Shown: positions 1 through 64,000 of the stretch, piece after piece
Layout of the letters: every line of letters starts with the position of its first letter
Position numbering within the stretch: position 1 is the stretch's first letter
Origin: Gemmatimonadota bacterium
GTDB lineage: Bacteria > Gemmatimonadota > Gemmatimonadetes > Longimicrobiales > Longimicrobiaceae
NCBI GenBank assembly: GCA_013820915.1
Contig: JACDHR010000001.1
Span: 8,641-72,640, forward strand
Length of the DNA stretch: 64,000 bases
Reading direction: 5' to 3'
The notes under the pieces: model-generated
The model's database searches: none
Told to the model about the DNA's origin: nothing
What the model saw: only the letters and a program-made list of their open reading frames with translations
Made by a program: the position numbers and the translations under genes

Positions 1-531
1 CCCCTCGATTCGGGCTGGAGGAGGGAGATCGTGGACCGCCGCTCCGCTGGCGCGGACGATCACGGGGACGTGGTCGTCACTCCGAATGGTGAAGTGCTCG
101 CCGTCTGGAAGACCAGCCACAAGGGGTCGTCCGATCCGATCCTACGGTATGCGCGCCGGACTGCGAACGGGACGTGGGTGGATCTCGCCGTGGTGCGAAC
201 GCGCTACGGCTCCTCCTCGAGCAACGAGTTCACGCGCCCGCGCATCCAGTACGACCGGGACACCGACCACGTGTACGTGGTCGCGACCACACTGGACACG
301 CGGGAAGTGCACGTCATGCGTAGCACGCGCCTGAACCCCGACTTCGGCGCGTACAATGCCCCGGCGGTGGGCAAGGCATGGCCGGCACCCTACGTGGTGC
401 TGGACACGGGGGGACAGCCGATGCTCAACCCGGCAACGTCCGCCACCATGGTCGATGGACAGTCCGGCTACTTCTTCGCCGTCGTGGGACAGGACGACAA
501 CCGGGTCTGGGGCCTCCACCTATCCCGCTGA
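1..531 (+). CDS. 3' part of a gene for a beta-propeller-like (BNR/Asp-box-like) protein; the 5' end lies off-window
   Basis: Frame 1 has no stop from nt 1, so the listed ORF 31..531 continues leftward. There is one Asp-box-like motif (TANGTW). No firm family assignment is possible by eye. Confidence 0.4.
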   Translation, partial: PLDSGWRREIVDRRSAGADDHGDVVVTPNGEVLAVWKTSHKGSSDPILRYARRTANGTWVDLAVVRTRYGSSSSNEFTRPRIQYDRDTDHVYVVATTLDTREVHVMRSTRLNPDFGAYNAPAVGKAWPAPYVVLDTGGQPMLNPATSATMVDGQSGYFFAVVGQDDNRVWGLHLSR

Positions 532-615
532 CCGGTGGCGCGTGTACAGCGGGATAAGCTGTGCCTGCACGCGGTATTGAGGGATGGACTTCGCTTCAGC
601 AGACTTCGAGCACGA

Positions 616-1782
616 ATGAATGATATGCATACCACCCGCGGGGCGGATGACAGGATCCTCCACCGGCAGTTCCGCTGGCTGTTTCTCCTCTCACTCACCA
701 CCGCACTGTTCGGTTGTGGCGCTCACGACGCATCGGGAGACACGGCGGACCGCCAGCCGCACCGCACGGGTGCGGGAACGGAGGAGCCACTGCTCCCCGC
801 CATCGTCACGGAGCGGGTGCCGGGGGACGGCGACGATCCGGCGATCTGGATCCACCCCGAAGATCCGGCGCAGAGCCTGGTCCTCGGGACGGACAAGGGG
901 CGCCGCAACGGCGGCGTGTACGTGTTCGGGCTGGACGGCCGGATAGACCGGACCCGCACGGTGACCGGGCTGCGGCGCCCCAACAACGTGGACGTAGGGT
1001 ACGGCTTCCGTGTCGGCGGCCGGGGGGTGGACATCGCGGTGGCTACCGAACGGAACTCAACCTCGCTGCGGGTCTTCGCGCTGCCCGACATGCGGCCCGT
1101 CGATGGAGGGGGCATTCCCGTGTTCGACGGCGACACCGAGCGCGAGCCGATGGGAATCGCACTTTACCGGCGGCCCCGCGATGGGGCGATGTTCGCAATC
1201 GTGGCGGGGAAGCAGGGACCCACCGAGGGATATCTCTGGCAGTACCGCCTGGAAGACGACGGCGCCGGCCGCGTTCGCGGCGTGAAGGTGAGGGAGTTCG
1301 GGACGTTCAGCGGGCGGCAGGAGATTGAGGCCATCGCGGTCGACCAAGCGCTAGGCTACGTCTACTATTCCGATGAGCAGTTCGGAATCCGGAAGTACCA
1401 CGCGGATCCCAAAGCGGGCGATCGGCAGCTCGCCCAGTTCGGGACCGACCACTTCGCCCGGGATCACGAAGGGATCGCGCTCTACACCAGTGAGGACGGA
1501 ACCGGTTACATCCTGGTTTCAGACCAGCAGGCAGGGCGGCTGCAGGTCTTCCCCCGTGAGGGTGTTTCGGGGAGGCCGCACCACCACCCGCTGCTCGCCT
1601 CCATCCCGGTTTCCGCGCTCGAAACGGACGGCGTCGCGGTCGTCTCGGCTGGTTTGGGTACTGGGTTCCCCCGCGGCATGGTGGTGATGATGTCCGCCGA
1701 CCGCACCTTCCACTTTTACCGCTGGGAAGACGTGGAAGCCCGGATCCCCCCCGGGGCCCGGGAGTCTCCCTCGCACCCGTGA
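616..1782 (+). CDS. beta-propeller phytase (3-phytase) family lipoprotein
   Basis: ORF 535..1782. The ATG at 616 precedes a hydrophobic segment ending in the lipobox-like LFGC. DDPAIWIHPEDP, LVLGTDK, GGVYVFGLDG and EGIALY are typical of PF02333-type phytases. Confidence 0.8.
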   Translation: MNDMHTTRGADDRILHRQFRWLFLLSLTTALFGCGAHDASGDTADRQPHRTGAGTEEPLLPAIVTERVPGDGDDPAIWIHPEDPAQSLVLGTDKGRRNGGVYVFGLDGRIDRTRTVTGLRRPNNVDVGYGFRVGGRGVDIAVATERNSTSLRVFALPDMRPVDGGGIPVFDGDTEREPMGIALYRRPRDGAMFAIVAGKQGPTEGYLWQYRLEDDGAGRVRGVKVREFGTFSGRQEIEAIAVDQALGYVYYSDEQFGIRKYHADPKAGDRQLAQFGTDHFARDHEGIALYTSEDGTGYILVSDQQAGRLQVFPREGVSGRPHHHPLLASIPVSALETDGVAVVSAGLGTGFPRGMVVMMSADRTFHFYRWEDVEARIPPGARESPSHP

Positions 1783-1792
1783 TTCGATCCTC

Positions 1793-1825
1793 GGGAATGC
1801 CTCTCCCAGTGGGAGAGGCATTCCC
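1793..1825 (+). terminator. perfect GC-rich hairpin after the phytase gene (16-bp arms, 1-nt centre)
   Basis: gggaatgcctctccca-g-tgggagaggcattccc read directly, starting 11 nt after the stop. There is no U-tract, so an intrinsic-terminator role is not certain. Confidence 0.45.
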
Positions 1826-1930
1826 CACCCCATCCGAGTCCGGCCCCAGTAGATAAAAGAGTTCTCTCCCGCTTACCCATGGACGTCCCTATGCCGAACG
1901 CCTTGCAGACTACGCCCGTCGTCGTTTCCC

Positions 1931-4390
1931 ATGCTTGACACACGCCCCGGCCTCGCCATCGAAGTAAAGCGGCTGCCCGAGCCGGGCGGTTCCCGAGCTT
2001 CCGGCCCCCGGGCGCCAGCGTCCGCCCGCTCCCGCGTAGGCGAGTGGCTGCAGGACCGCGCGGCCGCAACGGCCGGCGCCCTGCTCGGAGCCGGCAAACT
2101 CCTGCCCCTCGACGCCGTGATCGGCAGGGACCTCCGCGTGATCGAGATCGATGCCGATTCCGACGCACTCGGAGAGGGTCTTCTTGCCGCTGGGTGGCGA
2201 CGGTACCTGCGGCTCCGTCGCGGGTCGTCGGGTAACGCGGCAGGTGACGAGTCGAGGCGCCGAACGGCGCCGTACCGCTCGGCGAAGCAGATTCAAGCCA
2301 ACAACGCCGAAGTGCTCATCCTTTCCGGAAGTTCCGCACGGCACTTGCCGACCTTTTCGCTGTACCGGCACGTCCGCTACGTTCTCTGGGCTCCCGACCG
2401 TTCTCGCGCGGGCGTCGCGGCCCTGGCGGGCCTGACAAGGCACGCAGCCAGAGGCCGCATCCAGGTGCTTGGCCGCGTTCCGCTCCCGGCGGGGGACGGG
2501 AGGACCCGGTCGTACCTGATCGGGCGGATCCGGGAAGAAAAACAGGGCACCCGCGCCCGGCGCTACCTTTCCCGCGTAATCGGGACCGAAGAGTTTTTTG
2601 ACCGACTGAACCGGAACGACATCCGGTACGCAATTCTCCGGTGGTTCGACTCACTTCCGGCAGTGGGGGAAGGCGAGGACATCGATCTGCTGGTCGCGGA
2701 CGAGCAGATTGATCGCGTGCTCGGCATCCTCGACGCGGAGCCCGGCACCATACCGCTCGACGTCTACAGTGCGTCCGGCCTGCCGGGCACGGATTCGCGC
2801 TCCATGGCCTACTATCCGCCAGCTCTCGCGAATCAGATCCTGGACTGGGCGGTGCTGCACAAGGGGCGCTTCCGGGCGCCGTCGCCGGAGCACCATTTTC
2901 TCAGCCTCGCCTACCATGCCGTGTACCACAAGGGAGAACGATCGGGGCTTCCACGCAACCGTAGCGACCGTACACCCGCCGGGGGCGGCGAGCACGACTA
3001 TGCAGCCGTTCTCGGCGGCCTGGCGCGCGAGCTCGGCATTGCCGCGGAGATTACCCTGGAAGGGCTGGACCGCTGCCTGGCCGAGCGTGGATGGCGGCCA
3101 CCACTCGACACCCTCGATCGCTTGGCGAAGCGAAGCCAGTGGTTGAAATCCCACCTCAGGGCCGCTCGGGACGAGGCGGCGCTTCACCTAGAGCAGTTCC
3201 CGGGGTTGCGCCACGACGGGTTCACTGTGTTCTTTCTGCGCGACAAGGTGGTCCACTACGGCCTGGTCCAGCTCGTTCTGGATGCGCTCGGAGAAAGGTT
3301 CTTCATCCTTCATACGGAGGTGCTGGACGGCACCGCGAAGGAGCGGGTGCGGCAAACGGTGCGGGGCGGAAACTGGAACCGGGGGCCGTGGCCCGCCTCC
3401 GGCGGAGATCCCGCGATTATGGTCGTAGCGCTCGACCTGATGCCAACTGCCGCATCCGCCGCGCTACGTGAGCTCCACCCGACACTGACCAACGCCCGCC
3501 TTCAGGAAAAAGGGTGGCTCCGGGATCGGCTGAACACACGGGTGCCCGCGCAAGAGCACTGCAACATGATCCACTCGAGCGACAGCGGACCCGAGGCGGC
3601 GTACTACCTCGCCACCGCAGCTCCCGAACTGCTCACACAGATCAACGACAGGGTTGATGCGGCAGTCAGGGGGTTTGCGACCTCCTTTCCAGTGATCCGG
3701 GATCTGACCGGGGGCGGCGACCACACGAAGCTGGAACTCATCGACTTCCATGGCCAGTTCGCCGTCAAGAAGACGTTCCGTCCGGGAGCGGAGCCGTTCT
3801 TCGAGCGCGAGCATCGGGCGATGTCCACCTTCAGCTCGCTCCGATCCGAGGTTCCTCCGGTGCTGGAAGTGGGGGAGAACTTCTACATCCGCCCCTATTA
3901 CGAGCACGCCCGAAGGATGCACCGTGGGCTTTTGGGCCTGCTTCCGCTCGCGAAGGTGCGGCAGGCGATGGTGGCGCTCCGCTCCCTGTACGAGGACGGG
4001 GTATCGCTGGTCGATTTCCGGCCGGACGACCTGCTCGTCGACGCGGAGGGAGGAGTGAAGATCATCCGGTACGAATATTTCCATGTATACCGCACCCGGC
4101 CTCCCCGCTTCGAAGCGAGCTATGATCTGGCGGGATGTCCGACCGATTTCGAGGGCGCCCGCCCGACGGGTGGGGTGCAGGGCTACGACGCGCTCTGGCG
4201 TGATGCAGTCGGGCTCGACCTACCCAGCCTGTTGTACGATTCCCCTCTGCTTCAGCACCTGAAACGGACGCGGTTCTGCATCGCCCGTATTCCGCGGACG
4301 GCAGAGTCGAGGCTCCGCGGAACCGCCGCCAGGGGGCGGGCGCAGGTTCGCAGGGTACGTGCAGCCGTGCGGCGGTGGCGTAGTAGCTGA
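1931..4390 (+). CDS. large multidomain protein with a C-terminal protein-kinase-like (Kdo/RIO/APH-type) domain; start uncertain
   Basis: 819-aa ORF. The C-terminal part has FAVKKTFRP (beta3-Lys-like) and DFRPDDLLVD (catalytic-loop-like). The central part has IRYAILRWFDSLP...GEDIDLLVAD (nucleotidyltransferase-like flavour). The first ~150 aa are Arg/Ala-rich low complexity and may not be coding. Confidence 0.55.
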   Translation: MLDTRPGLAIEVKRLPEPGGSRASGPRAPASARSRVGEWLQDRAAATAGALLGAGKLLPLDAVIGRDLRVIEIDADSDALGEGLLAAGWRRYLRLRRGSSGNAAGDESRRRTAPYRSAKQIQANNAEVLILSGSSARHLPTFSLYRHVRYVLWAPDRSRAGVAALAGLTRHAARGRIQVLGRVPLPAGDGRTRSYLIGRIREEKQGTRARRYLSRVIGTEEFFDRLNRNDIRYAILRWFDSLPAVGEGEDIDLLVADEQIDRVLGILDAEPGTIPLDVYSASGLPGTDSRSMAYYPPALANQILDWAVLHKGRFRAPSPEHHFLSLAYHAVYHKGERSGLPRNRSDRTPAGGGEHDYAAVLGGLARELGIAAEITLEGLDRCLAERGWRPPLDTLDRLAKRSQWLKSHLRAARDEAALHLEQFPGLRHDGFTVFFLRDKVVHYGLVQLVLDALGERFFILHTEVLDGTAKERVRQTVRGGNWNRGPWPASGGDPAIMVVALDLMPTAASAALRELHPTLTNARLQEKGWLRDRLNTRVPAQEHCNMIHSSDSGPEAAYYLATAAPELLTQINDRVDAAVRGFATSFPVIRDLTGGGDHTKLELIDFHGQFAVKKTFRPGAEPFFEREHRAMSTFSSLRSEVPPVLEVGENFYIRPYYEHARRMHRGLLGLLPLAKVRQAMVALRSLYEDGVSLVDFRPDDLLVDAEGGVKIIRYEYFHVYRTRPPRFEASYDLAGCPTDFEGARPTGGVQGYDALWRDAVGLDLPSLLYDSPLLQHLKRTRFCIARIPRTAESRLRGTAARGRAQVRRVRAAVRRWRSS

Positions 4391-4424
4391 AGAGGACGCC
4401 GCCGCGCTGATGGACGGACGCACG

Positions 4425-4458
4425 CAGGCCGGCTCCGCATTGTCGCGGAGCCGGCCTG
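4425..4458 (+). terminator. perfect 14-bp stem / 6-nt loop hairpin downstream of the 819-aa gene
   Basis: caggccggctccgc-attgtc-gcggagccggcctg, 35 nt after the stop at 4390. Confidence 0.6.
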
Positions 4459-4804
4459 TATGCTGTACCTGCCACGCTTTCCCGCACCAGCGTGCGCACC
4501 CTGAGAACGCTGGTGCCGCTCACCTCGGCGATGTCGGCGCTCCTCTACCGCTCACTCGCCAGGTAGAGTACCTGGAAGTGCGTGCGCTCGACCGGATCCC
4601 GGGCGCTCTGGTAGCGCTGCTTCAGTCCGGCGGAGCTGAGATGATCGGCAACATGAAGATGCTGGCCCGTCCCTACCTCCTGGCGTGAAACTCGCACTCC
4701 TCACCTCCTCCCCACTTCATGATAACCGTTCAGCCGTATTTCGTATCAGCCCTGATTTTCTTCTGGAGAGTCTGTCTACTTCAGGCGATGCCGAGGAAAC
4801 ACGA

Positions 4805-4832
4805 AGCCCGCCCGAAGAATCTCGAGCGGGCT
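4805..4832 (-). terminator. hairpin downstream of the GH18 gene
   Basis: On the minus strand: agcccgctcga-gattct-tcgggcgggct (11-bp arms, 1 mismatch), followed by tcgtgtttcc. It lies ~70 nt past the stop at 4904. Confidence 0.45.
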
Positions 4833-4903
4833 GATGAGGTCTAGGACCTTCAGCGAATAAGTCGTGTGCTCTACGCCCTTGGGGAATAATTCGAGCGGCC
4901 TTT

Positions 4904-6943
4904 CTACAGCGCCTCTTTGATGGCTTGCAGCAGGGGGTTGCGCGAGCCTGCGGGGCGAGTCGGGAAGTACCCTCCGTTGATCTCCCAGATGATCAGCCCT
5001 CCGATGCGCTCCGTGGCCGCATACCTGACCTTGTGAGCGACGCTTTCCTCGTTCTCGTACGAGAGGAACCGGTCCTCACTCGAGCCCGGATTGTCGAACG
5101 ACAGATAGGGCACCTTCGCCACGTCGTCCCACCCGTACCTGCTCGGATCGTAGTGCCTCTCCATGATCCGGTAGTACTTGACCTCGCCGCTCGACATCGT
5201 CGGCGCCGTCGTCCAGCTCTGGCGCGGCCGCGTCGCTCCTCCGGTGGAAGTGCCGTCACCGCCCGTCCACAGCTTCCCGTAGAAGGCGATCCCGATCCCC
5301 AGCTTGCTGCGATCCACACCCGCGGCTACGAACTGCTTCACCAGCTGATCGGCCGAGGGCACGGTCTTGTTGGTGTTGGGGAACTTGTAGCCTCCATCGT
5401 ACAGCGGGCTGTTGTGCCAGGTGACCCAGCCCGGCCACGGCCCCGACATGTCGTACGTCATCAGGTTGATCATGTCCAGATGCGGCTGCAGATCACGGAA
5501 CAGCGGCGCATAGATGTGCGACTGCAGCACGGCCGCCGTCAGCAGCGGTCGGGGCGAGATCTTGTTCAACTCGGCCGACAGCTCCTCGATGAAGACGCGG
5601 AACTGCGGAAAATCCGACTCCCGCATCGACTCCCAGTCGATGTCCAAACCATCATATCCGTGCAGCCTCATCCGGCCCACAATGTTCTCGATGAACGTAG
5701 CCCGGTTGACGTCGCTGGTAGCTCCGAGAAACTGCGTGCGTGTGCCTGCGCTCCCTACGGTCAACAGCACCTTCACTCCAGCAGCGTGTGCCCTGCTGAT
5801 GAGGTCCCGTGTATTTGCCGAACTCAGCACGTGCGTCTGGGTGTCGATGCTGCCGTCCTCCCGAGGCAACACCGAGAAGTGGGCGATGTGCGTCAACGCG
5901 CTCCAGTCGATCTCGGAGGCCGGCATCCGGCTCTGCACCCAACCCGGATAATAGCCCATCCGCCAGATCTGGGGAGAGGGGGACGGAGGAGGGGCGGTAC
6001 CGCCGGAGACGACCTGAATTGCCGCCGTGGCCGAGACAGAGCCGGCCGCCGCCGTGATCGTGGCGGCGCCAACCCCCACTCCTCTTACCACCCCACCCCC
6101 GCTGACTGCCGCCACCGCGGAGTCCGACGCGATCCAAGTGAAGCTGACCCCCTCCACCACCACCCCGTTCGCATCCGTTGCGGTGGCGGTCAGACGCACG
6201 CTGTCCCCAACTGCCAGCGTCGCGGTGGACGGGCTGACCGACACCGCCGCCACTTCCTGGTGCACATGCAGCGTCGCGGTGTCCGCGGCGCTGCCGGAGG
6301 TCGCCATAATCAGCGCTACGCCGATCGCCTTGGAAATCACATTCCCCGTCCCATCAACGGTTGCAACGGAAGCATCGAGGGTGGACCAGGTGATACTGGG
6401 GTTCGTAATCACGTTGCCCTGCTCGTCCAGCACAGTGGCCGTGACCTGGATCTGGCTGCCGAGGGCATTCAGCGTAGCCTCATCCGGAGTGACGGTGATC
6501 TTCGCTGCCTTGCTACGCTTGCCGCCACCCTTCACCCTGGCGAAGGAGACGCTGCTGGTGTGGCCGGCGGACGCGGTTACGGAAGCAGTTCCTTCCTTCT
6601 TCGCCAGGACCAGCCCCGCCCGCGTAACGGTTACGACATCCGGATCCGAGCTGGTCCAGGTCACCTGATATCGCGGCCTCAGAGTGCCGGACGACGGCGG
6701 CGCCAGCGGCTTGCCGGCCGCGCCAATGAGGGTGGCCTGAAGTTGGAACGAGTCACCATCGTCAAGATCCATGTTCGCAGCGCTGAGCCGGATCTCCGCG
6801 ATTCCGAGATCGTCGAACTCAGGAGCGGTGCTGCCTGCGTCACAGGCGGGGAGCGCGAGGATCAGGGCAAGTACAACAATCACGCGGACAGACAAGCTAC
6901 TGCCGAAATTACCTCCCTCCCTGCCAGGAAACAAGTTTTTCAT
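4904..6943 (-). CDS. glycoside hydrolase family 18 (chitinase-like) lipoprotein with N-terminal bacterial Ig-like (Big_2) repeats
   Basis: GH18 catalytic motif DGLDIDWE. About three Big_2-like repeats (VTVTP...VTATV.D..GN...W.S.D..VATV). Signal peptide with lipobox LPAC. Confidence 0.88.
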   Translation of the reverse strand: MKNLFPGREGGNFGSSLSVRVIVVLALILALPACDAGSTAPEFDDLGIAEIRLSAANMDLDDGDSFQLQATLIGAAGKPLAPPSSGTLRPRYQVTWTSSDPDVVTVTRAGLVLAKKEGTASVTASAGHTSSVSFARVKGGGKRSKAAKITVTPDEATLNALGSQIQVTATVLDEQGNVITNPSITWSTLDASVATVDGTGNVISKAIGVALIMATSGSAADTATLHVHQEVAAVSVSPSTATLAVGDSVRLTATATDANGVVVEGVSFTWIASDSAVAAVSGGGVVRGVGVGAATITAAAGSVSATAAIQVVSGGTAPPPSPSPQIWRMGYYPGWVQSRMPASEIDWSALTHIAHFSVLPREDGSIDTQTHVLSSANTRDLISRAHAAGVKVLLTVGSAGTRTQFLGATSDVNRATFIENIVGRMRLHGYDGLDIDWESMRESDFPQFRVFIEELSAELNKISPRPLLTAAVLQSHIYAPLFRDLQPHLDMINLMTYDMSGPWPGWVTWHNSPLYDGGYKFPNTNKTVPSADQLVKQFVAAGVDRSKLGIGIAFYGKLWTGGDGTSTGGATRPRQSWTTAPTMSSGEVKYYRIMERHYDPSRYGWDDVAKVPYLSFDNPGSSEDRFLSYENEESVAHKVRYAATERIGGLIIWEINGGYFPTRPAGSRNPLLQAIKEAL

Positions 6944-7309
6944 CGGTGTACCCTCTCTTCGGTGGCTCGACTGGCATAGCGGAAAAAATCCCGCTGAAGC
7001 CTCGTAGCTTTGCGTCGCCGGCTTTCACCGGGTTTGCCGTTGTCGGAGTCGCCCGGCAGTCGCCGCGGCGGGAAATGGGAAAAGCCGCTCTAACCCGATC
7101 TCGAGATCGGATTGCTGGCGGCTCGGCGGGCGTGGCAGGCTGTGCCGGCGGTAGCCCCGTGGCTCTGCGTCCCCACCTTTCGGAGGGTTTGCTCTGAGCA
7201 GCGTTGATGGACGGCTGCGGGCCTGTGAGGGCCGGCAGCTTTACCTATCGGCAGAAGCTGTGGAGAACTTTAGCGGAGCGCTGCTCTCGCCCCGTTCAGG
7301 AGCAGGGAG

Positions 7310-7744
7310 TCAGTAGCCAGGAGTATCGAAGTCCGCCAGACGGAGAATGCGCCCGTACGCGTAAGCTTTACGAAAATATCGCTCATCAGCCGTGACCAGG
7401 TTCGCCTCCGCGACGTGGAGAGCGACTGCGTGGTAGAGCGTATCGAACAGGTGATGGTTCAAGTCGGTCGCGAGGTCAACGGCGGTCTTGTATACAGCTT
7501 GGTCATCGACGATTCGACACCCCATCGCATGCAGCAGGCTCACTTTCTGCCGGGCCGTGGCTGGACTCAGCCGCGCGACCACGGCCGCCGCTTCCGCCAG
7601 CCAATGAGCAGGCTGATACAACCGTGCCCGACCGGACCTGACCTCCGCCAGCAGCCGGAACGCCTGCTCGATGTCCGGCTCAGCTTCCTGCTGTGGCACC
7701 AGCCACTTGACCACCACACTCGCATCCGCGACGATCAGCGTCAC
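7310..7744 (-). CDS. vapC: PIN-domain toxin, VapC family (copy 1)
   Basis: 144 aa. N-terminal IVADASVV (PIN acidic residue), a C-terminal acidic TADER motif. GTGA start/stop overlap with the upstream antitoxin gene. Paralog at 52828..53259. Confidence 0.85.
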   Translation of the reverse strand: MTLIVADASVVVKWLVPQQEAEPDIEQAFRLLAEVRSGRARLYQPAHWLAEAAAVVARLSPATARQKVSLLHAMGCRIVDDQAVYKTAVDLATDLNHHLFDTLYHAVALHVAEANLVTADERYFRKAYAYGRILRLADFDTPGY

Positions 7745-7974
7745 TGCCGCAGCTCGTCACGTACGGCACGGATCTCTTCCGCAGGTACCGGACGGGTTTC
7801 TGCCCGCAGCTCCAGAAGTCGGTCGATCGCCTCGGTTCGCCGCGCCGCCTCCTCCTTCTCCTCCACCGCCCGCATCATCAGCTCGGCGACGATCGCGCTC
7901 TTGTTTCGGCCTGCAAAGGCCCGGTTGAAGGCCTGCTTCACATCGTCCGGCACACTGAAGTTCATCGTAGCCAT
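7741..7974 (-). CDS. vapB: ribbon-helix-helix antitoxin, VapB-like (copy 1)
   Basis: 77 aa. N-terminal MATMNFSVPDDVKQAF...NKSAIVAELM is typical of an RHH strand-helix-helix. 4-nt overlap with vapC. Paralog at 53256..53489. Confidence 0.8.
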   Translation of the reverse strand: MATMNFSVPDDVKQAFNRAFAGRNKSAIVAELMMRAVEEKEEAARRTEAIDRLLELRAETRPVPAEEIRAVRDELRQ

Positions 7975-7987
7975 GGCTCTCCCTGCT

Positions 7988-8030
7988 TGTTGAAATTTTC
8001 AACATTACTGCCATACTCGGGGCACGTCAA
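7988..8030 (-). promoter_or_regulatory. vapBC-1 sigma70-like promoter with overlapping palindromic operator
   Basis: Minus strand reads TTGACG-N17-TAATGT (plus-strand coordinates 8025..8030 and 8002..8007). This runs into the palindrome TGTTGAA-att-TTCAACA (7988..8004), then RBS GGGAGAG and the start at 7974. The same design is seen at copy 2. Confidence 0.6.
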
Positions 8031-8434
8031 CCGTACTCCCCAGGCCCGTAGGGCATGATTGGCTCGGCAATGCATCGCCCGGGGAACGCTCGGCAGCAGG
8101 GGGAGACTCCAGGCCTGCCCGATCGATCCGGGCTCTCGGCGTGGAGCACCCGTACGAGCTGCTAGCCATTCCTCCAGCAGCATGCTCGCTGAGCAGCCTG
8201 CTGCACACCTTGCATACGGCGGTACCCCTGCTCCTCGTGACATCTCGGCCTCCGATGCGGTGTGGCCTCCCGCCCCCCTTCCCTTCCCATCCATCCTCCG
8301 CTGAGCCATATTCATAGGCGAATCCCCGCTTCTTCCGCGGATACCGCCTTTGCGTGTCACACGGCCCGACCCGGCTGATGCCGCATGCAGACAAGCGCTT
8401 CCGGCCCATTCACTTACGGAGCAATCAGCCGTCG

Positions 8435-11400
8435 ATGTCGTTTTGCCATCTGCACTGCCACTCGGAGTACTCGCTGCTCGACGGCGCGAATCGCATCGGC
8501 GACCTGATCACGCGCGCCAAGGAGTTCGAGCAGCCGGCGCTCGCGCTCACCGATCACGGCTGCATGTTCGGCGCGTGGACGTTCCAGGAGCAGGCGAAGA
8601 AGGCGGGGATCAAGCCGATCATCGGGATGGAGGCGTACGTCGCGCCCAACTCCCGGCACGATCGCGGCAAGGTAAAGGGAGAGAAGGGCTACTACCATTT
8701 GGTGCTGCTCGCCCGCGACCTGCAGGGCTACAAGAATCTCACCAAGCTGACCTCGATCGGGTACACGCAGGGCTTCTACTCCAAGCCGCGCATCGACCGC
8801 GAGGTGCTGGCCGCGCACTCCGAGGGGCTGATCGTCACCAGCGCCTGCCTGGCGGGCGAGGTCGCGCAGCACCTTATGGAGGACCGCTGGGAGAAGGCGA
8901 AGGAGGCCGCCGAGTGGTACGCCAACACTTTCGACGGCCGCTACTATCTGGAGGTTCAGGGGCACGACTCGCCGGGTCAGGACCGGCTGAACCAGCAGAT
9001 CTTTCGGCTCTCCGAGGAGGTGGGGCTTCCGATCGTCGCGACCAACGACACGCACTTCCTCAAGTCGCACGACCACGAAGCGCACGACGTCCTCCTCTGC
9101 ATCGGGCTCGGCAAAGACTTCACCGACCCGAACCGGATGAAGTACGACCGGGAGCTGTACTTCAAGAACCACGAGGAGATGCGCGAGCGCTTCCCGAACC
9201 GGCCGGACGTGTTGGAGAACACGCTGCGCATCGCCGACGAGGTCGATCTCTCTTTCGCCAAGAAGTACTACGTTCCGGAGTTCCCACGGCCGGAGGGCGT
9301 CACGGCCAGCGAAGCGGAGCTGTTGGAGCAATGGGTTTGGGAAGGCGCGAAGGAGCGGTACGGGAGGGAGTCGGAAGCAAGAAGTGAGAAATCAGGAGAC
9401 AGAAGTCAGGAGTCGGAAGCGGGGCCGGAGCGGGAAGCTTCACGGGATCTCCTTCCGGCGGAGGTGGTCGAGCGGATCGAGTACGAGCTGAGCGTGATCA
9501 ACGACCCGAAGCTGGGGTACGCGGGGTACTTCCTGATCACCGCGGATTTCATCCGCTGGGCGCGAGAGCACGGCATCCCCGTGGGCCCCGGTCGCGGCTC
9601 GGCCGCGGGCTCTATCGTGGCGTTCTGCACCGGGATCACGGACATATGCCCGCTGAAGTTCGACCTGCTCTTCGAGCGCTTCCTGAACCCGGAGCGCGTG
9701 TCGATGCCGGATATCGACGTGGACTTCTGCTTCGAGCGCCGCGGCGAGGTGATCGAGTACGTGCGGCAGAAGTACGGGCGCGACGCGGTGGGGCAGATCA
9801 TCACCTTCGGGACGATGAAGTCGCGCGCCGTGGTCAAGGACGTCGGCCGCACGCTCGGCTTCCTTCCCGCCGAGACGGACCGGCTCGCGAAGCTGATCCC
9901 CAACGGCCCCGCCTACTCGCTCTCCGTGGAGGAGGCGATCGAGAAGATCCCCGAGGTTAGGGAGCTGTACGAGAAGGAGGACCGCTACCGCCGGCTGCTG
10001 GACTACTCGAAGACGCTCGAAGGGCTCTCGCGCCACTCCAGCGTGCACGCCGCCGGTGTCGTGATCGCGCCGGGGCCGCTGGACGAGTACGTGCCGATCT
10101 GCACCCAGAACACGAAGGGCTCGGGCGGCGGAGACAACGAATCGATCATCGTCACCCAGTACGACATGACCTGCCTGGAGAAGGCGGGCATGCTGAAGAT
10201 GGACTTCCTGGGGCTGAAGACGCTGACGGTGATTCACGGCGCGGTCGAGACGATCCGGCGTCGGCACGGCACACTCCGCCACCCGGATACGGGCGACGAG
10301 TTCGCCCGCGCCGAGGACATCCCCCTGGACGACGCGCCGGTGTACGCGATGCTCTCCCGCGGCGGCACGGCCGGCGTGTTCCAGTTCGAATCCGCGCTGG
10401 CGACCGAGAAGCTGCGCGCCATGAAGGCAGACCGCTTCGACGACCTGATCGCGACCAACGCACTGATCCGCCCGGGGCCGCTGGACATGGGGATGGACCA
10501 GGTCTACATCCGCCGCAAGCTGGGGCAGGAGCCGGTCCGCTACGCGCACCCTGAGCTGAAGGAGACGCTGGAGCCGACGTACGGGGTGATCGTCTACCAG
10601 GAGCAGGTGATGCGGATCGCGCAGATCCTGGCCGGCCTCTCGCTGGCCGAGGCTGACGTACTCCGCAAAGCGGTCGGGAAAAAGGACGCGAAGCTGATCG
10701 CGGCGGAGCTGGGCAAGTTCGTGAGCAAGGCGGTCGAGAAGGGCCACGACCGCAGGGTCATCCAGGACCTGGCGGACCAGATCGAGGCGTTCGGCAGGTA
10801 CGGTTTCAACAAGTCACATTCCGCTGCCTACGGGCTGCTCTCGTATCAGACGGCGTGGCTCAAGTGCCACTATCCGGCGGAGTTCATGGCCGCATTGATG
10901 TCTACCGTGGTGGACAAGACGGATGATGTGGTGGCATACATCGCCTCGTGCCGCGATATGGGCAGATCCCTGCCGCGCGTGGGCCGTGACGGGATCCAGG
11001 TGTTGCCGCCGCACGTAAACGAGTCCAACCTGAACTTCACGGTGGTGGGCGAGGGCGTGGGGCAGATCCGCTTCGGGCTCGGCGCGATCCGCGGCGTCGG
11101 AGAGGGCGCGGTGCGCTCGATCCTGGCGGCGCGCGAGGCGGAGGGCCCCTTTACCTCGATGTTCGACCTGCTGACGCGCATCGACCTGCGTCTTTGCAAC
11201 AAGCGGGTGCTGGAAGCGCTGATCTGCGCCGGCGCGCTGGACGGCTTCGCGCCCGAGGGTCGCGCGCAGTTGATGGCCACGCTGGAGGTGACCTTCGCCA
11301 CCGCCCAGGATGCGCAACGGGAGCGGGAAAGCTCACAGGAGAACCTCTTCGATTCCCTGCTGGGCGACGACGGCACCGGCAGCGTGCTCATCCAGGCGCC

Positions 11401-12109
11401 CGCGCTTCCGCAGGTCGACAGGTGGAGCGAGGGCGACCGGCTGGCACGCGAAAAGGAGATCCTGGGCTTCTTCATCTCCGGCCACCCTCTGGACAAATTC
11501 CGCGAAGACGTTACCCTTTTTGATCGGGTGAACAGCGCGAACCTGCGGGAGCACCGCGATCAGAAAGTCGAGCTGGCCTGTGTGGTCACCGCGGCGGCGC
11601 GGCAGATCTCGAAGCGCGACGGCGCGGAGTGGGGCCGCATCACGGTGGAGGACTTCCACGGCACGGCCACGGTGCTCGCCTTCGGCGATGTGTGGACGAA
11701 GTTCAAGGACGTGCTGCAGACGGATACGCCCGTCCTTATTCGCGGCGGCGTCTCCGGCAGGGAGCGCGACGAGGAAGATCCTCCTATCTTCCTCGATGCG
11801 GCCGTTTCCCTGGCCGACCTCCGCGAGAACGGCGAGGTCACGGTCTGCGTGGAGCTGGGCGGCGGCGATCTCGACGCGGACGGGCTGCGGCGGGCGAAGC
11901 TGGTGCTCGGCCAGCACCCCGGCCCCGCCCCGCTGGTCGTGGTCTGGAGCAGGGCCGGCAACGGCTCGGGTAACGGGGAGCGCAGCGGCGGCGGTGGAGA
12001 GCCCCCGCGCTTCCGCTCCCGCTCGCTCCGGATCGCGCCGCGCGAGGAGCTGCTCCGCCAGCTCCGCGAGATGCTGGGCGAGGAGAAGGTACGGCTGGTG
12101 CGGGTATGA
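8435..12109 (+). CDS. dnaE: DNA polymerase III alpha subunit
   Basis: PHP-domain start MSFCHLHCHSEYSLLDGA at ATG 8435. GPGRGSAAGS and PDIDVDF polymerase motifs. The upstream part of ORF 8354.. is judged a non-coding extension. Confidence 0.95.
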   Translation: MSFCHLHCHSEYSLLDGANRIGDLITRAKEFEQPALALTDHGCMFGAWTFQEQAKKAGIKPIIGMEAYVAPNSRHDRGKVKGEKGYYHLVLLARDLQGYKNLTKLTSIGYTQGFYSKPRIDREVLAAHSEGLIVTSACLAGEVAQHLMEDRWEKAKEAAEWYANTFDGRYYLEVQGHDSPGQDRLNQQIFRLSEEVGLPIVATNDTHFLKSHDHEAHDVLLCIGLGKDFTDPNRMKYDRELYFKNHEEMRERFPNRPDVLENTLRIADEVDLSFAKKYYVPEFPRPEGVTASEAELLEQWVWEGAKERYGRESEARSEKSGDRSQESEAGPEREASRDLLPAEVVERIEYELSVINDPKLGYAGYFLITADFIRWAREHGIPVGPGRGSAAGSIVAFCTGITDICPLKFDLLFERFLNPERVSMPDIDVDFCFERRGEVIEYVRQKYGRDAVGQIITFGTMKSRAVVKDVGRTLGFLPAETDRLAKLIPNGPAYSLSVEEAIEKIPEVRELYEKEDRYRRLLDYSKTLEGLSRHSSVHAAGVVIAPGPLDEYVPICTQNTKGSGGGDNESIIVTQYDMTCLEKAGMLKMDFLGLKTLTVIHGAVETIRRRHGTLRHPDTGDEFARAEDIPLDDAPVYAMLSRGGTAGVFQFESALATEKLRAMKADRFDDLIATNALIRPGPLDMGMDQVYIRRKLGQEPVRYAHPELKETLEPTYGVIVYQEQVMRIAQILAGLSLAEADVLRKAVGKKDAKLIAAELGKFVSKAVEKGHDRRVIQDLADQIEAFGRYGFNKSHSAAYGLLSYQTAWLKCHYPAEFMAALMSTVVDKTDDVVAYIASCRDMGRSLPRVGRDGIQVLPPHVNESNLNFTVVGEGVGQIRFGLGAIRGVGEGAVRSILAAREAEGPFTSMFDLLTRIDLRLCNKRVLEALICAGALDGFAPEGRAQLMATLEVTFATAQDAQRERESSQENLFDSLLGDDGTGSVLIQAPALPQVDRWSEGDRLAREKEILGFFISGHPLDKFREDVTLFDRVNSANLREHRDQKVELACVVTAAARQISKRDGAEWGRITVEDFHGTATVLAFGDVWTKFKDVLQTDTPVLIRGGVSGRERDEEDPPIFLDAAVSLADLRENGEVTVCVELGGGDLDADGLRRAKLVLGQHPGPAPLVVVWSRAGNGSGNGERSGGGGEPPRFRSRSLRIAPREELLRQLREMLGEEKVRLVRV

Positions 12110-12138
12110 GCAACCCCATCTTAACGAATTGAGGCCGA

Positions 12139-13104
12139 GTGGCGAATGTAGCGCATCTGGATTTCGAGAAAGCGATTGTCGAGGTCGAGGAGCAGATCGG
12201 GCGGCTCCAGAAGCTCGCCCGCGAGCGAGGGCTCGACGTATCCAACGAACTCGGCTCGCTGCAGCGGAAGCTCGTTTCGCTGAAGCGCGATATATACCGG
12301 AACCTCACGCCGATCGAGCGCGTTCAGGTCGCGCGTCATCCGCGACGCCCTTACACGCTCGACTACATCGAGCGCGTCTTCACCGACTTCGTGGAGCTTC
12401 ACGGCGACCGCGCCTATCGCGACGACCGCTCGATCGTGGGAGGGTGGGCGCGCCTCGAGGGCGACACCATCATGGTCATCGGCCACCAGAAGGGCCGCGA
12501 CATGAAGGAGAACCTCTTACGCAACTTCGGGATGCCGCACCCCGAAGGGTATCGGAAGGCATTGCGGCTGATGAAGCTGGCGGAGAAGTTCGGCCGCCCG
12601 CTCGTAACGCTGATCGATACCCCGGGTGCGTACCCGGGCCTCGGCGCGGAGGAGCGCGGCCAGGCGGAGGCCATCGCACGCAACCTGCGTGAGATGGCGG
12701 CGCTCACCACGCCCACGGTGGCAGTCGTCATCGGCGAGGGTGGGTCCGGTGGCGCGCTCGCGCTCGGGGTGGCGGACCGGGTGCTGATGTTGGAGAACAG
12801 CATCTACTCCGTGATCTCGCCGGAAGGGTGCGCGGCGATTCTGTGGAAGTCCGCCTCGGAGCGGGACCAGGCGGCCACGGCGCTAAAGATCACCGCGGAG
12901 GATCTGTACCGGCTGGAGGTGATCGACGAAATCATCCCCGAGCCCGCCGGCGGCGCGCACTCCGATCCGGACCGCACCGCCGAATCGCTGCGCTGGGCCC
13001 TGGTCCGCCACATCGGCGATCTCTGCACCAAACCGGTGGATGAGCTACGGCAGACACGATGGGACAAGTTCATGAAGATGGGGGAGTGGCGCTCGGCGAG
13101 CTGA
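12139..13104 (+). CDS. accA: acetyl-CoA carboxylase carboxyltransferase alpha subunit
   Basis: GTG start. Full-length similarity pattern to AccA ([39 protein letters not shown]). Confidence 0.95.
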
Positions 13105-13172
13105 GCGCCACACCGGACTCACAACCAGACTCCGTCCGCGCCCGCCGCGGGTCGGGGCAGTAGGAATATATT

Positions 13173-14213
13173 ATGGAGATGGCTCTTCCAGTTCTGCAGT
13201 CTCTCGCGCCATCGGGTGCGGAGCACCTGATAGAGGTTGCCTTCAAGGGGAACCGCCGCGGGTTTTACAACTCGGCCGACGACGGGCTCCGCGAAGGCGA
13301 TCACGTGCTGGTGGAAGCGGAGCGGGGCGAGGACCTCGGCCGCGTCCGCTCTCGCGGCGGCGTAGCCATCAGCAAGTGCTCGGCGACGGGAGCGAGCTCC
13401 ACCTATCGCGTTCTGCGCCGCGCGGAGCCAGAGGAAGTCCGTCAGGCGATCGTGCTGCGGTCCGACGAGGAGCGCGTCCGCCGGCAGACTCGCGAGCTAG
13501 TGGAACAGCACCGGCTCAAGATGAAGATCTCCGAGGCCGAGTGGCAGTGGGATCGCAACAAGCTGACCATCTACTTCACGGCGGAGCGCCGCGTGGACTT
13601 CCGCGAGCTGGTGCGCGCGTTGGCCCGCAGCTTCCGCACCCGGATCGAGCTGAAGCAGATCGGGGTCCGCGACGAAGCCGCGTTGCTCGGCGGCGTGGGT
13701 CGGTGCGGGCGCCAGCTCTGCTGCGCGACCTGGCTGCGTGAGATACAGCCGATCTCACTCCAGCTCGCCAAGGACCAGAACCTCTCGCTCAACCCATCGC
13801 AGATCTCCGGCACCTGCGGCCGCCTGATGTGCTGCCTGACCTACGAGCACGACGCCTATCTTCAGGCTCGCAAGCGCTTCCCGCGCGAGGGGAAGGTCCT
13901 GCGCACCAGCCGCGGCCAGGAGAAGGTGATCGGCATCGACATCTGGAGAGAGTCCCTCACGCTGGTCGACGAGGCTCGCCAGCGGCGCGTCGTCCTGCTC
14001 TCCGAGTTAAAAGCCGAGATCGCAACGAGGCCGGCGGCGATGCGGGAGCGGCCGGACGGACTTGAGCAGCGCGTCTCGACGGCGGACGCGACAGCGACGG
14101 CGGAGGCTGCCGCGGAGCCGGATGGCGCGCCGCCGGTCAAGAGCAGCAGCCGCGGTGGCCGTCGCCCCCGACGGGGCCGGCCGCGGCGCGGAGGCGGGGA
14201 CAAGGGTGAGTAA
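13173..14213 (+). CDS. PSP1 C-terminal domain protein (YaaT/RicT-like) with Arg-rich tail
   Basis: FKGNRRGFY...GDHVLVEAERGEDLGRV and the cysteine-rich GRCGRQLCC...GTCGRLMCCL are typical of PSP1/RicT proteins. Confidence 0.85.
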   Translation: MEMALPVLQSLAPSGAEHLIEVAFKGNRRGFYNSADDGLREGDHVLVEAERGEDLGRVRSRGGVAISKCSATGASSTYRVLRRAEPEEVRQAIVLRSDEERVRRQTRELVEQHRLKMKISEAEWQWDRNKLTIYFTAERRVDFRELVRALARSFRTRIELKQIGVRDEAALLGGVGRCGRQLCCATWLREIQPISLQLAKDQNLSLNPSQISGTCGRLMCCLTYEHDAYLQARKRFPREGKVLRTSRGQEKVIGIDIWRESLTLVDEARQRRVVLLSELKAEIATRPAAMRERPDGLEQRVSTADATATAEAAAEPDGAPPVKSSSRGGRRPRRGRPRRGGGDKGE

Positions 14214-15726
14214 CTCCCGCTTCTACATCACGACGGCGATCGACTACGCGAACGGGCCGCCCCACCTCGGGCACGCGCTCGAGAAGATCGGTGCGGACGC
14301 GATCGCCCGCTACCGCCGGCTGCGTGGGGACGAAGTCCACTTCGTGATCGGGATGGACGAGCACGGGCAGAAGGTCGCGCAAACCGCTGCCGCCCACGGA
14401 GTCTCCCCGCAGGAGTGGACGGACGGCATCGCGGAGCAGTTCCGCGTCACCTGGAGCGCGCTCTCCATCTCCAACGACGACTTCATCCGCACCACGGAGC
14501 CACGTCACCGCGCGGCCGTCGAGGAGATGATCCGGCGGATGGAGGCGCGCGGAGATCTGTACCGCGGCACCTACGCGGGCTTCTACTGCATCGGCTGCGA
14601 AGCGTACAAGACGGAGGACGAGCTGGAGGACGGCCGCTGCCCCGTTCACCCGACCCGCGAGATCGAGTGGATGGAGGAGGAGGACTGGTTCTTCCGCCTC
14701 TCCGCGTACCGCGACAGGCTGCTCGCGCTGCTCGAGGAGCGCCCCTCGTTTGTGGAGCCGGAGGTCCGGCGCAACGAGGTGCGGCGGATGGTCGAAGATA
14801 TCGTGGACATCTCGGTGTCCCGCTCGCGGCTCTCGTGGGGGATTCCCTGGCCGAGCGATCCAGAGCACTCCGTCTACGTCTGGATCGACGCGCTCACCAA
14901 CTACCTCTCCGCGACCGGGTTCCCGGGCACCGGCTACAAGGATCTCTGGCCGGCGGACCTGCACGTGATCGGCAAGGACATCGTCCGCTTTCACTGCGTC
15001 TACTGGCCTGCGATGCTGATGTCCGCGGATCTGGAGCTGCCGCGCCAGGTCTGGGCGCATGGCTTCATGACCATGAGCGGAGGGAAGCTCTCCAAGTCCA
15101 GCGGCGTCTCCTTCACCGTTCCCGAAGCGATCGAGCGGCACGGCGAGGACGCGCTTCGCTACTATCTTCTGCGCGAGATCCCGTGGAACGGAGACGGCAA
15201 CTTCTCGTGGGACCGCTTCGACGAGCGCTACACCTCGGATCTGGCGAACGACCTCGGCAACCTGGCCAACCGTACCCTCTCCATGCTGGGCAGGTATCGG
15301 GGCGGTGTCGTTCCGGCGGCTGCGCTCACGGAACTGGACGAACGTGCCGATACTCTGATCGAGCGCTATACGGAGCGCATGGAGGCGTGCCTGCTCCATG
15401 AAGGAGCCGCCGCCGCGTTCGCGCTGGTCTCGGAGGCGAACGGGTTCGTAGAGGCGCGCGCGCCATGGAAGCTCGCGAAGGATCCCGAGCGGAGCGCGGA
15501 GCTGGATTCGACGCTCGCCTCGCTGGTCCGCGTCCTGGCGATCGCGGCTGCCCTGCTCTCCCCGTTCATGCCGGGCAAGATGGCGGATCTCTGGGGAAGA
15601 CTGGGTACCGGATCGACGGGATTCCCCCGTCTCGATGAGCTTACCGCGGTCGACCCAACGGGGTGGCAGGCGGCGCCGGGAGAGGTGCTTTTCCCCCGCC
15701 CGGAGTTGCTGGCCGCACGGGGATAA
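14206..15726 (+). CDS. metG: methionine--tRNA ligase (short form)
   Basis: In-frame GTG at 14206 gives VSNSRFYITTAIDYANGPPHLGH (HIGH-type motif) and later KLSKS (KMSKS-type motif). The N-terminal part of ORF 14062.. overlaps the PSP1 gene and is Arg-rich junk. Confidence 0.93.
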   Translation: MSNSRFYITTAIDYANGPPHLGHALEKIGADAIARYRRLRGDEVHFVIGMDEHGQKVAQTAAAHGVSPQEWTDGIAEQFRVTWSALSISNDDFIRTTEPRHRAAVEEMIRRMEARGDLYRGTYAGFYCIGCEAYKTEDELEDGRCPVHPTREIEWMEEEDWFFRLSAYRDRLLALLEERPSFVEPEVRRNEVRRMVEDIVDISVSRSRLSWGIPWPSDPEHSVYVWIDALTNYLSATGFPGTGYKDLWPADLHVIGKDIVRFHCVYWPAMLMSADLELPRQVWAHGFMTMSGGKLSKSSGVSFTVPEAIERHGEDALRYYLLREIPWNGDGNFSWDRFDERYTSDLANDLGNLANRTLSMLGRYRGGVVPAAALTELDERADTLIERYTERMEACLLHEGAAAAFALVSEANGFVEARAPWKLAKDPERSAELDSTLASLVRVLAIAAALLSPFMPGKMADLWGRLGTGSTGFPRLDELTAVDPTGWQAAPGEVLFPRPELLAARG

Positions 15727-15878
15727 CCAGCAGATCTTCTTGACATCAAACGATGTAGCCATTATCGTTCGCGCTTTCCCTGACCAGAATAGACGCGGTC
15801 GGGCGCGTTCGCGCGCCCCCGTTACCTCTTCCATTCGTGACGCGATTCTCGCGCCGAACCACTCCCGAGCAAAAGCCT

Positions 15879-16814
15879 ATGGCACGGTTCCAGTGGACGT
15901 TAATGCTCGTTCCGCATGGCAACGAGCGGGTACGATCGGTTCAGGTTTCCAACAAGAGTTTCCGGGTTGCCCTCTCGCTGTTCCTCATCGTGGTCCTGCT
16001 CTTCGGCTCGTTCTCCATCAACGGTCTCGTCAAGCAGAGCCATCACCTCCGCGCAGAGCGTCTGGAGCGGGAGAACCTTCTGCTCGCGGCCGAGGTGGAC
16101 CACATCCGCGACAAAATGGCCACGCTCCACGAATCGCTGGACTCTCTCGCGGTACGCGACGAGAAGTACCGCGTGATCGCCGGCCTTCCCACGATCGACC
16201 CGGACGTGCAGCGCGTGGGCATCGGAGGCCCCGGCACCCAGACGCTAGCGAACGGACCTCTCCACGAGACGAATGCTCTGATCGGTGAGAAGGTGTTCGC
16301 TGCCACCTACGACCTCGCCACGCTGACGCGCCGGGCCAACCTTCTCCGCAGCAGCATGGGCGAAGCGATCACGACGCTGGAGGCGAACACCGAGCGCCTG
16401 GCGGCCACTCCTTCCATCGCACCCTCAAGCGGCCATCTCTCCAGCCTCTTCAGCAGAAACCGCCGTCACCCCGTGCTCAAGATCACCCGGCCCCACGAGG
16501 GGATCGACATCGCGGCACCTGTCGGCGAGCCGATCCTGGCGCCGGCGAAGGGCAAGGTTCGTTTCGCCGGGTGGAAGTCCGGCGGCTACGGCAACACGGT
16601 GGAGATCGACCATGGCTACGGCTACGTAACCCGTTTCGCGCACGCCTCGCGAGTGCTGGTGCGCATGGGGCAGACCGTGGAGCGCGGCCAGTCGATCGCC
16701 GAGGTCGGCGCCACGGGCCTGGTCAGCGGCCCGCACCTCCATTACGAAGTGGAGTTCAACGGCAAGGCTGTCGACCCGCTCAACTTCATCCTCACGGACG
16801 CAGTACCGGATTAA
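15879..16814 (+). CDS. M23 family metallopeptidase (murein endopeptidase-like)
   Basis: HEGIDIAAPVG...GYGNTVEIDHG...GPHLHYEV motifs. N-terminal TM segment and coiled coil. The start could also be 15837. Confidence 0.85.
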   Translation: MARFQWTLMLVPHGNERVRSVQVSNKSFRVALSLFLIVVLLFGSFSINGLVKQSHHLRAERLERENLLLAAEVDHIRDKMATLHESLDSLAVRDEKYRVIAGLPTIDPDVQRVGIGGPGTQTLANGPLHETNALIGEKVFAATYDLATLTRRANLLRSSMGEAITTLEANTERLAATPSIAPSSGHLSSLFSRNRRHPVLKITRPHEGIDIAAPVGEPILAPAKGKVRFAGWKSGGYGNTVEIDHGYGYVTRFAHASRVLVRMGQTVERGQSIAEVGATGLVSGPHLHYEVEFNGKAVDPLNFILTDAVPD

Positions 16815-16820
16815 ACAGCC

Positions 16821-17037
16821 AGTACGAAAGTACGGGGAACTACAAGTACGGGAGTACGGGGACAACCAGTACGAGAGTACGGGCGGGCTGCGCCCACGGT
16901 ACCAAAGTGCGGGCGTAGCGAACATCCTCGTACCCTCGTACCCTCGTACCCTCGTACCCTCGTACCCTCGTACCCTCGTACCCTCGTACCCTCGTACCCT
17001 CGTACCCTCGTACTTCCGTACTCTCGGACTTTCGTAC
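16821..17037. repeat. opposed arrays of a GTAC-core octamer filling the intergenic spacer
   Basis: Right array: 11 perfect tandem CCTCGTAC units (16926..17013) plus 3 degenerate units to 17037. Left array (16821..16883): ~6 units of AGTACGRR, the reverse-complement orientation. A ~40-nt spacer lies between them. Confidence 0.9.
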
Positions 17038-17041
17038 TTAA

Positions 17042-18256
17042 ATGATGTTCGTGTTTGCCTTTCTGGCGGGGCTCGTCGCCGCCGATACCACGGATCATGC
17101 CGGAAGCGGTCTCGCGGTGAGCCCGGAAGGAGTCGCTCCGGCGTCGGTCGTGGTGCACCACCAGCCGGCGATCCCGATCGTAGCGCTGCGCATGTCGCTG
17201 CTGGTCAGCGACCCGCCCGGCTTCGCGGGCGCGGGTCACCTGATTCAGCATCTGGTGTACCCGCGGCTGCGAGAGCAGGTGAGGCGCGTCGGCGGGCAGG
17301 CGCAGATCCAGCGCAGCTCGGATGCGCTGGTCTATACCGTGATCGGGCCCGCGGCCGAGCTGGAGTACCTGTCGGACGCGCTGCGCTCGGTGCTCAGCCC
17401 GCCTATTGCTACCATGGGCGAAATGGTGGTCGCGATGCGTGCGCTGGAGGAGGAGCGCCTCGCCGAGTGGGAGACGGCGGCCAGCCACATCCGCGCGGAG
17501 ATGCGATCCCGCCTCTTCCCGCAGGATCTCCCCGCCCCCGGTACTGCGGCCTCGGCCGCACGTCTGGAGGCGCGGCTGCTGCGGCCGATCTGGGCGGAGA
17601 TCTACCAGCCGCAGCGGGTGTCGGTGATCGCGGTGGGAGATGTGCGTCTCGACGAGGTACGCCGCGTATTCGCCGAGTTGCCGCCTCCGCCGAGGGAGCG
17701 CTTGGGTGAGAGCTATACCGACACCGTACCCGTAGCGCGGCTCGCACCGGCTGAGGCTACGCGTGGCTGGATGGGGCTCGGGTACTCGGCCGCGAGGATG
17801 GACCCTGTAGCGCTCACGGTGACAGCCCGGCTCCTCAGCGATGACCTCCGTAGCCGACTCCCCACCGCGGGGGTGGAGGTAGAGCACTGGTGGACACACC
17901 ACGGCCAGGCGCTCGCGGTGGTAGTCGCCGCCCCGGAGGCATCTATCCCCCTCGCGCGACGCACGCTGGGCACCGCCCTGACGGCGCTGCGGCAGGAACT
18001 CACGGAGGGCCAGGTGCGGGCGGCTGCCACCGCCGTGCGGCGGGAGATGCTGTTCTACGCGCGTACGCCCGACCGTATGGCCGAGGTCGTGGGCCGCTTC
18101 ACCGACCGCGACGGAGATCCGGATGCAGCGCAGCAGTTCTTTACCGATCTCGAAGTCGTGCGCCTCGCGGACGTACAGCAGGTGATCGACCGTCTCGCCG
18201 AGCGGACCCCGGTTCGGGTGGATATCGCTCCCCAGGCACTGGATAGGCGGCCGTGA
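17042..18256 (+). CDS. M16 (pitrilysin/insulinase) family protein with HxxQH in place of HxxEH
   Basis: GAGHLIQHLVY sits at the position of the zinc motif. Overall M16 two-domain length. GTGA overlap with the next M16 gene. No obvious RBS. Confidence 0.72.
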   Translation: MMFVFAFLAGLVAADTTDHAGSGLAVSPEGVAPASVVVHHQPAIPIVALRMSLLVSDPPGFAGAGHLIQHLVYPRLREQVRRVGGQAQIQRSSDALVYTVIGPAAELEYLSDALRSVLSPPIATMGEMVVAMRALEEERLAEWETAASHIRAEMRSRLFPQDLPAPGTAASAARLEARLLRPIWAEIYQPQRVSVIAVGDVRLDEVRRVFAELPPPPRERLGESYTDTVPVARLAPAEATRGWMGLGYSAARMDPVALTVTARLLSDDLRSRLPTAGVEVEHWWTHHGQALAVVVAAPEASIPLARRTLGTALTALRQELTEGQVRAAATAVRREMLFYARTPDRMAEVVGRFTDRDGDPDAAQQFFTDLEVVRLADVQQVIDRLAERTPVRVDIAPQALDRRP

Positions 18257-19485
18257 GAGGGAAAGTGTCGGGAAGCTATCGCACCCTCGTTCTGCTCCTC
18301 GCCGCGGGCGCGCTCCTGTTCGCGGGAGCGGCGGCGGCCGCCGCGCAGGATAGGCTCTCCGTACTCGCCGAGGCGGGCACCCCCATGGTGGCGATGGAGG
18401 TCCTGCTCGCGACCGGCCCCGCGCACGAGGACACGGCGCAGGCGGGGGTCTCGTACCTCGCGGCGCGTTCGATCGTAGACCCAATCCGCAACGCGCTGGA
18501 CGCGATGGGAGCTTCGGTGGGCGTACAGGTGCACAAGGACGCGGTGGCGTTCTCGCTGCTGGCGGCGCCGGATGCGTGGCAGGAAGCATCCCGCGCGTTG
18601 CTGGTCGCGCTCTTCCGCGACCCGGTGGAGAACGCCGCGGTGGAGCGCGAGCGGCGCGCGATCCGCACCGAGCTGGAGGGCCGCACCGCGAACCCGGCCG
18701 ACGCTCTCGCGCGCACGGTGGACGAGGCGTTCTGGGGGCCGCGGCACCCATGGGGCCGCTCTCCGGTCGGCACTCTCCAGACGGTGCAGCGCCTTACGCT
18801 GGCCGAGGTGGATGCCTTCCTCCGCGAGCACTTCACGCCGAGCCGCACCTACATCGTGGTGGTCGGCCCCGTAGCGGCGGGCGAGGTGGCAGACCACCTC
18901 CTCCCGTTCCTGGGCGACGCACCGGCCGCGCGGCCGGTGATCGCGCCCGCGGCTCCTCTCGAGTCCCCGGTGCTGCGGGACTACAACTCGATCACGACGT
19001 GGATCTCCGCCAGCTACCCCATCCCCGACGGCGCCGATGTGGAAGCGCTCCGACTTCTCACGCACCTTGTCACCGAGGCGATCTCGTTCGGTCCGCGACG
19101 TCCTTCGGTATACGACGCACGCGGCGATCTCTTCATGCGCGCCGGAGGCGGCGGCGAGGTCCGCTTCCAACTCGTCGTTCCCCCACGTGAGGCCGAGGAC
19201 TGGGCGCGGCGGATCCAGGAGGCGGTCGCCCAACTGGCGATCCGGCCGCTCGCGGAGGGCGAATTCGAGGAGAGCAGCCGCAGCTATCGGGGCACTCGTC
19301 TTCTGGAGTTGAACTCCCCGGAAGCGCGCGCCCGCGAGCTGGCTCGCCGGCTCTACCTGAACCAGCCGCTCACGAAGGTCACGGAGTTCGAGGAGATGAG
19401 CCGCACCCGGCTGCATGCAGCGGCCCGCTCTCTGCACAGCCCGGTCGTGGTGATCCTGGGACCGGCCATCACACGCGGCGAATAG
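18253..19485 (+). CDS. M16 family protein, non-catalytic type (no HxxEH)
   Basis: GTG start overlapping the previous stop. M16-like layout with signal peptide. GVSYLAARS sits at the motif position. Confidence 0.72.
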   Translation: MRGKVSGSYRTLVLLLAAGALLFAGAAAAAAQDRLSVLAEAGTPMVAMEVLLATGPAHEDTAQAGVSYLAARSIVDPIRNALDAMGASVGVQVHKDAVAFSLLAAPDAWQEASRALLVALFRDPVENAAVERERRAIRTELEGRTANPADALARTVDEAFWGPRHPWGRSPVGTLQTVQRLTLAEVDAFLREHFTPSRTYIVVVGPVAAGEVADHLLPFLGDAPAARPVIAPAAPLESPVLRDYNSITTWISASYPIPDGADVEALRLLTHLVTEAISFGPRRPSVYDARGDLFMRAGGGGEVRFQLVVPPREAEDWARRIQEAVAQLAIRPLAEGEFEESSRSYRGTRLLELNSPEARARELARRLYLNQPLTKVTEFEEMSRTRLHAAARSLHSPVVVILGPAITRGE

Positions 19486-19504
19486 CGAACAAGGGGGTGG
19501 GCTG

Positions 19505-19759
19505 ATGGGCTGGATGCTGCTGTACTACACGCTCGAAGTCTTCAAGTGGCTGATCATCGTGCGGGCGGTGATGTCGTGGTTCGTGCCGCCCCACTCGCGC
19601 AACCCACTGGTCGAGCTGATGCGGCGGATCACCGACCCGATCCTGCGCCCCGTCGCCGGTGTGCTCCCGAACATGGGCGGAGTGGATCTCTCGCCGATCG
19701 TGGCCTTCTTCGCGATCATTCTGCTGCAGAGATTGATCGTCCGCATGATGATTTACTAG
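19505..19759 (+). CDS. yggT: YggT family membrane protein
   Basis: 84 aa with two TM segments. IIVRAVMSWF...PILRPV...P..GGVDLSPIV pattern. Confidence 0.85.
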   Translation: MGWMLLYYTLEVFKWLIIVRAVMSWFVPPHSRNPLVELMRRITDPILRPVAGVLPNMGGVDLSPIVAFFAIILLQRLIVRMMIY

Positions 19760-19775
19760 CCGCCGTCTACCGGGT

Positions 19776-20369
19776 CTACCGGGGGCGGCTGAAATCCACC
19801 TGCGGGGGCTGCTCCACGCCTGGAGGCGGCTGAAACGGCTCCTTACGGCCCGCACCGACCACGCGCGCGGTTACTGCCTGGGGGAACTGGCGGATGTAGG
19901 TATTGTGCTGACGCACGGCCTCGTTGTAGTCACGACGTGCCACGCTGATCCGGTTCTCGCTCTCGGCGAGCTGGTCCTGCAGCGCCTGGAAGTTTTGGGT
20001 CGCGCGGAGGTCGGGGTAGCGCTCCACGGCGATGTTGAGGTAGGTGCCGATCTGCCGACCGAGTTGCGCGTCGGCAACCGACATCTGCTCCACGTCGCCG
20101 CGCTCCACCGCCTCGGCCACCTGCTGTTGTGCCTGCTGCACCCCGGCGCGCGCCTGGGCCACATCGGTGAATGTCCCGCGCTCGAACTCCGCCGCACCCT
20201 GCACGGTCGCGACGATGTTGGGGATGAGTTGATTCCGGTTCGTCAGCTCGACGGCGATGTTGGACTGAAGCTCCTCGGTCCGCTCGTCAAGCGCCTGGAT
20301 GCGGTTGTACCCGCACCCGGGCAACGTCACGCCGACCAGCAGGACCAGCGCAAAGCGTCCTCTCCGCAT
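19776..20369 (-). CDS. lemA: LemA family lipoprotein
   Basis: ATG at 20369 gives MRRGRFALVLLVGVTLPGC (lipobox). LemA motifs NRNQLIPNIV and RYPDLRATQNF...ENRISVARRDYNEAV are present. Confidence 0.9.
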   Translation of the reverse strand: MRRGRFALVLLVGVTLPGCGYNRIQALDERTEELQSNIAVELTNRNQLIPNIVATVQGAAEFERGTFTDVAQARAGVQQAQQQVAEAVERGDVEQMSVADAQLGRQIGTYLNIAVERYPDLRATQNFQALQDQLAESENRISVARRDYNEAVRQHNTYIRQFPQAVTARVVGAGRKEPFQPPPGVEQPPQVDFSRPR

Positions 20370-20430
20370 TGATTGCCTCCTACAGGAATGAAAAAGCAGG
20401 ATACCGGGAAGATAACGCTGCACGTATAGA

Positions 20431-21240
20431 CTACGATACCTCACCGCTCCGGGGCGCGGCCGGGGCAGAGGAGCGGACATCCCGCACGTCGCCGACTCGG
20501 GGAGCTCGATTCCCGAGCCCATCCACCCACTCCACCGTCTGTGCCACCGCCCGCAGATAGCCGGTCACCACCGGATCCGCCGGTGCCGGCTCGAACGCCG
20601 TACCCGCCTTGCGCACCCGCAGGATCTCGAGCAGTGGCGCGGGATCGAAACCGGCCCGAACCGCAACCGCGCGGACCACTTCGCTCGCGTCGGGGGGCAC
20701 TGCATCGCCGACGAGACGCAGTGCGGTACGGAAAAGCACAAGGAAGGTGGAGATCGAGCGCCGCAGCAGCTCACCCAACTCGCCCGGCTCCTCGGCGGCG
20801 AGCAGGAAGTGCTCGCGTAGCTGGATGAGCTTTCCCTTCAACTCACGCTCGCACTGCAGCCGAAGGTGCTCACGGTCGATCACCAGCTCGGCGAACGGAT
20901 CGGCACCGTAGAGCACGCGGTGCGCTTCCTGGATATCGCTGTACTCGATCGGGAAGATATCGAGGGAGCGGCTAAGCTCCTCCTCCGACAGGAGCAGCGG
21001 CGGTGGGTTCCCCTCGCTCACCCAGCGGCGGGCGAGCGCCGAGCCGCGGCGGATGAGCATCGGGTCCGCACTGCGCAGCAGGACGAGCAAGTTCAAGTCA
21101 GACACTCCCTCGTGGAACTGGTCGCGCGCCGCGGAGCCGTACAGCACCACGCAGATCACCTCCTCACCGTACGCCGCGATAAGGTCGCCCGTCAATACTT
21201 CCGCCCGCTGAATCTCCTGCCCCATCGGTCTTCTCCGCAT
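20431..21240 (-). CDS. nucleotidyltransferase-domain protein with helical C-terminal domain
   Basis: ATG at 21240, 5 nt after the TPM stop. The pol-beta-type NTase motif is LYGSAARDQFHEGVSDLNLLV. The upstream part of ORF 20431..21525 is an alternative frame of the TPM Gly-rich tail. Confidence 0.65.
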   Translation of the reverse strand: MRRRPMGQEIQRAEVLTGDLIAAYGEEVICVVLYGSAARDQFHEGVSDLNLLVLLRSADPMLIRRGSALARRWVSEGNPPPLLLSEEELSRSLDIFPIEYSDIQEAHRVLYGADPFAELVIDREHLRLQCERELKGKLIQLREHFLLAAEEPGELGELLRRSISTFLVLFRTALRLVGDAVPPDASEVVRAVAVRAGFDPAPLLEILRVRKAGTAFEPAPADPVVTGYLRAVAQTVEWVDGLGNRAPRVGDVRDVRSSAPAAPRSGEVS

Positions 21241-21244
21241 CTGG

Positions 21245-22195
21245 TTACCAGCCTCCTCCGGCGCCGCCGCCGCCGAAACCACCGCCGCCACCGAACCCGC
21301 CAAAACCTCCGCCCCCGAACCCGCCAAAACCTCCGCCCCCGCCACCGCCACCAAACCCGCCGCGGCCCCATCCGCCGCCGATCGGGAACGGGACGACCGC
21401 GAGTCCGCCCCTGCGCCGCCGCCCGCCGCGCCCTCCTCGCCCGCCGCCCCCACCGCGCCCGCCACCGCGGCGCGAGAACAGGATAATGAGCAGCAGAACG
21501 AGGAGCAGGACGAAGAAGGATCCACCCCGGCGTTCCCCGCCGGGCGCTCCCCGCTCGGGCAGCGCGGGGAGCTCGCCGGTCAGCTCGAATCCGAACCGCG
21601 TCGCGTACTCCCGCGCGAGCCCCGCCGTGGCCGCGAGGATCCCCTCTCCGAACCTGCGCTGCTGAAAGGCAGGCACCATCAGATCGCGGCCGATTCGTCC
21701 GGCTTCCGCCGCCGTGACGAACGTATTCGTTCCGAGTCCCGTCTCGATCCGCCACTGCCGGTCCTGAACCGATACCAGGATCACCGCTCCCGTATTTCGA
21801 GCGGGATCTCCCGGCTCGCCCGCGCGCCCGATCCGCCACTCTCTCCCGATCTGACGCGCCACCTCGCTTGCCGGCCGCCCCTCCAGCGAGGGCAGCGTGA
21901 CCACAACGATCTCACCGCCGGATTTGGTGCGCACCTCGTCGATGATCCGCTCGATCTGGCGCTCCTGCTCGGGAGAGATCACATTGGCGAAGTCATTCAC
22001 GTAGCCTGTCGGCTGCGGCAGGCGGAGCTGTGCGGCAGCGGGCACGGCCGCGAGCAGCAGCACCAGGAAGACGGTCAGGACAGGCCGCGGAACCGCGCTC
22101 CAGCGGTCGAACCCGGGCGGCAGGTCTTGATCTACCGGTATATTGCGTGTACGTTGCAGCAAAGCCCACCTGGTTGATTGACCTGTCGAATTCAA
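21245..22195 (-). CDS. TPM-domain (YgcG-like) membrane protein with Gly-rich C-terminal tail
   Basis: YVNDFANVIS...IVVVTLPSL...AVILVSVQDRQWRIETG TPM pattern, then a TM segment and a GGFGG-rich tail. The exact start is uncertain. Confidence 0.85.
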   Translation of the reverse strand: MNSTGQSTRWALLQRTRNIPVDQDLPPGFDRWSAVPRPVLTVFLVLLLAAVPAAAQLRLPQPTGYVNDFANVISPEQERQIERIIDEVRTKSGGEIVVVTLPSLEGRPASEVARQIGREWRIGRAGEPGDPARNTGAVILVSVQDRQWRIETGLGTNTFVTAAEAGRIGRDLMVPAFQQRRFGEGILAATAGLAREYATRFGFELTGELPALPERGAPGGERRGGSFFVLLLVLLLIILFSRRGGGRGGGGGRGGRGGRRRRGGLAVVPFPIGGGWGRGGFGGGGGGGGFGGFGGGGFGGFGGGGGFGGGGAGGGW

Positions 22196-22214
22196 CCCGA
22201 ACCCTGAGTTGCCG

Positions 22215-22991
22215 ATGAAGCGTCCGTTCGTAATACTCGCCGTGCTTCTGCCGCTTGCTGCAGCCGCGTGCGGCCGAGAGCCCCAGGTAGTGGTGGAAGC
22301 CGCAACGACTCACCCCGAGACCGGAGCGCGTCAGGCGCTCGCCGATCTGCCGGTCCGCCTCCTCCCCTACGACCGCGACGCGATCTTCGATTCGCTCGAA
22401 GCTGCGTTCGCCGAGCCGGAGCCAGCCCTCCCACCCGAGCTGCTGGAACAGCAACGCCAGATCCAGACCGCCGAAACGGAGTGGCGCACCGCGGAGGAGC
22501 GCTGGGGCGAGGTCCGTGACTCGCTGCGCGTGCTTGCCGGGCAACTGCAGCAGATGGGTCAGGCCGGGCAGCGCGCCACGCCGCAGTACGTGCAGGCGTT
22601 CCGCAACTACGAGCGCCTCGAAAGCGAAGTATCACAGGTGCAGGGGCGTTCGCAGAATGCGTTCCAGCGCTACGATCAGCTTCAGCGCACCTTCCTCACG
22701 CAGGCGGACTCCATCCGCGTCGTCCGTGAGCAGTGGGGTGAACGCGCCTTCGCCGACTTCGACCGAGTCGTCGATGCGCGGCTGCAGCAGGCCGGCCGCG
22801 AAGAGTATGCCGATACCACCGGCGGCGCAGGGGTCGCGACGTTCCGCGCTCCGACCGGCCGTTGGTGGGTGTACGCGCGCTATCGGCTGCCATTCGAGGA
22901 GCTGTATTGGAACGTCCCTCTGGAGGTGACCGGCGACAGCGTCGGCGTTGTGCTGACTCGCGAGAACGCACAGGTCCGGCCGGCGATGTAA
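22215..22991 (+). CDS. hypothetical lipoprotein (coiled-coil N-terminal half)
   Basis: MKRPFVILAVLLPLAAAAC lipobox. High GC3 coding pattern. No recognisable family. Confidence 0.6.
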   Translation: MKRPFVILAVLLPLAAAACGREPQVVVEAATTHPETGARQALADLPVRLLPYDRDAIFDSLEAAFAEPEPALPPELLEQQRQIQTAETEWRTAEERWGEVRDSLRVLAGQLQQMGQAGQRATPQYVQAFRNYERLESEVSQVQGRSQNAFQRYDQLQRTFLTQADSIRVVREQWGERAFADFDRVVDARLQQAGREEYADTTGGAGVATFRAPTGRWWVYARYRLPFEELYWNVPLEVTGDSVGVVLTRENAQVRPAM

Positions 22992-23035
22992 AGGAAAAGC
23001 GGCACGATGTCGGCAAATGTAACAGGGCGCTGCTC

Positions 23036-23065
23036 CCCCGCGGGGGAGCAGCGCCTTCTCCATCC
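23036..23065. terminator. bidirectional perfect hairpin between convergent genes
   Basis: ggcgctgctccccc-gc-gggggagcagcgcc (14-bp arms), between the stop at 22991 (+) and the tamB stop at 23138 (-). Confidence 0.65.
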
Positions 23066-23137
23066 AACCGCTCCCGGCAGCGGGGATCGATTTACGCCGA
23101 GCCCGGGCGGGACGAGCGGGCCGATCAAGCGGGGCGA

Positions 23138-26100
23138 TCATCGGTCCGGCTCCCGCTCTGGCGGCACGGCCGGCGCGGGAGCGGATGAAGGCTGAGCCTC
23201 CTCGGTCGCGAGGGGCACTCGCGGCTCCGCGGGGGTGAATCCGTACTCCCACCGGCGGCGCAGATCCAGCGAGAACTGACGGGTCAGATTCGTGCCGAGC
23301 GGCTGAAGGAGCAGGTCGCGGCGCAGGGGCTCCCAGGCGCCGCGCACACTCCACTGGGGGTCGATCTGCCACTCCAGGCTCGCGCCCCAGGTATCTCCGA
23401 GGTCACCGCCGAAGAGCCGCCCCACCCCCCACTCGACCGTCCAGAACACCTCGGGCGCGATCTGCCAGCCGACCTCGATCGTGGTGGCGCCCAGCGCGGT
23501 AGGTCCGAATCCCGTCGGGGTGGGACGCCCGCGCACGCGCACGTAATCGAATGGCAGACCCGCCTGCTGGATCAACTGCTCCACCTGGGTCGCAACCACC
23601 CCGCCGGCCAGCTCCTGCAGGATAAGCTGCTGCGCCAGCCCGCCGCCGACCTCGCCGAGCGCGAAGGTCGGACGCCCGAAGATCAGGTAGCTCAGGAGCT
23701 CCGACTCGGGGAGCGGCGGCTGTGTGTCGCTCGTCAGCTGGATACGCGGGAACTGTACGCTCCCGGTAATCTGGACCAGGATATTGAGCGTTGGGCTACC
23801 CCCCGCACCCGCGCTGGCAGTCCGGATCCGGTGCTGTGCGAGGATGTCGAGCGAAGGGTTCAGATCCGGGGTCCCGAAGAATTCGATGCGGCCGCTCACA
23901 ACGTCGAACTCCCGAACCAGGGGGCCGATCGATAGCGTGTAGCTCCCGCGACGCGCCAGCAGGTCGCCGAACACCTGCCACTCCACGGGCGAGAGCCGGG
24001 AGACGACGAGTTCCCCGCCTAGCTGGACCCGGGCCTCGGGAGATACGGCCCACACCCCGTCGCCGATCGTGATTTCGAGACCGGAGATCCGGATCTGCTC
24101 CACCAGGGTGGGCTCCAACGCCTCGGCGGGGAGCGCGCCCTCACCGATCTCGCCGACATCCACATCCGTGATCTCGAAGACGTCGCGGTCCTCGATTGCC
24201 GGGAGCGTGATGGTCCCGCTGGAGAGTTCCACGCGGCCGCTGAGCACGGGCGTCGGGAAGCGCCCCGTCAGAGTCACGGGTCCCGAAATCGCGATCGAAG
24301 CAACGTTTGCACGGTCGATCGCACGGAACTGGTTGAAGCTGGCGCTCAGGTCCAGCTGCGGCCGGGTCCGGTCGTCGACCTGAATGACGCCGCTGAGCGC
24401 CACGCCGCCTCCACTGCGGGCGGTCAGAGACTCCACCTGGATGCTCTGCCCCTGCATCGCGACGCGCGCATCGATCTCCTCGTAGCGCACGCCTAGCTCG
24501 GTGAGGGTGATCCCCCCTCCGGCCACCGTCGCCCAACCTTGCAGATCCGGCGTGCCCAGGGGGCCGCCAACCGTCAACTCGCCGGCCACCACGCCCGTAC
24601 CCTGGACGGCGCCGGGAATGGCCGCGGCGAGCAGCCCGAAAGGGATCGAATCCGCGACCACGCGCGCCGATACCGGCTGCGCGTCGAGCAGCTCGATCTG
24701 CGGCAACAGGTTTTCGAAGGCAAGCTGCATCGGGATCGTGGCCTGCGCGTTGCCGACTTGCACGCCATTCTGCCAGAGCGCCGCGTCCGCTGTCGCGCCG
24801 CCATCCGCATAGCGTGCGCTCACCGCAAGCGCCTCGACATCGATGTCGCGGAAGCGCAGATTCGCGATCCGTGCGTCGAGGAACAGCTCGGGCGCGGCGG
24901 AAGGACCTTCGAGCGACGCCTCCAGCGTGAGAACGCCCTCGATCTGAGGCGCATTCGGCACCAACTGGCGCAGCTCGCCGACATCGACATTGGTAGCACG
25001 GACCCGGAAGTCGAGCGCGCCCGTGGGCGGAAGACGGCCGTCCATCTCGATCCATCCTTCCTCGACTACCGCACCTGCGCGTTGAGCTTGGCGCTCCGTA
25101 CCCGTGAAGGTCCGGCGCAGCACCAGACTGTCTACCTCTACCCCGGCGATCTCGCCCCACCGAACGCCGGTGGGCGCCTGAAGCTGCCAGAGGCTCCCGT
25201 TCAGACGCAGCGCGAGTGCCTGCAGGGCGAGGCCCTGAGGCACCTGCTCCTCCATCTCCAGCGTACCCGAGAGCGTGAGGTCGGTGGTACGATCCCGCCG
25301 CGCAAGCAGACCGACTGAGACGGCTTCCGGCGTGCCGACCGCCTGGACCCGGATCGCCTGCAGCGCCTCCCTGCCCGCCAGAAGTGCGTTTTCGGCGTCG
25401 ACGGTCGCCTCGCCACTCCACCCCTCCGGTGTAAGGCTGGCGTCCACGTCGAGCGCGAGAGAAGCGGCACGCCACCCATCCAGGCGCAGGTTCCGGCCGC
25501 GGGCCGAGGCGTTGATGATCGGGTTCTCCAGCGTGCCCGCCACCGTGCCCGTCGCGTTGATGGCGCCGGTAAGCTGCGGCTCCACCCGCTGCATCGCCAC
25601 CAGCACCGGGGTGAGCGCCGCGAGGTTCGGCGATACGAGCGAGAAGCGGAGCGGCTCCGCCGCGGGACTCGTGATCCCCCATGCGCCAGCGGCCACCAGG
25701 CGTGTACCGGCCAGCGCCAGCGCCAGCGTGTCCAGGCGCAGGACCCCGGCATCCACAGCCATCTGCGCCGTCGCCGCCTGCAGTCGCATACCGCCCACTG
25801 TGGAGGCAGAGGCGTCGAAACTCAGCCGCCCGGTCATCGACTCGGGATCGGTGCCCGCGCCCTCGACCGCAACGACGGCGTTCAGGTTCGTGCGTGGCAT
25901 CTGCTCCAGCCCCGGGACCAGCCCCAGGTCGAGCCCCCCGATGGTACCAGAAAAGGCGTAGGTGGGAACGTCCAGGGGCGAAACCCAACCTTCCACGTCC
26001 AGCGCGGCGCGCTCGCCGCGCAGGCCCACATCGAAGAGATAAGGCTGCCGCCCGCCTCCGCTGAGGCGGATGTCACCCGTGAGCGGGGACGCGAAGAGCC

Positions 26101-28093
26101 CGGTGCGGCCGATCAGCGTACCCACTCGGAACTCGGTAACCTGACCCGCCACATCGAGCACCGGAGGGCCGTCGGGAAGACGCACGCGCCCGGCGAGCGC
26201 GAACCGCCCCTCTGCCTGGGTGAAGTCCACGTCGAAACGCAGATCTTCCGTGGTCCCTTCCAGAAGGAACGGACCGGATATGGGGCCGGCGAAGGGGAGA
26301 TCCTGGCGCAGCAGGCGCGCGGGGAGCAGTGCTTGCAACTGCCCGGCAACGCGGAAGCTGAGCGGCTCGCCGAAGACGAAGGAGCCGGATGTCTCGAAGC
26401 CGCCCGGCTCACCACGCAAATTCGTGCTGAACTGCATGCCCTCCGCGGTGCCGGAGAGCTGTACCTGCCCGGCAAGGGAGGTCCGCCGGAACGGGAATGC
26501 GGGGGCGATCTCAGCCACGGTCGCGAGCGCGAGCGGCTGGACGATCGCATCCACCTCGTAGCGAAGCTCCGGCTCCAGAGTCACCGCGCCTGAGAGAGCG
26601 GCGAGCCGCGTGGCCGGCGCGGTGCCGACCTCGTAGGCGAGATCGCCGTCGTCGATGCGGATGCTGCGCGGCGTGCCACTCAGCAGCACGCTGCCGACGA
26701 CCATGCCACGCAGCCGCTCCTCCTGCTCGGGCAGGAGCGGGCGGAGAGCGGCAAGGTGGAGCGGGCGCACGCTCACGCGCAGACCGTCCAGCCGTACCCC
26801 CTCGTCCTCCACGAAGGCGAGGGCGCCCTCCGCCGCCAGCGTGGAGATCGGCACATCCGGAAGGCCGCGCGGAGTCACGGTGGCGACCAGGTCCACCGCC
26901 AGCGGGCCCTCCAGCCCTTCCACCTCCGCGATCGTCGCTACCCGGCCGCGCACCTGCCCCTCGAAGGGTACCTGCTCGCCCAGCCCGAAGGCATCCAGCA
27001 GCGCCAGGTCGAGCGGGTCGAGCAGCAGCTCTGTGTCCATGAAGGTCGGCGGCTGATCTCCGCCCACGACCACCGTGACGCGGCCCGCCGCGCGAGACCC
27101 CGGCGCCACGATCTCCGCATCGCGCACCGCGTACGTCGTACGACCATCCGGTCTGGTCGCGATGTCCAGCGCAAGTGTTGCCGCCCCTTCCGGCGGGACG
27201 AGCGCCGAGAACCAGCGCAGATCGCGGAAGTCCACGGGTGTGGCCGCGATCTGCGCGTCGATCTGCATCGTTTCGCCCACCGTGCGGATCTGCCCCGACC
27301 CGCCCAGTTCAGAGTGATCGGTGCGGAGCGTCTGCAGCGCGAAGCGGAAGCCGTCGGGCGCCTCCGCCATAGCGCCGCGCAGCTGCGCGACCCGCACATC
27401 GGGGTCGGTCAGCCGGGCGTCGAGATCCGCGACCTCCACCCGCCACCCCGCCTGACCGCCGACGCGCACCTCGGGGAGCCGGGCGTTGAGCGCCTGCACC
27501 GTGCGAATCCGGTAGGGGATGCCTGCGACCTGCGCGAGACGGAACTCCGCGGGTGCGGTGGCCTCCCCCTCCTCTGAAGGCGTCCACGGCGTGGCGAGCG
27601 ACACACGGCCACCCGTCACGCGTACGCCGGCAAAGACCAGCGCCCGCCCCTCGACCTCCTCAGCCGGCACGATATCCTCTCCCGCCGCGGTGGCGCGTGT
27701 GATGCGCGCGATGTTCCACTCGCCGGCCGGGGACTGCACAAGCCGCATGGAGGGGTCGCGCAGCTCCACGTCGGTGAAGACGATGGGGCCGTCCCCTCCC
27801 AGCGCACGCGGGTCCAGCCGGAAGTGGGCGAGTGGAGCGCCGATCACCGTATCGCCGGCCTCGTCGAGGAGCGCGACGGCTCGCGCCGTGATGCGGACCC
27901 GCCCTTCCGAGATCGACTCCAGCTGGAACGCCGTGGGCGGGAGATTCAGCGCCTGCTGAAACGCGATCCGGAGCGCGCCCTCGCGCGCTGCCTGGGTGTA
28001 GAACCAGAAAGCGAGCCCGACGAAGAGCAGGCCGAAGAAGAGCCCGGCCACGATCGCTCCGATTCTGCGCCGCCGGACGCGCCACCCGGACAT
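23138..28093 (-). CDS. tamB: translocation and assembly module protein TamB (AsmA-like, DUF490-type C-terminus)
   Basis: 1651 aa. N-terminal TM anchor (IVAGLFFGLLFVGLAFWFY) and a long beta-rich body. The start overlaps the tamA stop by 1 nt (TGATG on the minus strand). Confidence 0.85.
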   Translation of the reverse strand: MSGWRVRRRRIGAIVAGLFFGLLFVGLAFWFYTQAAREGALRIAFQQALNLPPTAFQLESISEGRVRITARAVALLDEAGDTVIGAPLAHFRLDPRALGGDGPIVFTDVELRDPSMRLVQSPAGEWNIARITRATAAGEDIVPAEEVEGRALVFAGVRVTGGRVSLATPWTPSEEGEATAPAEFRLAQVAGIPYRIRTVQALNARLPEVRVGGQAGWRVEVADLDARLTDPDVRVAQLRGAMAEAPDGFRFALQTLRTDHSELGGSGQIRTVGETMQIDAQIAATPVDFRDLRWFSALVPPEGAATLALDIATRPDGRTTYAVRDAEIVAPGSRAAGRVTVVVGGDQPPTFMDTELLLDPLDLALLDAFGLGEQVPFEGQVRGRVATIAEVEGLEGPLAVDLVATVTPRGLPDVPISTLAAEGALAFVEDEGVRLDGLRVSVRPLHLAALRPLLPEQEERLRGMVVGSVLLSGTPRSIRIDDGDLAYEVGTAPATRLAALSGAVTLEPELRYEVDAIVQPLALATVAEIAPAFPFRRTSLAGQVQLSGTAEGMQFSTNLRGEPGGFETSGSFVFGEPLSFRVAGQLQALLPARLLRQDLPFAGPISGPFLLEGTTEDLRFDVDFTQAEGRFALAGRVRLPDGPPVLDVAGQVTEFRVGTLIGRTGLFASPLTGDIRLSGGGRQPYLFDVGLRGERAALDVEGWVSPLDVPTYAFSGTIGGLDLGLVPGLEQMPRTNLNAVVAVEGAGTDPESMTGRLSFDASASTVGGMRLQAATAQMAVDAGVLRLDTLALALAGTRLVAAGAWGITSPAAEPLRFSLVSPNLAALTPVLVAMQRVEPQLTGAINATGTVAGTLENPIINASARGRNLRLDGWRAASLALDVDASLTPEGWSGEATVDAENALLAGREALQAIRVQAVGTPEAVSVGLLARRDRTTDLTLSGTLEMEEQVPQGLALQALALRLNGSLWQLQAPTGVRWGEIAGVEVDSLVLRRTFTGTERQAQRAGAVVEEGWIEMDGRLPPTGALDFRVRATNVDVGELRQLVPNAPQIEGVLTLEASLEGPSAAPELFLDARIANLRFRDIDVEALAVSARYADGGATADAALWQNGVQVGNAQATIPMQLAFENLLPQIELLDAQPVSARVVADSIPFGLLAAAIPGAVQGTGVVAGELTVGGPLGTPDLQGWATVAGGGITLTELGVRYEEIDARVAMQGQSIQVESLTARSGGGVALSGVIQVDDRTRPQLDLSASFNQFRAIDRANVASIAISGPVTLTGRFPTPVLSGRVELSSGTITLPAIEDRDVFEITDVDVGEIGEGALPAEALEPTLVEQIRISGLEITIGDGVWAVSPEARVQLGGELVVSRLSPVEWQVFGDLLARRGSYTLSIGPLVREFDVVSGRIEFFGTPDLNPSLDILAQHRIRTASAGAGGSPTLNILVQITGSVQFPRIQLTSDTQPPLPESELLSYLIFGRPTFALGEVGGGLAQQLILQELAGGVVATQVEQLIQQAGLPFDYVRVRGRPTPTGFGPTALGATTIEVGWQIAPEVFWTVEWGVGRLFGGDLGDTWGASLEWQIDPQWSVRGAWEPLRRDLLLQPLGTNLTRQFSLDLRRRWEYGFTPAEPRVPLATEEAQPSSAPAPAVPPEREPDR

Positions 28094-30267
28094 CAGAACG
28101 CCTGCCCCACCGCGAAGTGGATCTGGAACCGGTTCCAGAAGCCGCCACGCTCCGGTTGGAAGAGGCCAGGCTGAAGGATGAGGTTCCCCGTACCAGGGTC
28201 GATGACGTAGAGCCGCCCCGCCTCTCGCCCGTACGGGTTGTATGCGGCATCTACGCGGATCGGCCCCACGGGGGTGATGAAGCGGAGCCCGAGCCCGGGC
28301 GTGAAGCGGATCGGGGCCGTCACGTCCGCTTCCGGCGCCCAGACCTGCCCGGCGTCGACGAAATAGCCCAGCCGCATAAATTGCGATAACACGGGCGAAG
28401 GGCCGCGAAGCTCTACGCTCCCCACACCGAGTTGCGTGCCGCCGGTGGCGGACGCGGCGGGCCCCTGCGGGAATTCCGCCGTCGGTTGGCGGTTCACGTA
28501 GACGATCGGCCCGAGTGCATTGCGGGGGAAGCCGCGCACGGTGTTCGGCCCACCGGCGTAGAAGCGGCGCTCGGGCGGGATGAACTCCGCGCGCGGATCG
28601 AGAGTGCCGCGCAGGAAGGTGCCCCCGTACAGACGGCCCGCCAACACCCAGCCGGGGCTCACCACCCGGGAGGTCGTCGCCTCACCCGACAGCCTCAGGT
28701 AGTCGTCATCGGAGCCCAGCAGCGGGGACGCCCAGCCTACACCTCCGCGCAGCGCGAAGCCGCCAACCACGAACCCGTCCGTAACGGTGCGGTCATGAAC
28801 GGTGTTGAACGTGAGCGCGTTGGACCAGCGCGGCCGCTGCAGAAACCGCTGGAGCTCCGGTTCGCAGATATCGACGGCGAGACACAGGTTCGCCGGATTC
28901 GCCCTCGTGACCCCCCACTCTACGTCCGCCGTGGTGGTCAGCAGCGTATACCGGCCCAGATCGCGCGAGACGGCCACCTGGCCGCCCACGGCCTGCCGCA
29001 TGAAAGCACCGAGCTCCGAGAGCCGCTGCGCACGCACTCCCACCCCCAACTGGTTCTCCGTACCGAAGATGCGCGGCTGCTGGAAGTCGGCACCCACCTG
29101 ATAGTTGATCGTGTCGCTGAACTCGTCCTCCTGAAGCGCCGTGCAGAGGCCGTTTTCCATCCCCCACGCCGCGGGCCAGCCCACGCCGACACGGGAGATG
29201 GAGCCGGAGACCTCCAGCCGGCGGGCACCCCCGATGAAGTTCCGATTGGTCCACCGTGTTCCGGTCCGCAGGCAGTCTACCGTACCGTATCCGACATTCG
29301 CATCCACCAGGTACTGAGGCGCCTCGACCACGCGAACCAGCACCGTCCCACGCGTGCTGTCCTGCGGGATGAGCTGGAGCGTATCCGGCGCGATCTCAAC
29401 GGTGGCGAAGTTGACCATCCCCAGCCCGTACAGGTTGCGCTGGCTGCGGTTCAGGTCGGTGATGCGCAGGATATCGTCCTCCCGGAACGTCAACTGCCGC
29501 CGCACAGTTCCGGGGCCCAGCCGGTTCGCGCCGGCCACCACCACGGAATCTACACGGACCAGCGGCCCGGGGATGGCGACGTACTGCACCTCGGCGAAGT
29601 CCGCGACGGTATCGATCCCGTAATTGCGCAGCACCTCGGCGTACGCATAGCCGCGCCGCAGCAGCTGCGCGCGGATCGTGTCTGCCGAGGCAAGAAACGC
29701 TGACCGGCGGAAGGGCTCGTCCGCACGCAGGGGGATCTGCCGGAGCAGATCCTCGGGCGGGATGATCTCTTCCGTTCCGTCGATGACCAACTCGCGCAGA
29801 ATGACGCGATCGCCGGGCACGATGGCGAAGCGCACCTCCACCCGATCCCGGTCCATCGGATCGATCGTGGGAACCACGCGCGTACCGTAGAACCCGTGAT
29901 CGCGGTGGTAAAGCTGAATCCGGGCAACGTCGCGCGTCAGCTCGGTCAGGTCGAGCCGGTACTCGTTGCGTCCGATCCCGGTACCGGGGATGCAGAAGGG
30001 AAGAAAGAGGAGCTGGCAGCGGGTGGGCCGGGTCACAGTCACCGCGCGCAGCGAGTCTTCCGGGATCTGCAGATCGCCCGCGAAGCGTACCGCACCCACC
30101 TCGCGACCGGCGTAGTCGGCGGCTCGAGCTGACTGAGCCATCGCCACGCCGGCCGTTCCGCACGCACCCGCGACAACCGCCACGCAGAAAAGCGCGGCGG
30201 TGAGAATCCTATGTAAAAACGGGTGGCGTGAATCTGGCAGCGTATCCGTCATCAAGAGCGGAAGCAC
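28093..30267 (-). CDS. tamA: Omp85/BamA-family outer-membrane protein, TamA-like
   Basis: POTRA-like N-terminal repeats. The C-terminal beta-barrel ends in an aromatic residue (...FAVGQAF). Lies immediately upstream of tamB. Confidence 0.85.
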   Translation of the reverse strand: MLPLLMTDTLPDSRHPFLHRILTAALFCVAVVAGACGTAGVAMAQSARAADYAGREVGAVRFAGDLQIPEDSLRAVTVTRPTRCQLLFLPFCIPGTGIGRNEYRLDLTELTRDVARIQLYHRDHGFYGTRVVPTIDPMDRDRVEVRFAIVPGDRVILRELVIDGTEEIIPPEDLLRQIPLRADEPFRRSAFLASADTIRAQLLRRGYAYAEVLRNYGIDTVADFAEVQYVAIPGPLVRVDSVVVAGANRLGPGTVRRQLTFREDDILRITDLNRSQRNLYGLGMVNFATVEIAPDTLQLIPQDSTRGTVLVRVVEAPQYLVDANVGYGTVDCLRTGTRWTNRNFIGGARRLEVSGSISRVGVGWPAAWGMENGLCTALQEDEFSDTINYQVGADFQQPRIFGTENQLGVGVRAQRLSELGAFMRQAVGGQVAVSRDLGRYTLLTTTADVEWGVTRANPANLCLAVDICEPELQRFLQRPRWSNALTFNTVHDRTVTDGFVVGGFALRGGVGWASPLLGSDDDYLRLSGEATTSRVVSPGWVLAGRLYGGTFLRGTLDPRAEFIPPERRFYAGGPNTVRGFPRNALGPIVYVNRQPTAEFPQGPAASATGGTQLGVGSVELRGPSPVLSQFMRLGYFVDAGQVWAPEADVTAPIRFTPGLGLRFITPVGPIRVDAAYNPYGREAGRLYVIDPGTGNLILQPGLFQPERGGFWNRFQIHFAVGQAF

Positions 30268-30658
30268 GATAGTGGCGCGTGGCGCGGGAGGTCTCCCTCC
30301 ACGCTCCGCGGGAGCGGGTAATCTACACAGGGCGCGCGGAGGGTCAAATTACGCGCGACACTGCGATTATCCTACCATCAAAACAGGTTTCCACGCGTAC
30401 CCTGAAGAAGGAAACTTTGTTCATCCATCCACCTCTCCGAGTCGGGCGCGCGCACTGTCGCGCGCACTGTTCCGGGACACCGTGGTCCGCATCCTGCCCG
30501 CGGAAGAAGGGAAGGCGGCTGCCGGCGGTGGATTCCGGCGCGCGGCGTGGCGTGGTAGCGGCGAGCCGGGTTTGCGGTTAGAATGTGCTCGCTTTTTCTC
30601 GTACGATGACCTGCCGGGCGCATGGACGTGCGCCCGAGCTTGACGCTGACAATATCCC

Positions 30659-33475
30659 ATGGCTGACCTTCGCACATTTCACGGCCCAAACGCCGGGTTC
30701 GTTCTGGAGCTCTACGAGCGTTTCCTGGAGAACCCCGAGTCCGTCGAGGCCAGTTGGCGCGCGTTCTTCGAGAACACGCCGCCGGCATTTCCGGACGATG
30801 CCGCGGACGGTCCGCTTCCCGCAATGGGCGCCCGGCTCGCTGCGGGAGTGGACATCCAGCACGTGCTCGGCGGGCGCGAGCTGGCGCGCACGATCCGCAG
30901 CCGAGGCCATACCGCCGCACGACTAAACCCGCTCGGCGACGTCACGGAGCCGGACCCGGCGCTGAAGCCCGAAGCCCACGGCATCACCGAATCGGAGCTG
31001 CATGCGCTTCCCCCGCAGGTGGTGCGAGGGCCGGCCGCCGCGGACGGCGTGAGCAACGCTGCGGATGCGATTGCGCGGCTGCGCGACATCTATTCCGGCA
31101 CCGTCGGCTACGAGTTCAGCCATATCCCGAGTGCCGAGGAGCGTGCCTGGCTCCGCGAGGCGGTGGAATCCCGGCAGTTCAGCGCGCCGCTGGATGGTGA
31201 GCGGGAGCGGGCGCTCCTCCAACGGCTTTCGCAGGTGGAAGGATTCGAGAAGTACCTCCACCGCGCCTTCTTCGGTCAGAAGCGCTTCTCCATCGAGGGG
31301 ACCGACATGATGGTTCCCATCATGGACGAGATCGCAGCGTGTGCGGCAGATACCGGCGCGGGCGACATGATCATCGGGATGGCGCACCGCGGTCGGCTCA
31401 ACGTGCTCGCGCACGTCCTGGAGAAGCCGTACGAGAAGATCATCGTGGGCTTTCAGGGCGCCGTGAAATCGCCCGCGGCGGAGGGCACGAACTCGGATGT
31501 CCCCTCCGGCGACGTGAAATACCACATGGGGTGGCGTACGACACGGCGGTTCGGCGAGCGTGAGATCGCGCTCACGCTCTCGCCGAACCCCAGCCATCTC
31601 GAGTTCGTCAACCCGGTGGTCATCGGGATGACGCGTGCCGCGCAGGACTCCACCGATACGGCGGGCCCGCCCGCGGTAGACTACCGTAGCGCGATCGCGG
31701 TTCTGGTGCATGGCGATGCCGCCTTCCCGGGCCAGGGTGTAGTGGCGGAGACCCTCAATATGTCGGGCCTGCCGGGCTATACGATCGGCGGGACGATCCA
31801 CCTCATCGCCAACAACCAGGTCGGCTTCACCACCAGTCCGGAGCAGGGCCGCTCGACGCGCTACTCCAGCGATCTCGCCAAAGGCTTCGAGGTCCCGGTC
31901 GTGCACGTCAACGCCGACGACGCGGAAGCCTGCCTGGGCGTGGCCCGGATGGCGCACGCCTACCGCGAGCAGTTCCAAAAGGACTTCGTGGTCGACCTGG
32001 TCGGCTACCGCCGCTGGGGGCACAACGAGGGAGACGAGCCGCTCTTCACCCAGCCGCGTATGTACGGCGCCATCCGCGAGCACCCCACGGCGCGCGAGCG
32101 GCTGGCCGCGCGGCTCGTGGAGAACGGGGTGATCACGCGGGAAGACGCCGACGCGATGCTGCAGGCGACGCTCGACCGGATGGCGGAAGTGCAGGCCTCG
32201 TTATCGGGGAGCTCCCCGCCGTCCCCGGTTCAGCTGCCCGCGCGTCCGCAGCACGCCGCGGGCGAAGCCGACACCGCGGTGGACGCCGAGCGGCTGCGCG
32301 AGTTGAACGAAGCCCTGCTGCAGCGGCCCGAGGGCTTCACGCCCAACCCGCGGCTCGAGAAGTTGCTGGAGCGGCGCCGCGGCGCGCTCGGGCCCGGGGG
32401 CGGCATCGACTGGGGCCACGCCGAGTCCCTCGCCTTCGCCTCGTTGCTCAGCGACGGCGTCCCCGTGCGGATGACGGGGCAGGACGTAGAGCGTGGCACG
32501 TTCAGCCATCGCCACCTCGTTCTCCACGACGCGGAGACCGGCGAGACGTTCAACGTGCTGGCGAACCTGCCCTCCGCGCGGGCCTCTATCGAAGTCGTCA
32601 ATTCGCCGCTTTCCGAGATGGCGATCGTGGGATTCGAATACGGCTACAGCGTATACGACCCACAGGCGCTGGTGCTCTGGGAAGCGCAGTTCGGTGACTT
32701 CATCAATGGCGCGCAGGTACTGATCGACCAGTACCTGTCCGCGTCGTACCAGAAGTGGGGGCAGACCTCCGGCCTGGTTCTCCTGCTCCCCCACGGGTAC
32801 GAGGGGCAGGGGCCGGAGCACTCCAGCGCGCGGCTGGAGCGCTTCCTCCAATTGGCGGCGGAGAACAACATGCGCGTGGCCAACTGCACCACCTCGGCGC
32901 AGTACTTCCACCTGCTCCGCCGCCAGGCCGCACTGCTGGAGAACGATGCTCGCCCGCTGGTGGTGATGAGCCCGAAGTCGCTGTTGCGCCACCCGCTCGC
33001 CGCGTCGCATATCGGGCAGCTCTCCGCGGGCAGGTTCCAGCCCGTCCTCGGCGACGAGAACGCCGAGAACCGCGCCGACGCGATCACGCGTCTGCTCCTG
33101 TGCAGCGGAAAGGTTTATGTGGACCTGGTCGCCAGCGATGCACGCGAGGAGACAGAGAACGTCGCGCTCGGGCGCGTGGAGGAGCTGTACCCGCTTCCCG
33201 AGGAGGAGTTGAAGGCGCTGGTCGCCTCCTTCCCCGCCCTGCGGGAGATCGTCTGGGTGCAGGAGGAGCCGCGGAACATGGGTGCATGGAGCTACATGGA
33301 GCCGCGCCTGGCTCGCCTCGTGCCCGACGGCGTGGAGCTTCGCTACGAAGGCCGGCCCGAGCGCGCCAGCCCCGCCGAGGGTACGGCCGAGCGCCACAAG
33401 ATGGAGCAGGACCGCATCGTGACCGCCGCCTGGACGGGCGCCGCGGCTACGGCACAGAAGCGCAAGCGGGCGTAA
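30659..33475 (+). CDS. sucA: 2-oxoglutarate dehydrogenase E1 component
   Basis: 938 aa. Conserved E1o blocks (GMAHRGRLNVLA, HGDAAFPGQGVV, GYRRWGHNEGDEP, LLLPHGYEGQGPEHSS). Confidence 0.95.
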   Translation: MADLRTFHGPNAGFVLELYERFLENPESVEASWRAFFENTPPAFPDDAADGPLPAMGARLAAGVDIQHVLGGRELARTIRSRGHTAARLNPLGDVTEPDPALKPEAHGITESELHALPPQVVRGPAAADGVSNAADAIARLRDIYSGTVGYEFSHIPSAEERAWLREAVESRQFSAPLDGERERALLQRLSQVEGFEKYLHRAFFGQKRFSIEGTDMMVPIMDEIAACAADTGAGDMIIGMAHRGRLNVLAHVLEKPYEKIIVGFQGAVKSPAAEGTNSDVPSGDVKYHMGWRTTRRFGEREIALTLSPNPSHLEFVNPVVIGMTRAAQDSTDTAGPPAVDYRSAIAVLVHGDAAFPGQGVVAETLNMSGLPGYTIGGTIHLIANNQVGFTTSPEQGRSTRYSSDLAKGFEVPVVHVNADDAEACLGVARMAHAYREQFQKDFVVDLVGYRRWGHNEGDEPLFTQPRMYGAIREHPTARERLAARLVENGVITREDADAMLQATLDRMAEVQASLSGSSPPSPVQLPARPQHAAGEADTAVDAERLRELNEALLQRPEGFTPNPRLEKLLERRRGALGPGGGIDWGHAESLAFASLLSDGVPVRMTGQDVERGTFSHRHLVLHDAETGETFNVLANLPSARASIEVVNSPLSEMAIVGFEYGYSVYDPQALVLWEAQFGDFINGAQVLIDQYLSASYQKWGQTSGLVLLLPHGYEGQGPEHSSARLERFLQLAAENNMRVANCTTSAQYFHLLRRQAALLENDARPLVVMSPKSLLRHPLAASHIGQLSAGRFQPVLGDENAENRADAITRLLLCSGKVYVDLVASDAREETENVALGRVEELYPLPEEELKALVASFPALREIVWVQEEPRNMGAWSYMEPRLARLVPDGVELRYEGRPERASPAEGTAERHKMEQDRIVTAAWTGAAATAQKRKRA

Positions 33476-33528
33476 CGGCCTTTTATCATACAACCAATTA
33501 CATCATACAACAGGGGAGCGAAGCGTAT

Positions 33529-34854
33529 ATGCCGGTCGAGATCCGAGTCCCACCGCTGGGTGAATCCGTCGTCGAGGCCACCGTGGGGCGGTGGACCAAG
33601 AAGGAAGGAGAGGCCGTCTCTCGCGACGAGGTGCTGGTCGAGCTTGAAACCGACAAGATCACCGTCGAGGTCGCGGCCCAGAAGGACGGAGTGCTCGGCC
33701 GTATCGAGAAGCAGGAGGGCGATACCGTAGGCGTAGACGAGCTGCTCGGCATGCTCGAGGCCGCCGACGGTGCGACCCCGGAGGACGAGGCGGGGCAGAC
33801 CGCGAGCGTCCGATACGAGGAGAAGGAGGAAGCCGCCGCCGGCGCTACCGCTGACACGCAGACCGGAGACGCGCAAACGTCGCCGGCCGTGCGCGCGCTG
33901 GCCGCCGAGCACGGGATCGATCTCGGCGATATCCGCGGTTCCGGCCCCAACGGGCGGATCATCAAGGAGGATGTGCTCAGGGCCAGGGAAGACGGAAGAG
34001 GGAACCGGAGCGGCGTAGCCGCGGATGCCACTGAGCCGCAGGCGAAGAAGAGGGAAGAGGGAACAGCCCGGACGGCTTCCGCTTCCAAGGCCGCCGCCCC
34101 ACCACCGGCGCCGCGCTCTGCCCCTCCCGCACCGGCTCCAACCGCGTCATCCAACGGACGCCAGACGCGGGAGCGGATGTCGCGCCGTCGGAAGACCATC
34201 GCGCGGCGGCTGGTCGAGGCGCAGCAGACCACCGCGAGCCTGACCACCTTCAACGAGGTCGATCTGTCCCGCGTGATGGAGATCCGCAAGCGCCGGCAGG
34301 ACGCGTTCGTGAAGAAGCACGGCATCAAGCTGGGCTTCATGTCCTTCTTCGCCAAGGCCGTGATCGGCGCGCTCCGGCAGTTCCCCCGCCTGAACGCCGA
34401 GATCCAGGGCGACGAAATCGTGCTCAAGCAGCACTACGACATCGGCATCGCCGTTGGAGCGGAGGAGGGACTCGTCGTTCCGGTTGTGCGCGACGCGGAC
34501 CGCCTCAGCTTCGCCGAGATGGAGCGCTCCATCTCCGAGCTCGGCACCCGCGCGCGCGACGGCAAGCTCACGCTCCAGGACCTGCAGGGCGGCACCTTCA
34601 CCATCACCAACGGCGGCATCTTCGGCTCGATGCTGTCCACGCCGATCCTGAACCCGCCGCAGGTGGGCATCCTCGGCATGCACAACATCGTGGAGCGTGC
34701 CGTGGTGATCGACGGCGAGATCGCGATCCGCCCGATCATGTACGTCGCGCTGACCTACGACCACCGCATTGTCGACGGCAGCGAGGCGGTTCGCTTCCTC
34801 GTGGCGATCAAGGGGATGCTGGAAGACCCGGAAACCATGTTGTTGGAGGGGTAA
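33529..34854 (+). CDS. sucB: dihydrolipoyllysine-residue succinyltransferase (E2o)
   Basis: ATG at 33529 gives a lipoyl domain (MPVEIRVPPLGESV...ETDKITVEV), a PSBD (SPAVRALAAEHGIDL) and a catalytic DHRIVDG. Upstream ORF 32755.. is an off-frame extension through sucA. Confidence 0.95.
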   Translation: MPVEIRVPPLGESVVEATVGRWTKKEGEAVSRDEVLVELETDKITVEVAAQKDGVLGRIEKQEGDTVGVDELLGMLEAADGATPEDEAGQTASVRYEEKEEAAAGATADTQTGDAQTSPAVRALAAEHGIDLGDIRGSGPNGRIIKEDVLRAREDGRGNRSGVAADATEPQAKKREEGTARTASASKAAAPPPAPRSAPPAPAPTASSNGRQTRERMSRRRKTIARRLVEAQQTTASLTTFNEVDLSRVMEIRKRRQDAFVKKHGIKLGFMSFFAKAVIGALRQFPRLNAEIQGDEIVLKQHYDIGIAVGAEEGLVVPVVRDADRLSFAEMERSISELGTRARDGKLTLQDLQGGTFTITNGGIFGSMLSTPILNPPQVGILGMHNIVERAVVIDGEIAIRPIMYVALTYDHRIVDGSEAVRFLVAIKGMLEDPETMLLEG

Positions 34855-34858
34855 GATT

Positions 34859-35062
34859 ATGATGACGACGGTGCAGGGGGTGGTCCGTGATGGGAAGATC
34901 ACGATCGTCGAGAACGTCGAGATGCCTGAAGGTGCACACGTCCTGGTCACGCTTCTACCTGACGACGACCGGATGTTTTGGACTCAAGTGACGGAGCAGG
35001 CGTTCGCCAAGATTTGGGACAACCCGGAAGATGACGCGCATGGCGAACTTCTCGAGGAATGA
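34859..35062 (+). CDS. small antitoxin-like protein (DUF104-like N-terminus)
   Basis: 67 aa beginning MMTTVQGVVRDGKITIVENVEMPEGAHVLVTL. Starts 5 nt after the sucB stop and overlaps the downstream MazF-like gene. Confidence 0.55.
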   Translation: MMTTVQGVVRDGKITIVENVEMPEGAHVLVTLLPDDDRMFWTQVTEQAFAKIWDNPEDDAHGELLEE

Positions 35063-35369
35063 CGTCGTCTCGGTTCGGTACCCATTCTCGGATCTGTCGC
35101 GTGCCAAGGTGCGGCCAGTGGTGGTGGTGAGCACGCGACATGCTTCCTCGGATCTCTTTGTCGTCCCTCTCACCAGCAAACTCACTCCTCTGCTGGCGGG
35201 CGAGTTCGTTGTTGCTGACCACATGGCAGCGGGTCTACGAATGCCTAGCGCCGTGAAGCGCGGAATCGGAACGCTCGAATCCTCGTTGATGATCAAGCGC
35301 CTGGGCCAGCTTGCACCCTCGGACGCCCAGCAGCTGAACGACTCTCTCCGCCTCTGGCTCGGACGCTGA
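35040..35369 (+). CDS. PemK/MazF family endoribonuclease toxin
   Basis: RNDVVSVRYPFSDLSRAKVRPVVVVS...LFVVPLTS...SAVKRG.GTLESSLMIKRLGQL matches the PemK/MazF layout. Ends 5 nt before lpdA. Confidence 0.8.
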   Translation: MANFSRNDVVSVRYPFSDLSRAKVRPVVVVSTRHASSDLFVVPLTSKLTPLLAGEFVVADHMAAGLRMPSAVKRGIGTLESSLMIKRLGQLAPSDAQQLNDSLRLWLGR

Positions 35370-35373
35370 AAAC

Positions 35374-36765
35374 ATGGCTGATACGGATACCTTTGATCTG
35401 GTAGTTCTCGGCGGCGGCCCCGGCGGCTACGTCGCGGCGATCCGCGCCGCACAGCTCGGGATGAAGGTCGCGTGCGTGGAGAAGGAGAGCGCGCTCGGCG
35501 GCACCTGCCTGCGCGTGGGCTGCATCCCCTCGAAAGCGCTGCTCGATTCCTCGGAGCTGTTCGACCAGATCCAGCATAAGGCGGAGTCGCACGGCATCGG
35601 CGTCAAGGGTCTGTCGATCGACATCGGCGCCATGCTCAAACGCAAGGACGGCGTGGTCACCGGTCTGACGAAGGGGGTCGAGGGGCTCTTTAAGAAGAAC
35701 AGGATCGTCTGGGTGCGCGGCTTCGGCCGGCTCGCGGCCGCGGACCGGGTGGAGGTGGAGGGCGAGGACGGCAAGCAGACGCTGGAGGCGAAGCACATCC
35801 TGCTCGCGACCGGCTCGGTACCCCTGGAGCTGCCGTTTCTGAAGTACGACCACGAGCGGATCATCGACTCCACCGGCGCGCTCTCGATCCCCGAGGTGCC
35901 CGAGCATCTCGTGGTCGTCGGCGGCGGGGTGATCGGCCTGGAGCTGGGCAGCGTGTGGCTGCGACTCGGTGCCAAGGTCACGGTGCTGGAGATGGCACCT
36001 ACAATCCTGCCGGGGATGGACGCGGAGATTGTCAAGCAGGCCGACCGCATCTTCCGCAAACAGGGATTCGACATCCGCACCGGCACACGGGTGACCGGCG
36101 CGGAGCGGAAGGGCGACAAGGCCACCGTAACGATCGAGGGTGCCGACCCACTCGAAGCGGACTACGTGCTGGTTTCCGTCGGGCGCCGCGCGTATACTGA
36201 GGGGATGGGCTTTGAGGAGGCGGGTATCCGGATGGAGCGTGGCGTGATCCAGGTGGACGAGCGCTACCACACCGGAGTCGGCAACGTCTACGCGTTCGGC
36301 GACGCGATCGGCGGGCGGATGCTCGCGCACAAGGCGGAGGAGGAGGGCGTCGCCGCGGTCGAGACCATCGCCGGCAAGCCTGGCCACGTAAACTACGCCG
36401 CCGTCGCCAACGTCGTCTACACCTGGCCGGAGATCGCGTCTGTCGGGATGACGGAGGAGGAGGCGAAGGCGAACGGCCGCGAGTTCAAGGTCGGTAAGTT
36501 CCCCTTCATGGCGAACGGCCGCGCCAAAGCGATGGGCGACACCGACGGGATGGTGAAGATCATCGCGGACGCGAAGACGGATCGCATGCTGGGCGCGCAT
36601 ATCCTGGGGCCGCGCGCCTCGGACCTGATTGCGGAGCTGGCGCTGGCGATCGAGTTCCAGGCCAGTGCGGAGGACATCGCGCGCAGCGTCCACGCGCACC
36701 CGACGCTGCCGGAGGCCGTCAAGGAGGCCGCGCTCGGGGTGGATGGAAGGATGATCCACCTGTGA
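35374..36765 (+). CDS. lpdA: dihydrolipoyl dehydrogenase (E3)
   Basis: GGGPGGYVAAIRAAQLG, redox-active GGTCLRVGCIPSK and C-terminal HAHPTLPE motifs. Confidence 0.95.
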   Translation: MADTDTFDLVVLGGGPGGYVAAIRAAQLGMKVACVEKESALGGTCLRVGCIPSKALLDSSELFDQIQHKAESHGIGVKGLSIDIGAMLKRKDGVVTGLTKGVEGLFKKNRIVWVRGFGRLAAADRVEVEGEDGKQTLEAKHILLATGSVPLELPFLKYDHERIIDSTGALSIPEVPEHLVVVGGGVIGLELGSVWLRLGAKVTVLEMAPTILPGMDAEIVKQADRIFRKQGFDIRTGTRVTGAERKGDKATVTIEGADPLEADYVLVSVGRRAYTEGMGFEEAGIRMERGVIQVDERYHTGVGNVYAFGDAIGGRMLAHKAEEEGVAAVETIAGKPGHVNYAAVANVVYTWPEIASVGMTEEEAKANGREFKVGKFPFMANGRAKAMGDTDGMVKIIADAKTDRMLGAHILGPRASDLIAELALAIEFQASAEDIARSVHAHPTLPEAVKEAALGVDGRMIHL

Positions 36766-36977
36766 GCGAGGAGATTACGCGCATCGAGCTGCCGCACCCG
36801 CTGCAGGTGGAGGTGTACCGGCGGATGAGCTCCGCCGAGCGCCTCGCGGCGGGGTTCCGGTCCACGGAGTTCGTTCGCGGCATGCTTCGAGCGCGCTTCA
36901 CGGGATTGCACCCCGCGTGGAGTGCGGAGCAGGTCGAGGCGACCGTAGCCCGGAGGATGCTTGGAAAGCCAGAGTGA
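36762..36977 (+). CDS. small hypothetical protein, translationally coupled to lpdA
   Basis: GTG start in a GTGA overlap with the lpdA stop. 71 aa. Overlaps the following NTase gene by 17 nt. No family recognised. Confidence 0.4.
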   Translation: MSEEITRIELPHPLQVEVYRRMSSAERLAAGFRSTEFVRGMLRARFTGLHPAWSAEQVEATVARRMLGKPE

Positions 36978-37527
36978 TCTTCTCCGGTATCTGATCGACG
37001 CGTTCGAGCAGCTCGCCATCCCATATGCAATCGTCGGGTCCATCGGATCCATGGCATACGGTGAGCCGCGTTCGACACGGGATATCGACCTGGTCGTGGA
37101 GCTGAAGCCGAAGGACGTACCGCGATTACGGCTGAGTTTCCCCGCACCTGACTTCTACCTCGACGAAGCCCACGCTCGCTCGGTGGTCCGGACCGGCGGA
37201 CTGTTCAATATCATCCACCCCGCGTCCGGGTTCAAGCTCGACATCTACGTTCCCGCCGACGAAATCGAGGAGCGTCAGGTGAAGCGCGCCCGCATTCTTC
37301 CGGCACTGCCGGACCGGAGCGCACGCTTCTCTCCACCGGAAGAGCTGATCCTGAAGAAGCTGCAATTCTGCGCCATGGGCGGCTCCGACAAGCACCTGCG
37401 CGACATCGCCGCGATGCTGCAGATCTCGCCCGAGCAGATCGACCATGCGTACGTCACGCGCGAAGCGGCACGCCTGGGGCTGGGCGAGCTGTGGGAGGCG
37501 GTGGTGCGGCGGGTGGAGGAATCCTGA
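36961..37527 (+). CDS. nucleotidyltransferase-fold protein (AbiEii/DUF6036-like)
   Basis: NTase motif VGSIGSMAYGEPRSTRDIDLVV. C-terminal KKLQF...GSDKHLRDIAAML resembles AbiEii-type toxins. Confidence 0.6.
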   Translation: MESQSDLLRYLIDAFEQLAIPYAIVGSIGSMAYGEPRSTRDIDLVVELKPKDVPRLRLSFPAPDFYLDEAHARSVVRTGGLFNIIHPASGFKLDIYVPADEIEERQVKRARILPALPDRSARFSPPEELILKKLQFCAMGGSDKHLRDIAAMLQISPEQIDHAYVTREAARLGLGELWEAVVRRVEES

Positions 37528-37530
37528 GTC

Positions 37531-40422
37531 TTACGGGGAGCCGCTACGGTCAGTAGCATCCAGCAACAATCGATAGCGCGACGCTTGTTCAGCATTGCCA
37601 AGCTTAGTGTAGAGGTCCACGAGGCCCTCCAGCGTTGCCTTCCCGGCTTCTCGCATCTGCGCCGTCATCTCCGCTTTTTGCAGCGTTTCATGCACCGCGA
37701 GCAGGTGTTCTTCCGCCTCGGCCGTACGGTCGAGGCGGGTCAGGGAATGAGCCAGATTGGAGCGGGCTCTCAACGTCCAGGCGTGATCCGCGCCAAGCGA
37801 CGCTTCGTAGATGCCGACCTGCCGCCGGCTCCACGACTCCGCGGCGCCAGGCTGGCCGCTCGCACGGAAAAATCCCGCGAGGGTGCCGATTGAATGACCG
37901 ATGCGCCAATGATTCTCCGGAAAATGCGCCCGGTGCAACTCGACCTCTTGGAGGAGCAACGCCTCCGCCTCCGCAAGCTTTCCCTGCAGCTCCAGCACGC
38001 TCGCCAGGTTCCCCGCAACTACCTGTCCGGATCGGTGGGCAGGGCCGAGTCCCTGCCGGGTCCCGATCAGCGACTCGCGATAGAGGCGTTCCGCCTCCGG
38101 ATACTCCTCCTTCATCCGCAACAGATAGGCCAGGTCGTTCCGCACGCCCGCTAGATCTGTCGCGGTCGCATCCGGAACGACGGACGCAGCTGTCAGCAGC
38201 TCCCGGTAGAGGCGCTCAGCGTCGTCCCAGCGGTCGAGAGAGCGAAGCACCCGGGCGAGAGTGGCCTTTGCCCTCCACACCCTGATGTGGTTTTCGGGAA
38301 CGCGGGCGCGGTACACCTCGAGCGCTTCCCGAAGCGTAGACTCGGCCCGTTCCGTATTGCCGTTCTCACGATGCGCCGCGGCCAGCTCCGTCAGCACGCC
38401 CGCAAGCACCAGCGGATCTCCCGTCTGCTGCTGCCGGAGGATACTAACGGCCTCTTCCAGATGAACTTCTGCTTCGCGGAAGCCACGCCGCCCCAGGTAA
38501 ATCCTTCCGAGCCGTGCGAGATTGGCCGCGACGATCGCGTGGTCAGAGCCGTGGAGACGGCGGCTCGTAGCGATCACCCCGCCGAGCAGGTCCCGCGCCT
38601 CATCGCGCATCCCCAGATCGTTCTGCACCTCGCCAATTGTCCAGAGCAGCTCAACGGCGATCTCCGGCTGATCCGCGAGCTCCGCACGCACGCGCTCAGC
38701 CCCACGGACCAGCAGTGTACGCGCCGATACCGTATCCCCACGTGCCTCGCTTCCCGGCTGCGCCGCGCGGAACAAGCTCGCTAGAAACGTCGTCGCCTGC
38801 TCCGCTCTTCCAGTCTGAATGAGGGCATCCCGAAGTGCGGTCTCAGCGCGGTTCCGCTCTGCCTCGGTCCCGGCCCGCGCGCTCTCGGCGGATTGCTGAG
38901 CGTCCCGCGCACGTCCGGCTTCTAACTCGGCACGCTCGAACTCCGAGCGAGCACGATTGCGCTCACCCTCGGCAACGGCTTGCGCCGCTTCGGCTCGGGA
39001 GCGTTCTGATTCCGCCCCGTCCCGCTCGCTCTCCGCTCGCGCCCGCTCCTGCCGTGCGACATTGCGCTCGGCCTCGAGACGATCGGCATGCGCCTGCAGC
39101 GTGCCCGTGTATGCACCCGCAGACAGGAGCACCACAAGTCCGGCTGCGACCACCCCCGGCCTTCGCCCCACGAATTTTTGGGCCCGGTATAGCCGGGTGT
39201 CCGGGCGTGCGGCCACCGGCCGGCCGCTCAGGTACCGCTCGACGTCGTCCGCGAGCGCGCCCGCGGAAGCGTAGCGCCGCTCCGGCTCCTTTTGCACCGC
39301 CCTGAGGAGGATGGTGTCCAGGTCGCCCCGGAGCCGGGCACGAAGCCGTCGCGCATCGGTACGTCGCAGGCGGGCGAGTTCTTCCGGCGCGACCTCACCA
39401 CGCGCCTCAGCCCCCGGCTCACGGACCAGCGCCACGCTGGAGGGCATCGGCTCCTGCTCGCGGAACGCCCGCTCGATTTCGGCCGGCGCACGCCCGCGCA
39501 GCCGGTACGGCCGCCGTCCGGCGAGCAGCCGGTAGAGCAGCATGCCGAGCTGGTACGCGTCGCTCGCCGTGGTCACCGGCTCGCCACGCACCTGCTCGGG
39601 ACTGGCGTACTCCGGCGTCATCAGCCGCAACCCGGGCCGTGTGTGCGGGCTGCGGTCCGGGCCGAGCGAGTCGTCGAGCAGCTTGGCGATCCCGAAGTCG
39701 AGCAGCTTCGGCGTGCCGTCCTCGGTCACCAGGATGTTCGAGGGCTTGATGTCGCGGTGGACGATCAGGTTGAGGTGCGCGTGCTGCACGGCGCGCGCGA
39801 CCTGCATGAAGAGCCGCAGACGCTCCTCGATCGTGCAGCGGCGCGCATCGCAGTACTCGGTGATCGGCCACCCCTCGACCAGCTCCATGACGAGGTAAGG
39901 ACGGCCCTCCCCAGTGGCGCCGCCGTCGAAGAGACGTGCGATGTGGGGGTGGTTCAGCGAGGCGAGGATCTGCCGCTCGGCGCGGAAGCGCGCCAGGATG
40001 TCGTCCGTATCCAGCCCGCGACGCAGCAGCTTGATGGCAACCCGCTGCTCGAACTCGCCGTCCACCCGCTCGGCCAGGTACACCGTGCCGCTGCCGCCGC
40101 GGCCGAGCTCCCGCACCAGCCGGTACGAGCCGATCCGGCCCCCCTCCGGCAGCACACCCTCGCCGCCCTCATCAGCCTCGGCCTCGATCACCGCGGCGAG
40201 GTCGCCGAGCGTTGGGCCGAAGGGCGTCTGGCCACCCGACTCGAGGAACCCGTCCGCCGCCTCGCTCGCCGTCAGCAGCGACTCGACGGCGGAGCGCAGC
40301 TCCGGATCACCCTCGCAGCAGGCGGCGAGATAGCCCGTCCGCTCTGCCGCGGGTACATCCAGCAGCGCGCAGAAAACGGCGTCGACCTCACTCCAGCGGT
40401 TCAGCAGGGGGCTACGCTCCAC
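37531..40422 (-). CDS. Ser/Thr protein kinase with TM segment, coiled coil and C-terminal TPR repeats (module 1)
   Basis: GTG at 40422 is preceded by GGAAGGAG. Kinase motifs GRGGSGTVY, VAIKLL, HRDIKPSNIL and DFGIAK. A long TPR-like C-terminal region. Confidence 0.9.
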   Translation of the reverse strand: MERSPLLNRWSEVDAVFCALLDVPAAERTGYLAACCEGDPELRSAVESLLTASEAADGFLESGGQTPFGPTLGDLAAVIEAEADEGGEGVLPEGGRIGSYRLVRELGRGGSGTVYLAERVDGEFEQRVAIKLLRRGLDTDDILARFRAERQILASLNHPHIARLFDGGATGEGRPYLVMELVEGWPITEYCDARRCTIEERLRLFMQVARAVQHAHLNLIVHRDIKPSNILVTEDGTPKLLDFGIAKLLDDSLGPDRSPHTRPGLRLMTPEYASPEQVRGEPVTTASDAYQLGMLLYRLLAGRRPYRLRGRAPAEIERAFREQEPMPSSVALVREPGAEARGEVAPEELARLRRTDARRLRARLRGDLDTILLRAVQKEPERRYASAGALADDVERYLSGRPVAARPDTRLYRAQKFVGRRPGVVAAGLVVLLSAGAYTGTLQAHADRLEAERNVARQERARAESERDGAESERSRAEAAQAVAEGERNRARSEFERAELEAGRARDAQQSAESARAGTEAERNRAETALRDALIQTGRAEQATTFLASLFRAAQPGSEARGDTVSARTLLVRGAERVRAELADQPEIAVELLWTIGEVQNDLGMRDEARDLLGGVIATSRRLHGSDHAIVAANLARLGRIYLGRRGFREAEVHLEEAVSILRQQQTGDPLVLAGVLTELAAAHRENGNTERAESTLREALEVYRARVPENHIRVWRAKATLARVLRSLDRWDDAERLYRELLTAASVVPDATATDLAGVRNDLAYLLRMKEEYPEAERLYRESLIGTRQGLGPAHRSGQVVAGNLASVLELQGKLAEAEALLLQEVELHRAHFPENHWRIGHSIGTLAGFFRASGQPGAAESWSRRQVGIYEASLGADHAWTLRARSNLAHSLTRLDRTAEAEEHLLAVHETLQKAEMTAQMREAGKATLEGLVDLYTKLGNAEQASRYRLLLDATDRSGSP

Positions 40423-40439
40423 GGTCGGCTCCTTCCCGT

Positions 40440-41051
40440 TCAGGTCCTGGCGGCGTCGGGGTGCAGCAAGTGGTAGAGGTACGTCTTCGCCCGCACCCAG
40501 TCGCGTTCCACGGTGCGCGTGGATAAGTCGAGCGCGGCCGCCGTCTCCGCCGCGGTCATCCCGCCGAAGAAGCGGCACTCCACGACCTTCTCCAGCCGCG
40601 GATCATGCTCGGCGAGCCGGCTTAGCGCTTCGTTCAGCGCCAGCAGCTCGGTCGTCTGCTCCTCCCTCGCACCCATCCCCGTGTGCAGCGTCACGTGGGC
40701 TCCCTCGCCACCCCGCTTCCCCGCGGCGCGCCGGCGCGCGTAATCGACCAGGATGCGGCGCATCGCCGTAGAAGCGATGGCGAAAAACTGCGCCCGATTC
40801 CGCCATTCCTCTCCCTGGCGCGGCGAGAGCTTGACGTACGCTTCGTGGACGAGTGCGGTGGTGTTCAGCGTGTGGTCGTCCCGCTCGTTGCGCAGATGGT
40901 TTCGCGCGATCTGGTGCAGGTCGCGGTAGATCAGCGAGAAAAGCTCGTCGAACGCGCCCGCCTCACCGTCCGCGTGCGCCGCAAGCAGCCGCTCGAGTTG
41001 CGCGGGGTTGTCGTGATGTGCTGCAAAGCCGTCTCCGCGGTGAACCGGCAT
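40440..41051 (-). CDS. ECF-type sigma-70 family factor, kinase-associated type (module 1)
   Basis: ATG at 41051. Region 2 (LVHEAYVKL) and region 4 (ECRFFGGMTAAETAAALDLSTRTVERDW). Stops 17 nt before the kinase start. Confidence 0.9.
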   Translation of the reverse strand: MPVHRGDGFAAHHDNPAQLERLLAAHADGEAGAFDELFSLIYRDLHQIARNHLRNERDDHTLNTTALVHEAYVKLSPRQGEEWRNRAQFFAIASTAMRRILVDYARRRAAGKRGGEGAHVTLHTGMGAREEQTTELLALNEALSRLAEHDPRLEKVVECRFFGGMTAAETAAALDLSTRTVERDWVRAKTYLYHLLHPDAART

Positions 41052-41581
41052 GGGCAGGCAGAATGGTCGGGACTGTGAGGTGGCAGGGCGGGCTTCGCCG
41101 CCGCCCGCATCCAGCGGAACGCTGCCGGGGATGAGGTACGGCACGCACGGTGGCGGGATTCGCCAAGGTTTTGCGTCTTACCTTAGTACGTGGGTGCGCA
41201 TCTGACCGCCACCGGGTAGCATCTAAATTTAACTCCGATGTGTCCGGCCCCGCAAGCACAAGGCGGCCGCCGGGGGAAGTTTATGGCTTCGGGCGCTGGC
41301 GGTGCGCGGTCAGTCGGCATCTCACACCGGGCGCTCGCGGGCCGCCGATGAATGTCCGTGACGGGCAACCGCGCAAAAAAACGCCTTACAGCGTGGATGG
41401 ATGATGCGGGTTGCCGCGGCGACGTTGATTCCGTGCACCACCCCAATGTTCCCTCCGAAAGGGCACCCCGGCCGCGAGGCCGGTCCGCAACGTCACGGGT
41501 CTCGAATGAGATGGCCGGGCTGCCGAAGAGAGTTTCCGCCGGCACTGGTGCCGGCAATACCCCTACTCAAGGAGGCAAATC

Positions 41582-43300
41582 ATGACACGCTCGTGCCCGC
41601 GCCGTTCTCCCCCTGGCCCTTGGCGGAGATCCTGGTCGGCATTGCTGCTGGCTCCGCTACTCGCCGGACTGCTGGTCAGCTGCGCCGACAAACCAACGGA
41701 GCCGATAAATCCGGCGGACACCCCCTCCGCTCACGGCGACGGTCACCACAGCCACGGCCGGTACTCGCACATCACCTGGGTACCGCGGCCGGACATCGGC
41801 AGTTTCGCCGTGGAGTTCACCTATCAGGCCGCGTTCCGTCGGGGCTACAGCACGTGCTATACATGGACGGGGAGTTCGTTCGCAACCACCCCATGCACGG
41901 GCCCGAACGGCCGCGCGGGTACGGGTGACATCATCCTGGAAACGATCGCCCCCCTAGGCTCGCCACTGCGCTTTGGCGACGGCCAGGAGACCGGCCGGCT
42001 CCACTTCCTGGTGACCTCGATGAACCCGTCGCCGGTCGCGGCGCAGGACTGGATCTTCGTCGTCGCGCTCGACCCGAACACCGGCACGCCGAACATCATC
42101 CACTCGTATTCCACCAACGGACCGTTCGTGGCGAACAACTACGATTGCTGCCGCATCAGCGGGTTGCGCAACGTCGGAGACACATACGGCGTCCAAACGA
42201 TCGTGACCCCGGGCACCGGCAACCGGTCGCCCGTCTCGAACCTGCCGCCGATCCGCAACGTGGTGCGCGGCGGCGTGCAGACCTGGGGCGTGCCCGCCAA
42301 TGACGCCGACGGCGATCCGCTCCGCTGGTCGCTGACAAGCGTGGCGGCAACCGGACTCTTTGGCGCTCAGCCAGCCCTGATGAGCATCGACCCGGGTACC
42401 GGCGTGGTAAGCTGGAATACGGACGGAAGAGACCTGGGACTGTACTGGTCGAACATCACGATCGAGGAGCTGAACCCGGACGGGAGTGTCAAGGGTTTCG
42501 TTGGGGTAGACTACCTGATCAACCTGGTGGAGACCACTCCCGGCAACACCCCGCCTCTTTTCACTTCACCCACGTTCTGCAGTGGATCGGTTTCCACGAC
42601 CGTGAACCAGCCACTCAGCTTCACCGTGGCCGCTTCGGATCCGGACGCGGGTGACGTGGTTACGCTGGTCGGCTCGGGGATTCCCGCCGGCGCAACCTTC
42701 TCGCCGGGGCCGGCCGCGAACCCGGCGAGCACGCAGTTCAGTTGGACGCCTCCAACCACCGGGCCGCGCCTCGTTACGTTTACCGCCACGGATCCGGCGG
42801 GAGCGCAGACGCTGTGCCCCATCACCATCCAGGTGCGGGAGCCGGATCCCGACCCGGATACGCTGACGGTCAACGTCCGGATCAACCCGGCCACCATCAA
42901 TCTCGCCACCAAGCGCGACGAGGGCCTGCTGCTCGTCTCCATTCTCAGCACGGGTGATTTCGACGCGGGTAGCGTGAACGCCGCCGGACTGACGCTGGGG
43001 GACGGGCAGGGTAACGACCTCCCCATCAGCACCGACGCGAACGGACGGACGCTCTCGATGATGCGCGACGTGAACGGTGACGGCCGCCCGGACCTGGTGG
43101 TCGGCTTCTGCGTCTGCGCGCTGGTGGACGCGGACGCGCTCGGCTTGGCAACCACGGAGTTGGTACTGCTCGGCAGCCTGAGGGACGGCAAGCGGATCCG
43201 CGGCACTGCAACGGTGCGGGTGATCGATGAAGCGCCGGTGCCGGGCTCGACCGCCGCCCTAGTGCCTATGCGGATGAACGACTTCTGGAAGCTGCGGTGA
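41582..43300 (+). CDS. exported lipoprotein with putative Ig/cadherin-like domains and a C-terminal FG-GAP/dockerin-like segment
   Basis: RBS AAGGAGG. Lipobox LLVSC. DADGDPLRWSL...IDPGTGVVSW and ASDPDAGDVVTL...FSWTP motifs. DVNGDGRPDLVVGF near the C-terminus. Confidence 0.7.
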   Translation: MTRSCPRRSPPGPWRRSWSALLLAPLLAGLLVSCADKPTEPINPADTPSAHGDGHHSHGRYSHITWVPRPDIGSFAVEFTYQAAFRRGYSTCYTWTGSSFATTPCTGPNGRAGTGDIILETIAPLGSPLRFGDGQETGRLHFLVTSMNPSPVAAQDWIFVVALDPNTGTPNIIHSYSTNGPFVANNYDCCRISGLRNVGDTYGVQTIVTPGTGNRSPVSNLPPIRNVVRGGVQTWGVPANDADGDPLRWSLTSVAATGLFGAQPALMSIDPGTGVVSWNTDGRDLGLYWSNITIEELNPDGSVKGFVGVDYLINLVETTPGNTPPLFTSPTFCSGSVSTTVNQPLSFTVAASDPDAGDVVTLVGSGIPAGATFSPGPAANPASTQFSWTPPTTGPRLVTFTATDPAGAQTLCPITIQVREPDPDPDTLTVNVRINPATINLATKRDEGLLLVSILSTGDFDAGSVNAAGLTLGDGQGNDLPISTDANGRTLSMMRDVNGDGRPDLVVGFCVCALVDADALGLATTELVLLGSLRDGKRIRGTATVRVIDEAPVPGSTAALVPMRMNDFWKLR

Positions 43301-43370
43301 GTTAGACCGGCTGCTTCGCACGCACCATCCTTCAACCCGTCTCCTTCCCAGGAGGCGGCGCCGGGGGCGG

Positions 43371-43409
43371 GGTCCGGAAGATACGGACTTCGCCCCCGGA
43401 TGGTTTTGG
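43371..43409 (+). terminator. hairpin plus T-run after the Ig-like lipoprotein gene
   Basis: ccgggggcg-gg-gtccg-gaagata-cggac-tt-cgcccccgg, followed by atggtttt. Confidence 0.6.
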
Positions 43410-43500
43410 GTAGAACCCTGTCCGCGGCGCGGCCACGCGGCATGTGCCTGCGCCGCTTTCAGATCCCCCGCGGCACGGAGCGCCCCGGCCACGCTCGCCA

Positions 43501-46116
43501 TCACCGAGCCATATGCATTTCCAGCTCAGCCCGATAGCGGTCCGCGTCTCCCGTTCTGCCCCACGCGTCGTATAGCTCCACGAGCGCTTCAAGCACGAAC
43601 TGTGTTCCCGGAGGACCGCCCGCGGAACGGGCGCGGCGATCGATGCCGAGCAGCACACGTTCGGCATCGCCAAACCTTCCGTGCAGGAACATCGAAGTGG
43701 CCAGGTGCGAGCTAGTTTTCAGTATGCGAATGTCCTCCGGACCCAGTTGCATCGTCCGGAACCGCTCGAGTGACTCGACGAGTAACGGCTCGGCCTCGGC
43801 ACCTCTGCCGAGAGTGTTCAAGATTCCGCCGAGGTGGGAAAGCGGGTAGGCTTTGGACGAGGAGTTCGGGTCCACCTGGTCGTAGAGAGCGATGGTTTCA
43901 CGGAAGATCGGCTCCGCGAGGTCCAGTTCGCCACGGTCCCGGTGGACGGCGGCGAGGTTGCTGAGCATTCCAAGGGCCTGCGGGTGTCGCTTCTGGACGA
44001 GTTTGTCCATGATCTCGACGGCGCGGCGCAGTAGCCGGACGCTCTCCTCCGAGTCGTCCGGTTCGACTGCGAGCGCGAGGTCGCTCAGGCTCCCCGCCAC
44101 CTCGATGCTCTCCTCGCCGAGCAGTGCTATGCGCAGCTCGAGCGCCTCGCGCATACGGTCCGGTCCACTCTCGCCGTCGAGCAACAAGGGATTGGCTTCG
44201 GAGCCATACGCAGAGATGACGAGCACGTGCGCCAGGTTCTCGCGCACATCGTCCGTCGATTCGCGGAAGATCCGGATAGCGCGCCGGTACATCGCCCTCA
44301 CCTCTTCGTTCGGAACGACGCCGCGGAAGCTGAGGGAATGGCCATAGTCTGTCAGGATTCGCCCGACGACCTGGTGGGATGGACCCGCGTGGCGTTCGGC
44401 CAGCGTGAGCGCTTCGCGATACAGGGAGTCGCTGCGCGCGGGATCGCTCCGTTGGAGCAGGAATGCGATCGCTCTCAGGTCGTCCGCATGGTCGGCGGCG
44501 TGCTCCGTTGCGACCAGGCGGCGCGCGGATACAGCATCCGTGTACAGCGCGAGCGCGCGCTCGTTCACCCCGTACTCCTGGTACACTCTCGCGATAGCCG
44601 AGAGCAGCGACGCCCTGACCGGCGGCTGCTCCACGAGGCGGACCTCGAGCCGACGAGCGGCTTCATCGAGCAACTCACGGGCGGTCACCATCCCGCCCTT
44701 GGTGACGTTGGGGCCCGAAAACGTGAAAACCTCCCGCATGAAGCCGGCGACCTGGCGAGCCTTTTCCGCCTCGACCCGCGCGCGGTCGCGCTCCCGCTCC
44801 AACGCCTGCGCGTGTAGTTGCAGGGTAGCCGAGTAGCCGATTCCGGCCAGAGAGATCAGCATCCCCGCCGCCACCGTGCCCGGGCGCCGTCTGATCAGCT
44901 TTTTCGCGCGGTAGCCCCACGTAGCGGGTCGGGCGGCAACCGGCCGGCGATCGAGGTGCCGCTCCACATCCTCGGCCAGATCCGCCGCGGACGCGTAGCG
45001 CTGTTCCGGCTCGCTCCGCAGGGCCTTGGCGACGATGGTATCGATGTCGCCGGAGAGCCGCGCGCGTAAGCGGCGGGGGTCGGTCCCGCGGCGGGTTGCG
45101 ATCACCGCCACGATGTCGCCGCCGGGCCCCGCCTCTCCCGCCTCTCCCCTCCGTCGAAGCGCCTGACTGGGGCGCTCCGGATCCTGCTCGCGGACCGCCG
45201 TCTCGAACGCCTGCGGGGAGCGGCTCTCGATCCGGTACGGCCGCCGTCCGCTCACCAACTCATAGAGCAGCAGCCCGAGCTGGTACACGTCCACGGCGGT
45301 GGTGATCGGGTCGCCGCGCACCTGCTCGGGGCTCGCGTAGGCCGGCGTCATCGGGCGGAGGCCGGTCCGCGTCAGCGGCGTGTCGCGGAGCGCCGGATCG
45401 GCGTGCAGCAGCTTGGCGATGCCGAAGTCCAGGAGCTTGGGCGTTCCGTCGCCGGTCACCAGGATGTTGGACGGCTTGATGTCGCGATGGACGATCAGTT
45501 TGCGGTGAGCGTGCTGGACCGCGCGGCAGACGGTAGCGAACAGGCGGAGACGCTCGCCGATACCGAGACGCCGCGAGTCGCAGTATTCTGTGATGGGCTC
45601 ACCCTCGACGAGTTCCATGATGAGGTACGGCCGGCCGTCGTCAGTCGCTCCGCCGTCGTAGAGGCGTGCGATGTTCGGATGGCTGAGCGACGCGAGGATT
45701 CGCCGCTCCGCGCGGAAACGCTCGAGCACATCCGCCGTGTCCAGCCCGCGACGCAGGATCTTGACGGCCAGCCGCTGCTCGAAGTCTCCACCTACGCGCT
45801 CCGCCGCGTACACGGTGCCGGTGCCGCCGCGTCCGATCGGTGCGAGGAGCCGATAGGCGCCGACTCGCCTGCCGACGTCCTCCGCGTCGCAATCGAGTTC
45901 ATCAGCGAGGGTGACGAGGAGGGCGGGGTCTTCGAGGAAATCCGGAGCGGTCTCGACTGAAGCCACCAACTCGGACGCGAGCCGAAGAAGATCCTCATCG
46001 CCGCCGCACGCCTCCCGCAAAAAGGCAGCGCGGGCGCTCGGTGCGCGGTCCAGCGCGGCGTCGAAAAGCGCGTTGACCTCGCGCCACCGATCCAGCACCA
46101 CCTTTCCCGTGGTCAT
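43501..46116 (-). CDS. Ser/Thr protein kinase with TM segment and C-terminal TPR repeats (module 2)
   Basis: ATG at 46116 (MTTGKVVLDRWREV...). GRGGTGTVY, LAVKIL, HRDIKPSNIL and DFGIAK motifs. Paralog of 37531..40422. Confidence 0.9.
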   Translation of the reverse strand: MTTGKVVLDRWREVNALFDAALDRAPSARAAFLREACGGDEDLLRLASELVASVETAPDFLEDPALLVTLADELDCDAEDVGRRVGAYRLLAPIGRGGTGTVYAAERVGGDFEQRLAVKILRRGLDTADVLERFRAERRILASLSHPNIARLYDGGATDDGRPYLIMELVEGEPITEYCDSRRLGIGERLRLFATVCRAVQHAHRKLIVHRDIKPSNILVTGDGTPKLLDFGIAKLLHADPALRDTPLTRTGLRPMTPAYASPEQVRGDPITTAVDVYQLGLLLYELVSGRRPYRIESRSPQAFETAVREQDPERPSQALRRRGEAGEAGPGGDIVAVIATRRGTDPRRLRARLSGDIDTIVAKALRSEPEQRYASAADLAEDVERHLDRRPVAARPATWGYRAKKLIRRRPGTVAAGMLISLAGIGYSATLQLHAQALERERDRARVEAEKARQVAGFMREVFTFSGPNVTKGGMVTARELLDEAARRLEVRLVEQPPVRASLLSAIARVYQEYGVNERALALYTDAVSARRLVATEHAADHADDLRAIAFLLQRSDPARSDSLYREALTLAERHAGPSHQVVGRILTDYGHSLSFRGVVPNEEVRAMYRRAIRIFRESTDDVRENLAHVLVISAYGSEANPLLLDGESGPDRMREALELRIALLGEESIEVAGSLSDLALAVEPDDSEESVRLLRRAVEIMDKLVQKRHPQALGMLSNLAAVHRDRGELDLAEPIFRETIALYDQVDPNSSSKAYPLSHLGGILNTLGRGAEAEPLLVESLERFRTMQLGPEDIRILKTSSHLATSMFLHGRFGDAERVLLGIDRRARSAGGPPGTQFVLEALVELYDAWGRTGDADRYRAELEMHMAR

Positions 46117-46181
46117 GCGCACAGCCTCGCGAAGCGTTGGTTGCGGGGGCCGGTCGAAGGGCGATCCCTCCGAGTGTACGG

Positions 46182-46766
46182 CTAATCCGCCTGAGGGCCG
46201 TCCCGCAGCAGGTGGTAGAGATACGCCTTGGCGCGCGTCCAGTCTCGCTCCACCGTACTGGACGAGACACCCAGCACTTCCGCCGTTTCCCCGGTACTCA
46301 GCCCGCCGAAGAAGCGGCACTCCACCACCCGCTCCAGGCGCGGATCGTGGCTGGCGAGCTGCGAAAGCGCCTCGTCGAGTTCGATCAGATCGACCGACTG
46401 CTGCTCGGACGCGACCGACCCGGGTTGCAGCGTCACGTGGATCACTTCGCCACCGCGCTTCCGGGTGCCACGTCCGCGGGCATGGTCGATCAGCACGTGG
46501 CGCATCGCCTTGGATACGAAGGCGCGAAACCGCACCGGTTCCCTCCATTCGATCTCCGGACGCTCCGAAAGTTTCAAATAGGCTTCGTGCACGAGCGCGG
46601 TGGTGACGAGCGTGTGGCCGGCTCGCTCACGCCGAAGATGCCGCCGCGCGATCTCGCGCAGCTCGTCGTAGAAAAGCGCGAAGAGCCGGTCGAACTCACC
46701 CGGGCTCAGGTCCGGGGAGGCCGCGGCCGCTGCACGCTCACCCGCGTTGTTCGGCACCACGGACAT
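46182..46766 (-). CDS. ECF-type sigma-70 family factor, kinase-associated type (module 2)
   Basis: ATG at 46766. LVHEAYLKL and ECRFFGGLSTGETAEVLGVSSSTVERDW. Paralog of 40440..41051. Confidence 0.9.
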   Translation of the reverse strand: MSVVPNNAGERAAAAASPDLSPGEFDRLFALFYDELREIARRHLRRERAGHTLVTTALVHEAYLKLSERPEIEWREPVRFRAFVSKAMRHVLIDHARGRGTRKRGGEVIHVTLQPGSVASEQQSVDLIELDEALSQLASHDPRLERVVECRFFGGLSTGETAEVLGVSSSTVERDWTRAKAYLYHLLRDGPQAD

Positions 46767-47050
46767 ACGGAGACTCCATCGAGAACGGTGGGGGGGGAGA
46801 CGCCGCGAGGCCGCGGCTGTCGAGGTGTGGGTGGTGATGGGATCGCCACGGTTTTCCCGCCTTCCAAATCGGAACCCACGCTCCGGCGGTTCCAGCGGCG
46901 TGACCCGCATTTCAGTCAAAATAATGCTACACTCTCGGGATCGCCAGAAACCGCGAATCCACTCGCATGACGGTCGCGAGCCGGAATTCCCGCCTTGTAG
47001 AATAAGTGTCGGTACGCAGCCCCCGTTTCCGTAACCGCAGGAGGATCGAG

Positions 47051-48328
47051 ATGATTTTCCAACGTCATTTAGCAGTGGTCGCAGTGGTGCTTTGTACCCT
47101 CTTCGCCCTGCCGGAAGGCGCCGATGCGCAGGTCGGCAAACGACTCCGCGAGCGCGCCAAGGAAAAGGTAGAGCAGCGCATCGAGAAGCGCGCCGATCAG
47201 GCGATGGAGAAGGCGCTGGACGGGACCGAGAACGCGATCACCTGCGTGGTCACCGACGCCGCCTGCATCGAAAAGGCGGGCAGGGAGGGACGGCAGGTGG
47301 TGGTCACCGATGCGGGGGGCAACGCGGTTGCCGGGGGCGCGAGCCCCGCGCCGGCAGCCGGCCAGCGAGCGGGTGAGGGCGCCTGGGCCAACTTCGATTT
47401 CGTGACCGGCGACCGCGCGCTCTTCGCGGAAGACTTCAGCCGGGACCGCGTGGGCAACTTCCCCCAGCGGCTGGAGCTGCGCGGCGGCAATATGGAGATC
47501 GTCGAGTGGCAGGGCAGGCGCTACCTGCGCAGCACGGCGGAGGGCTCCTTCGACGTGATCCTGCCGGAGGTGCTGCCGGAGCGCTTCACCGTCGAGTTCG
47601 ATCTTTTCGATCCCTCGTTCTGGCCCACCTTCGTATACGGGGTCGACTCACAACGTAAGCCGGAAGAGCACACTCGCGCTTTTTTCGCCTTTAATAAAGA
47701 GTCCGGCCTGGTGACCGGCAACCTCACCGTAAACCCCGCGGCCGGAAAATCCGCCGCCGAGATCGTTCCCCGCGAGAAGATGATGCGCGTCAGCATCATG
47801 GCCGACGGCAGATACATGAAAGTGTTCCTGGACGAGAACCGGATCTCCAACCTGCCATCCGCGGACTTTCCACGCAGCAACCGCATCCGCTTCGACCTGC
47901 CGTCGGGGACTTCGGCGGAAAAGCCGTTGTTGATCGGCAACCTCCGCATCGCCGCCGGTGGGACCTCGCTCTACGACGCGCTGCAGGCCGACGGGCGGGT
48001 GTCCACGCAGGGAATCCTGTTCGACACCGGCAGCGACCGGATCCGCCCGGAAAGCACGCCCACGCTGAAGGAGATTACCGGCATGCTCAAGGAGCACGGC
48101 TCGCTCCGGCTGATGATCGAGGGCCACACCGACAACGTCGGCCAGGCCGCGTCGAACCAGGCGCTCTCGGAGAAGCGTGCCGCCGCCGTCAGGGCGCACC
48201 TGGTCGGCCAGGGGATCGATGCCGCGCGGCTGCAAGCGGCAGGCAAGGGGCAGAGCGAGCCCGCCGGCTCCAACGATACGCCGGAAGGGCGCCAGAACAA
48301 CCGCCGCGTCGTGCTGGTGCGGCAGTGA
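47051..48328 (+). CDS. OmpA-family (peptidoglycan-binding C-terminal domain) exported protein
   Basis: RBS AGGAGGA and a signal peptide. C-terminal ILFDTGSDRIRPES...IEGHTDNVG...NQALSEKRA...NRRVVLV OmpA_C motif set. Confidence 0.85.
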   Translation: MIFQRHLAVVAVVLCTLFALPEGADAQVGKRLRERAKEKVEQRIEKRADQAMEKALDGTENAITCVVTDAACIEKAGREGRQVVVTDAGGNAVAGGASPAPAAGQRAGEGAWANFDFVTGDRALFAEDFSRDRVGNFPQRLELRGGNMEIVEWQGRRYLRSTAEGSFDVILPEVLPERFTVEFDLFDPSFWPTFVYGVDSQRKPEEHTRAFFAFNKESGLVTGNLTVNPAAGKSAAEIVPREKMMRVSIMADGRYMKVFLDENRISNLPSADFPRSNRIRFDLPSGTSAEKPLLIGNLRIAAGGTSLYDALQADGRVSTQGILFDTGSDRIRPESTPTLKEITGMLKEHGSLRLMIEGHTDNVGQAASNQALSEKRAAAVRAHLVGQGIDAARLQAAGKGQSEPAGSNDTPEGRQNNRRVVLVRQ

Positions 48329-48375
48329 GGCCGCACCAGCGTTTTTCGTCCATTCTCCGAACCCGGAAATCACCC

Positions 48376-49128
48376 ATGGACACACGTTGCGTCACCCTCG
48401 GCTCACTGCTCGCCGCGGCAGTTCTCGTCTCCCCCCCGTTTGTCGTGGAGGTCGTGGCACAGCAGGACCTGCGGCTCAGCGCCGCCGAAGGGAGCGTCGC
48501 CGCCCTGTCCGTGCCCCTCGATATCCGCCAGACGGAGAGCTGGAAGCGCAGCGGCGGCGAGGTTCAGTGGGACGTGCTCCTCCAGCCGACGGGCGTCGTC
48601 TCCAACCAGGGCCGCACCGCGGCAACGCTGATCCTCTACGCCGTGTCGGCCGCGGACCGTACCTCGCCGAAGCTGACCGGTCTGCGGGCGGAGAGCGGGC
48701 GCTACTCGCTGGGGTTCGCGAGCTCGGCGGAGTTGCGCGGCTGGAGCGGCCCGAAATACTGCAAGTCGACCCACTGCTGGCTGCCGATCGGCACCGCGGA
48801 TACGCCGGTGCTGATAGAGATGAAACTCCGGCCCGGCGAGCGGCTGGACGTCGGCACGGCTCGGCTCCGGAACCAGGCTGCGATCGGCGCCCTCATGGCG
48901 GCCGGCCCGGTGCACCTCGGGATCCTCGCCATGGCGGATCCGCTCGCCGACGGCACGGTTTCCCCGCTTCGCGTTGGTTTCGCGCTGTTCGACATGCCGT
49001 TGCGGCCCGAGGCATTTCCGGGCGACCACTTCTTTCCCGGCGACCACTTCTTTCCCGGCGACCACTTCTTTCCCGGCGACCACTTCTTTCCTGGCGACCA
49101 CTTCTCCTCACTCGTCTTGTCCCGATGA
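48376..49128 (+). CDS. exported hypothetical protein ending in five tandem FPGDHF repeats
   Basis: ATG at 48376 and a signal peptide (LLAAAVLVSPPFVV). The C-terminus is ...EAFPGDHFFPGDHFFPGDHFFPGDHFFPGDHFSSLVLSR. No family recognised. Confidence 0.6.
   Translation: MDTRCVTLGSLLAAAVLVSPPFVVEVVAQQDLRLSAAEGSVAALSVPLDIRQTESWKRSGGEVQWDVLLQPTGVVSNQGRTAATLILYAVSAADRTSPKLTGLRAESGRYSLGFASSAELRGWSGPKYCKSTHCWLPIGTADTPVLIEMKLRPGERLDVGTARLRNQAAIGALMAAGPVHLGILAMADPLADGTVSPLRVGFALFDMPLRPEAFPGDHFFPGDHFFPGDHFFPGDHFFPGDHFSSLVLSR
49025..49114 (+). repeat. 5 x 18-bp near-perfect tandem repeat (TTTCCCGGCGACCACTTC) encoding FPGDHF
   Basis: Units at 49025, 49043, 49061, 49079 and 49097. Units 2-4 are identical; units 1 and 5 each differ at one base. 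Confidence 0.95.
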
Positions 49129-49549
49129 AAACCACTACGACACTGCTCCTGATCCCTCGGGTCGCGTTGCTCACCGCGTGTGATTCCGAGGACAGCGACG
49201 ACCGGAGCGCGGAAAGAGACGCGCGCTGATTCGATCGATTGCCGGTACACCGCGCAGGGCGTGATCACCAGAGACGGGAAAAGCGCGGTCATCAACGTCG
49301 GAGAGTATGAGCAAGGCGGCGCGATGAAGCCGGGCAACACCGGCTCCATCTCGTACATGATCGGCGGTCGATGACACGTAAGGCTTGTTGGCGCATCCGG
49401 CACGCGCCATCGCAGGACTCAATGGTTCACCCGATCCCAAGGAGGTCCGAATGTAGAGGTGATGCGAAAACCAACGGATACACCGCCGGATCCGGTTGCG
49501 GACAACCACCGCCGACCACGACCCATCTATGCGAAAGGATGATGCACCG

Positions 49550-50023
49550 ATGAGCACGAAGAACGAACACGCCGAGCAGCAACCAGCCCAACGCAGCACA
49601 CCCGCCGGCATACCGGACCAGCCCGTAGACCGCCGGAAGTTCCTCGGCAAGAGCGCGGCCCTGGCGGCCGCGGCAACCGTCGGCGGTGCGGCAACCCTTT
49701 CGGCAAGCCCAATTCGGGCCGCGGAGTTTGCTGCCGGTGGGCGCTCCACCCCCGGTACGATGCACGTCACCTTCGAGTTCCAGTCCAGGGGCTCCTGCGA
49801 CGCCTCGCAGCTTGAAAAGCAGATCCAGGGCAACAGCCGAATTCTCGGCCGGATCGTAAACGAGCGCGCGTGCGCTGGCGATTTCGGCGAATGGCTTCGC
49901 GACGCCAGCGACGATGATGAGGTTTCTCTCCAGCGCGTCGGTTTCAACAGCGTTCCGCTCACGGGTGACCCGCGTTTACCAACTCGACCCCCCCGCAGCC
50001 CAACGACGGGGACCCCGGCCTAG
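49550..50023 (+). CDS. small Tat-signal (twin-arginine) exported protein, unknown function
   Basis: RBS AAAGGA then ATG at 49550. DRRKFLGKSAALAAAATVGGA is a canonical RR motif plus h-region. The mature part (~100 aa) has two Cys, an acidic patch and a Pro-rich tail. Confidence 0.65.
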   Translation: MSTKNEHAEQQPAQRSTPAGIPDQPVDRRKFLGKSAALAAAATVGGAATLSASPIRAAEFAAGGRSTPGTMHVTFEFQSRGSCDASQLEKQIQGNSRILGRIVNERACAGDFGEWLRDASDDDEVSLQRVGFNSVPLTGDPRLPTRPPRSPTTGTPA

Positions 50024-50151
50024 GCGATCGAGCAGCGCCGCCCGCATGCATGACGACGGGCGGATACGGGGGTGCTGGAGCCGGCTCCCGTATTCGCTCG
50101 CGACAGCCTGAACAGTTAGACACCACGTACCAGAACCAGGGACGGCAGCAC

Positions 50152-51321
50152 ATGGTCCATTCCGTGATTCTCAAATCGATCCGCGCGTGCAACCTGCGCT
50201 GCACCTACTGCTACTACATCAACGAGGACACCCCCGAATACGGGCTCACGATGTCCGACGCGTGTCTCGAGCGGGTCTACGCCTCCTATGCGGAGTACCT
50301 CCACGACAACGGTGCGCGAGGCTCTCTGGTGTGGCACGGCGGAGAACCGCTGATGCTGGGCCGGCCCCGGCTCCAGCGGCTCCTCGACCTGCAGCGCCGC
50401 TTCTTCGCGCCCGGCTCGATCGAGAACCATCTGCAAACCAACGGGCTCCTGATCACGGACGAGTGGATCGACTTCTTCAAGAGGAACGACGTCAAGGTGG
50501 GCCTCAGCCTGGACGGAACCAAGGAGGTGCACGACCGGTTCCGCGTGACCAAGGGAGGTAAGGGCAGCTATGATCTGGTCATACGTGCCATTGAGCGGTT
50601 GCGCGGACACGGGATCGAGGTCGGCGTGCTGACCGTGATGGGAAGCACACCGGATGGACGGAGGGAGTTGATGCACCTGCGTGACGAACTCCGCATACGC
50701 GGAGCCGATTTCCTCTTCCCCATCAGCAGCCACGCGCTCGCGCGGCGCTCACCACTCGATCAGAAGATCCTTTCGGAGTTCCTGCTTTCCGCCTTCCAGA
50801 CCTGGACCGAGGCCGACGATTCTTTATTCACGGTCCGCCTGTTCCGAGCGTTGATCAAGAACGCGATGGGTATGCCGCACAATTACTTCGCGAGCGGAGC
50901 GGCGAGTCTCGGTGCCGCGGTCATCGTTGAAACCGACGGGAAGGTCTGCATGGACACGGATTTCAGCGAGATCGACCGCTACGACCTCGGCAGTGAATAC
51001 CGGTTCGACTTCAGCGTGATGGACGAGGACTTCACGTTCGCGAAGGTGGACCGGGCGCTGCACGCCCGGATCGAGGAAAGACAGCTCGACCGGATCCCCG
51101 CCGACTGCCAGAGTTGCCGGATGCGCTCTGTCTGCCGAGGCGCGCACCCAGCGTCCCGGTATGATGACCGGGACCACTCCTTCGATCACCGCAGCGTTTA
51201 CTGCGAAGCGATGTACGACATCTCCGACGCCGTGGTCGAGTACCTGGTGCGGAGTGGCCACGGAGAGGACCTGGCCGACGCGGATCTACAACACGACCTG
51301 CGAACCGCGGTGCCGGCTTGA
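50152..51321 (+). CDS. radical SAM enzyme with C-terminal SPASM-like Cys cluster (peptide/protein maturase type)
   Basis: CNLRCTYC (CX3CX2C, 50188..50211), GGEPL, LQTNGLL, VETDGKVC. C-terminal CQSCRMRSVCRGAH...YC. ATG at 50152. Confidence 0.85.
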   Translation: MVHSVILKSIRACNLRCTYCYYINEDTPEYGLTMSDACLERVYASYAEYLHDNGARGSLVWHGGEPLMLGRPRLQRLLDLQRRFFAPGSIENHLQTNGLLITDEWIDFFKRNDVKVGLSLDGTKEVHDRFRVTKGGKGSYDLVIRAIERLRGHGIEVGVLTVMGSTPDGRRELMHLRDELRIRGADFLFPISSHALARRSPLDQKILSEFLLSAFQTWTEADDSLFTVRLFRALIKNAMGMPHNYFASGAASLGAAVIVETDGKVCMDTDFSEIDRYDLGSEYRFDFSVMDEDFTFAKVDRALHARIEERQLDRIPADCQSCRMRSVCRGAHPASRYDDRDHSFDHRSVYCEAMYDISDAVVEYLVRSGHGEDLADADLQHDLRTAVPA

Positions 51322-51522
51322 TATCGCTGACGGGACAGCGGCGCCTCGGCGGATCCCTGGTCGAACGCCTTTCGCGGGGAGTGTCTTCGAGCGCTGGCGA
51401 CCAGACCTTCGCCAGGCGAACCGCCCCGAAGCCGAGGCGGTGGCCCGCAGGATCGCCGCTGCTCTCTGATGTTCATGCCGGCACGCAAGCCCAAAGAACG
51501 ATTGAACCCGAAAGGCACGCCC

Positions 51523-52074
51523 ATGATGACATGCATGATCCGGATGATCGTGATCTGCGCCGCGCTCGCGGCGTGTGGCGGTGACCGCGGCAACGATTCC
51601 GGCAACCCGGGAGCGGCGGCCGCGAACGGCGTGGAGCGGACCGTCGGCTCGGAGGCTTCGGAGGCTTCCTCGTTCCATGCCACGGTGAGCGGTGCCATCG
51701 ACCGAACGCTGGAAGGAAATGGCGCGCTCGCTGGCTCCAAATACGGCCGCTACCACATCAACATGGCGTCGCGGGAGCGGCAGGGAGGGCAGCCCGTCGT
51801 GGTGATCGCCTTCGGCCGCACCGACACGAACACGCCTGCTCTCGGCACCTACGCGCTGGGGAGCGGCGACGGCTTTCGCGGAACCGTGGAGGTCTATGGC
51901 GATCCGCAGCGGGAGTTCCAGATCACCTCCGGCGAGCTCGAGATCACCGGCGCCGACGGCGACGTGCTCACGGGCCGCTTCTTCTTTTCCGCGAGCGAGA
52001 GGACCGAGGAGTACAGCAGCCAGCCCGCGGAGATCCGGGCCGAGGGAACGTTCCGTACGCGGCCGGCCGAGTGA
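51523..52074 (+). CDS. hypothetical lipoprotein
   Basis: Several ATGs at 51523-51544, then IVICAALAAC (lipobox). No family recognised. Confidence 0.55.
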   Translation: MMTCMIRMIVICAALAACGGDRGNDSGNPGAAAANGVERTVGSEASEASSFHATVSGAIDRTLEGNGALAGSKYGRYHINMASRERQGGQPVVVIAFGRTDTNTPALGTYALGSGDGFRGTVEVYGDPQREFQITSGELEITGADGDVLTGRFFFSASERTEEYSSQPAEIRAEGTFRTRPAE

Positions 52075-52149
52075 GACGCCCCGACCGGATTGCCAGCGAC
52101 CCCCGCGAACGCCGCGGCGCGGCGGCCATTCATCCCCTGGAGACGTAAA

Positions 52150-52800
52150 ATGAAACGCACCCTCATGATCCTCGCCACACTGCTGGCCGAACTGAGCGCC
52201 AGCTGCGGCGATAGCCCGGCGGGGCCCAGTGATGGGCCACCCGAAAGGGGCGGGGAACGGTTTGACATGGGGAGCGGCGGCGGCACCTTCAAACTCTTTG
52301 AAGGCAAACAAACTCGTTGAAGGCAAAGTCGAGTTCGCGATCCCCGCCGGCGCACTCCCCGGGGGAACCACCATTTCCGTCCGACAGCTAGAGGGCGCGG
52401 AACTCCCGAGCAGCCCTGCTCCGCTACCCGGTACTGCGTTCCGCTTCGAGCCGGCCGGCCTGGTATTCGCCGAGCCGGTCACCCTCACCCTTCAGTTCGA
52501 TCCCGCGCAGCTCCCCACGGAGCGCAGCCCGACTGGTCGCCCGATGGTACGCGGATCGCGTTCTCCATCGCCTCCGGAAGCGGGTGGAGGATCCAGGTGC
52601 TCACGTTGGCGACGGGCGCGGTCACGACGGTACTCAGCGACGGTGCGGTGAACTGGTATCCCGCGTGGTCGCCCGACGGTGCGTGGATCATGCACTCGAA
52701 GAACGCGACGGGCAGCAGCAGCCCGGCCGGCTCCGAGATCTGGGCGATCCGCGCCGATGGCACAGGGGCGATCCTCGTAAAGGCGGCAGCCCGGTTCTGA
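52150..52800 (+). pseudogene. disrupted lipoprotein gene (lipobox N-terminus + beta-sandwich-like segment + PD40/TolB-like WSPDG repeats) split over three frames
   Basis: Frame 1: MKRTLMILATLLAELSASC... stops at 52320. Frame 2 continues ...LVEGKVEFAIPAGALPGGTTISV.... Frame 1 resumes with DWSPDGTRIAF...YPAWSPDGAWI to 52800. A 19-bp tandem duplication (52291..52328) explains the first shift. Confidence 0.6.
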
Positions 52801-52827
52801 ACCGGGACGGCGGCCTTCGAAGCGGCT

Positions 52828-53259
52828 CTACATCGTTGCGGCATCGAAATCCGCCAGGCGGGTAATCTGCCCCCGCGCGTGCGCTTTCCGATAGTAGCGG
52901 TCGTCCGCCGTGACGAGCGTGGCGTCAGCCAGACTGAGCGCGACGGCGTAATAAAGCGTGTCGAAGAGGTGATGGTTCAAGCTGATCGACAGCTCGCAGG
53001 CGGTCGTGTACACTTCTGAACTCTGCGTGACGATTATCCCGAGCTCGTGCAGATCGCGAATGTCCTCCGCTGCCGTCGCAGGGCTGAGCCGGGCAACGAC
53101 CGCCGCCACCTCCGCGAGCCAATGCGGCGGCTGAATCAATTGTAGTCGCCCATTCCGGAACCCTTCCCACAAGTGAACCGCCCTCGCTGCTTGCTCCTCT
53201 CCGCGTTGCGGGAGAAGCCATTTGATCACGACGCTCGAATCCGCAACGACTACGGTCAC
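52828..53259 (-). CDS. vapC: PIN-domain toxin, VapC family (copy 2)
   Basis: 143 aa, collinear with copy 1 (VVADSSVV..KWL, HWLAEVAAVVARLSPATA, LNHHLFDTLYYAVAL, LVTADDRYYRKA). GTGA overlap with vapB-2. Confidence 0.85.
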   Translation of the reverse strand: MTVVVADSSVVIKWLLPQRGEEQAARAVHLWEGFRNGRLQLIQPPHWLAEVAAVVARLSPATAAEDIRDLHELGIIVTQSSEVYTTACELSISLNHHLFDTLYYAVALSLADATLVTADDRYYRKAHARGQITRLADFDAATM

Positions 53260-53489
53260 GCGCGCAGTTCGTCACGAACAGCCTGGATCTGTTCGCTCGT
53301 TACGGTCGGGCGCGCATCCCTTCGGGCCAGCAATCGGTCGATCGCCGCGTTCCGCTCTCGAATTTGGTCCTGTTCCTGGACCGTCCGAGCCATCAACCCG
53401 GCGATGATCGCGCTCTTGTTCCGGCCGGCGAACACTTCGTTGAAGGCCTGCTTCACCTCGTCGGGTACGCTGTAGTTCACGGTAGCCAT
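53256..53489 (-). CDS. vapB: ribbon-helix-helix antitoxin, VapB-like (copy 2)
   Basis: 77 aa, collinear with copy 1 (MATVNYSVPDEVKQAFNEVFAGRNKSAII). Confidence 0.8.
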   Translation of the reverse strand: MATVNYSVPDEVKQAFNEVFAGRNKSAIIAGLMARTVQEQDQIRERNAAIDRLLARRDARPTVTSEQIQAVRDELRA

Positions 53490-53502
53490 CCCATCCTCCC
53501 TT

Positions 53503-53547
53503 TGTTGAAACCTTCAACAAGATAGGCGAGTGCGGTACGAGTGTTAA
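53503..53547 (-). promoter_or_regulatory. vapBC-2 sigma70-like promoter with palindromic operator
   Basis: Minus strand reads TTAACA-N17-TATCTT (plus-strand coordinates 53542..53547 and 53519..53524). This abuts TGTTGAA-ggt-TTCAACA (53503..53519), then RBS AGGGAGGA and the start at 53489. Confidence 0.6.
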
Positions 53548-53702
53548 ACCTTGACGAACCCGATTCCGTGCTCGTGGTGCTATCGCTCCAGCCGCTGCGA
53601 GCGCCAAAGAAACAAACATTCCGTGCGCACGCGCGAAGCGGCGCGCCTCCACCCGTGTCGCCGGGTAGGGCCGTCGCTATAAACCTGCGTACGCTTCCAC
53701 GA

Positions 53703-55124
53703 TCAGCGCCCCGGGATCCCCGGCTCCGTCATCTCCCGCACGTTCAGCACCTCGTCCAACTGCTGGTCCGAGAGCAGCCCGCGCCGCTTGACCACGTCGC
53801 GCACGGACTCGAAGTTCCCGGCCGATTCCTTGGCGACGCTGGACGCCTCGTCGTAGCCGATATACGCGTTCAGCGCGGTGGCGATCGCCGGGTTCTTTTC
53901 CAACAGTTCGCGGCAGCGCTCACGGTTCACGCCGATCCCCTCGACGGCGTTGGCGCGGAACGCGTCGCACCCCTTCGCCAGGATCTCCACGGACTCCAGG
54001 AAGTTGTGCGCCATTACCGGCATCATCACGTTCAACTCGAAGTTGCCGTGCTGCCCGCCGACGGTCACGGCGACGTGGTTTCCCATCACGTGCGCGCACA
54101 CCATCATAAGCGCCTCGCTCATCACCGGGTTGACCTTGCCCGGCATGATCGAGCTTCCGGGCTGGATCGCGGGCAGCGTGATCTCCGCGAGGCCCGAGGT
54201 GGGGCCGCTCGCGAGCCAGCGGATGTCGTTGGCGATCTTGAGCAGCGCCACGGCCAGCGTATTCAGCGCGCCGGACGCGAAGACGTAGGCGTCCTTGGCA
54301 GACTGCGCCTCGAAGTGGTTGTCTGCTTCGCGGAACTCCAGCCCCGTGGCCTGCGAGATGCGAGCGATCGCCTTCTCCGGGAACTCCGGCAGCCGGTTGG
54401 TGCCGGTGCCCACCGCGGTGCCGCCGAGCGCCAGCTCGGCCAGCTCCCCGGAGGCGGCGTGGAGACGGCGGATGCCGTTGTCGAGCTGCGCCGCGAACCC
54501 GCCGAACTCCTGCCCGAGCCGCACCGGCGTCGCGTCCATCAGGTGCGTGCGGCCGCTCTTGACCACGTCGTCGAACTCCGCCGCCTTCGCCCGCAGCGCA
54601 TCGCGCAGCCGTTCCAGCGACGGGATCAGATCCTCGTGGATCGCGACGCGCGCCGCGACGTGCATGGCGGTGGGGATCACGTCGTTGGAGCTCTGCCCCA
54701 TGTTGACGTGGTCGTTGGGGTGCACGCCCTTCGAGCCGGACTCGCCGCCGAGGATCTGCGCGGCGCGCGTAGCGATCACCTCGTTGGCGTTCATGTTCGA
54801 CGAGGTGCCGCTCCCCGTCTGGAAGATGTCGAGCACGAACTGGTCGTCGAATCTGCCGTCGACGACCTCGCCCGCGGCCTGCACAACCGCGGTGCCGATT
54901 CGCTCATTGAGCTGGTCCAGCTCCATGTTCGCTTCGGCGGCGGCCCGCTTGATAATGCCCAGCGCGGCGATGAAGCGCCGGCCGAAGCGCAGGTCGCTGA
55001 TGGGGAAGTTCTCGACCGCGCGCTGCGTCTGGGCGCCGTACAGCGCGTCGGCGGGCACACGCATCTCGCCCAGCGAGTCGCGCTCGGTGCGGAACTTCGA
55101 CGATCCGGATGATGAAGTCGACAT
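53703..55124 (-). CDS. fumC: class II fumarate hydratase
   Basis: GAQTQRAVENF, TGSGTSSNMNANEVIA, and signature GSSIMPGKVNP. 473 aa. Confidence 0.92.
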   Translation of the reverse strand: MSTSSSGSSKFRTERDSLGEMRVPADALYGAQTQRAVENFPISDLRFGRRFIAALGIIKRAAAEANMELDQLNERIGTAVVQAAGEVVDGRFDDQFVLDIFQTGSGTSSNMNANEVIATRAAQILGGESGSKGVHPNDHVNMGQSSNDVIPTAMHVAARVAIHEDLIPSLERLRDALRAKAAEFDDVVKSGRTHLMDATPVRLGQEFGGFAAQLDNGIRRLHAASGELAELALGGTAVGTGTNRLPEFPEKAIARISQATGLEFREADNHFEAQSAKDAYVFASGALNTLAVALLKIANDIRWLASGPTSGLAEITLPAIQPGSSIMPGKVNPVMSEALMMVCAHVMGNHVAVTVGGQHGNFELNVMMPVMAHNFLESVEILAKGCDAFRANAVEGIGVNRERCRELLEKNPAIATALNAYIGYDEASSVAKESAGNFESVRDVVKRRGLLSDQQLDEVLNVREMTEPGIPGR

Positions 55125-55231
55125 TACAATGGGATCAGGACAATGGGATCAGGTGGATGAACTCTGAACGCGCGCCAAGATGGGGCGGCGGCGGGCGATC
55201 CGCAAACTTGCGGCGGGCACCCGTAACTGCC

Positions 55232-55822
55232 CTACTCGCCCGGAACGCCCTCTTCGTCGCGGTCGGCGATGCCCGATTCCTCGGCCGCCTTCAGCGCCGA
55301 GAGCGCGTCCAGCTCGTCCTGCGCGATGTCTGCCAGTTCCAGCGCTTCCGCCGCCGCTTCGGCGCCCGCGCCGAACAGGAAGACAGCGATCCCGGACTGG
55401 CGGAGGTGCTCCGCGACATCGATCCGGTCCTCGAAGGCACAGACAACCTCGTACTCCTCGCAGAGGCGGTCGACCTCCTCGACCTTGAACTCACCCGCAG
55501 CCCGGAACTCGCCGTCCGGGCGCATGAGGAGGCGGTCGTAGTCGGTGAGCCCGTTCGCCTTCAGCCATTGCTCCGTCTTTGGACGCGTGTACTCCGGGCG
55601 CCCGGTGAGGAATATCGTGCGGATTCCGGCGAGACGCAGCGCGCGCAGGATCTCCATCGAGGCCGCGATCGGAGCGTCCTCGTCGATCGCGTCGAAGTAG
55701 GACTTCCAATCCCTCTTCCTTCCCTGCTCGACCTCCACGAAGTGGGCCCTGGCATGGTCGTTCGAGAGGGTGCCGTCCAGGTCCCAGATCACGGCTTTCG
55801 GCTTTGATTGTCGGTCAGGCAT
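55232..55822 (-). CDS. HAD-superfamily phosphatase-like protein with acidic C-terminal tail
   Basis: Motif I is VIWDLDGTL. FLTGRPE is also present. The PNK-3'-phosphatase-like HAD layout is an inference. Confidence 0.7.
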   Translation of the reverse strand: MPDRQSKPKAVIWDLDGTLSNDHARAHFVEVEQGRKRDWKSYFDAIDEDAPIAASMEILRALRLAGIRTIFLTGRPEYTRPKTEQWLKANGLTDYDRLLMRPDGEFRAAGEFKVEEVDRLCEEYEVVCAFEDRIDVAEHLRQSGIAVFLFGAGAEAAAEALELADIAQDELDALSALKAAEESGIADRDEEGVPGE

Positions 55823-55833
55823 AGGGTAACAAA

Positions 55834-55868
55834 GTTATCGGTTATCAGTTATCAGTTTTCGGCTATCG
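55834..55868. repeat. five tandem heptamers GTTATCR directly upstream of the HAD gene start
   Basis: gttatcg gttatca gttatca gttttcg gctatcg, read directly. Begins 12 nt from the start codon at 55822. Confidence 0.75.
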
Positions 55869-55888
55869 GTCCGGAACGTATGTACGTC

Positions 55889-56028
55889 ATTCCCGCGAAC
55901 TCGGGAATCCAGAGCGGGGGGATAGCTCCTCGCGGCACCCTCACCCCCGGCTCGTAAGCTCGCCACCCCCTCTTCCACGAGGGGAGAGGGGGAGCCGCAG
56001 CGAGGTACGAGCCAGGCGGGGGTGAGGG
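55889..56028. repeat. REP/MITE-like palindromic elements
   Basis: ATTCCCG-cgaact-CGGGAAT (55889..55908). A ~91-bp imperfect palindrome (55938..56028) has arms ccctcacccccggctcgta... / ...tacgagccaggcgggggtgaggg. Off-frame translation gives the IPEFAGMT-type peptide often seen for such repeats. Confidence 0.55.
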
Positions 56029-56116
56029 CCACGTGATCCCGCAGGACACTGGATTCCCTCTTCTTCGCCTGCGGCTCAGTGGCCTCCGCGGCTACGCCGC
56101 TCCGGTTCCCTCTTCT

Positions 56117-56860
56117 CTATTTCTTGGGCGGTTGGCTGGGGCGCACCTCGATTCGAGAGGGCAGCGCCCGCGAGTGCATGGATAGCAGGTCCATCACCAG
56201 CTTCGCGATGTCCTCGGGTTGGATCATCCAGGCCGTCTCCCGCTGCTCGCTGTGCGAGCCGCCGGGCCCGGAGAAATCGGTGTTCACGCTGCCCGGCATG
56301 ATATAGTTCACGCGGATGCCGTCGTGACGCACGTCCATCATCAGCGCTTCGGAGAAGCCGACCAGGCCGAACTTCGAGGCGTTGTACGCCGCGCCGCCCG
56401 CGAACGCGTTCTTACCTGCCAGCGACGCGATGTTGATAATCCATGCGTCGCCGCTTTCCCGGAGGTGCGGGATCGCCGCGTGACAGCAGTAGAAGACACC
56501 GCTCAGATTGGTCTCGATCACCTGGTCCCACTTCTCGACGCTCAGCTCCTCGACAGACCCGAACGCGCCCACGCCCGCGTTGTTGATGAGGATGTCGAGG
56601 CTGCCGAGCTCGCGAACCGTTTCCTCAACCAGGCGCTGCACGTCCTCCGCTCGGCGCACGTCGCACGGGATCCCGACCACCCGTCCTCCCCCCTGCTCCG
56701 CAAGCTCGCGCGCGGCCACCTGAACCTCGTCCGCGCTCCGCGCCGAGATCGCGACATTCGCCCCAGCCGCAGTCAGCGCCCGCGCGATGCCGTACCCGAT
56801 CCCCTTACTTCCTCCCGTGACGATCGCCGTCTTCCCGCGTATCTGCTCGCTCATGTCCAT
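56117..56860 (-). CDS. short-chain dehydrogenase/reductase (SDR) family oxidoreductase
   Basis: TGGSKGIGYGIA (TGxxxGxG), NNAG and YNASK catalytic motifs. 247 aa. Confidence 0.9.
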   Translation of the reverse strand: MDMSEQIRGKTAIVTGGSKGIGYGIARALTAAGANVAISARSADEVQVAARELAEQGGGRVVGIPCDVRRAEDVQRLVEETVRELGSLDILINNAGVGAFGSVEELSVEKWDQVIETNLSGVFYCCHAAIPHLRESGDAWIINIASLAGKNAFAGGAAYNASKFGLVGFSEALMMDVRHDGIRVNYIMPGSVNTDFSGPGGSHSEQRETAWMIQPEDIAKLVMDLLSMHSRALPSRIEVRPSQPPKK

Positions 56861-57060
56861 TCCGTGTGTATGTGAGAATGTCGCGAGAAAATAGCTGCAG
56901 CCAGCGTGCCAGGCCGGAGAAAGCGTCGTGGCATGCTGGCTGCATGGCGTCTTCTACAATTCGTCATCGGCAGCTCGCGGCGGTGCAGTTCGCGCATCGT
57001 GACTCCGGCCCCCGCGGCCAGGCGCCGAGCCTCCGCTCATCTTTACAGCCCAGCCGCGCT

Positions 57061-57783
57061 ATGTGGAATCGGGAGCACCACCGCTGGTACAGCCCCTCGC
57101 TGGGGCGCGACATGGAACTCCTGCTCTTCGGCCACGCGGGAGCGCGTTGCGTGGTGTTCCCCACCTCCCAAGGCCGCTTCTTCGAGTGGGAGGATCAGGG
57201 AATGATCCAGGCGCTCGGCGCGCACCTGCAAGAGGGGTGGCTCCAGATCGTCTGTGTAGACAGTGTGGACGCCGAGAGCTGGTATGCGAGGTGGAAGCAC
57301 CCGGCAGACCGTGCCCGGCGGCAGGGCGATTACGAACGCTACGTCCTGGACGAGGTTCTCCCCTTCTCCGCGAACCGCAGCGCGAGCCCTTTCGTGATTA
57401 CCACGGGTGCCAGCTTCGGCGCGTATCATGCGGTGGACATGGCGTTCCGGCACCCCGACCGTTTCGGACGCGTGATCGGCCTGAGCGGCCTGTACGACAT
57501 CAAGGAGATGACCTCCGGGTACTCGGATGGCGAGGTCTGGGCGCATGATCCATCGCAGTACGTGTCGCAGATCAGCGATTCCCACTGGGTCGACGCGATG
57601 CGGAGGCTGGACATCATTCTGGCGACCGGCCGGGGCGACTCCTTCGTCGGCAACAACGAGTATCTCAGCCGCGCCCTCTGGGCGCGCGGGATCGGAAACG
57701 GGCTGCGCCTCTGGGACGGATGGGCGCACGACTGGCCCTGGTGGCGTGAGATGATCGTGAAGTACATCGGCGGCCACGACTGA
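57061..57783 (+). CDS. alpha/beta-hydrolase 'esterase family' protein (PF00756-like)
   Basis: ATG at 57061 (MWNREHHRWYSPSLGRDMELLLFG). GASFGAYHA nucleophile-elbow-like motif. The upstream part of ORF 56866.. is unlikely to be coding. Confidence 0.75.
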   Translation: MWNREHHRWYSPSLGRDMELLLFGHAGARCVVFPTSQGRFFEWEDQGMIQALGAHLQEGWLQIVCVDSVDAESWYARWKHPADRARRQGDYERYVLDEVLPFSANRSASPFVITTGASFGAYHAVDMAFRHPDRFGRVIGLSGLYDIKEMTSGYSDGEVWAHDPSQYVSQISDSHWVDAMRRLDIILATGRGDSFVGNNEYLSRALWARGIGNGLRLWDGWAHDWPWWREMIVKYIGGHD

Positions 57784-57839
57784 TCGCGGCCGGCGAGCCG
57801 GCAGCCTCCACTTCCTCTTCCCCGCACCTACACGGAACT

Positions 57840-58796
57840 ATGGCGACGAAAATCGGATTGATCGTCGGGCGTGAGTGGTCGTTTCCCCCCGCATTCATCG
57901 AAGAAGTCAACCGGCGTGACGAGGGGGTAACGGCGGAATTCGTGACGCTGGACGCTCCAAGGATGGACGAGCCGTGCGAGTACGCCGTGATCATCGACCG
58001 CATCTCGCACGAGGTCCCCTTCTACCGCACGTATCTCAAGCACGCGGTGGTCCAGGGGTGTACGGTGGTCAACAACCCGTTCATGTGGACGGCCGACGAC
58101 AAGTTCTTCGGCGCCTCGCTCATCACGCAGCTCGGGGTCGCGAGCCCGAAAACGGTCGTGCTGCCCCACAAGGAGTACGTACCGGGGATCAAGCACGACG
58201 AGAGTCTCCGCAACCTCCGCTATCCGCTGGATTGGCAGGGGGTGATCGATTACATCGGCATGCCCTGCATCCTCAAGGACGCCCATGGTGGCGGGTGGAG
58301 AGATGTTTACGTGTGCCGCTCGCCGGAGGAGCTCATCCAGAACTACAACGAGTCGGGCATGCTCACGATGATCGTGCAGGAGTTCATCGAGTGGGACGAA
58401 TTCGTACGCTGCATGTGTCTCGGCCAGGACGAGATCCTGCCGATGAAGTACGACCCGCGGGAGCGCCGCTATCACGTGGAGCACGAGCATCTGAGCGCCG
58501 AGATCGGCCACCGCGTGGTGGAGGATGCGCGCACGATCGTCCGTGCGCTCGGCTATGACATGAACTCGATCGAGTTCGCGATCCGGGACGGTGTGCCCTA
58601 CGCGATCGACTTCATGAACCCGGCACCCGACATGGACGTCAACTCGCTCACGCCCCACTATTTCGAGTGGGTGGTGACGCATATGGCGGACATGGCGATC
58701 CGGCTCGCGAAGGAACCACGGCCGCAGAACCGCGAACTGCGCTGGGACACGTTGATCACGGGGCGACGGCAGGATATCGCCGCCCAATCCACCTGA
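57840..58796 (+). CDS. ATP-grasp domain ligase
   Basis: Pre-ATP-grasp layout. PCILKDAHGGGWRDV (Lys/Gly-rich loop), MIVQEFIE, and NSIEFAIRDGVPYAIDFMN (Mg/ATP-binding end). Confidence 0.85.
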   Translation: MATKIGLIVGREWSFPPAFIEEVNRRDEGVTAEFVTLDAPRMDEPCEYAVIIDRISHEVPFYRTYLKHAVVQGCTVVNNPFMWTADDKFFGASLITQLGVASPKTVVLPHKEYVPGIKHDESLRNLRYPLDWQGVIDYIGMPCILKDAHGGGWRDVYVCRSPEELIQNYNESGMLTMIVQEFIEWDEFVRCMCLGQDEILPMKYDPRERRYHVEHEHLSAEIGHRVVEDARTIVRALGYDMNSIEFAIRDGVPYAIDFMNPAPDMDVNSLTPHYFEWVVTHMADMAIRLAKEPRPQNRELRWDTLITGRRQDIAAQST

Positions 58797-58808
58797 ACCG
58801 CGACCCTC

Positions 58809-60161
58809 ATGGCGCTGCACGAAGCGATCGACACCTACCACGAGCTTCTCGGCGACGACATCGCCGGGGAATCGCAGCGGCAGCTGGATGCGCAGCTCCG
58901 CCGGAAAGGCCTCTTCTTCGGTGATCGGCCGCTCTGCACCGTACTGCGGCCGCGGTTCCTCACCCCGGAGCAGTACCGGTTCCTCCAGGCCCGAATCGCG
59001 CTGCTGCTGGGCTCCTTCGACCGCGTCTACCGGGCCGCGATCGCCGACGCGGGCTTCCGCGCCCAGTTCCGCCTCTTCGACTGGGAGGAGGAGCTGGTGC
59101 AGCAGGACCACGGCTTCCGCGACGCCAGCCCCGTGTCGCGCCTGGATGCGTTCTTTGTATCGGAGAAGGGCGGGCTGAAGTTCACCGAGTACAACGCGGA
59201 GACACCGGCCGGCGCGGCCTACGGAGATCTCCTCTCCGAGGTCTTCCTCGGCCTCCCAGTGATGCGCGAGTTCCTGCGCCGCTTTCAGGCGCGCCCGCTT
59301 CCCGCGCGGCACATGGTGCTGCACGCGCTGACCACCGCGTACCGCGAGTGGTCGGGCAGGAGCGAGGCGCCACGCATCGGCATCCTGGACTGGAGCGAGG
59401 TCCCCACCTACAGCGAGTTCCTGGTCACGGTGGACTACTTCCGCTCGCAGGGGATCGAGTGCATCATCGCCGACCCGCGCGAGGTGGAGTACCGCGATGG
59501 GAAGCTGATGGCGGGCGACTTCCACATCACGCTGGTCTACAAGCGGGTGCTGATCTCGGAACTGGTAGAGCGCGAGGGCCTCACCCACCCGATCGTGCGT
59601 GCGGTACGCGACGGCGCGGTGTGCATGGTGAACCCGTTCCGCTGCAAGATCCTGCACAAGAAAGCCAGCCTCGCCGTGCTCAGCGACGAGCGCAACGCGC
59701 ACCTCTTCAGCCAGCGGGAGCACGAGACGATCGCGATGCACATCCCGTGGACGCGGGTTGTGGAGGAACGGAAGACGCAGTACCGCGACGAGACGATTGA
59801 CCTCCTTGACTGGACACTGCGGAACCGCGAGCACCTGGTCCTCAAGCCCAACGACGAGTACGGCGGAACCGGGATCGTGCTGGGCTGGGAGGTGGACGAC
59901 GCGCAGTGGGAGCAGGCACTTCACCGGGCAGGCGAAGAGGCGTACATCGTCCAGGAGCGGATCACGATCCCGCGCGAGGCGTTCCCGAGCATGGTCGATG
60001 GAGAGATGCAGCTTCACGACCGGATCCTCGACACCGCGCCCTTCTGCTTCCACGGCACGTTCATGGAAGGGTGCATGACCCGCCTCTCGACGGAGGCGCT
60101 GGTCAACGTAACGGCCGGTGGCGGATCCAGCGTTCCGACATTTATCATAGAGAAACGGTAG
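58809..60161 (+). CDS. circularly permuted ATP-grasp type 2 protein
   Basis: RLDAFFVSEKGGLKFTEYNAETPAG...LVLKPNDEYGGTGIVLG...YIVQERI pattern. Order of elements is consistent with CP_ATPgrasp_2 (from memory of the family, not searched). Confidence 0.72.
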   Translation: MALHEAIDTYHELLGDDIAGESQRQLDAQLRRKGLFFGDRPLCTVLRPRFLTPEQYRFLQARIALLLGSFDRVYRAAIADAGFRAQFRLFDWEEELVQQDHGFRDASPVSRLDAFFVSEKGGLKFTEYNAETPAGAAYGDLLSEVFLGLPVMREFLRRFQARPLPARHMVLHALTTAYREWSGRSEAPRIGILDWSEVPTYSEFLVTVDYFRSQGIECIIADPREVEYRDGKLMAGDFHITLVYKRVLISELVEREGLTHPIVRAVRDGAVCMVNPFRCKILHKKASLAVLSDERNAHLFSQREHETIAMHIPWTRVVEERKTQYRDETIDLLDWTLRNREHLVLKPNDEYGGTGIVLGWEVDDAQWEQALHRAGEEAYIVQERITIPREAFPSMVDGEMQLHDRILDTAPFCFHGTFMEGCMTRLSTEALVNVTAGGGSSVPTFIIEKR

Positions 60162-60248
60162 CTTTCCGCGGATCGGCGCCCGGAGGGCCGGCGCTCTGCC
60201 ATGGCGGAACGGCAGCCGCACCACTCGCGACAAAGGAAAGGCTTTTTC

Positions 60249-61376
60249 ATGAAAGCGCCTTCACTGACCATCGGCGTCGAGGAAGAGTACCAGATCATCG
60301 ATCCTGAAACGCGGGAGTTGCGCTCGTATATCACCGAGATCCTGAACGACGACACGCTCATCCTGGGCGAGGTGAAGCCCGAGCTTCACCAGTCGATCGT
60401 GGAGATCGGCACCCGTGTCTGCGAGACGCCCGCGGACGCCTGCGCCGAGCTTCGCCGGCTCCGCGGAATGGTGATGGGCCTCGCCGCGCGAAAAGGGCTC
60501 AAAGTCGTCGCGGCGGGAACTCATCCGTTCTCCTCCTGGCTGACGCAGGAGATCACTCCGCTCGAGCGCTACCTCGGTGTGAAGCAGGACATGCAGGACC
60601 TGGCGCAGCAGCTCCTGATCTTCGGAACGCACGTGCACATCGGGATCGAGGATCGCGAGTTCCTGATCGACGCGATGAACGTCTCGCGCTACTTCCTTCC
60701 GCATCTGCTCTGCCTTACCTCCAGCTCGCCGTTCTGGATGGGACGCAACACAGGGCTCAAGTCGTATCGGAGCGTCATCTTCCGGAACTTCCCGCGGACC
60801 GGGATACCACGGATCATGCGCTCCTGGGGAGATTTTCAGTACCTACAGGACACACTCGTCCGCACCCGCTCCATCCCGGACGGCTCCAAGATCTACTGGG
60901 ACGTACGGCCGCACCACCTCTATCCGACCCTGGAATTCCGGTTCCTCGACGTGTGCACCCGCGTCGAGGAGGCGGTGTGCATTGCGGCGATCCTGCAGGC
61001 GCTGATCGCCAAGCTCTGGAAGATGCGCCGCGACAATGTCACCTTCCGCGTCTACCCTGCCGATCTCATCGAGGAAAACAAGTGGCGCTCGGTGCGCTAC
61101 GGGCTGGACGGCAACCTGATCGACTTCGGGAAACTGCAGGATTTCCCCGCGCGCGAGCTGATCCGTGAAATGCTGGAATGGTTCATCGGCGATGTGGTCG
61201 ACGAACTCGGCAGCCGTACCGAAGTGGAGTATGCCTTCAAGATCCTGGAGCAGGGCTCGAGCGCCGATCGCCAGCTCGCCGTGTTCGAGGAGACCAACGA
61301 TCTGAAGTCGGTGGTCGATCACCTCATCCGCGAGACGGAGGAGGGGGTGGTCTCGAAGTCGGAGGCCGCCGCGTGA
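60249..61376 (+). CDS. carboxylate-amine ligase, GCS2 / YbdK family
   Basis: RBS AAAGGAAAGG then ATG at 60249. [43 protein letters not shown] and WDVRPH...TLEFRFLD motifs. Confidence 0.88.
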
Positions 61377-61457
61377 AGCGGGGCATGTGAGCGCGGGCAT
61401 CTAGGCAGAATGGCCGGAATCCGCTAGATTACCACGCCGTAACCATTTACACTACGT

Positions 61458-61473
61458 GCTCCCCTCGGGGAGC
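61458..61473 (+). terminator. short hairpin plus T-rich tail between the GCS2 and C26 genes (possible attenuator or terminator)
   Basis: gctcccc-tc-ggggagc followed by cgtttctta. The stem is short, so function is uncertain. Confidence 0.35.
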
Positions 61474-61496
61474 CGTTTCTTATCTCGGACTTTATC

Positions 61497-62273
61497 ATGC
61501 AACGACCTACAATCGGGGTTCCGACACAGACCTTGCAGGCAATCGACGGGATCCCCGCCGGGCTTCCGCACTCCTGGGTGATGAATCACCGCTACTTCAC
61601 CGCGCTCGTCGCTTCGGGCGCGGTGCCGTGGATGATCCCGCTGATGGACAGCGAGACGGATACGCTGCGCGCGATCTACGATCGGTTGGACGGCCTCTTC
61701 ATCGCCGGCGGCGTGGACCTGGACCCTTCGAGCTACGGCGAGGAGCAGCACCCCCTCTGCGGGCGCACGGACCTCTCGCGCGACCGGGTCGAGCTGATGA
61801 TGACGAAGTGGGCGCTGGAGGACAAGAAGCCGGTCTTCGGCGTGTGCCGCGGGATGCAGGTGATCAACGTGGCCGCGGGCGGGACTCTGTACCAGGACTG
61901 CACGGAGCTGTATGCCGGCTCCATCAAGCACGACTACTTCCCAACGGCCGGGTTCGCGCGCGACCACCTGGCGCACGAGGTTCGGCTCGCGGACGAATCA
62001 CGGCTCCGCCAGATCTTCGGGTCGCCGGTCATCCGGGTGAACAGCATGCACCATCAGGGGATCCGCACGCTCGGCGAGGGTCTGATGTCGAGCGCGTATG
62101 CGGAAGACGAGTTGATCGAGGCGCTCGAGGGTACGACGGACCACTTCCTCGTGGGCGTGCAATGGCACCCCGAGATGCTCGTCGACGGAGACGCCGGTAC
62201 ACGCCGGCTCTTCGATTCGTTCATCGAGGACGCCCGCGAGTGGAGGGAGAGCCACGCCGTGGTCGGCGTGTAG
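61497..62273 (+). CDS. class I glutamine amidotransferase-like / peptidase C26 (gamma-glutamyl hydrolase, PuuD-like)
   Basis: GVCRGMQVINVAAGG (nucleophile Cys) and the HHQG / QWHPE triad region. Confidence 0.88.
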   Translation: MQRPTIGVPTQTLQAIDGIPAGLPHSWVMNHRYFTALVASGAVPWMIPLMDSETDTLRAIYDRLDGLFIAGGVDLDPSSYGEEQHPLCGRTDLSRDRVELMMTKWALEDKKPVFGVCRGMQVINVAAGGTLYQDCTELYAGSIKHDYFPTAGFARDHLAHEVRLADESRLRQIFGSPVIRVNSMHHQGIRTLGEGLMSSAYAEDELIEALEGTTDHFLVGVQWHPEMLVDGDAGTRRLFDSFIEDAREWRESHAVVGV

Positions 62274-62296
62274 CCCCCGTTGAGCCCGCAGAGGTG

Positions 62297-62331
62297 AGCG
62301 GGGGTACGGAACCGGGTTCCGTACCCCCGCT
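62297..62331. terminator. bidirectional perfect hairpin (17-bp arms) between convergent genes
   Basis: agcgggggtacggaacc-g-ggttccgtacccccgct, between the stops at 62273 (+) and 62335 (-). Confidence 0.7.
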
Positions 62332-62334
62332 GGC

Positions 62335-63195
62335 TCATGGTGCGACCGGCGCGCCGCCGTCGGGCGGACTGCCGAGCAGCAGCTTCAGCTCTTTGCGCAG
62401 TCGCCGAGCCCATGCCCTTTCTTCGTGTCGACCGCCTACCTCCACCACGTAGAAGAAGTCCCTTCCGCTCTGATAGTCCTTTGCGATCAGCAGCTCCCGG
62501 AGCCGCCGCACGTCTGTCAGTTCTTCCGCGCCCTCCTGCGTTCCCACATCCAGATAGATCTTCCCCGAGACGAAGGGCGCCTGCTCTACGTAGCCGAAGA
62601 TCGCGCGCTTGGCGAACCAGAGCGCGGGGCTCATCACGCCCGTGAAGCCGAATACGTCCGGATGGCGGAAGAAGGCGTACAGGCTGATCAGCCCGCCCAT
62701 CGATGACCCGGCGATCCCGGTGTGCTCGCGTGCGGGGTTGGTGCGGAAATCCCTGTCTACCGCCGGTTTCAGCGTGTTGACGATAAAGTAGAGGTACGCG
62801 TCGCCCTTCCCGCCGCCGTGCTTCGGATCGGCGAACGGGCTGTACTCGTCGCACCGTTCTTCCTCCATGTTGGGGATACCGACCACGATCGCCTCTAAGC
62901 CGTCCTGGCTGACGTCCTCCATGACCTCGTCCACCGCCCACTCGTCGGCGAAGCTGGTTGCCTTGTCGAACAGGTTCTGCCCGTCGTGCATGTAGATCAC
63001 GGGGTACCGCCGGTCGCCCGCGTCGTACGAGGGAGGGAGGTAGACCAGGATATCGCGGTGGTTCTCGAGCTCGGGGCTCCAGAACTGGTCCATCACCTTG
63101 ATCGTGCCCACCACGCTGTGCTCGCGCCCGTCCTCCACCGGATAATCCATCCAGCTCGGCACTACCAAGTCACTCTCTGTTCGGCTCTCACTCAT
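62335..63195 (-). CDS. alpha/beta-hydrolase esterase family protein (esterase D / IroE-like)
   Basis: YPVIYMHDGQNLFD and GSSMGG nucleophile elbow. 286 aa. Confidence 0.8.
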   Translation of the reverse strand: MSESRTESDLVVPSWMDYPVEDGREHSVVGTIKVMDQFWSPELENHRDILVYLPPSYDAGDRRYPVIYMHDGQNLFDKATSFADEWAVDEVMEDVSQDGLEAIVVGIPNMEEERCDEYSPFADPKHGGGKGDAYLYFIVNTLKPAVDRDFRTNPAREHTGIAGSSMGGLISLYAFFRHPDVFGFTGVMSPALWFAKRAIFGYVEQAPFVSGKIYLDVGTQEGAEELTDVRRLRELLIAKDYQSGRDFFYVVEVGGRHEERAWARRLRKELKLLLGSPPDGGAPVAP

Positions 63196-63282
63196 CGTTC
63201 GTGCTCATGATGTTGTGCTGCCTTTCCTCGTCCGCATCATGCGGCTTCGCTCTGAAGTTTGGTAGATCCGGAGGCCGCACGG

Positions 63283-63939
63283 CTACCAGCCCTGCTCGCC
63301 GATCAGCGGAACGAAGGTTACGGGGCCGAGCGACTCACGATGCCAGCGCTGCCCGTCGCGCGTGAAGCGGAACAGCTCCTGCCGCTCGCGGGAGCCGACC
63401 GGGATCACCAGCCGGCCGTGCTCCGGATGAAGCTGGTCCCGCAGATCGTCGGGGACCACGGGGCCGCCCGCCGTTACGATGATGCCGTCGAAGGGTGCGG
63501 TCTCCGGCCAGCCGAGTGTTCCATCGCCCACGCGGAAGCGGGTGCCACCGTAACCGAGCGCGCCGAGCTGTGTACGCGCCTCGCATGAGAGCTCCGGGTG
63601 CCGCTCGATGGTGAACACCTCGCCCGCCGGACCGACGACCTCCGCGAGTACGGCCGTCTGATACCCGCTCCCCGTGCCGATCTCCAGCACACGGTCGCCG
63701 GAGCGGAGCCGCAGTGCCTCCGTCATCAGGGCCACGATATACGGCTGCGAGATCGTCTGCCCGTTGGCGATCGGGAGCGCGCCATCCGCCCATGCCAGGT
63801 GGCGGCGCTCCGCGGGAACGAAGCGGTGGCGCGGCACGGCGGCCATGGCCGCCAGCGTCCGCGGGTCGCGGACGCCCCGGCTCTCGATCTGGAGGCGCAC
63901 CATCTCCTCCGCGGCACTCTGCTCCTCGTGCGGGTTCAT
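63283..63939 (-). CDS. pcm: protein-L-isoaspartate O-methyltransferase
   Basis: TISQPYIVA and VLEIGTGSGYQTAVLA (SAM-binding motif I). 218 aa. Confidence 0.92.
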   Translation of the reverse strand: MNPHEEQSAAEEMVRLQIESRGVRDPRTLAAMAAVPRHRFVPAERRHLAWADGALPIANGQTISQPYIVALMTEALRLRSGDRVLEIGTGSGYQTAVLAEVVGPAGEVFTIERHPELSCEARTQLGALGYGGTRFRVGDGTLGWPETAPFDGIIVTAGGPVVPDDLRDQLHPEHGRLVIPVGSRERQELFRFTRDGQRWHRESLGPVTFVPLIGEQGW

Positions 63940-64000
63940 GCTCAGACCTCGTGGGTGTGGGCACGCATGATGCCCTACTATTGCGGGAAGTGGAGCGGAG

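What the first reader, a model, noticed from the sequence alone, without database searches (positions are those of the whole stretch)
46767..52800. Same-strand cluster of six to seven exported-protein genes plus a radical SAM enzyme, divergent from ECF/STK module 2 and bounded by decay and a TA module
From 47051 to 52800 every gene is on the plus strand. All but one encode a signal-bearing protein: OmpA-family, FPGDHF-repeat protein, a lipoprotein-like mini-ORF, the Tat protein, a lipoprotein and a disrupted lipoprotein. The exception is a cytoplasmic radical SAM/SPASM enzyme. The cluster starts 284 nt from the divergent sigma-2 gene and ends at vapBC-2. Codon third positions look less GC-biased than in dnaE or sucA. 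These are features of an accessory islet forming one functional unit: a cell-envelope system whose component(s) are modified before export, possibly under ECF/STK control.
Basis: inference. Interest (0 to 1): 0.6.

Follow-up and report, generated by a model that had tools for sequence, protein, structure and literature searches.

The report
Tat-exported peptide with radical-SAM stapling enzyme
Inside a run of unrelated exported-protein genes sits one conserved pair: a small protein with a twin-arginine export signal, and a radical SAM enzyme that probably staples its aromatic motif before export. This pair is an undescribed branch of the cyclophane ("triceptide") peptide systems.

Summary
The gene layout is as described. 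Everything from 47051 to 52800 is on the plus strand, starts 284 nt from the ECF sigma gene and ends at vapBC. All products but the radical SAM enzyme carry an export signal.

It is not one six-kb unit. The conserved core is two genes: the 157-aa Tat-signal protein (49550-50023) and the radical SAM enzyme (50152-51321).
- The small protein belongs to a rare, unnamed family (42 representatives among 1.84 billion proteins). A member lies next to this enzyme clade in every locus where the relevant flank could be read.
- Its core is two or three tandem aromatic-x-x triplets (here FGE-WLR), the mark of triceptide precursors.
- The enzyme's closest solved relative is the cyclophane synthase ChlB, closely followed by anaerobic sulfatase maturase.
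- The Tat signal and the upstream gene order are confined to one well-supported subclade.

In that subclade an OmpA-family gene (3 of 5 readable loci) and an ECF sigma/kinase pair (3 loci) recur nearby.

The FPGDHF-repeat gene is an orphan with a variable repeat. The lipoprotein is poorly conserved, and the last gene is a pseudogene. GC3 is ordinary for this genome.

This scan has noted Tat-signal triceptide-like precursors of other families on other DNA.

The parts
43501..46116 (-). Hanks-type Ser/Thr kinase with TPR region (partner of the ECF sigma factor)
   Evidence: Pkinase and TPR Pfam hits on the 99% identical gene of L009. 47-48% identical kinases lie next to the enzyme in L008 and L124.
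46182..46766 (-). ECF sigma factor of the TIGR02999 type, divergent from the cluster
   Evidence: TIGR02999 186.5 bits (cut-off 126) and PF07638. About 12 paralogues in the genome.
47051..48328 (+). Exported OmpA-family protein: about 300-aa N-terminal domain of unknown type plus a peptidoglycan-binding OmpA domain. A recurrent neighbour of the cassette.
   Evidence: PF00691 E 1e-22. 62-63% identical C-termini lie directly upstream of the Tat precursor in L123 and L126. Also present alone in 13 of 60 relatives.
48311..48342 (+). Terminator-like hairpin (13 pairs, then TTTTCGT) over the OmpA stop codon
   Evidence: This is a consensus match only; the number of such sites in the region is no higher than in shuffles.
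48376..49128 (+). Orphan exported protein ending in five FPGDHF units (18-nt variable repeat at 49015-49105). Not a conserved part of the system.
   Evidence: Three units in the near-identical strain L009 and five in L010. No homologue in 60 relatives. Only four weak hits among 5.8 billion proteins.
49125..49374 (+). 34-aa lipobox mini-ORF (49125-49229) overlapping a 64-aa ORF in another frame (49180-49374). Possibly one small frameshifted lipoprotein gene.
   Evidence: Identical in L009 and L010. Not resolved.
49550..50023 (+). Precursor: Tat signal (RRKF, 49631-49642), leader-like strand and helices, then the core FGE-WLR-D (49883-49903)
   Evidence: TIGR01409 above cut-off. Homologues with an invariant RRxF and GEWLxD lie upstream of the enzyme in L008, L123, L125 and L126. 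Family profile hits. Core column counts. The core is predicted disordered.
50048..50107 (+). GC-rich hairpin (25 pairs) in the spacer between precursor and enzyme genes
   Evidence: A strong hairpin occupies the same spacer in all five Tat-type loci (z-scores -1.8 to -3.9). No T run follows.
50152..51321 (+). Radical SAM enzyme of the cyclophane-synthase/anSME type. CX3CX2C at 50188-50211; degenerate SPASM-like CX2CX5CX3H plus one further Cys at 51106-51204.
51469..52074 (+). 201-aa lipoprotein, poorly conserved and not linked to the cassette elsewhere
52150..52800 (+). Lipoprotein/PD40-repeat pseudogene with two frameshifts (19-nt tandem duplication at 52290-52327; second shift near 52500-52550)
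   Evidence: Weak TolB-propeller hit on the last 67 aa.
52828..53489 (-). vapC (PIN) and vapB toxin-antitoxin pair at the boundary
   Evidence: PF01850. A paralogous pair, 59-63% identical, lies on the same contig.

Best explanation
The functional core is a two-gene peptide-maturation cassette.

Shown by comparison:
- The 157-aa protein and the radical SAM enzyme are a conserved pair.
- The small protein belongs to a rare, unnamed family with a leader-like N-terminal part and a core of two or three tandem aromatic-x-(K/R/Q/E) triplets.
- In one subclade, which includes this window, the family gained an N-terminal twin-arginine signal and the gene moved from downstream to upstream of the enzyme.

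Inferred:
- The enzyme binds the leader in the cytoplasm and makes C-C cross-links from the aromatic ring to the side chain of the third residue, at FGE and/or WLR. This is the reaction of triceptide (three-residue cyclophane) synthases such as ChlB and YhhB.
- The Tat pathway, which takes finished substrates post-translationally, then exports the stapled, roughly 100-aa product to the periplasm. The signal is cut after IRA.
- The hairpin between the two genes may set the precursor-to-enzyme ratio.

More tentative:
- In this subclade the cassette is tied to an OmpA-like peptidoglycan-binding protein.
- It may be controlled by the neighbouring ECF sigma factor, which its partner kinase would activate by phosphorylation.

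The FPGDHF gene, mini-ORF, lipoprotein, pseudogene and vapBC are neighbours, not parts of the system.
For: Pairing:
- A family member lies within 0-300 nt of the enzyme gene in every locus whose relevant flank is on the contig.
- It lies downstream, without a signal, in about 15 non-redundant loci with 34-49% identical enzymes (Stappia, Sphingomonas, Palleronia; Acidobacteria and Chloroflexia MAGs).
- It lies upstream, with RRxF plus a hydrophobic stretch, in the window, L008, L123, L125 and L126, where the enzyme is 58-65% identical.
- The two groups of small proteins match profile to profile (hhalign E 2.3e-5, probability 76%). One HMM finds both.
- The Tat-type enzymes form one clade (support 100/99) nested among the others.

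Core motif (41 sequences):
- W in 39 at position -3.
- K/R/Q/E at position -1.
- W/F in 40 at position 0.
- Q/E/R/K in 39 at position +2.
- F/Y/W in 33 at position +3.

Enzyme:
- Best NCBIfam match is the cyclophane maturase YhhB (205 bits).
- Best solved sequence and fold match is ChlB (9gm3; phmmer E 8e-31; Foldseek E 1.5e-28, TM 0.80-0.83).
- No N-terminal extension precedes the CX3CX2C motif, as in the part of ChlB that aligns.

Other:
- The precursor core is predicted disordered (pLDDT below 50), with a modestly confident strand and helices before it.
- TatC is encoded in the genome.
- A hairpin occupies the spacer in 5 of 5 Tat-type loci.
- ECF sigma/kinase adjacency is seen in the window, L008 and L124. 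OmpA adjacency is seen in the window, L123 and L126.
- Kinase-paired ECF43-type sigma factors are reported to be switched on by phosphorylation (titles and abstracts listed: PMC8999054, PMC13147305; papers not opened here).
Against: - No chemistry was tested.
- The enzyme is about as close to anaerobic sulfatase maturase as to cyclophane synthases (TIGR03942 200 bits; 4k37 E 8e-23, TM 0.79-0.84). It falls below every curated NCBIfam cut-off.
- Its auxiliary-cluster region is degenerate.
- The window's own precursor has F where its four Tat-type homologues have W, and only two triplets.
- The homology between Tat and non-Tat precursors rests on shallow alignments.
- The Tat-type loci are short metagenome contigs, probably from related organisms, so shared neighbours may partly reflect shared ancestry.
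- The L008 sigma is no closer to this sigma than to its paralogues.
- A crude search for exact shared -35/-10-type word pairs upstream of the five Tat-type precursor genes found none.
- No transcript data could be obtained.
Confidence: 0.6

Rival explanations
1. One reading: all genes from 47051 to 52800 form one accessory islet and one cell-envelope system, transcribed together under ECF/kinase control.
For: - All genes are on the same strand, with short gaps and export signals throughout.
- L008 also has a run of lipoprotein and PD40 genes after the enzyme.
- OmpA and ECF sigma/kinase genes recur near the cassette.
Against: - Genes downstream of the enzyme are unrelated across L008, L104, L123 and the window.
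- The FPGDHF gene is an orphan.
- The lipoprotein has only marginal relatives.
- One member is a pseudogene.
- A terminator-like hairpin follows OmpA.
- GC3 is ordinary for the genome.
Confidence: 0.1
2. The FPGDHF-repeat tail is the substrate, or a second substrate, of the radical SAM enzyme. Repeated aromatic/His triplets resemble triceptide or His-Xaa-Ser repeat precursors.
For: - The five FPGDHF units contain F-x-x and H-x-x triplets, and the gene lies 1 kb upstream of the enzyme on the same strand.
- Known cyclophane synthases accept Phe and His motifs (PMC11499958).
Against: - No other locus with this enzyme clade has such a protein.
- The protein has no homologues.
- The repeat number varies between near-identical strains, 5 against 3.
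- In L123 and L126 the same position is a short spacer.
Confidence: 0.08
3. The pair is real, but the chemistry is not cyclophane formation. The enzyme might instead do an anSME-like oxidation, an epimerisation, or a different cross-link on the small protein.
For: - anSME scores nearly equal the cyclophane-synthase scores.
- The auxiliary-cluster motif is unusual, CX2CX5CX3H.
Against: - The only strongly conserved core feature is the periodic aromatic-x-(K/R/Q/E) pattern.
- No Cys or Ser is conserved across the family, and there is no C/S-x-P-x-R motif.
- TIGR03942 scores 200 bits against a cut-off of 349.
Confidence: 0.17
4. The small protein is a partner or chaperone of the enzyme rather than its substrate, or an unrelated Tat-exported periplasmic protein that merely travels with it.
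For: - The predicted structure is of low confidence, so a fold cannot be excluded.
- At about 100 aa the mature part is long for a peptide precursor.
Against: - An exported protein cannot serve a cytoplasmic enzyme as a permanent partner.
- Most family members are 65-160 aa, lack a signal and have the layout of a leader followed by a core.
- Adjacency is tight across several phyla.
Confidence: 0.05

Closest known systems
Triceptides: three-residue cyclophane peptides made by radical SAM enzymes (ChlA/ChlB, YhhA/YhhB, XyeA/XyeB, GrrA/GrrM, FxsA/FxsB)
   Same: - The enzyme's best sequence and fold matches are in this group.
- It has no separate recognition domain before the radical SAM core.
- The adjacent small precursor has tandem aromatic-X-X motifs whose third residue carries a long side chain, as described for triceptides (PMC11499958).
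   Different: - It passes none of the curated family cut-offs.
- The precursor family is in neither Pfam nor NCBIfam.
- The core is a single WxK/WxQ/FxQ-type block rather than spaced repeats.
- In this subclade a Tat signal precedes the leader, and no protease or transporter gene is present.
- The chemistry is untested.
Anaerobic sulfatase-maturating enzyme (anSME, TIGR03942; PDB 4k36-4k39)
   Same: Overall fold and length are the same (TM 0.79-0.84). Like this enzyme, it modifies a protein in the cytoplasm before export.
   Different: - It scores below the cut-off (200 against 349 bits).
- There is no sulfatase neighbour and no C/S-x-P-x-R motif in the partner.
- The fourth Cys of CX2CX5CX3C is replaced by His, and only one upstream Cys is present.
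Signal-peptide-bearing modified peptides noted earlier in this scan (Tat-signal Trp-x-Asn and Tyr-rich precursors beside radical SAM enzymes)
   Same: The design is the same: a cytoplasmic radical SAM enzyme next to a small precursor with a twin-arginine-type signal and no dedicated exporter (unchecked notes).
   Different: - The precursor and enzyme families are different.
- Here most relatives lack any signal and the leader is retained behind it. The signal is therefore an add-on export device rather than the recognition element.
ECF43-type sigma factors paired with Hanks-type kinases (EcfP/PknT, EcfK/PknS)
   Same: An ECF sigma gene lies next to a transmembrane Ser/Thr kinase gene, with no anti-sigma gene. 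The published pairs act through sigma phosphorylation.
   Different: The target genes here are unknown. The link to the cassette rests on neighbourhood in three loci only.

Membership tests
Triceptide / three-residue cyclophane synthase systems | Radical SAM CX3CX2C motif | tested here: met
   C13, C17 and C20 of the 389-aa protein are invariant in 20 clade members. PF04055 E 4e-19.
Triceptide / three-residue cyclophane synthase systems | Closest characterised relatives are cyclophane synthases | tested here: met
   YhhB is the top NCBIfam hit. ChlB is the top PDB hit by sequence (E 8e-31) and by fold (E 1.5e-28). anSME is close behind in all three.
Triceptide / three-residue cyclophane synthase systems | Score above the curated cut-off of a named maturase family (YhhB, FxsB, XyeB, GrrM/OscB, AmcB, DynA, DarE) | tested here: not met
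   Best is YhhB, 205 bits against a cut-off of 445. All others are also below their cut-offs.
Triceptide / three-residue cyclophane synthase systems | Adjacent precursor with aromatic-X-X motifs | tested here: met
   FGE-WLR in the window. The pattern is conserved in 41 family members. Adjacency holds in all readable loci.
Triceptide / three-residue cyclophane synthase systems | C-C bond from the aromatic ring to C-beta of residue 3 | not testable with these tools
   Needs co-expression followed by MS/MS and NMR.
Anaerobic sulfatase-maturating enzymes | TIGR03942 score above cut-off, and a sulfatase substrate with C/S-x-P-x-R | tested here: not met
   199.7 bits against 349.45. No sulfatase was found among the cluster ORFs scanned. 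The motif is absent from the partner protein (sequence, read by eye).
SPASM domain | Seven-Cys motif including CX2CX5CX3C | tested here: not met
   The region reads CX2CX5CX3H, with one later and one earlier Cys. PF13186 does not hit at E <= 0.01. ChlB aligns with Ser at the same position.
Tat substrates | Twin-arginine motif followed by a hydrophobic region | tested here: met
   TIGR01409 20.0 bits against 16.7. RRxF is invariant in five homologues.
Tat substrates | Tat machinery present in the genome | tested here: met
   TatC PF00902, 209 bits, on contig C212.
Tat substrates | Export depends on Tat | not testable with these tools
   Needs a reporter fusion and a tat mutant.
ECF sigma / Ser-Thr kinase module (ECF43-like) | ECF sigma gene next to a Hanks-type kinase gene, with no anti-sigma gene | tested here: met
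   TIGR02999 above cut-off. Pkinase hit on the adjacent gene.
ECF sigma / Ser-Thr kinase module (ECF43-like) | The module controls the cassette | tested here: inconclusive
   Adjacency in three loci, in two arrangements. A crude exact-word search found no shared upstream motif.

The most novel reading that the evidence does not exclude
A peptide-natural-product type of modification has been taken over for one of the cell's own envelope components. On this reading, a radical-SAM-stapled mini-protein of about 100 aa is exported by Tat with its leader still attached. It works in the periplasm together with an OmpA-like peptidoglycan-binding protein, and is switched on by a kinase-activated ECF sigma factor as part of an envelope stress or signalling response.
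Probability: 0.2. Interest if true: 0.75.

Novelty: new variant of a known kind. Interest (0 to 1): 0.55.

Why it matters
- It defines a new precursor/enzyme family in the cyclophane-peptide field. The substrate motif, W-x-(K/R/Q) followed by (W/F)-x-(Q/E), is clearly predicted and easy to test by co-expression.
- It gives a natural before-and-after case. The same leader and core occur with and without a Tat signal, so the signal is an export device added to an existing system.
- This bears on how modified peptides that lack dedicated transporters leave the cell, and on whether Tat accepts cross-linked substrates.
- The recurrent ECF sigma/kinase and OmpA neighbours suggest a physiological role in the envelope rather than an antibiotic role.
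- For annotation, the 47-53 kb run should not be treated as one system.

Tried and rejected
- The first scan of species genomes, with the whole-enzyme alignment, returned only generic anSME-like hits at 25-32% identity because its patterns were generic. Repeating it with the C-terminal alignment worked.
- A word-based search with the Tat protein found only its 98% twin. The family appeared only through gene neighbourhoods and a profile search.
- A crude search for shared exact -35/-10-type word pairs upstream of five Tat-type precursor genes found nothing.
- Rfam found nothing between 46000 and 54000.
- Orthology of the L008 sigma with this sigma could not be shown. It is 48% identical, while the genome's own paralogues are 50-61% identical.
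- The structure prediction of the precursor was of low confidence (pLDDT 55) and was not used for fold searches.
- One look-up (P0045) was not on record.
- Cluster look-ups gave no organism names. Taxonomy was instead inferred from fumC, whose best named hits (82%) are Longimicrobiaceae MAGs.
- Literature searches found no paper combining radical SAM, twin-arginine, precursor peptide and RiPP. None combined cyclophane with Stappia either.

Full report
**Setting**

The window is contig C231 of a 4.79-Mb, 676-contig metagenome-assembled genome. It is 86.6% complete with 66.6% G+C. Its fumC gene is 82% identical to Longimicrobiaceae/Longimicrobium MAGs. An earlier scan note also calls it soil Gemmatimonadota.

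**Observation**

ORF listing, frame-specific GC and family searches confirm this layout:
- Kinase 43501-46116 (-) and ECF sigma 46182-46766 (-).
- A 284-nt gap.
- OmpA-family gene 47051-48328.
- FPGDHF-repeat gene 48376-49128. Its 18-nt x 5.1 tandem repeat lies at 49015-49105.
- A 34-aa lipobox ORF at 49125-49229, overlapping the previous stop codon.
- Tat-signal protein 49550-50023.
- Radical SAM enzyme 50152-51321. The database call and the homologues support this start rather than 50050.
- Lipoprotein 51469-52074.
- A broken lipoprotein/PD40 gene at 52150-52800.
- vapC/vapB 52828-53489 (-).

The pseudogene switches frame twice. The first switch coincides with a 19-nt tandem duplication at 52290-52327.

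GC3 of the cluster genes is 0.75-0.86. The genome median over 1763 long ORFs is 0.83, so the cluster is compositionally ordinary.

**What is conserved**

The enzyme and the Tat protein have no close homologue in 60 relatives of the same order. The enzyme search gave only 28-32% identical paralogues, and the Tat-protein search gave one weak match at E 3e-5.

Among 5.8 billion proteins the enzyme has about 60 relatives at 40-65% identity, then a drop to about 30%. A specific pattern scan found the clade in only about 9 of 185,579 species genomes. These are Stappia, Sphingomonas, Palleronia, and Acidobacteria, Chloroflexia and alphaproteobacterial MAGs. It also found 12 metagenome contigs.

In every locus whose relevant flank is on the contig, a small ORF of one family lies beside the enzyme gene. 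The family shares:
- a leader-like "T-I-E-V-T...L-D-L-x-G-L" strand followed by helices;
- an aromatic core;
- often a C-terminal "T-E-E-x-T-x-R-Y-x-V" tail.

A profile search of 1.84 billion representatives found only 42 members. None matches Pfam or NCBIfam.

Column counts over 41 sequences give W (39) - x - K/R/Q/E - W/F (40) - x - Q/E/R/K (39) - F/Y/W (33) - x - Q. This is two or three tandem aromatic-X-X triplets.

**The Tat variant**

Where the enzyme is 34-49% identical to ours, the precursor is downstream and has no signal.

Where it is 58-65% identical (window/L009/L010, L008, L123, L125, L126), the precursor is upstream. It then carries RRxF plus a hydrophobic stretch ahead of the retained leader, and the core reads (W/F)GE-WL(R/Q)-D. 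L124 (57%) also belongs to this clade, but its upstream flank is too short to show a precursor.

The two precursor groups match profile to profile at E 2.3e-5. A maximum-likelihood tree of 65 enzymes places all Tat-type loci in one clade (100/99), nested among the others. One origin of the signal and of the gene-order switch is therefore the simplest reading.

TatC is present in the genome.

All five Tat-type loci have a strong GC-rich hairpin in the spacer between precursor and enzyme genes. In the window it lies at 50048-50107.

**The enzyme**

- Best NCBIfam hits are YhhB cyclophane maturase (205 bits), anSME (200), FxsB (174) and DynA (163). All are below their cut-offs.
- The best solved relative is the multiple cyclophane synthase ChlB (9gm3, E 8e-31), followed by anSME.
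- A confident model (pLDDT 92.7) again ranks ChlB first (E 1.5e-28, TM 0.80-0.83) and anSME second.
- The C-terminal domain has CX2CX5CX3H, one later Cys and one earlier Cys. It gives no PF13186 hit. ChlB aligns with Ser at the His position.
- The precursor model is poor (pLDDT 55). The core is below 50, as expected for a flexible substrate segment.

**Neighbours**

- An OmpA-family gene, 62-63% identical over its C-terminal domain, lies 100-173 nt upstream of the Tat precursor in L123 and L126. In the window the same interval is 1.2 kb and holds the FPGDHF gene and the mini-ORF. L008 and L125 have no OmpA gene there.
- The OmpA homologue also occurs in 13 of 60 relatives. In the five loci examined there, neither a sigma gene nor the enzyme lies beside it.
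- An ECF sigma/kinase pair lies divergently upstream in the window and in L008, and downstream on the same strand in L124.
- With about 12 such sigma genes in 4.8 Mb, chance adjacency within 3 kb is roughly 2-3% per locus by my estimate. The loci may share ancestry, however, and orthology of the sigma genes is unresolved.
- The FPGDHF protein is an orphan. Its repeat number differs between near-identical strains, 5 against 3.
- The lipoprotein has only marginal matches.
- Genes downstream of the enzyme differ in every locus.
- A terminator-like hairpin overlaps the OmpA stop codon.

**Interpretation**

The best reading is a triceptide-like cassette. Its precursor is stapled in the cytoplasm at FGE and/or WLR and then exported by Tat. 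OmpA and the ECF sigma/kinase pair are possible functional partners in this subclade. The remaining genes are bystanders.

The pairing and the Tat add-on are shown by comparison. The cross-link chemistry, the export and the regulation are inferred.

In the open-access library searched, no paper combined radical SAM, twin-arginine, precursor peptide and RiPP. Known triceptide motifs and enzymes are as described in PMC11499958. ChlB is cited in PMC12912966.

This scan has already noted Tat-signal triceptide-like precursors of other families in other genomes. The general design is therefore not new to the scan, but this family and its signal-less relatives are.

Noticed in passing
window 49015-49105; L009 5610-6326; L010 50-283: The 18-nt FPGDHF repeat has 5 units in the window and in L010, but 3 in L009, a contig otherwise 94-100% identical. 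It is a live variable-number repeat at the C-terminus of an orphan exported protein.
   Followed up: partly
window 49125-49374: The 34-aa lipobox ORF and an overlapping 64-aa ORF in another frame (GC3 0.78) may be one small lipoprotein gene split by a frameshift. Both are identical in L009 and L010.
   Followed up: no
G000 contig C323:514-1638 (L002): The genome holds a second radical SAM enzyme of the same broad type, 31-32% identical. Its context was not examined, and it could be the true sulfatase maturase.
   Followed up: no
L094 6218-6694, L100 4485-4928, L097 2683-3129, L105 663-1094: One precursor subfamily (core W-V-W-C-Q-W-L-Q) carries a second, duplicated copy of the leader-like module at its N-terminus. 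In L094 an animal-haem-peroxidase-family gene follows the pair.
   Followed up: no
protein P0160 (650 aa): A 650-aa protein matches the precursor profile in five separate stretches (E 5e-4). It may be a multi-domain or repeat relative, or it may be noise.
   Followed up: no
G000 contig C139:2608-7700: Another ECF sigma/kinase module of this genome is followed by a PD40-repeat protein, 36% identical to the PD40 lipoprotein downstream of the enzyme in L008. PD40 lipoproteins may be common companions of these modules.
   Followed up: no
window 52828-53489 and about 7325-7974 (C231:15965-16614): Two vapBC pairs lie on the same contig, 59% (VapC) and 63% (VapB) identical.
   Followed up: no
L123 2164-3318: Downstream of the enzyme in L123 is a 384-aa exported protein with a Cys-rich C-terminus. 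It has no counterpart in the window.
   Followed up: no

What the first reader, a model, noticed from the sequence alone, without database searches (positions are those of the whole stretch)
48376..49128. Exported protein ending in five tandem FPGDHF repeats encoded by a near-perfect 18-bp VNTR
The last ~40 aa read FPGDHF five times (DNA 49025..49114, with at most one mismatch per unit). This implies recent expansion or ongoing slippage. The motif is rich in aromatic and His residues. Radical SAM/SPASM maturases of the three-residue-cyclophane (triceptide) class and the His-Xaa-Ser (Hxs) system are precedents for enzymes paired with substrates carrying tandem short aromatic/His motifs. Such an enzyme lies 1 kb downstream on the same strand. 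Alternatively the H/D-rich repeats could be a metal-binding tail. The repeat number is in frame and could vary between strains.
Basis: partly seen in the sequence, partly recalled or inferred. Interest (0 to 1): 0.6.

Follow-up and report, generated by a model that had tools for sequence, protein, structure and literature searches.

The report
Variable FPGDHF-repeat tail, not rSAM substrate
A secreted envelope protein of a soil Gemmatimonadota bacterium ends in a perfect, copy-number-variable FPGDHF repeat, but the nearby radical SAM enzyme almost certainly modifies a different, adjacent small protein, and the repeat motif instead recurs next to sigma-factor/kinase signalling genes.

Summary
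ORF 48376..49128 (+, 250 aa, Sec-type signal peptide) ends in five FPGDHF units.

Three near-identical assemblies carry 5, 4 and 3 units.

The protein belongs to a small unannotated family. In its relatives (24-46% identity) the same "PLRPEAFPG" junction is followed by degenerate FPGxxF units, so the tail is ancestral and was homogenised and expanded here.

The rSAM-substrate reading is not supported:
- None of 58 FPGDxF-repeat loci holds an rSAM.
- None of 86 SPASM-rSAM loci holds the repeat or the family.
- The closest rSAM homologue (65% identity) lacks the gene but keeps the Tat-signal small protein.
- That small protein's relatives flank every close rSAM homologue examined and share a W-x-x-W motif.

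His is not conserved at its position in the unit, which weakens the metal-binding idea.

FPGDxF-repeat genes recur next to ECF43-type sigma/Hanks-kinase(TPR) modules and directly downstream of OmpA-like genes, as in this window. This points to an ECF-linked envelope protein with a length-variable aromatic-acidic tail.

The parts
48376..49128 (+). Gene for the FPGDHF-tail protein (250 aa), a member of an unannotated secreted-protein family
   Evidence: ORF. No Pfam or NCBIfam hit. True homologues at 24-46% identity from the all-against-all HMMER search. L135/L140 homologue at E=2e-52.
48376..48459 (+). Sec-type signal peptide (about 28 aa, predicted cleavage before QQ)
   Evidence: Read from the sequence. 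The hydrophobic N-terminus followed by A-x-A|QQ is conserved across family members in alignment A2. Inference; no signal-peptide predictor was run.
49015..49104 (+). 18-bp VNTR, five units encoding FPGDHF. Edge units differ at the Pro third position; the three inner units are identical.
   Evidence: Copy number is 5, 4 and 3 in the window, L164 and L163, and only the number of inner CCC units changes. The Logan k=31 contig L165 breaks inside the array.
49105..49128 (+). Seven-residue tail SSLVLSR plus the stop codon. Most family members also end in Arg.
49126..49229 (+). 34-aa lipoprotein-like mini-ORF whose ATG overlaps the upstream stop (ATGA). Context only.
   Evidence: It is called as a 34-aa gene in two NCBI assemblies. 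Not otherwise tested.
47006..48328 (+). OmpA-family (peptidoglycan-binding C-terminal domain) protein directly upstream on the same strand. Recurrent neighbour of FPGDxF genes.
   Evidence: PF00691 at 1.3e-22. The same OmpA-like then FPGDxF order occurs in L137, L146 and L159, and in L131 at 1.8 kb.
48311..48342 (+). Terminator-like hairpin (13 pairs, 9 G-C, then a T-run) spanning the OmpA stop, 34 nt before the FPGDHF start
   Evidence: This is a consensus scan only; 4 such sites were found against 3.7 expected in the region.
46182..46766 (-). ECF sigma factor (PF07638 type, ECF43-like VTTA in region 2.2), divergent from the OmpA/FPGDHF genes
   Evidence: ECF43 features are taken from PMC13147305. 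The same kind of sigma lies next to FPGDxF genes in 11 of 55 metagenome loci.
43501..46116 (-). Hanks-type Ser/Thr kinase with one TM segment and a C-terminal TPR region (TPR_10/TPR_12), partner of the ECF sigma
   Evidence: Homologues lie beside FPGDxF genes, including the true family member in L135.
49550..50023 (+). Tat-signal small protein (157 aa), the probable real partner or substrate of the rSAM. It is not part of the repeat protein.
   Evidence: TIGR01409 Tat signal. 38% identity to the protein upstream of the closest rSAM homologue. Shared strand/helix/W-x-x-W layout with the small ORFs next to six rSAM homologues.
50152..51321 (+). Unclassified radical SAM/SPASM-like enzyme, nearest to the YhhB, anSME and FxsB models but below all their cut-offs

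Best explanation
48376..49128 encodes a Sec-exported envelope protein of a small, unannotated family. It has a beta-rich N-terminal domain of about 180 aa, a conserved 'PLRPEAFPG' junction, and a C-terminal tail of F-P-G-D-x-F hexapeptides. The tail is ancestral to the family. In this lineage one unit has been homogenised and amplified by replication slippage into a perfect 18-bp array. Its inner-unit number differs among near-identical populations (3, 4 or 5 units), which changes tail length in frame without breaking the protein. The gene sits in a cassette of OmpA-like gene, FPGDHF gene and mini-lipoprotein ORF. This cassette is transcribed divergently from an ECF43-type sigma factor and its Hanks kinase, which has an inferred periplasmic TPR domain. 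FPGDxF-repeat genes recur in both contexts in unrelated metagenomic lineages. The most likely role is therefore an ECF-linked cell-envelope protein whose aromatic-acidic repeat tail is an extended, probably unstructured, length-variable interaction module. It is not the substrate of the rSAM 1 kb downstream; that enzyme's conserved partner is the adjacent Tat-signal protein. Shown here: the repeat, the family, the assembly-level copy variation, the lack of rSAM co-occurrence, and the ECF/STK and OmpA co-occurrence. Inferred: export, slippage as the mechanism, ECF control, and the interaction role of the tail.
For: Repeat and frame. Family with degenerate tails at the same junction. In L135/L140 the same N-domain and FPGDLF x5 are followed by 290 further residues, so the repeat can act as an inter-domain element. 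The same holds for the VPGDQY x10 proteins of genome G050. Copy number 5/4/3 with flanks 99.96-100% identical. No rSAM in 58 FPGDxF loci, with the L021 control found. No repeat or family member in 86 rSAM loci, 924 kb. The rSAM's own partner is conserved. ECF/STK association: 12 of 55 loci, 8 of 20 with at least 2 kb on both sides, and five directly divergent from the sigma gene with 47-103 bp gaps. Against a background of 12 such sigmas in the 4.79-Mb host genome, 0.85 loci are expected by chance; five groups sharing at most 50% identity were observed, Poisson P about 0.002. OmpA-like gene directly upstream in L137, L146 and L159. AlphaFold2 gives a beta-rich N-domain (core pLDDT 70-85) and no confident fold for the tail (pLDDT below 45).
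Against: No expression, localisation or binding data exist. ECF control is inferred from gene order alone. A terminator-like hairpin lies between the OmpA gene and the FPGDHF gene, and no promoter was identified. The ECF/STK enrichment uses the host genome's sigma density as background for unknown source organisms, and many loci are related. The copy-number differences could come from de Bruijn-graph collapse of a periodic stretch rather than from real alleles. The structure model is shallow (3 sequences, mean pLDDT 56.5), so 'unstructured tail' is weak. No orthologue of the family was detected at E<=0.01 in 60 relatives of the same order. The exact repeat doublet was in none of 400 other genomes of the phylum, so the context cannot be checked in close kin.
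Confidence: 0.6

Rival explanations
1. One reading: the FPGDHF repeats are core motifs of a RiPP-like precursor. The rSAM/SPASM enzyme at 50152..51321 would cross-link each unit (three-residue cyclophane or Hxs-like) before export.
For: The enzyme is on the same strand 1 kb away. Its nearest models are cyclophane-forming maturases: YhhB 205 bits, FxsB 174 bits. Triceptide enzymes act on repeated aromatic-X-X motifs and can use His or Phe (PMC11499958). H-F-F and F-F-P triplets exist in every unit.
Against: There is no co-occurrence in either direction. The closest rSAM locus lacks the gene but keeps the Tat partner. All six close homologues examined have their own small partner with a conserved W-x-x-W motif. 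The family's tails elsewhere are degenerate and His is not conserved. F-P-G cannot be a triceptide motif because Gly has no C-beta. The candidate is a 250-aa Sec-exported protein, not a short leader-core peptide. Two ORFs and a 320-bp gap separate the genes. The rSAM is below every family cut-off, and HxsB scores 68.8 against 370.
Confidence: 0.05
2. Metal-binding tail: the Asp/His pairs of five FPGDHF units chelate Cu, Zn, Ni or Ca in the periplasm. Avian prion hexarepeats and His-rich tails of metallochaperones are precedents recalled from memory, not tested here.
For: There are five D-H pairs in 30 residues. In many other lineages the variable position is Met, also a Cu(I) ligand, as in FPGDMF x5-6. 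Asp is nearly invariant in the unit.
Against: The x position takes M, D, N, S, T, Q, L, I, G, A and H in different lineages, and is uniform within an array as expected from slippage rather than selection. No metal-homeostasis genes are in the neighbourhood. True family relatives have S, L or T at that position.
Confidence: 0.12
3. The repeat is a neutral slippage-prone low-complexity tail with no specific function, and the 3/4/5 difference between assemblies is an assembly artefact.
For: The periodic stretch (35, 53 or 71 nt) is close to common assembler k-mer sizes. A k=31 contig breaks inside the array. The tail has no confident predicted structure.
Against: The F-P-G-D-x-F unit is conserved at protein level in dozens of unrelated exported proteins spanning 32-75% G+C. 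It keeps its place after the same junction in family members at 24-46% identity. That argues for selection on the motif. L163 also differs from the window by 3 substitutions, so at least that assembly is a different population.
Confidence: 0.15

Closest known systems
Triceptide (three-residue cyclophane) precursors and their rSAM/SPASM maturases (XyeB, GrrM/OscB, FxsB, YhhB, HaaB, HtkB; PMC11499958)
   Same: Both have tandem short motifs rich in aromatic residues and His. An rSAM whose best-scoring models are cyclophane maturases lies 1 kb away.
   Different: There is no co-occurrence of repeat and enzyme. The enzyme reaches no family cut-off. The enzyme has another conserved partner. The candidate is a 250-aa Sec-exported protein with a folded N-domain. 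The most conserved triplet, F-P-G, cannot form a C-beta cross-link.
His-Xaa-Ser (Hxs) system, HxsA/HxsB/HxsC/HxsD
   Same: Both involve repeated short His-containing motifs in a small protein near an rSAM.
   Different: There is no H-x-S motif. There is a single rSAM, not a pair. The HxsB model scores 68.8 bits against a cut-off of 370.
In-frame VNTRs in bacterial surface and secreted proteins (slipped-strand length variation)
   Same: A perfect short tandem DNA repeat whose unit is a multiple of three. The inner-unit number differs between near-identical genomes.
   Different: The encoded motif (F-P-G-D-x-F) belongs to no described repeat family in Pfam or NCBIfam, and no paper holding 'FPGD' together with either repeat term was found. 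Variation is shown only at assembly level.
ECF43 sigma factor / Hanks-kinase modules (EcfP-PknT of Vibrio parahaemolyticus, EcfK-PknS of Xanthomonas citri; PMC13147305)
   Same: The neighbouring sigma has an adjacent transmembrane Hanks kinase with C-terminal TPRs and a Thr-containing VTTA in place of the acidic region-2.2 motif.
   Different: No FPGDxF protein is reported in the passages of PMC13147305 that were read. Whether the FPGDHF gene is a target, a ligand or a bystander of the module is untested.
Avian prion-protein hexarepeats (recalled from memory; only titles and abstract openings seen)
   Same: Tandem hexapeptides containing Pro, Gly, His and an aromatic residue, polymorphic in number.
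   Different: Unrelated proteins and organisms. This is a compositional analogy only, with no homology and no test here.

Membership tests
Triceptide / 3-CyFE precursor | Aromatic(1)-X(2)-X(3) motif whose X3 carries a C-beta for the cross-link (PMC11499958) | tested here: inconclusive
   F-P-G fails because Gly has no C-beta. H-F-F and F-F-P are formally possible, but His is not conserved in relatives.
Triceptide / 3-CyFE precursor | Precursor gene co-occurs with the maturase across homologous clusters | tested here: not met
   0 of 58 FPGDxF loci has an rSAM. 0 of 86 rSAM loci has the repeat or the family. The closest rSAM locus, L021, lacks it.
Triceptide / 3-CyFE precursor | Loss of 2 Da per motif on co-expression with the maturase | not testable with these tools
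   Needs co-expression and LC-MS/MS.
Cyclophane-forming rSAM/SPASM maturases (YhhB NF041707, FxsB TIGR04269, XyeB TIGR04496, GrrM TIGR04261) | Score at or above the curated NCBIfam cut-off | tested here: not met
   YhhB 205 against 445, FxsB 174.5 against 370, XyeB 129 against 450, GrrM 110 against 310. The anSME model scores 199.7 against 349.
His-Xaa-Ser system | HxsA with H-x-S repeats plus paired rSAMs HxsB/HxsC | tested here: not met
   No H-x-S motif. HxsB scores 68.8 against 370. There is a single rSAM in the cluster.
In-frame VNTR (slippage-variable coding repeat) | Near-perfect tandem DNA repeat with a unit length that is a multiple of 3 | tested here: met
   18 bp, 5.1 copies, 97% matches.
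In-frame VNTR (slippage-variable coding repeat) | Copy number differs between otherwise near-identical genomes | tested here: met
   5, 4 and 3 units in the window, L164 and L163, with flanks 99.96-100% identical. This is assembly level only; the read-level check was impossible.
ECF43-type sigma/Hanks-kinase module (neighbour) | ECF sigma adjacent to a Hanks kinase, with Thr in place of the acidic DxxD of region 2.2 (QTTA consensus; PMC13147305) | tested here: met
   Sigma 46182..46766 is next to kinase 43501..46116. The sigma reads ...LVTTALVHE.... No formal ECF-group classifier was run.
ECF43 regulon member | Transcription depends on the neighbouring sigma | not testable with these tools
   Only gene order and recurrence are available.
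Any Pfam / NCBIfam / PDB family for the FPGDHF protein | Significant profile or structure match | tested here: not met
   No Pfam or NCBIfam hit. No PDB sequence hit. Best Foldseek E=0.098 with TM about 0.15.

The most novel reading that the evidence does not exclude
The F-P-G-D-x-F repeats are a multivalent aromatic-acidic ligand, or co-sensor, for the periplasmic TPR_10/TPR_12 domain of the neighbouring ECF43-associated Hanks kinase. Exported FPGDxF proteins would then set or report the activity of these sigma-phosphorylating kinases, whose signals are unknown, and repeat number would tune the response. Kinesin-light-chain-type TPRs binding W-acidic motifs is a precedent recalled from memory, not tested here.
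Probability: 0.1. Interest if true: 0.75.

Novelty: new variant of a known kind. Interest (0 to 1): 0.4.

Why it matters
The finding removes a tempting but wrong RiPP-precursor assignment and points the rSAM to its real partner, the Tat-signal protein. That matters for anyone mining this cluster for cyclophane chemistry.

It also brings out an undescribed, widely scattered hexapeptide repeat (F-P-G-D-x-F) in small exported proteins. The repeat is often kept as perfect, slippage-prone arrays. It is found repeatedly beside ECF43 sigma/Hanks-kinase modules and OmpA-like genes.

The signals and targets of ECF43 kinases are largely unknown (PMC13147305). A recurrent exported neighbour is a concrete candidate to test, either as a regulon member or as a ligand. 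The variable array may also be a handy strain marker for this uncultured lineage.

Tried and rejected
1. The word-indexed homologue search with the protein found only repeat-driven hits. With the family profile it found only P0137.
2. The search for related loci with the rSAM alignment in genome contigs chose patterns that were too generic. It returned 80 distant anSME-like loci at 25-32% identity, used only as a negative set.
3. The search for related loci with the family alignment in metagenome contigs found nothing.
4. No orthologue of the protein (only repeat-type matches in one genome, G050) and no close homologue of the rSAM (best 28-30% identity) was found in 60 relatives. The exact FPGDxF doublet was in none of 400 other genomes of the phylum, so the context could not be checked in kin.
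5. A wider homology between the window's family and the roughly 200-aa proteins with internal repeats was rejected. hhalign aligns only the 30 repeat residues.
6. A PepSY-like N-domain in those internal-repeat proteins was rejected: 1 of 12 members matched, at E=0.009.
7. The AlphaFold2 model with a 3-sequence alignment was too weak (mean pLDDT 56.5). Foldseek and PDB sequence searches gave nothing significant.
8. The promoter and terminator scan gave no usable promoter. Reading the ECF-proximal intergenic regions by eye gave no convincing shared ECF promoter motif.
10. The P0049 look-up found no record.
11. The literature search found no paper holding 'FPGD' together with either repeat term.

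Full report
**1. The observation**

ORF 48376..49128 on the + strand encodes 250 aa. It ends with PLRPEA, then FPGDHF five times, then SSLVLSR.
- Tandem Repeats Finder reports one array at 49015..49105: period 18, 5.1 copies, 97% matches, score 168.
- Units 2-4 are identical. Unit 1 (CCG) and unit 5 (CCT) differ only at the Pro third position.
- The motif doublet occurs nowhere else in the 4.79-Mb genome.
- The N-terminus is a hydrophobic signal-like segment ending in VVA followed by QQ.

**2. A real gene of a real but unannotated family**

Pfam and NCBIfam give nothing. The word-indexed search found only repeat-driven hits.

The exhaustive HMMER search of 1.84 billion representatives found 25 proteins at E<=0.001, three of them below 1e-30.
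- P0130-P0135, P0137, P0150 and P0151 are true homologues over the whole N-terminal domain (24-46% identity). They share a signal peptide ending in A-x-A|QQ and the junction "PLRPEAF(P)G".
- After that junction they carry two to four degenerate units, such as FPGDSY-FPGDLF-FPGDLL-FPGDLF, or WFPGETWFPGQTWF. A short tail usually ending in Arg follows.
- The hexapeptide tail is therefore ancestral. The window's copy is a homogenised, expanded version.
- A further member (L135/L140, E=2e-52, about 45% G+C) has the same N-domain, then FPGDLF x5, then about 290 more residues with a weak CarboxypepD_reg-like match. The repeat can thus also sit between domains.

AlphaFold2 on the only alignment the tool would accept (3 sequences) gives a beta-rich N-domain with core pLDDT of 70-85. 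It gives no confident structure for the tail, where pLDDT is below 45. Foldseek and PDB sequence searches find nothing significant.

**3. Copy number varies**

The exact Tat-protein sequence of the window is encoded on three other public contigs. Two of them cover the repeat gene, which is called at 238 and 244 aa there.
- L164 is identical to the window over 8.5 kb except for an 18-bp gap.
- L163 has 3 substitutions and a 36-bp gap.
- Both gaps remove inner CCC units, giving 4 and 3 FPGDHF units against 5 in the window.
- A k=31 Logan contig (L165) starts inside the array. That is expected if the periodic stretch exceeds k plus the period, or if the site is polymorphic.

Caveat: periodic stretches of 35, 53 and 71 nt are near common assembler k-mer sizes. 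The variation is therefore shown at assembly level only.

**4. Is it the rSAM's substrate?**

*The enzyme.* The enzyme at 50152..51321 has a radical SAM domain (PF04055). Its best NCBIfam models are YhhB (205 bits, cut-off 445), anaerobic sulfatase maturase (199.7 against 349) and FxsB (174.5 against 370). HxsB scores only 68.8 against 370. It is an unclassified relative of cyclophane and anSME-type SPASM enzymes.

*Its own partner.* The closest homologue (P0006, 65% identity) lies in L021. There an ECF sigma is followed divergently by a 138-aa Tat-signal protein and the rSAM, with no OmpA gene and no FPGDxF gene. That 138-aa protein is 38% identical to the window's 49550..50023 product.

Five homologues at 42-49% identity (L022, L023, L104, L105, L106) each have a 65-107-aa ORF overlapping or within about 30 bp downstream of the rSAM gene. 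Aligned together, all seven small proteins share a strand, a helix and a Trp motif: FGEW, WGEW, WGQW, WAKW, WRKW. So the enzyme has its own conserved partner. I re-derived it here.

*Reciprocal tests.*
- An exact-pattern scan of the metagenome collection for FPGDxF-FPGDxF gave 55 loci totalling 338 kb.
- A profile of the rSAM family hit none of them, nor L107, L005 or L009. It did find the L021 control at 1e-187.
- Conversely, 86 SPASM-rSAM loci (924 kb; 6 close, 80 distant) contain no FPGDxF repeat and no family homologue.

*Chemistry.* Triceptide enzymes link an aromatic residue to the C-beta of the third residue (PMC11499958). F-P-G cannot serve because Gly has no C-beta. H-F-F and F-F-P could, but His is the unconserved position.

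I put the RiPP-substrate reading at about 5%.

**5. What the motif looks like elsewhere**

The 55 loci span 32-75% G+C. Most encode exported proteins of about 160-235 aa, with Sec or clear twin-arginine signals. Their arrays are internal and often perfect: FPGDMF x5-6, FPGDDF x5, FPGDNF, FPGDSF, FPGDTF, FPGDQF, FPGDLF, FPGDIF and FPGDGF. A C-terminal segment of 50-60 aa follows.

Large surface proteins of genome G050 carry VPGDQY x10. The consensus is aromatic-P-G-D-x-aromatic. The x residue is free between lineages and uniform within arrays.

This weakens a His-based metal-binding role and fits concerted evolution by slippage. hhalign shows that these proteins share only the repeat with the window's family. 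No Pfam family covers them, and no paper holding 'FPGD' together with either repeat term was found.

**6. Recurrent neighbours**

I searched the loci with the window's own neighbours as queries.
- *ECF sigma and kinase.* 12 of the 55 loci hold a sigma and/or kinase homologous to the window's ECF sigma (PF07638 type) and TPR kinase: 11 hold the sigma, and L135 holds the kinase only.
- Of the 20 loci with at least 2 kb on both sides of the repeat, 8 have such a module.
- In five loci (L111, L129, L142, L145, L147) the FPGDxF gene is directly divergent from the sigma gene, with 47-103 bp between them.
- The true family member in L135 has such a kinase 0.8 kb downstream.
- *OmpA-like gene.* One lies directly upstream on the same strand in L137, L146 and L159, and 1.8 kb upstream in L131. 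This is the window's own arrangement.
- *Background.* The host genome has 12 such sigmas in 4.79 Mb, 10 of them with a kinase. About 0.85 loci would then be expected by chance.
- Collapsing related loci at 50% identity still leaves five independent groups, Poisson P about 0.002.

The window's sigma reads LVTTALVHE where ECF43 sigmas have their Thr-containing QTTA motif. Its kinase has one TM segment followed by TPR_10/TPR_12 repeats. This matches the ECF43/Hanks-kinase systems, in which the periplasmic TPR domain's signal is unknown (PMC13147305).

In L021 the Tat-protein/rSAM pair is itself divergent from such a module. In the window, the OmpA-like gene, the FPGDHF gene and the mini-ORF therefore look like a cassette lying between an ECF module and the Tat/rSAM pair. 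They do not look like part of the rSAM system.

**7. Most likely mechanism**

The product is a Sec-exported envelope protein that is probably ECF-linked. Its C-terminal aromatic-acidic hexapeptide tail is an extended interaction or spacer element. The tail's length drifts by slipped-strand mispairing.
- Shown: the repeat, the family, the assembly-level variation, and the contexts.
- Inferred: export, ECF control, and the role of the tail.
- Not excluded, at about 10%: the tail is a ligand of the kinase's periplasmic TPR domain.

A terminator-like hairpin lies at 48311..48342, just before the gene, and no promoter was identified. The transcription unit is therefore uncertain.

**8. Verdict**

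- The rSAM-substrate part is not supported.
- The metal-tail alternative is weakened.

The motif family and its ECF43/OmpA context appear undescribed, but they rest on comparative evidence only. Interest is moderate.

Noticed in passing
window 49126-49229 (+): A 34-aa ORF with a lipobox-like LLTAC. Its ATG overlaps the FPGDHF gene's TGA (ATGA), which suggests translational coupling. Two NCBI assemblies call it as a gene.
   Followed up: partly
window 48311-48342 (+): A strong terminator-like hairpin (13 pairs, then a T-run) spans the OmpA gene's stop, only 34 nt before the FPGDHF start codon. The FPGDHF gene would need read-through or a promoter inside the OmpA 3' end.
   Followed up: no
L011 and L013 (genome G050, same order): Two surface proteins of about 1100 aa carry ten perfect VPGDQY hexapeptide units between domains. 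This is a Tyr/Val variant of the same aromatic-P-G-D-x-aromatic unit.
   Followed up: partly
L135 2417-4000 (+); same protein in L140: A 527-aa member of the window's family from a low-G+C soda-lake metagenome. It has the N-domain, FPGDLF x5, and a further 290 aa with a weak CarboxypepD_reg-like match. A TPR Hanks kinase is convergent 0.8 kb downstream.
   Followed up: partly
L123, L126, L129, L142, L145, L147, L153, L154: A coherent family of proteins of about 175-190 aa with clear twin-arginine signals (MTISRRKFI...), FPGDMF x2-6 and a conserved C-terminal segment. Each is encoded within 2 kb of an ECF43-like sigma gene.
   Followed up: partly
L021 1700-2330: The intergenic region between the ECF sigma and the Tat-protein gene of the closest rSAM locus holds two similar stretches of about 30 nt (GTTTTT.CGCTTTAC...ATGAAG), seen by eye. 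They could be promoter or operator elements.
   Followed up: no
L165 1-44 against window 49062-49105: The Logan k=31 contig of run SRR11719875 begins inside the 18-bp array. This fits an unresolved periodic stretch of at least four units, or polymorphism, in that run.
   Followed up: no
window 43501-46766 and 37531-41051 (-): The genome holds 12 ECF sigmas of this type, 10 with an adjacent Hanks kinase.
   Followed up: partly

What the first reader, a model, noticed from the sequence alone, without database searches (positions are those of the whole stretch)
49550..51321. Small Tat-signal protein followed by an orphan radical SAM/SPASM-like maturase: candidate undescribed pre-export protein-modification system
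Seen in sequence: a 157-aa ORF with a canonical twin-arginine signal (DRRKFLGKSAALAAAATVGG...SPIRA). Its mature part (~100 aa) has only two Cys, each next to an Asp (GSCDAS and RACAGDFGEW), an acidic DASDDDE patch and a Pro-rich tail. A 389-aa radical SAM protein follows 128 nt downstream. It has CX3CX2C at its N-terminus and a C-terminal auxiliary-cluster Cys motif.
Established: SPASM-type rSAM enzymes modify peptides or proteins in the cytoplasm. Examples are anSME (formylglycine in sulfatases), QhpD (Cys-to-Asp/Glu thioethers in QhpC), PqqE, MftC, sactisynthases and cyclophane-forming enzymes. The Tat pathway exports already folded or modified proteins.
Inference: the Tat protein, the upstream FPGDHF protein, or both, is the substrate. 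None of the known partner sets is present. There is no sulfatase or C/S-x-P/A-x-R motif, no qhpA/qhpB, no pqq or mft genes, and no ABC/peptidase RiPP export set. The chemistry and product are therefore not predictable from known systems.
Basis: partly seen in the sequence, partly recalled or inferred. Interest (0 to 1): 0.78.

Follow-up and report, generated by a model that had tools for sequence, protein, structure and literature searches.

The report
Tat-exported small protein with radical-SAM cross-linker
A soil Gemmatimonadota bacterium pairs an unclassified radical SAM enzyme, related to peptide cyclophane-forming enzymes, with a small conserved partner protein that here carries a twin-arginine export signal, which suggests a peptide cross-linked in the cytoplasm and then exported by the cell's general Tat pathway.

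Summary
A 157-aa ORF with a twin-arginine signal (49550-50023) lies 128 nt upstream of a 389-aa radical SAM (rSAM) gene (50152-51321).

The rSAM belongs to a small, distinct family of about 62 clusters. No member reaches any NCBIfam cut-off. Its closest relatives are the triceptide synthase ChlB (TM 0.80-0.84), YhhB/FxsB and anSME. It keeps only the CX2CX5C...C auxiliary-cluster cysteines.

The small protein is the conserved partner. A small ORF with the motif W-x-[KRQE]-[WF]-x-[QER] lies beside the rSAM in all 22 informative loci. In most phyla it lies just downstream and has no signal. In one Gemmatimonadota-type clade (four distinct loci) it lies upstream and has an RRxF[LV] Tat signal and an invariant G-E-W-L-x-D block.

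The FPGDHF protein is absent from related loci.

Best reading (inferred, about 0.5): the enzyme cross-links F112-G-E and W115-L-R into cyclophanes in the cytoplasm, then Tat exports the product.

Caveat: sequence homology between the Tat-type and downstream-type partners is weak.

Verdict: a new variant of a known kind, of moderate interest.

The parts
49550..50023 (+). Small partner/precursor protein, 157 aa, Tat-type
   Evidence: ORF. Orthologues lie upstream of orthologous rSAMs in L081, L099, L104, L101 and L102. Alignment A6. The AF2 model has low confidence, pLDDT 49.9 with one helix at residues 85-104, so it looks peptide-like.
49550..49720 (+). Twin-arginine signal peptide, residues 1-57: R28-R29-K-F31-L, hydrophobic region, predicted cleavage IRA|AE
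   Evidence: TIGR01409 scores 20.0 bits against a cut-off of 16.7. RR-x-F-[LV] plus a hydrophobic stretch is present in 4 of 4 distinct Tat-type partners and in 0 of 35 downstream-type partners. The cleavage site is inferred from the AxA rule.
49751..49783 (+). Leader-like block P68-G-T-M-H-V-T-F-E-F-Q78
   Evidence: M71, V73, F75 and F77 are invariant in A6. The block aligns with P-x-x-I-E-V-T-R-x-L-D-L of downstream-type partners (hhalign P = 5e-4; alignment). A role in enzyme recognition is inferred.
49883..49903 (+). Putative core F112-G-E-W115-L-R-D118: two aromatic-X-X triads, FGE and WLR
   Evidence: G113, E114, W115, L116 and D118 are invariant in the Tat-type set. The family consensus is W-x-[KRQE]-[WF]-x-[QER]. 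W1 is present in 45 of 46 unique partners, and the window has F instead. The motif background is 0.012 per 100 aa in the window's six-frame ORFs.
49928..49957 (+). C-terminal conserved block L127-Q-R-V-G-F-N-S-V-P136
   Evidence: L127, F132, V135 and P136 are invariant in A6. It may correspond to the T-R-R-Y-R-V block of downstream-type partners, but that correspondence is weak.
50152..51321 (+). Radical SAM enzyme, 389 aa, unclassified family in the anSME / cyclophane-synthase clade
50188..50211 (+). C13-x3-C17-x2-C20 radical SAM cluster motif
   Evidence: Invariant in 31 of 31 family members.
51106..51204 (+). Reduced SPASM region: C319-x2-C322-x5-C328-x3-H332 ... C351
   Evidence: C319, C322, C328 and C351 are invariant, and H332 is nearly so. 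They align with the anSME auxiliary cluster II ligands C317/C320/C326/C348, with H332 at the position of auxiliary cluster I ligand C330. The anSME ligand numbering is from my own knowledge of Goldman et al. 2013.
50947..50949 (+). C266, nearly invariant lone Cys in the G-x-x-C-x-D hairpin
   Evidence: It lies near the position of anSME C276, and ChlB has no Cys there. Its role is unexplained.
46182..46766 (-). ECF sigma factor (PF07638 type); neighbourhood conserved in the Tat-type clade, possible regulator
   Evidence: Adjacent to the module in the window, L101, L081 (49% identity) and L100. A regulatory link is inferred only.
43501..46113 (-). Ser/Thr kinase with TPR region, paired with the ECF sigma
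   Evidence: 48% identical to the L081 neighbour. A kinase also follows the sigma gene in L100. Pfam domains were called for the L101 copy.

Best explanation
This is a two-gene module for modifying a peptide or small protein. The 389-aa radical SAM enzyme acts in the cytoplasm on the 157-aa protein encoded just upstream.

The enzyme probably recognises the leader-like block (P68...F77). It then cross-links the invariant core F112-G-E-W115-L-R. By analogy with triceptide synthases (ChlB, YhhB, XncB), the 5'-deoxyadenosyl radical abstracts a side-chain hydrogen from the third residue of each aromatic-X-X triad (E114, R117). The carbon radical attacks the ring of F112 or W115. The retained auxiliary [4Fe-4S] cluster (C319/C322/C328/C351) takes the electron. 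The result is two three-residue cyclophanes, with a loss of 2 Da each.

The N-terminal twin-arginine signal then routes the finished product through the general Tat pathway. Signal peptidase releases a product of about 100 aa into the periplasm or envelope. No dedicated protease or exporter is needed. The adjacent ECF sigma / Ser-Thr kinase pair may control expression.

Shown: gene pair, family membership, co-conservation, motif conservation, signal motif.
Inferred: substrate relationship, cross-link chemistry, order of modification and export, regulation.
For: (1) Co-conservation. A small ORF carrying the aromatic motif flanks the rSAM in all 22 loci with enough flanking sequence, about 18 of them distinct. 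These span Gemmatimonadota-type, Acidobacteria, Chloroflexi and Alphaproteobacteria.

(2) The enzyme forms a distinct family. About 62 clusters score E < 1e-64, then there is a sharp drop to anSME-like hits at about 30% identity.

(3) The nearest solved structure is the multiple-cyclophane synthase ChlB. This holds by sequence (E = 8e-31) and by fold (TM 0.80-0.84, E = 2e-27, ahead of anSME at 8e-22). The model has pLDDT 93.5. The best NCBIfam model is the cyclophane-forming YhhB.

(4) Like ChlB, the enzyme has CX2CX5C...C without the fourth Cys.

(5) The most conserved block of the partner is a run of aromatic-X-X triads: W1 in 45 of 46, [KRQE]3, [WF]4, [QER]6. G-E-W-L-x-D is invariant in the Tat-type set. 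Triceptide synthases act on such triads, including those with Phe and Trp (PMC11499958, PMC11002830).

(6) The Tat signal is present in 4 of 4 distinct upstream-type partners and in 0 of 35 downstream-type partners. The corresponding rSAMs form one clade.

(7) The partner is predicted to be largely unstructured, like a precursor peptide.

(8) Precedent: bufferins are RiPPs with a general-secretion (Sec) signal and ECF-sigma control (PMC11626156).
Against: - No experimental data exist.
- Every cyclophane-synthase HMM is far below its cut-off: YhhB 205.6 against 445, FxsB 174.9 against 370, XyeB 129 against 450. anSME scores about as well, 200 against 349. The wider clade also contains enzymes with other chemistry, such as formylglycine, ether, C-N and cyclopropyl formation (PMC11002830).
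- Homology between the Tat-type and downstream-type partners is weak. A profile built from downstream-type partners alone gives E = 0.9-2.9 on the Tat-type ORFs. hhalign supports only the leader block (P = 5e-4, probability 30%).
- The window has Phe where 45 of 46 partners have Trp.
- The third triad is missing in the Tat-type clade.
- L081 and L099 do not reach the TIGR01409 cut-off, so the Tat call for those two rests on the motif read by eye.
- pN/pS between Tat-type partners is 0.39-0.77, so constraint is loose outside the conserved blocks.
Confidence: 0.5

Rival explanations
1. The enzyme and substrate are as above, but the chemistry differs. The rSAM installs another modification on the aromatic core. 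Candidates are a Trp/Phe-Trp C-C, C-O or C-N link as in darobactin and dynobactin, a C-gamma link as made by WprB, a larger ring (i to i+3, F112 to W115), or a hydroxylation or epimerisation.
For: DynA, DarW and DarE models also match at 115-163 bits. The aromatic residues at positions 1 and 4 are both conserved, so an aromatic-aromatic link is possible. The clade is chemically diverse (PMC11002830). WprB links Trp-C5 to Arg-C-gamma (PMC11851443).
Against: ChlB, YhhB and FxsB score higher than the DarE and DynA families. Position 3 is restricted to K/R/Q/E and position 6 to Q/E/R. That restriction is what a donor residue at i+2 would predict.
Confidence: 0.28
2. The rSAM is an anaerobic sulfatase-maturating enzyme, or a similar oxidase, whose substrate is encoded elsewhere. 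The small ORF is an unrelated neighbour.
For: One public source names the identical protein 'anaerobic sulfatase-maturation protein'. TIGR03942 is the second-best model at 200 bits. Fold similarity to anSME is TM 0.78-0.83.
Against: The score is far below the 349.45-bit cut-off for all 31 members. Equivalents of the anSME auxiliary cluster I ligands C255, C261 and C330 are missing. Linkage to the small ORF holds across phyla. No sulfatase signature C/S-x-P/A-x-R...TG occurs in any credible long coding frame of the window or in the partner.
Confidence: 0.05
3. The small protein is not the substrate. It is an accessory or product-unrelated periplasmic protein, and the shared motif between the Tat-type and downstream-type ORFs is a coincidence.
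For: The independent profile search is not significant. The motif alone has roughly a 1-2% chance of occurring in a protein of this size.
Against: Gene adjacency holds in every informative locus. The motif is the single most conserved block in both sets. The Tat ORFs are four of the six best hits among 1016 ORFs even though they are not significant. A cytoplasmic Fe-S enzyme cannot have a periplasmic accessory partner unless it meets that partner before export.
Confidence: 0.1
4. The upstream FPGDHF-repeat protein is the substrate or a co-substrate.
For: It has five tandem aromatic-rich hexapeptides, which resemble repeat-type triceptide precursors. It lies on the same strand, directly upstream.
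Against: It is absent from L081, L099 and L104. It has a Sec-type signal. The repeat number varies (3 or 5 copies) between near-identical strains. The only distant homologue whose locus was read (P0158) lies next to mraZ with no rSAM.
Confidence: 0.03

Closest known systems
ChlB / FxsB-family triceptide (three-residue cyclophane) synthases (PDB 9GM3, 9GMC; TIGR04269)
   Same: Best PDB match by sequence and by fold. Both have the reduced C-terminal Cys set CX2CX5C...C with no fourth Cys. Both share the R-Y...H-x-x-V-Y-C block. Both act on a precursor with several consecutive aromatic-X-X motifs.
   Different: Only 24-25% identical. The score of 174.9 bits is below the 370 cut-off. There is no fused or adjacent HExxH hydroxylase. 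The precursor family is unrelated. This family also keeps a conserved C266 and H332. The partner here has a Tat signal.
YhhB cyclophane-forming rSAM (NF041707)
   Same: Best-scoring NCBIfam model, aligned end to end over residues 3-365.
   Different: 205.6 bits against a cut-off of 445. According to PMC11002830, YhhB acts on Tyr/His-x-Arg motifs.
Anaerobic sulfatase-maturating enzyme (TIGR03942; PDB 4K36-4K39)
   Same: Same fold (TM 0.78-0.83). The radical SAM cluster and the auxiliary cluster II cysteines are retained.
   Different: Below the cut-off. The auxiliary cluster I cysteines are missing. There is no sulfatase partner or C/S-x-P/A-x-R motif. The enzyme is tightly linked to a small Trp-motif protein.
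Bufferins (MNIO-modified RiPPs with Sec signal peptides; PMC11626156)
   Same: Both have a long precursor of about 100 aa that carries a general-secretion signal instead of relying on a dedicated exporter. Both appear to give a periplasmic product. Both have an ECF sigma factor nearby.
   Different: The enzyme class differs (MNIO/DUF692 against radical SAM), as does the chemistry (Cys to thiooxazole). Bufferins use Sec, not Tat.
QhpD/QhpC (quinohemoprotein amine dehydrogenase maturation; TIGR03906)
   Same: An rSAM cross-links a small protein destined for the periplasm.
   Different: Only the N-terminal half matches (106 bits against 453). There are no conserved Cys in the partner and no qhpA/qhpB genes.
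Darobactin/dynobactin maturases (DarE, DynA)
   Same: Same clade, with Trp-centred fused macrocycles on a short core.
   Different: Lower scores (115-163 bits against cut-offs of 450-650). Those precursors are short and are exported by ABC transporters.

Membership tests
Radical SAM superfamily (PF04055) | CX3CX2C cluster motif and a Pfam score above the gathering threshold | tested here: met
   C13/C17/C20 are invariant in 31 of 31 members. PF04055 scores 70 bits against 29.5.
SPASM domain (PF13186; seven-Cys CX9-15GX4C...CX2CX5CX3C...C, two auxiliary clusters) | Full seven-Cys motif or a PF13186 hit | tested here: not met
   There is no PF13186 hit for the query or for its 62 close relatives, whereas the anSME-like hits have one. 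Only C266, C319, C322, C328 and C351 are present. His332 replaces the CX3C cysteine, and there is no upstream Cys pair.
Anaerobic sulfatase maturase (TIGR03942) | Score at or above the curated cut-off | tested here: not met
   200.1 bits against 349.45. The best E-value among 31 members is 5e-65, still below the cut-off.
Anaerobic sulfatase maturase (TIGR03942) | Substrate carries C/S-x-P/A-x-R (sulfatase) | tested here: not met
   There is no such motif in the partner protein. No sulfatase signature occurs in any credible long coding frame of the window. The rest of the genome was not available.
Triceptide synthases / 3-CyFE (NF041707 YhhB, TIGR04269 FxsB, TIGR04496 XyeB, TIGR04261 GrrM) | Score at or above the curated cut-off of any member model | tested here: not met
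   205.6/445, 174.9/370, 129.3/450 and 110.8/310. No member of A1 does better.
Triceptide synthases / 3-CyFE | Fold of a solved triceptide synthase | tested here: met
   ChlB 9GM3/9GMC is the top Foldseek hit: TM 0.80-0.84, E = 2e-27.
Triceptide synthases / 3-CyFE | Adjacent precursor with conserved aromatic-X-X motifs | tested here: met
   Consensus W-x-[KRQE]-[WF]-x-[QER]-[FWY]-[VP]-[QR] in 46 unique partners. The window has F112-G-E-W115-L-R.
Triceptide synthases / 3-CyFE | Product has an aromatic C to C-beta cross-link between residues i and i+2 (loss of 2 Da) | not testable with these tools
   Needs co-expression followed by MS/MS and NMR.
Tat substrates (TIGR01409 twin-arginine signal) | S/T-R-R-x-F-L-K motif, hydrophobic region and AxA site at the N-terminus | tested here: met
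   The window scores 20.0 bits against 16.7. RR-x-F-[LV] is invariant in 4 of 4 Tat-type partners. L081 and L099 do not reach the model cut-off.
Tat substrates | TatABC-dependent export | not testable with these tools
   Needs reporter fusions and an RR to KK control.
QhpD (TIGR03906) | Score at or above the cut-off, a Cys-rich QhpC partner and qhpA/qhpB neighbours | tested here: not met
   106 bits against 453, N-terminal half only. The partner's Cys are not conserved. No qhp genes lie nearby.
RiPP precursor families in Pfam/NCBIfam | Partner matches a described precursor family | tested here: not met
   No family hit for seven partners of both types, apart from weak Tat-region matches.

The most novel reading that the evidence does not exclude
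A rare, uncharacterised rSAM-precursor system has been converted in one Gemmatimonadota lineage from a cytoplasmic leader-core arrangement into a Tat-routed one. Gene order was inverted and a twin-arginine signal was added in front of the leader. This would be the first natural radical-SAM-modified RiPP-like product exported by the general Tat pathway, possibly under ECF-sigma/kinase control as an envelope factor. The Tat pathway would act as the device that ensures modification comes first and export second.
Probability: 0.4. Interest if true: 0.7.

Novelty: new variant of a known kind. Interest (0 to 1): 0.55.

Why it matters
RiPP products normally leave the cell through dedicated transporters after leader removal. 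General-secretion signals on precursors are described as rare, and the known case (bufferins) uses Sec (PMC11626156). I found no natural Tat-signal RiPP precursor in the held literature.

A Tat-routed, radical-SAM cross-linked small protein would show that the folded-protein exporter is used to enforce modification before export for peptide natural products. It would add an unclassified enzyme and precursor family to the cyclophane-synthase landscape. About 62 enzyme clusters are known, and there are 28 partner representatives among 1.84 billion. It would also give a compact two-gene module, with no protease or exporter needed, for producing periplasmic macrocyclic peptides. Finally, it corrects a public 'anaerobic sulfatase-maturation protein' annotation.

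Tried and rejected
1. The genome-contig scan with the full rSAM alignment used the generic pattern CNLRCxYCY. It returned only anSME-like loci at no more than 32% identity and was useless for context. I replaced it with exact-protein look-ups and a metagenome scan using a C-terminal sub-alignment.

2. P0046 (Sphingomonas) was not on record for context.

3. The profile search of 1.84 billion representatives included the window sequence in the query alignment. Its hit on the 98%-identical P0124 is therefore circular, and I do not use it as evidence of homology.

4. dN/dS between the window and the near-identical L101 is uninformative (5 changes). The more distant pairs are saturated at synonymous sites.

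5. A k-mer comparison of the regions upstream of the Tat ORFs found no shared ECF-type promoter motif. The sigma-70/terminator scan found nothing meaningful. There were no Rfam hits in 46800-52500.

6. The ChlB paper (JACS 2025, doi 10.1021/jacs.4c16004) is not held, so I could not compare its leader-binding mode or cluster content.

7. The FPGDHF protein as substrate, thioether chemistry on the two Cys, and anSME identity were each considered and rejected. Reasons are under the rival explanations.
Full report
**1. What is in the sequence**

On the + strand the window encodes the following genes in order:
- an OmpA-like protein (about 47051-48328);
- a secreted protein ending in five FPGDHF repeats (48376-49128);
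- a 157-aa ORF (49550-50023);
- 128 nt later, a 389-aa radical SAM (rSAM) protein (50152-51321).

An ECF sigma factor (46182-46766) and a Ser/Thr kinase (43501-46113) lie upstream on the - strand.

Codon-position GC supports the reading frames. The values are 0.63/0.43/0.81 for the rSAM, 0.68/0.52/0.85 for the FPGDHF protein and 0.66/0.58/0.73 for the small ORF.

The small ORF has D-R-R-K-F-L-G-K, an Ala/Gly-rich hydrophobic stretch and IRA|AE. It passes the NCBIfam Tat-signal model at 20.0 bits against a cut-off of 16.7.

A public source assigns the identical rSAM protein to Gemmatimonadota.

**2. What the enzyme is**

Pfam finds only PF04055, with no SPASM model PF13186.

NCBIfam ranks the models as follows, all far below their cut-offs:

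| Model | Bits | Cut-off |
|---|---|---|
| YhhB, cyclophane-forming | 205.6 | 445 |
| anSME TIGR03942 | 200.1 | 349 |
| FxsB | 174.9 | 370 |
| DynA | 163 | 450 |

The same holds for all 31 aligned relatives.

In 5.8 billion proteins the enzyme has about 62 close relatives (at least 37% identity, E < 1e-64). There is then an abrupt drop to anSME-like proteins at about 30% identity, and those do carry PF13186. It is therefore a distinct, unnamed family.

Invariant residues are C13/C17/C20, then C319-x2-C322-x5-C328 and C351. C266 and H332 are nearly invariant.

Aligned to anSME, C319/C322/C328/C351 fall on the auxiliary cluster II ligands. H332 falls on the position of the auxiliary cluster I ligand C330. 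The two upstream auxiliary cluster I cysteines are missing (the ligand numbering is from my own knowledge of the anSME structure paper).

The best PDB hit by sequence is the triceptide 'multiple cyclophane synthase' ChlB (9GM3/9GMC, E = 8e-31). ChlB shows the same CX2CX5C-no-fourth-Cys...R-Y...V-Y-C pattern.

A confident AF2 model (pLDDT 93.5) also matches ChlB first (TM 0.80-0.84, E = 2e-27). It matches anSME second (TM 0.78-0.83, E = 8e-22) and CteB third.

**3. The partner protein is conserved**

I read the flanks of family members from exact-protein look-ups and a metagenome scan.

In all 22 loci with enough flanking DNA, about 18 of them distinct, a small ORF of 65-161 aa lies next to the rSAM on the same strand. 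Two loci, L091 and L100, are cut off at the relevant side.

In Alphaproteobacteria (Stappia stellulata), Acidobacteria-like, Chloroflexi-like and other contigs, the ORF lies immediately downstream and has no signal peptide. It shares three blocks:
- a leader-like block F-x-P-x-x-I-E-V-T-R-x-L-D-L-x-G-L;
- a core W-x-[KRQE]-[WF]-x-[QER]-[FWY]-[VP]-[QR];
- a C-terminal T-R-R-Y-R-V block.

Across 46 unique partners:
- position 1 is Trp in 45, and the window has Phe;
- position 3 is R/K/Q/E;
- position 4 is F/W;
- position 6 is Q/E/R.

An exhaustive profile search of 1.84 billion representatives found only 28 such proteins. None matches a Pfam or NCBIfam family. The pair is therefore rare and undescribed in those libraries.

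**4. The Tat-type clade**

The four rSAMs closest to the window's enzyme whose loci show the upstream side (58-65% identity; L081, L099, L104, plus the near-identical strains L101 and L102) all have the small ORF upstream instead.

Each has RR-x-F-[LV] followed by a hydrophobic stretch and an AxA-like site. None of the 35 downstream-type partners has this.

The corresponding rSAMs form one clade in a neighbour-joining tree.

Within the Tat-type set, the invariant residues in window numbering are:
- R28, R29, F31;
- M71, V73, F75, F77;
- G113, E114, W115, L116, D118;
- L127, F132, V135, P136.

The Pro-rich tail is not conserved either.

AF2 predicts the protein to be mostly unstructured, with pLDDT 49.9 and one helix, like a precursor peptide.

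The ECF sigma / kinase pair is syntenic in the window, L101, L081 (48-49% identity) and L100, in different orientations. OmpA precedes the module in the window, L101 and L099 only.

**5. What does not belong**

The FPGDHF protein is absent from L081, L099 and L104. Its repeat number differs (3 or 5) between near-identical strains.

Its only homologues in 5.8 billion proteins are two secreted proteins with FPGDHF-like repeats. The one whose locus I read, P0158, lies beside mraZ with no rSAM.

Nothing downstream of the rSAM is conserved among the Tat-type loci.

**6. Mechanism (inferred)**

The most economical reading is a two-gene module. The rSAM binds the leader-like block and cross-links the core in the cytoplasm. 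The Tat signal then exports the product, and signal peptidase removes residues 1-57.

The proposed chemistry is a three-residue cyclophane on F112-G-E114 and W115-L-R117, with a loss of 2 Da each. The proposal rests on three points:
- the nearest characterised relatives are triceptide synthases;
- the partner's conserved block is a run of aromatic-X-X triads with a restricted third residue;
- such enzymes accept both Trp and Phe (PMC11499958, PMC11002830).

**7. Caveats**

The clade also contains formylglycine-, ether-, C-N- and cyclopropyl-forming enzymes (PMC11002830). anSME scores almost as well as the cyclophane synthases.

The link between Tat-type and downstream-type partners is statistically weak. 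A profile of downstream-type partners alone gives E = 0.9-2.9 on the Tat ORFs, although they are four of the six best hits among 1016 ORFs. hhalign supports only the leader block (P = 5e-4, probability 30%). The core motif alone would occur by chance in about 1-2% of proteins of this size.

The argument therefore rests on the combination of three things. The enzymes are orthologous. The gene adjacency is fixed. The shared motif is the most conserved block in both sets.

**8. Comparison and novelty**

This is not an anSME, QhpD, PqqE or MftC system, and it is not a member of any curated cyclophane-synthase family. It most plausibly works like a triceptide synthase.

The closest functional analogy for the export logic is the bufferins. 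These are long RiPP precursors with a Sec signal and ECF-sigma control, described as 'rare examples' (PMC11626156).

Searches of the held literature found no natural RiPP precursor with a Tat signal. One paper only speculated about Tat as an engineering route (PMC5686179).

I rate it a new variant of a known kind, with interest 0.55.

Noticed in passing
window 48376-49128 (+); repeat 49015-49105: A secreted protein with a Sec-type signal ends in five tandem FPGDHF hexapeptides, encoded by an 18-nt tandem repeat with 97% matches. The copy number is 3 in near-identical strain L101 and 5 in L102. The only homologues in 5.8 billion proteins (P0158, P0159) are low-GC secreted proteins carrying FPGDHF/FPSDQF/FSGDHF repeats. 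P0158 lies next to mraZ. Function is unknown; the His/Asp/aromatic repeat might bind metal.
   Followed up: partly
window 49126-49229 (+): A 34-codon ORF, MKTTTTLLLIPRVALLTAC-DSEDSDDRSAERDAR, has a lipobox-like LTAC. It lies between the FPGDHF gene and the Tat ORF. It is identical in L101, but that strain is too close to be informative.
   Followed up: no
window 49440-49456 (+): A strong Shine-Dalgarno AGGAGG is followed by ATG-TAG (a start-stop) about 95 nt upstream of the Tat ORF start. In L099 the same AGGAGGTCC directly precedes the real start codon of the Tat ORF.
   Followed up: no
L098 5792-7225 (+); L083 1100-2257 (-): In the alphaproteobacterial-type loci with a W-C-Q-W core, an animal haem peroxidase gene lies next to the precursor. 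It is PF03098 in L098, and the L083 copy has a R-F-G-H-S motif. It may be a tailoring enzyme.
   Followed up: no
L088 475-843, 1155-1463, 1560-1934: One metagenomic locus has the order rSAM, precursor, then a second rSAM of the same family, so the maturase is duplicated.
   Followed up: no
L095 2516-3781: A Peptidase_M43 gene directly follows the precursor in one downstream-type locus. It may be a leader protease, but it is not conserved in other loci.
   Followed up: no
window 50152-51321; protein P0001: One public record names the identical protein 'anaerobic sulfatase-maturation protein'. The TIGR03942 score (200 bits) is far below the cut-off (349), and the auxiliary cluster I cysteines are missing. 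This is probably an over-annotation.
   Followed up: yes
window 50947-50949 and 51145-51147 (C266, H332): A lone, nearly invariant Cys and a His sit where anSME has two of its four auxiliary cluster I ligands, while the other two ligands are absent. ChlB has neither residue. It is unexplained whether they bind a metal or a degenerate cluster.
   Followed up: partly
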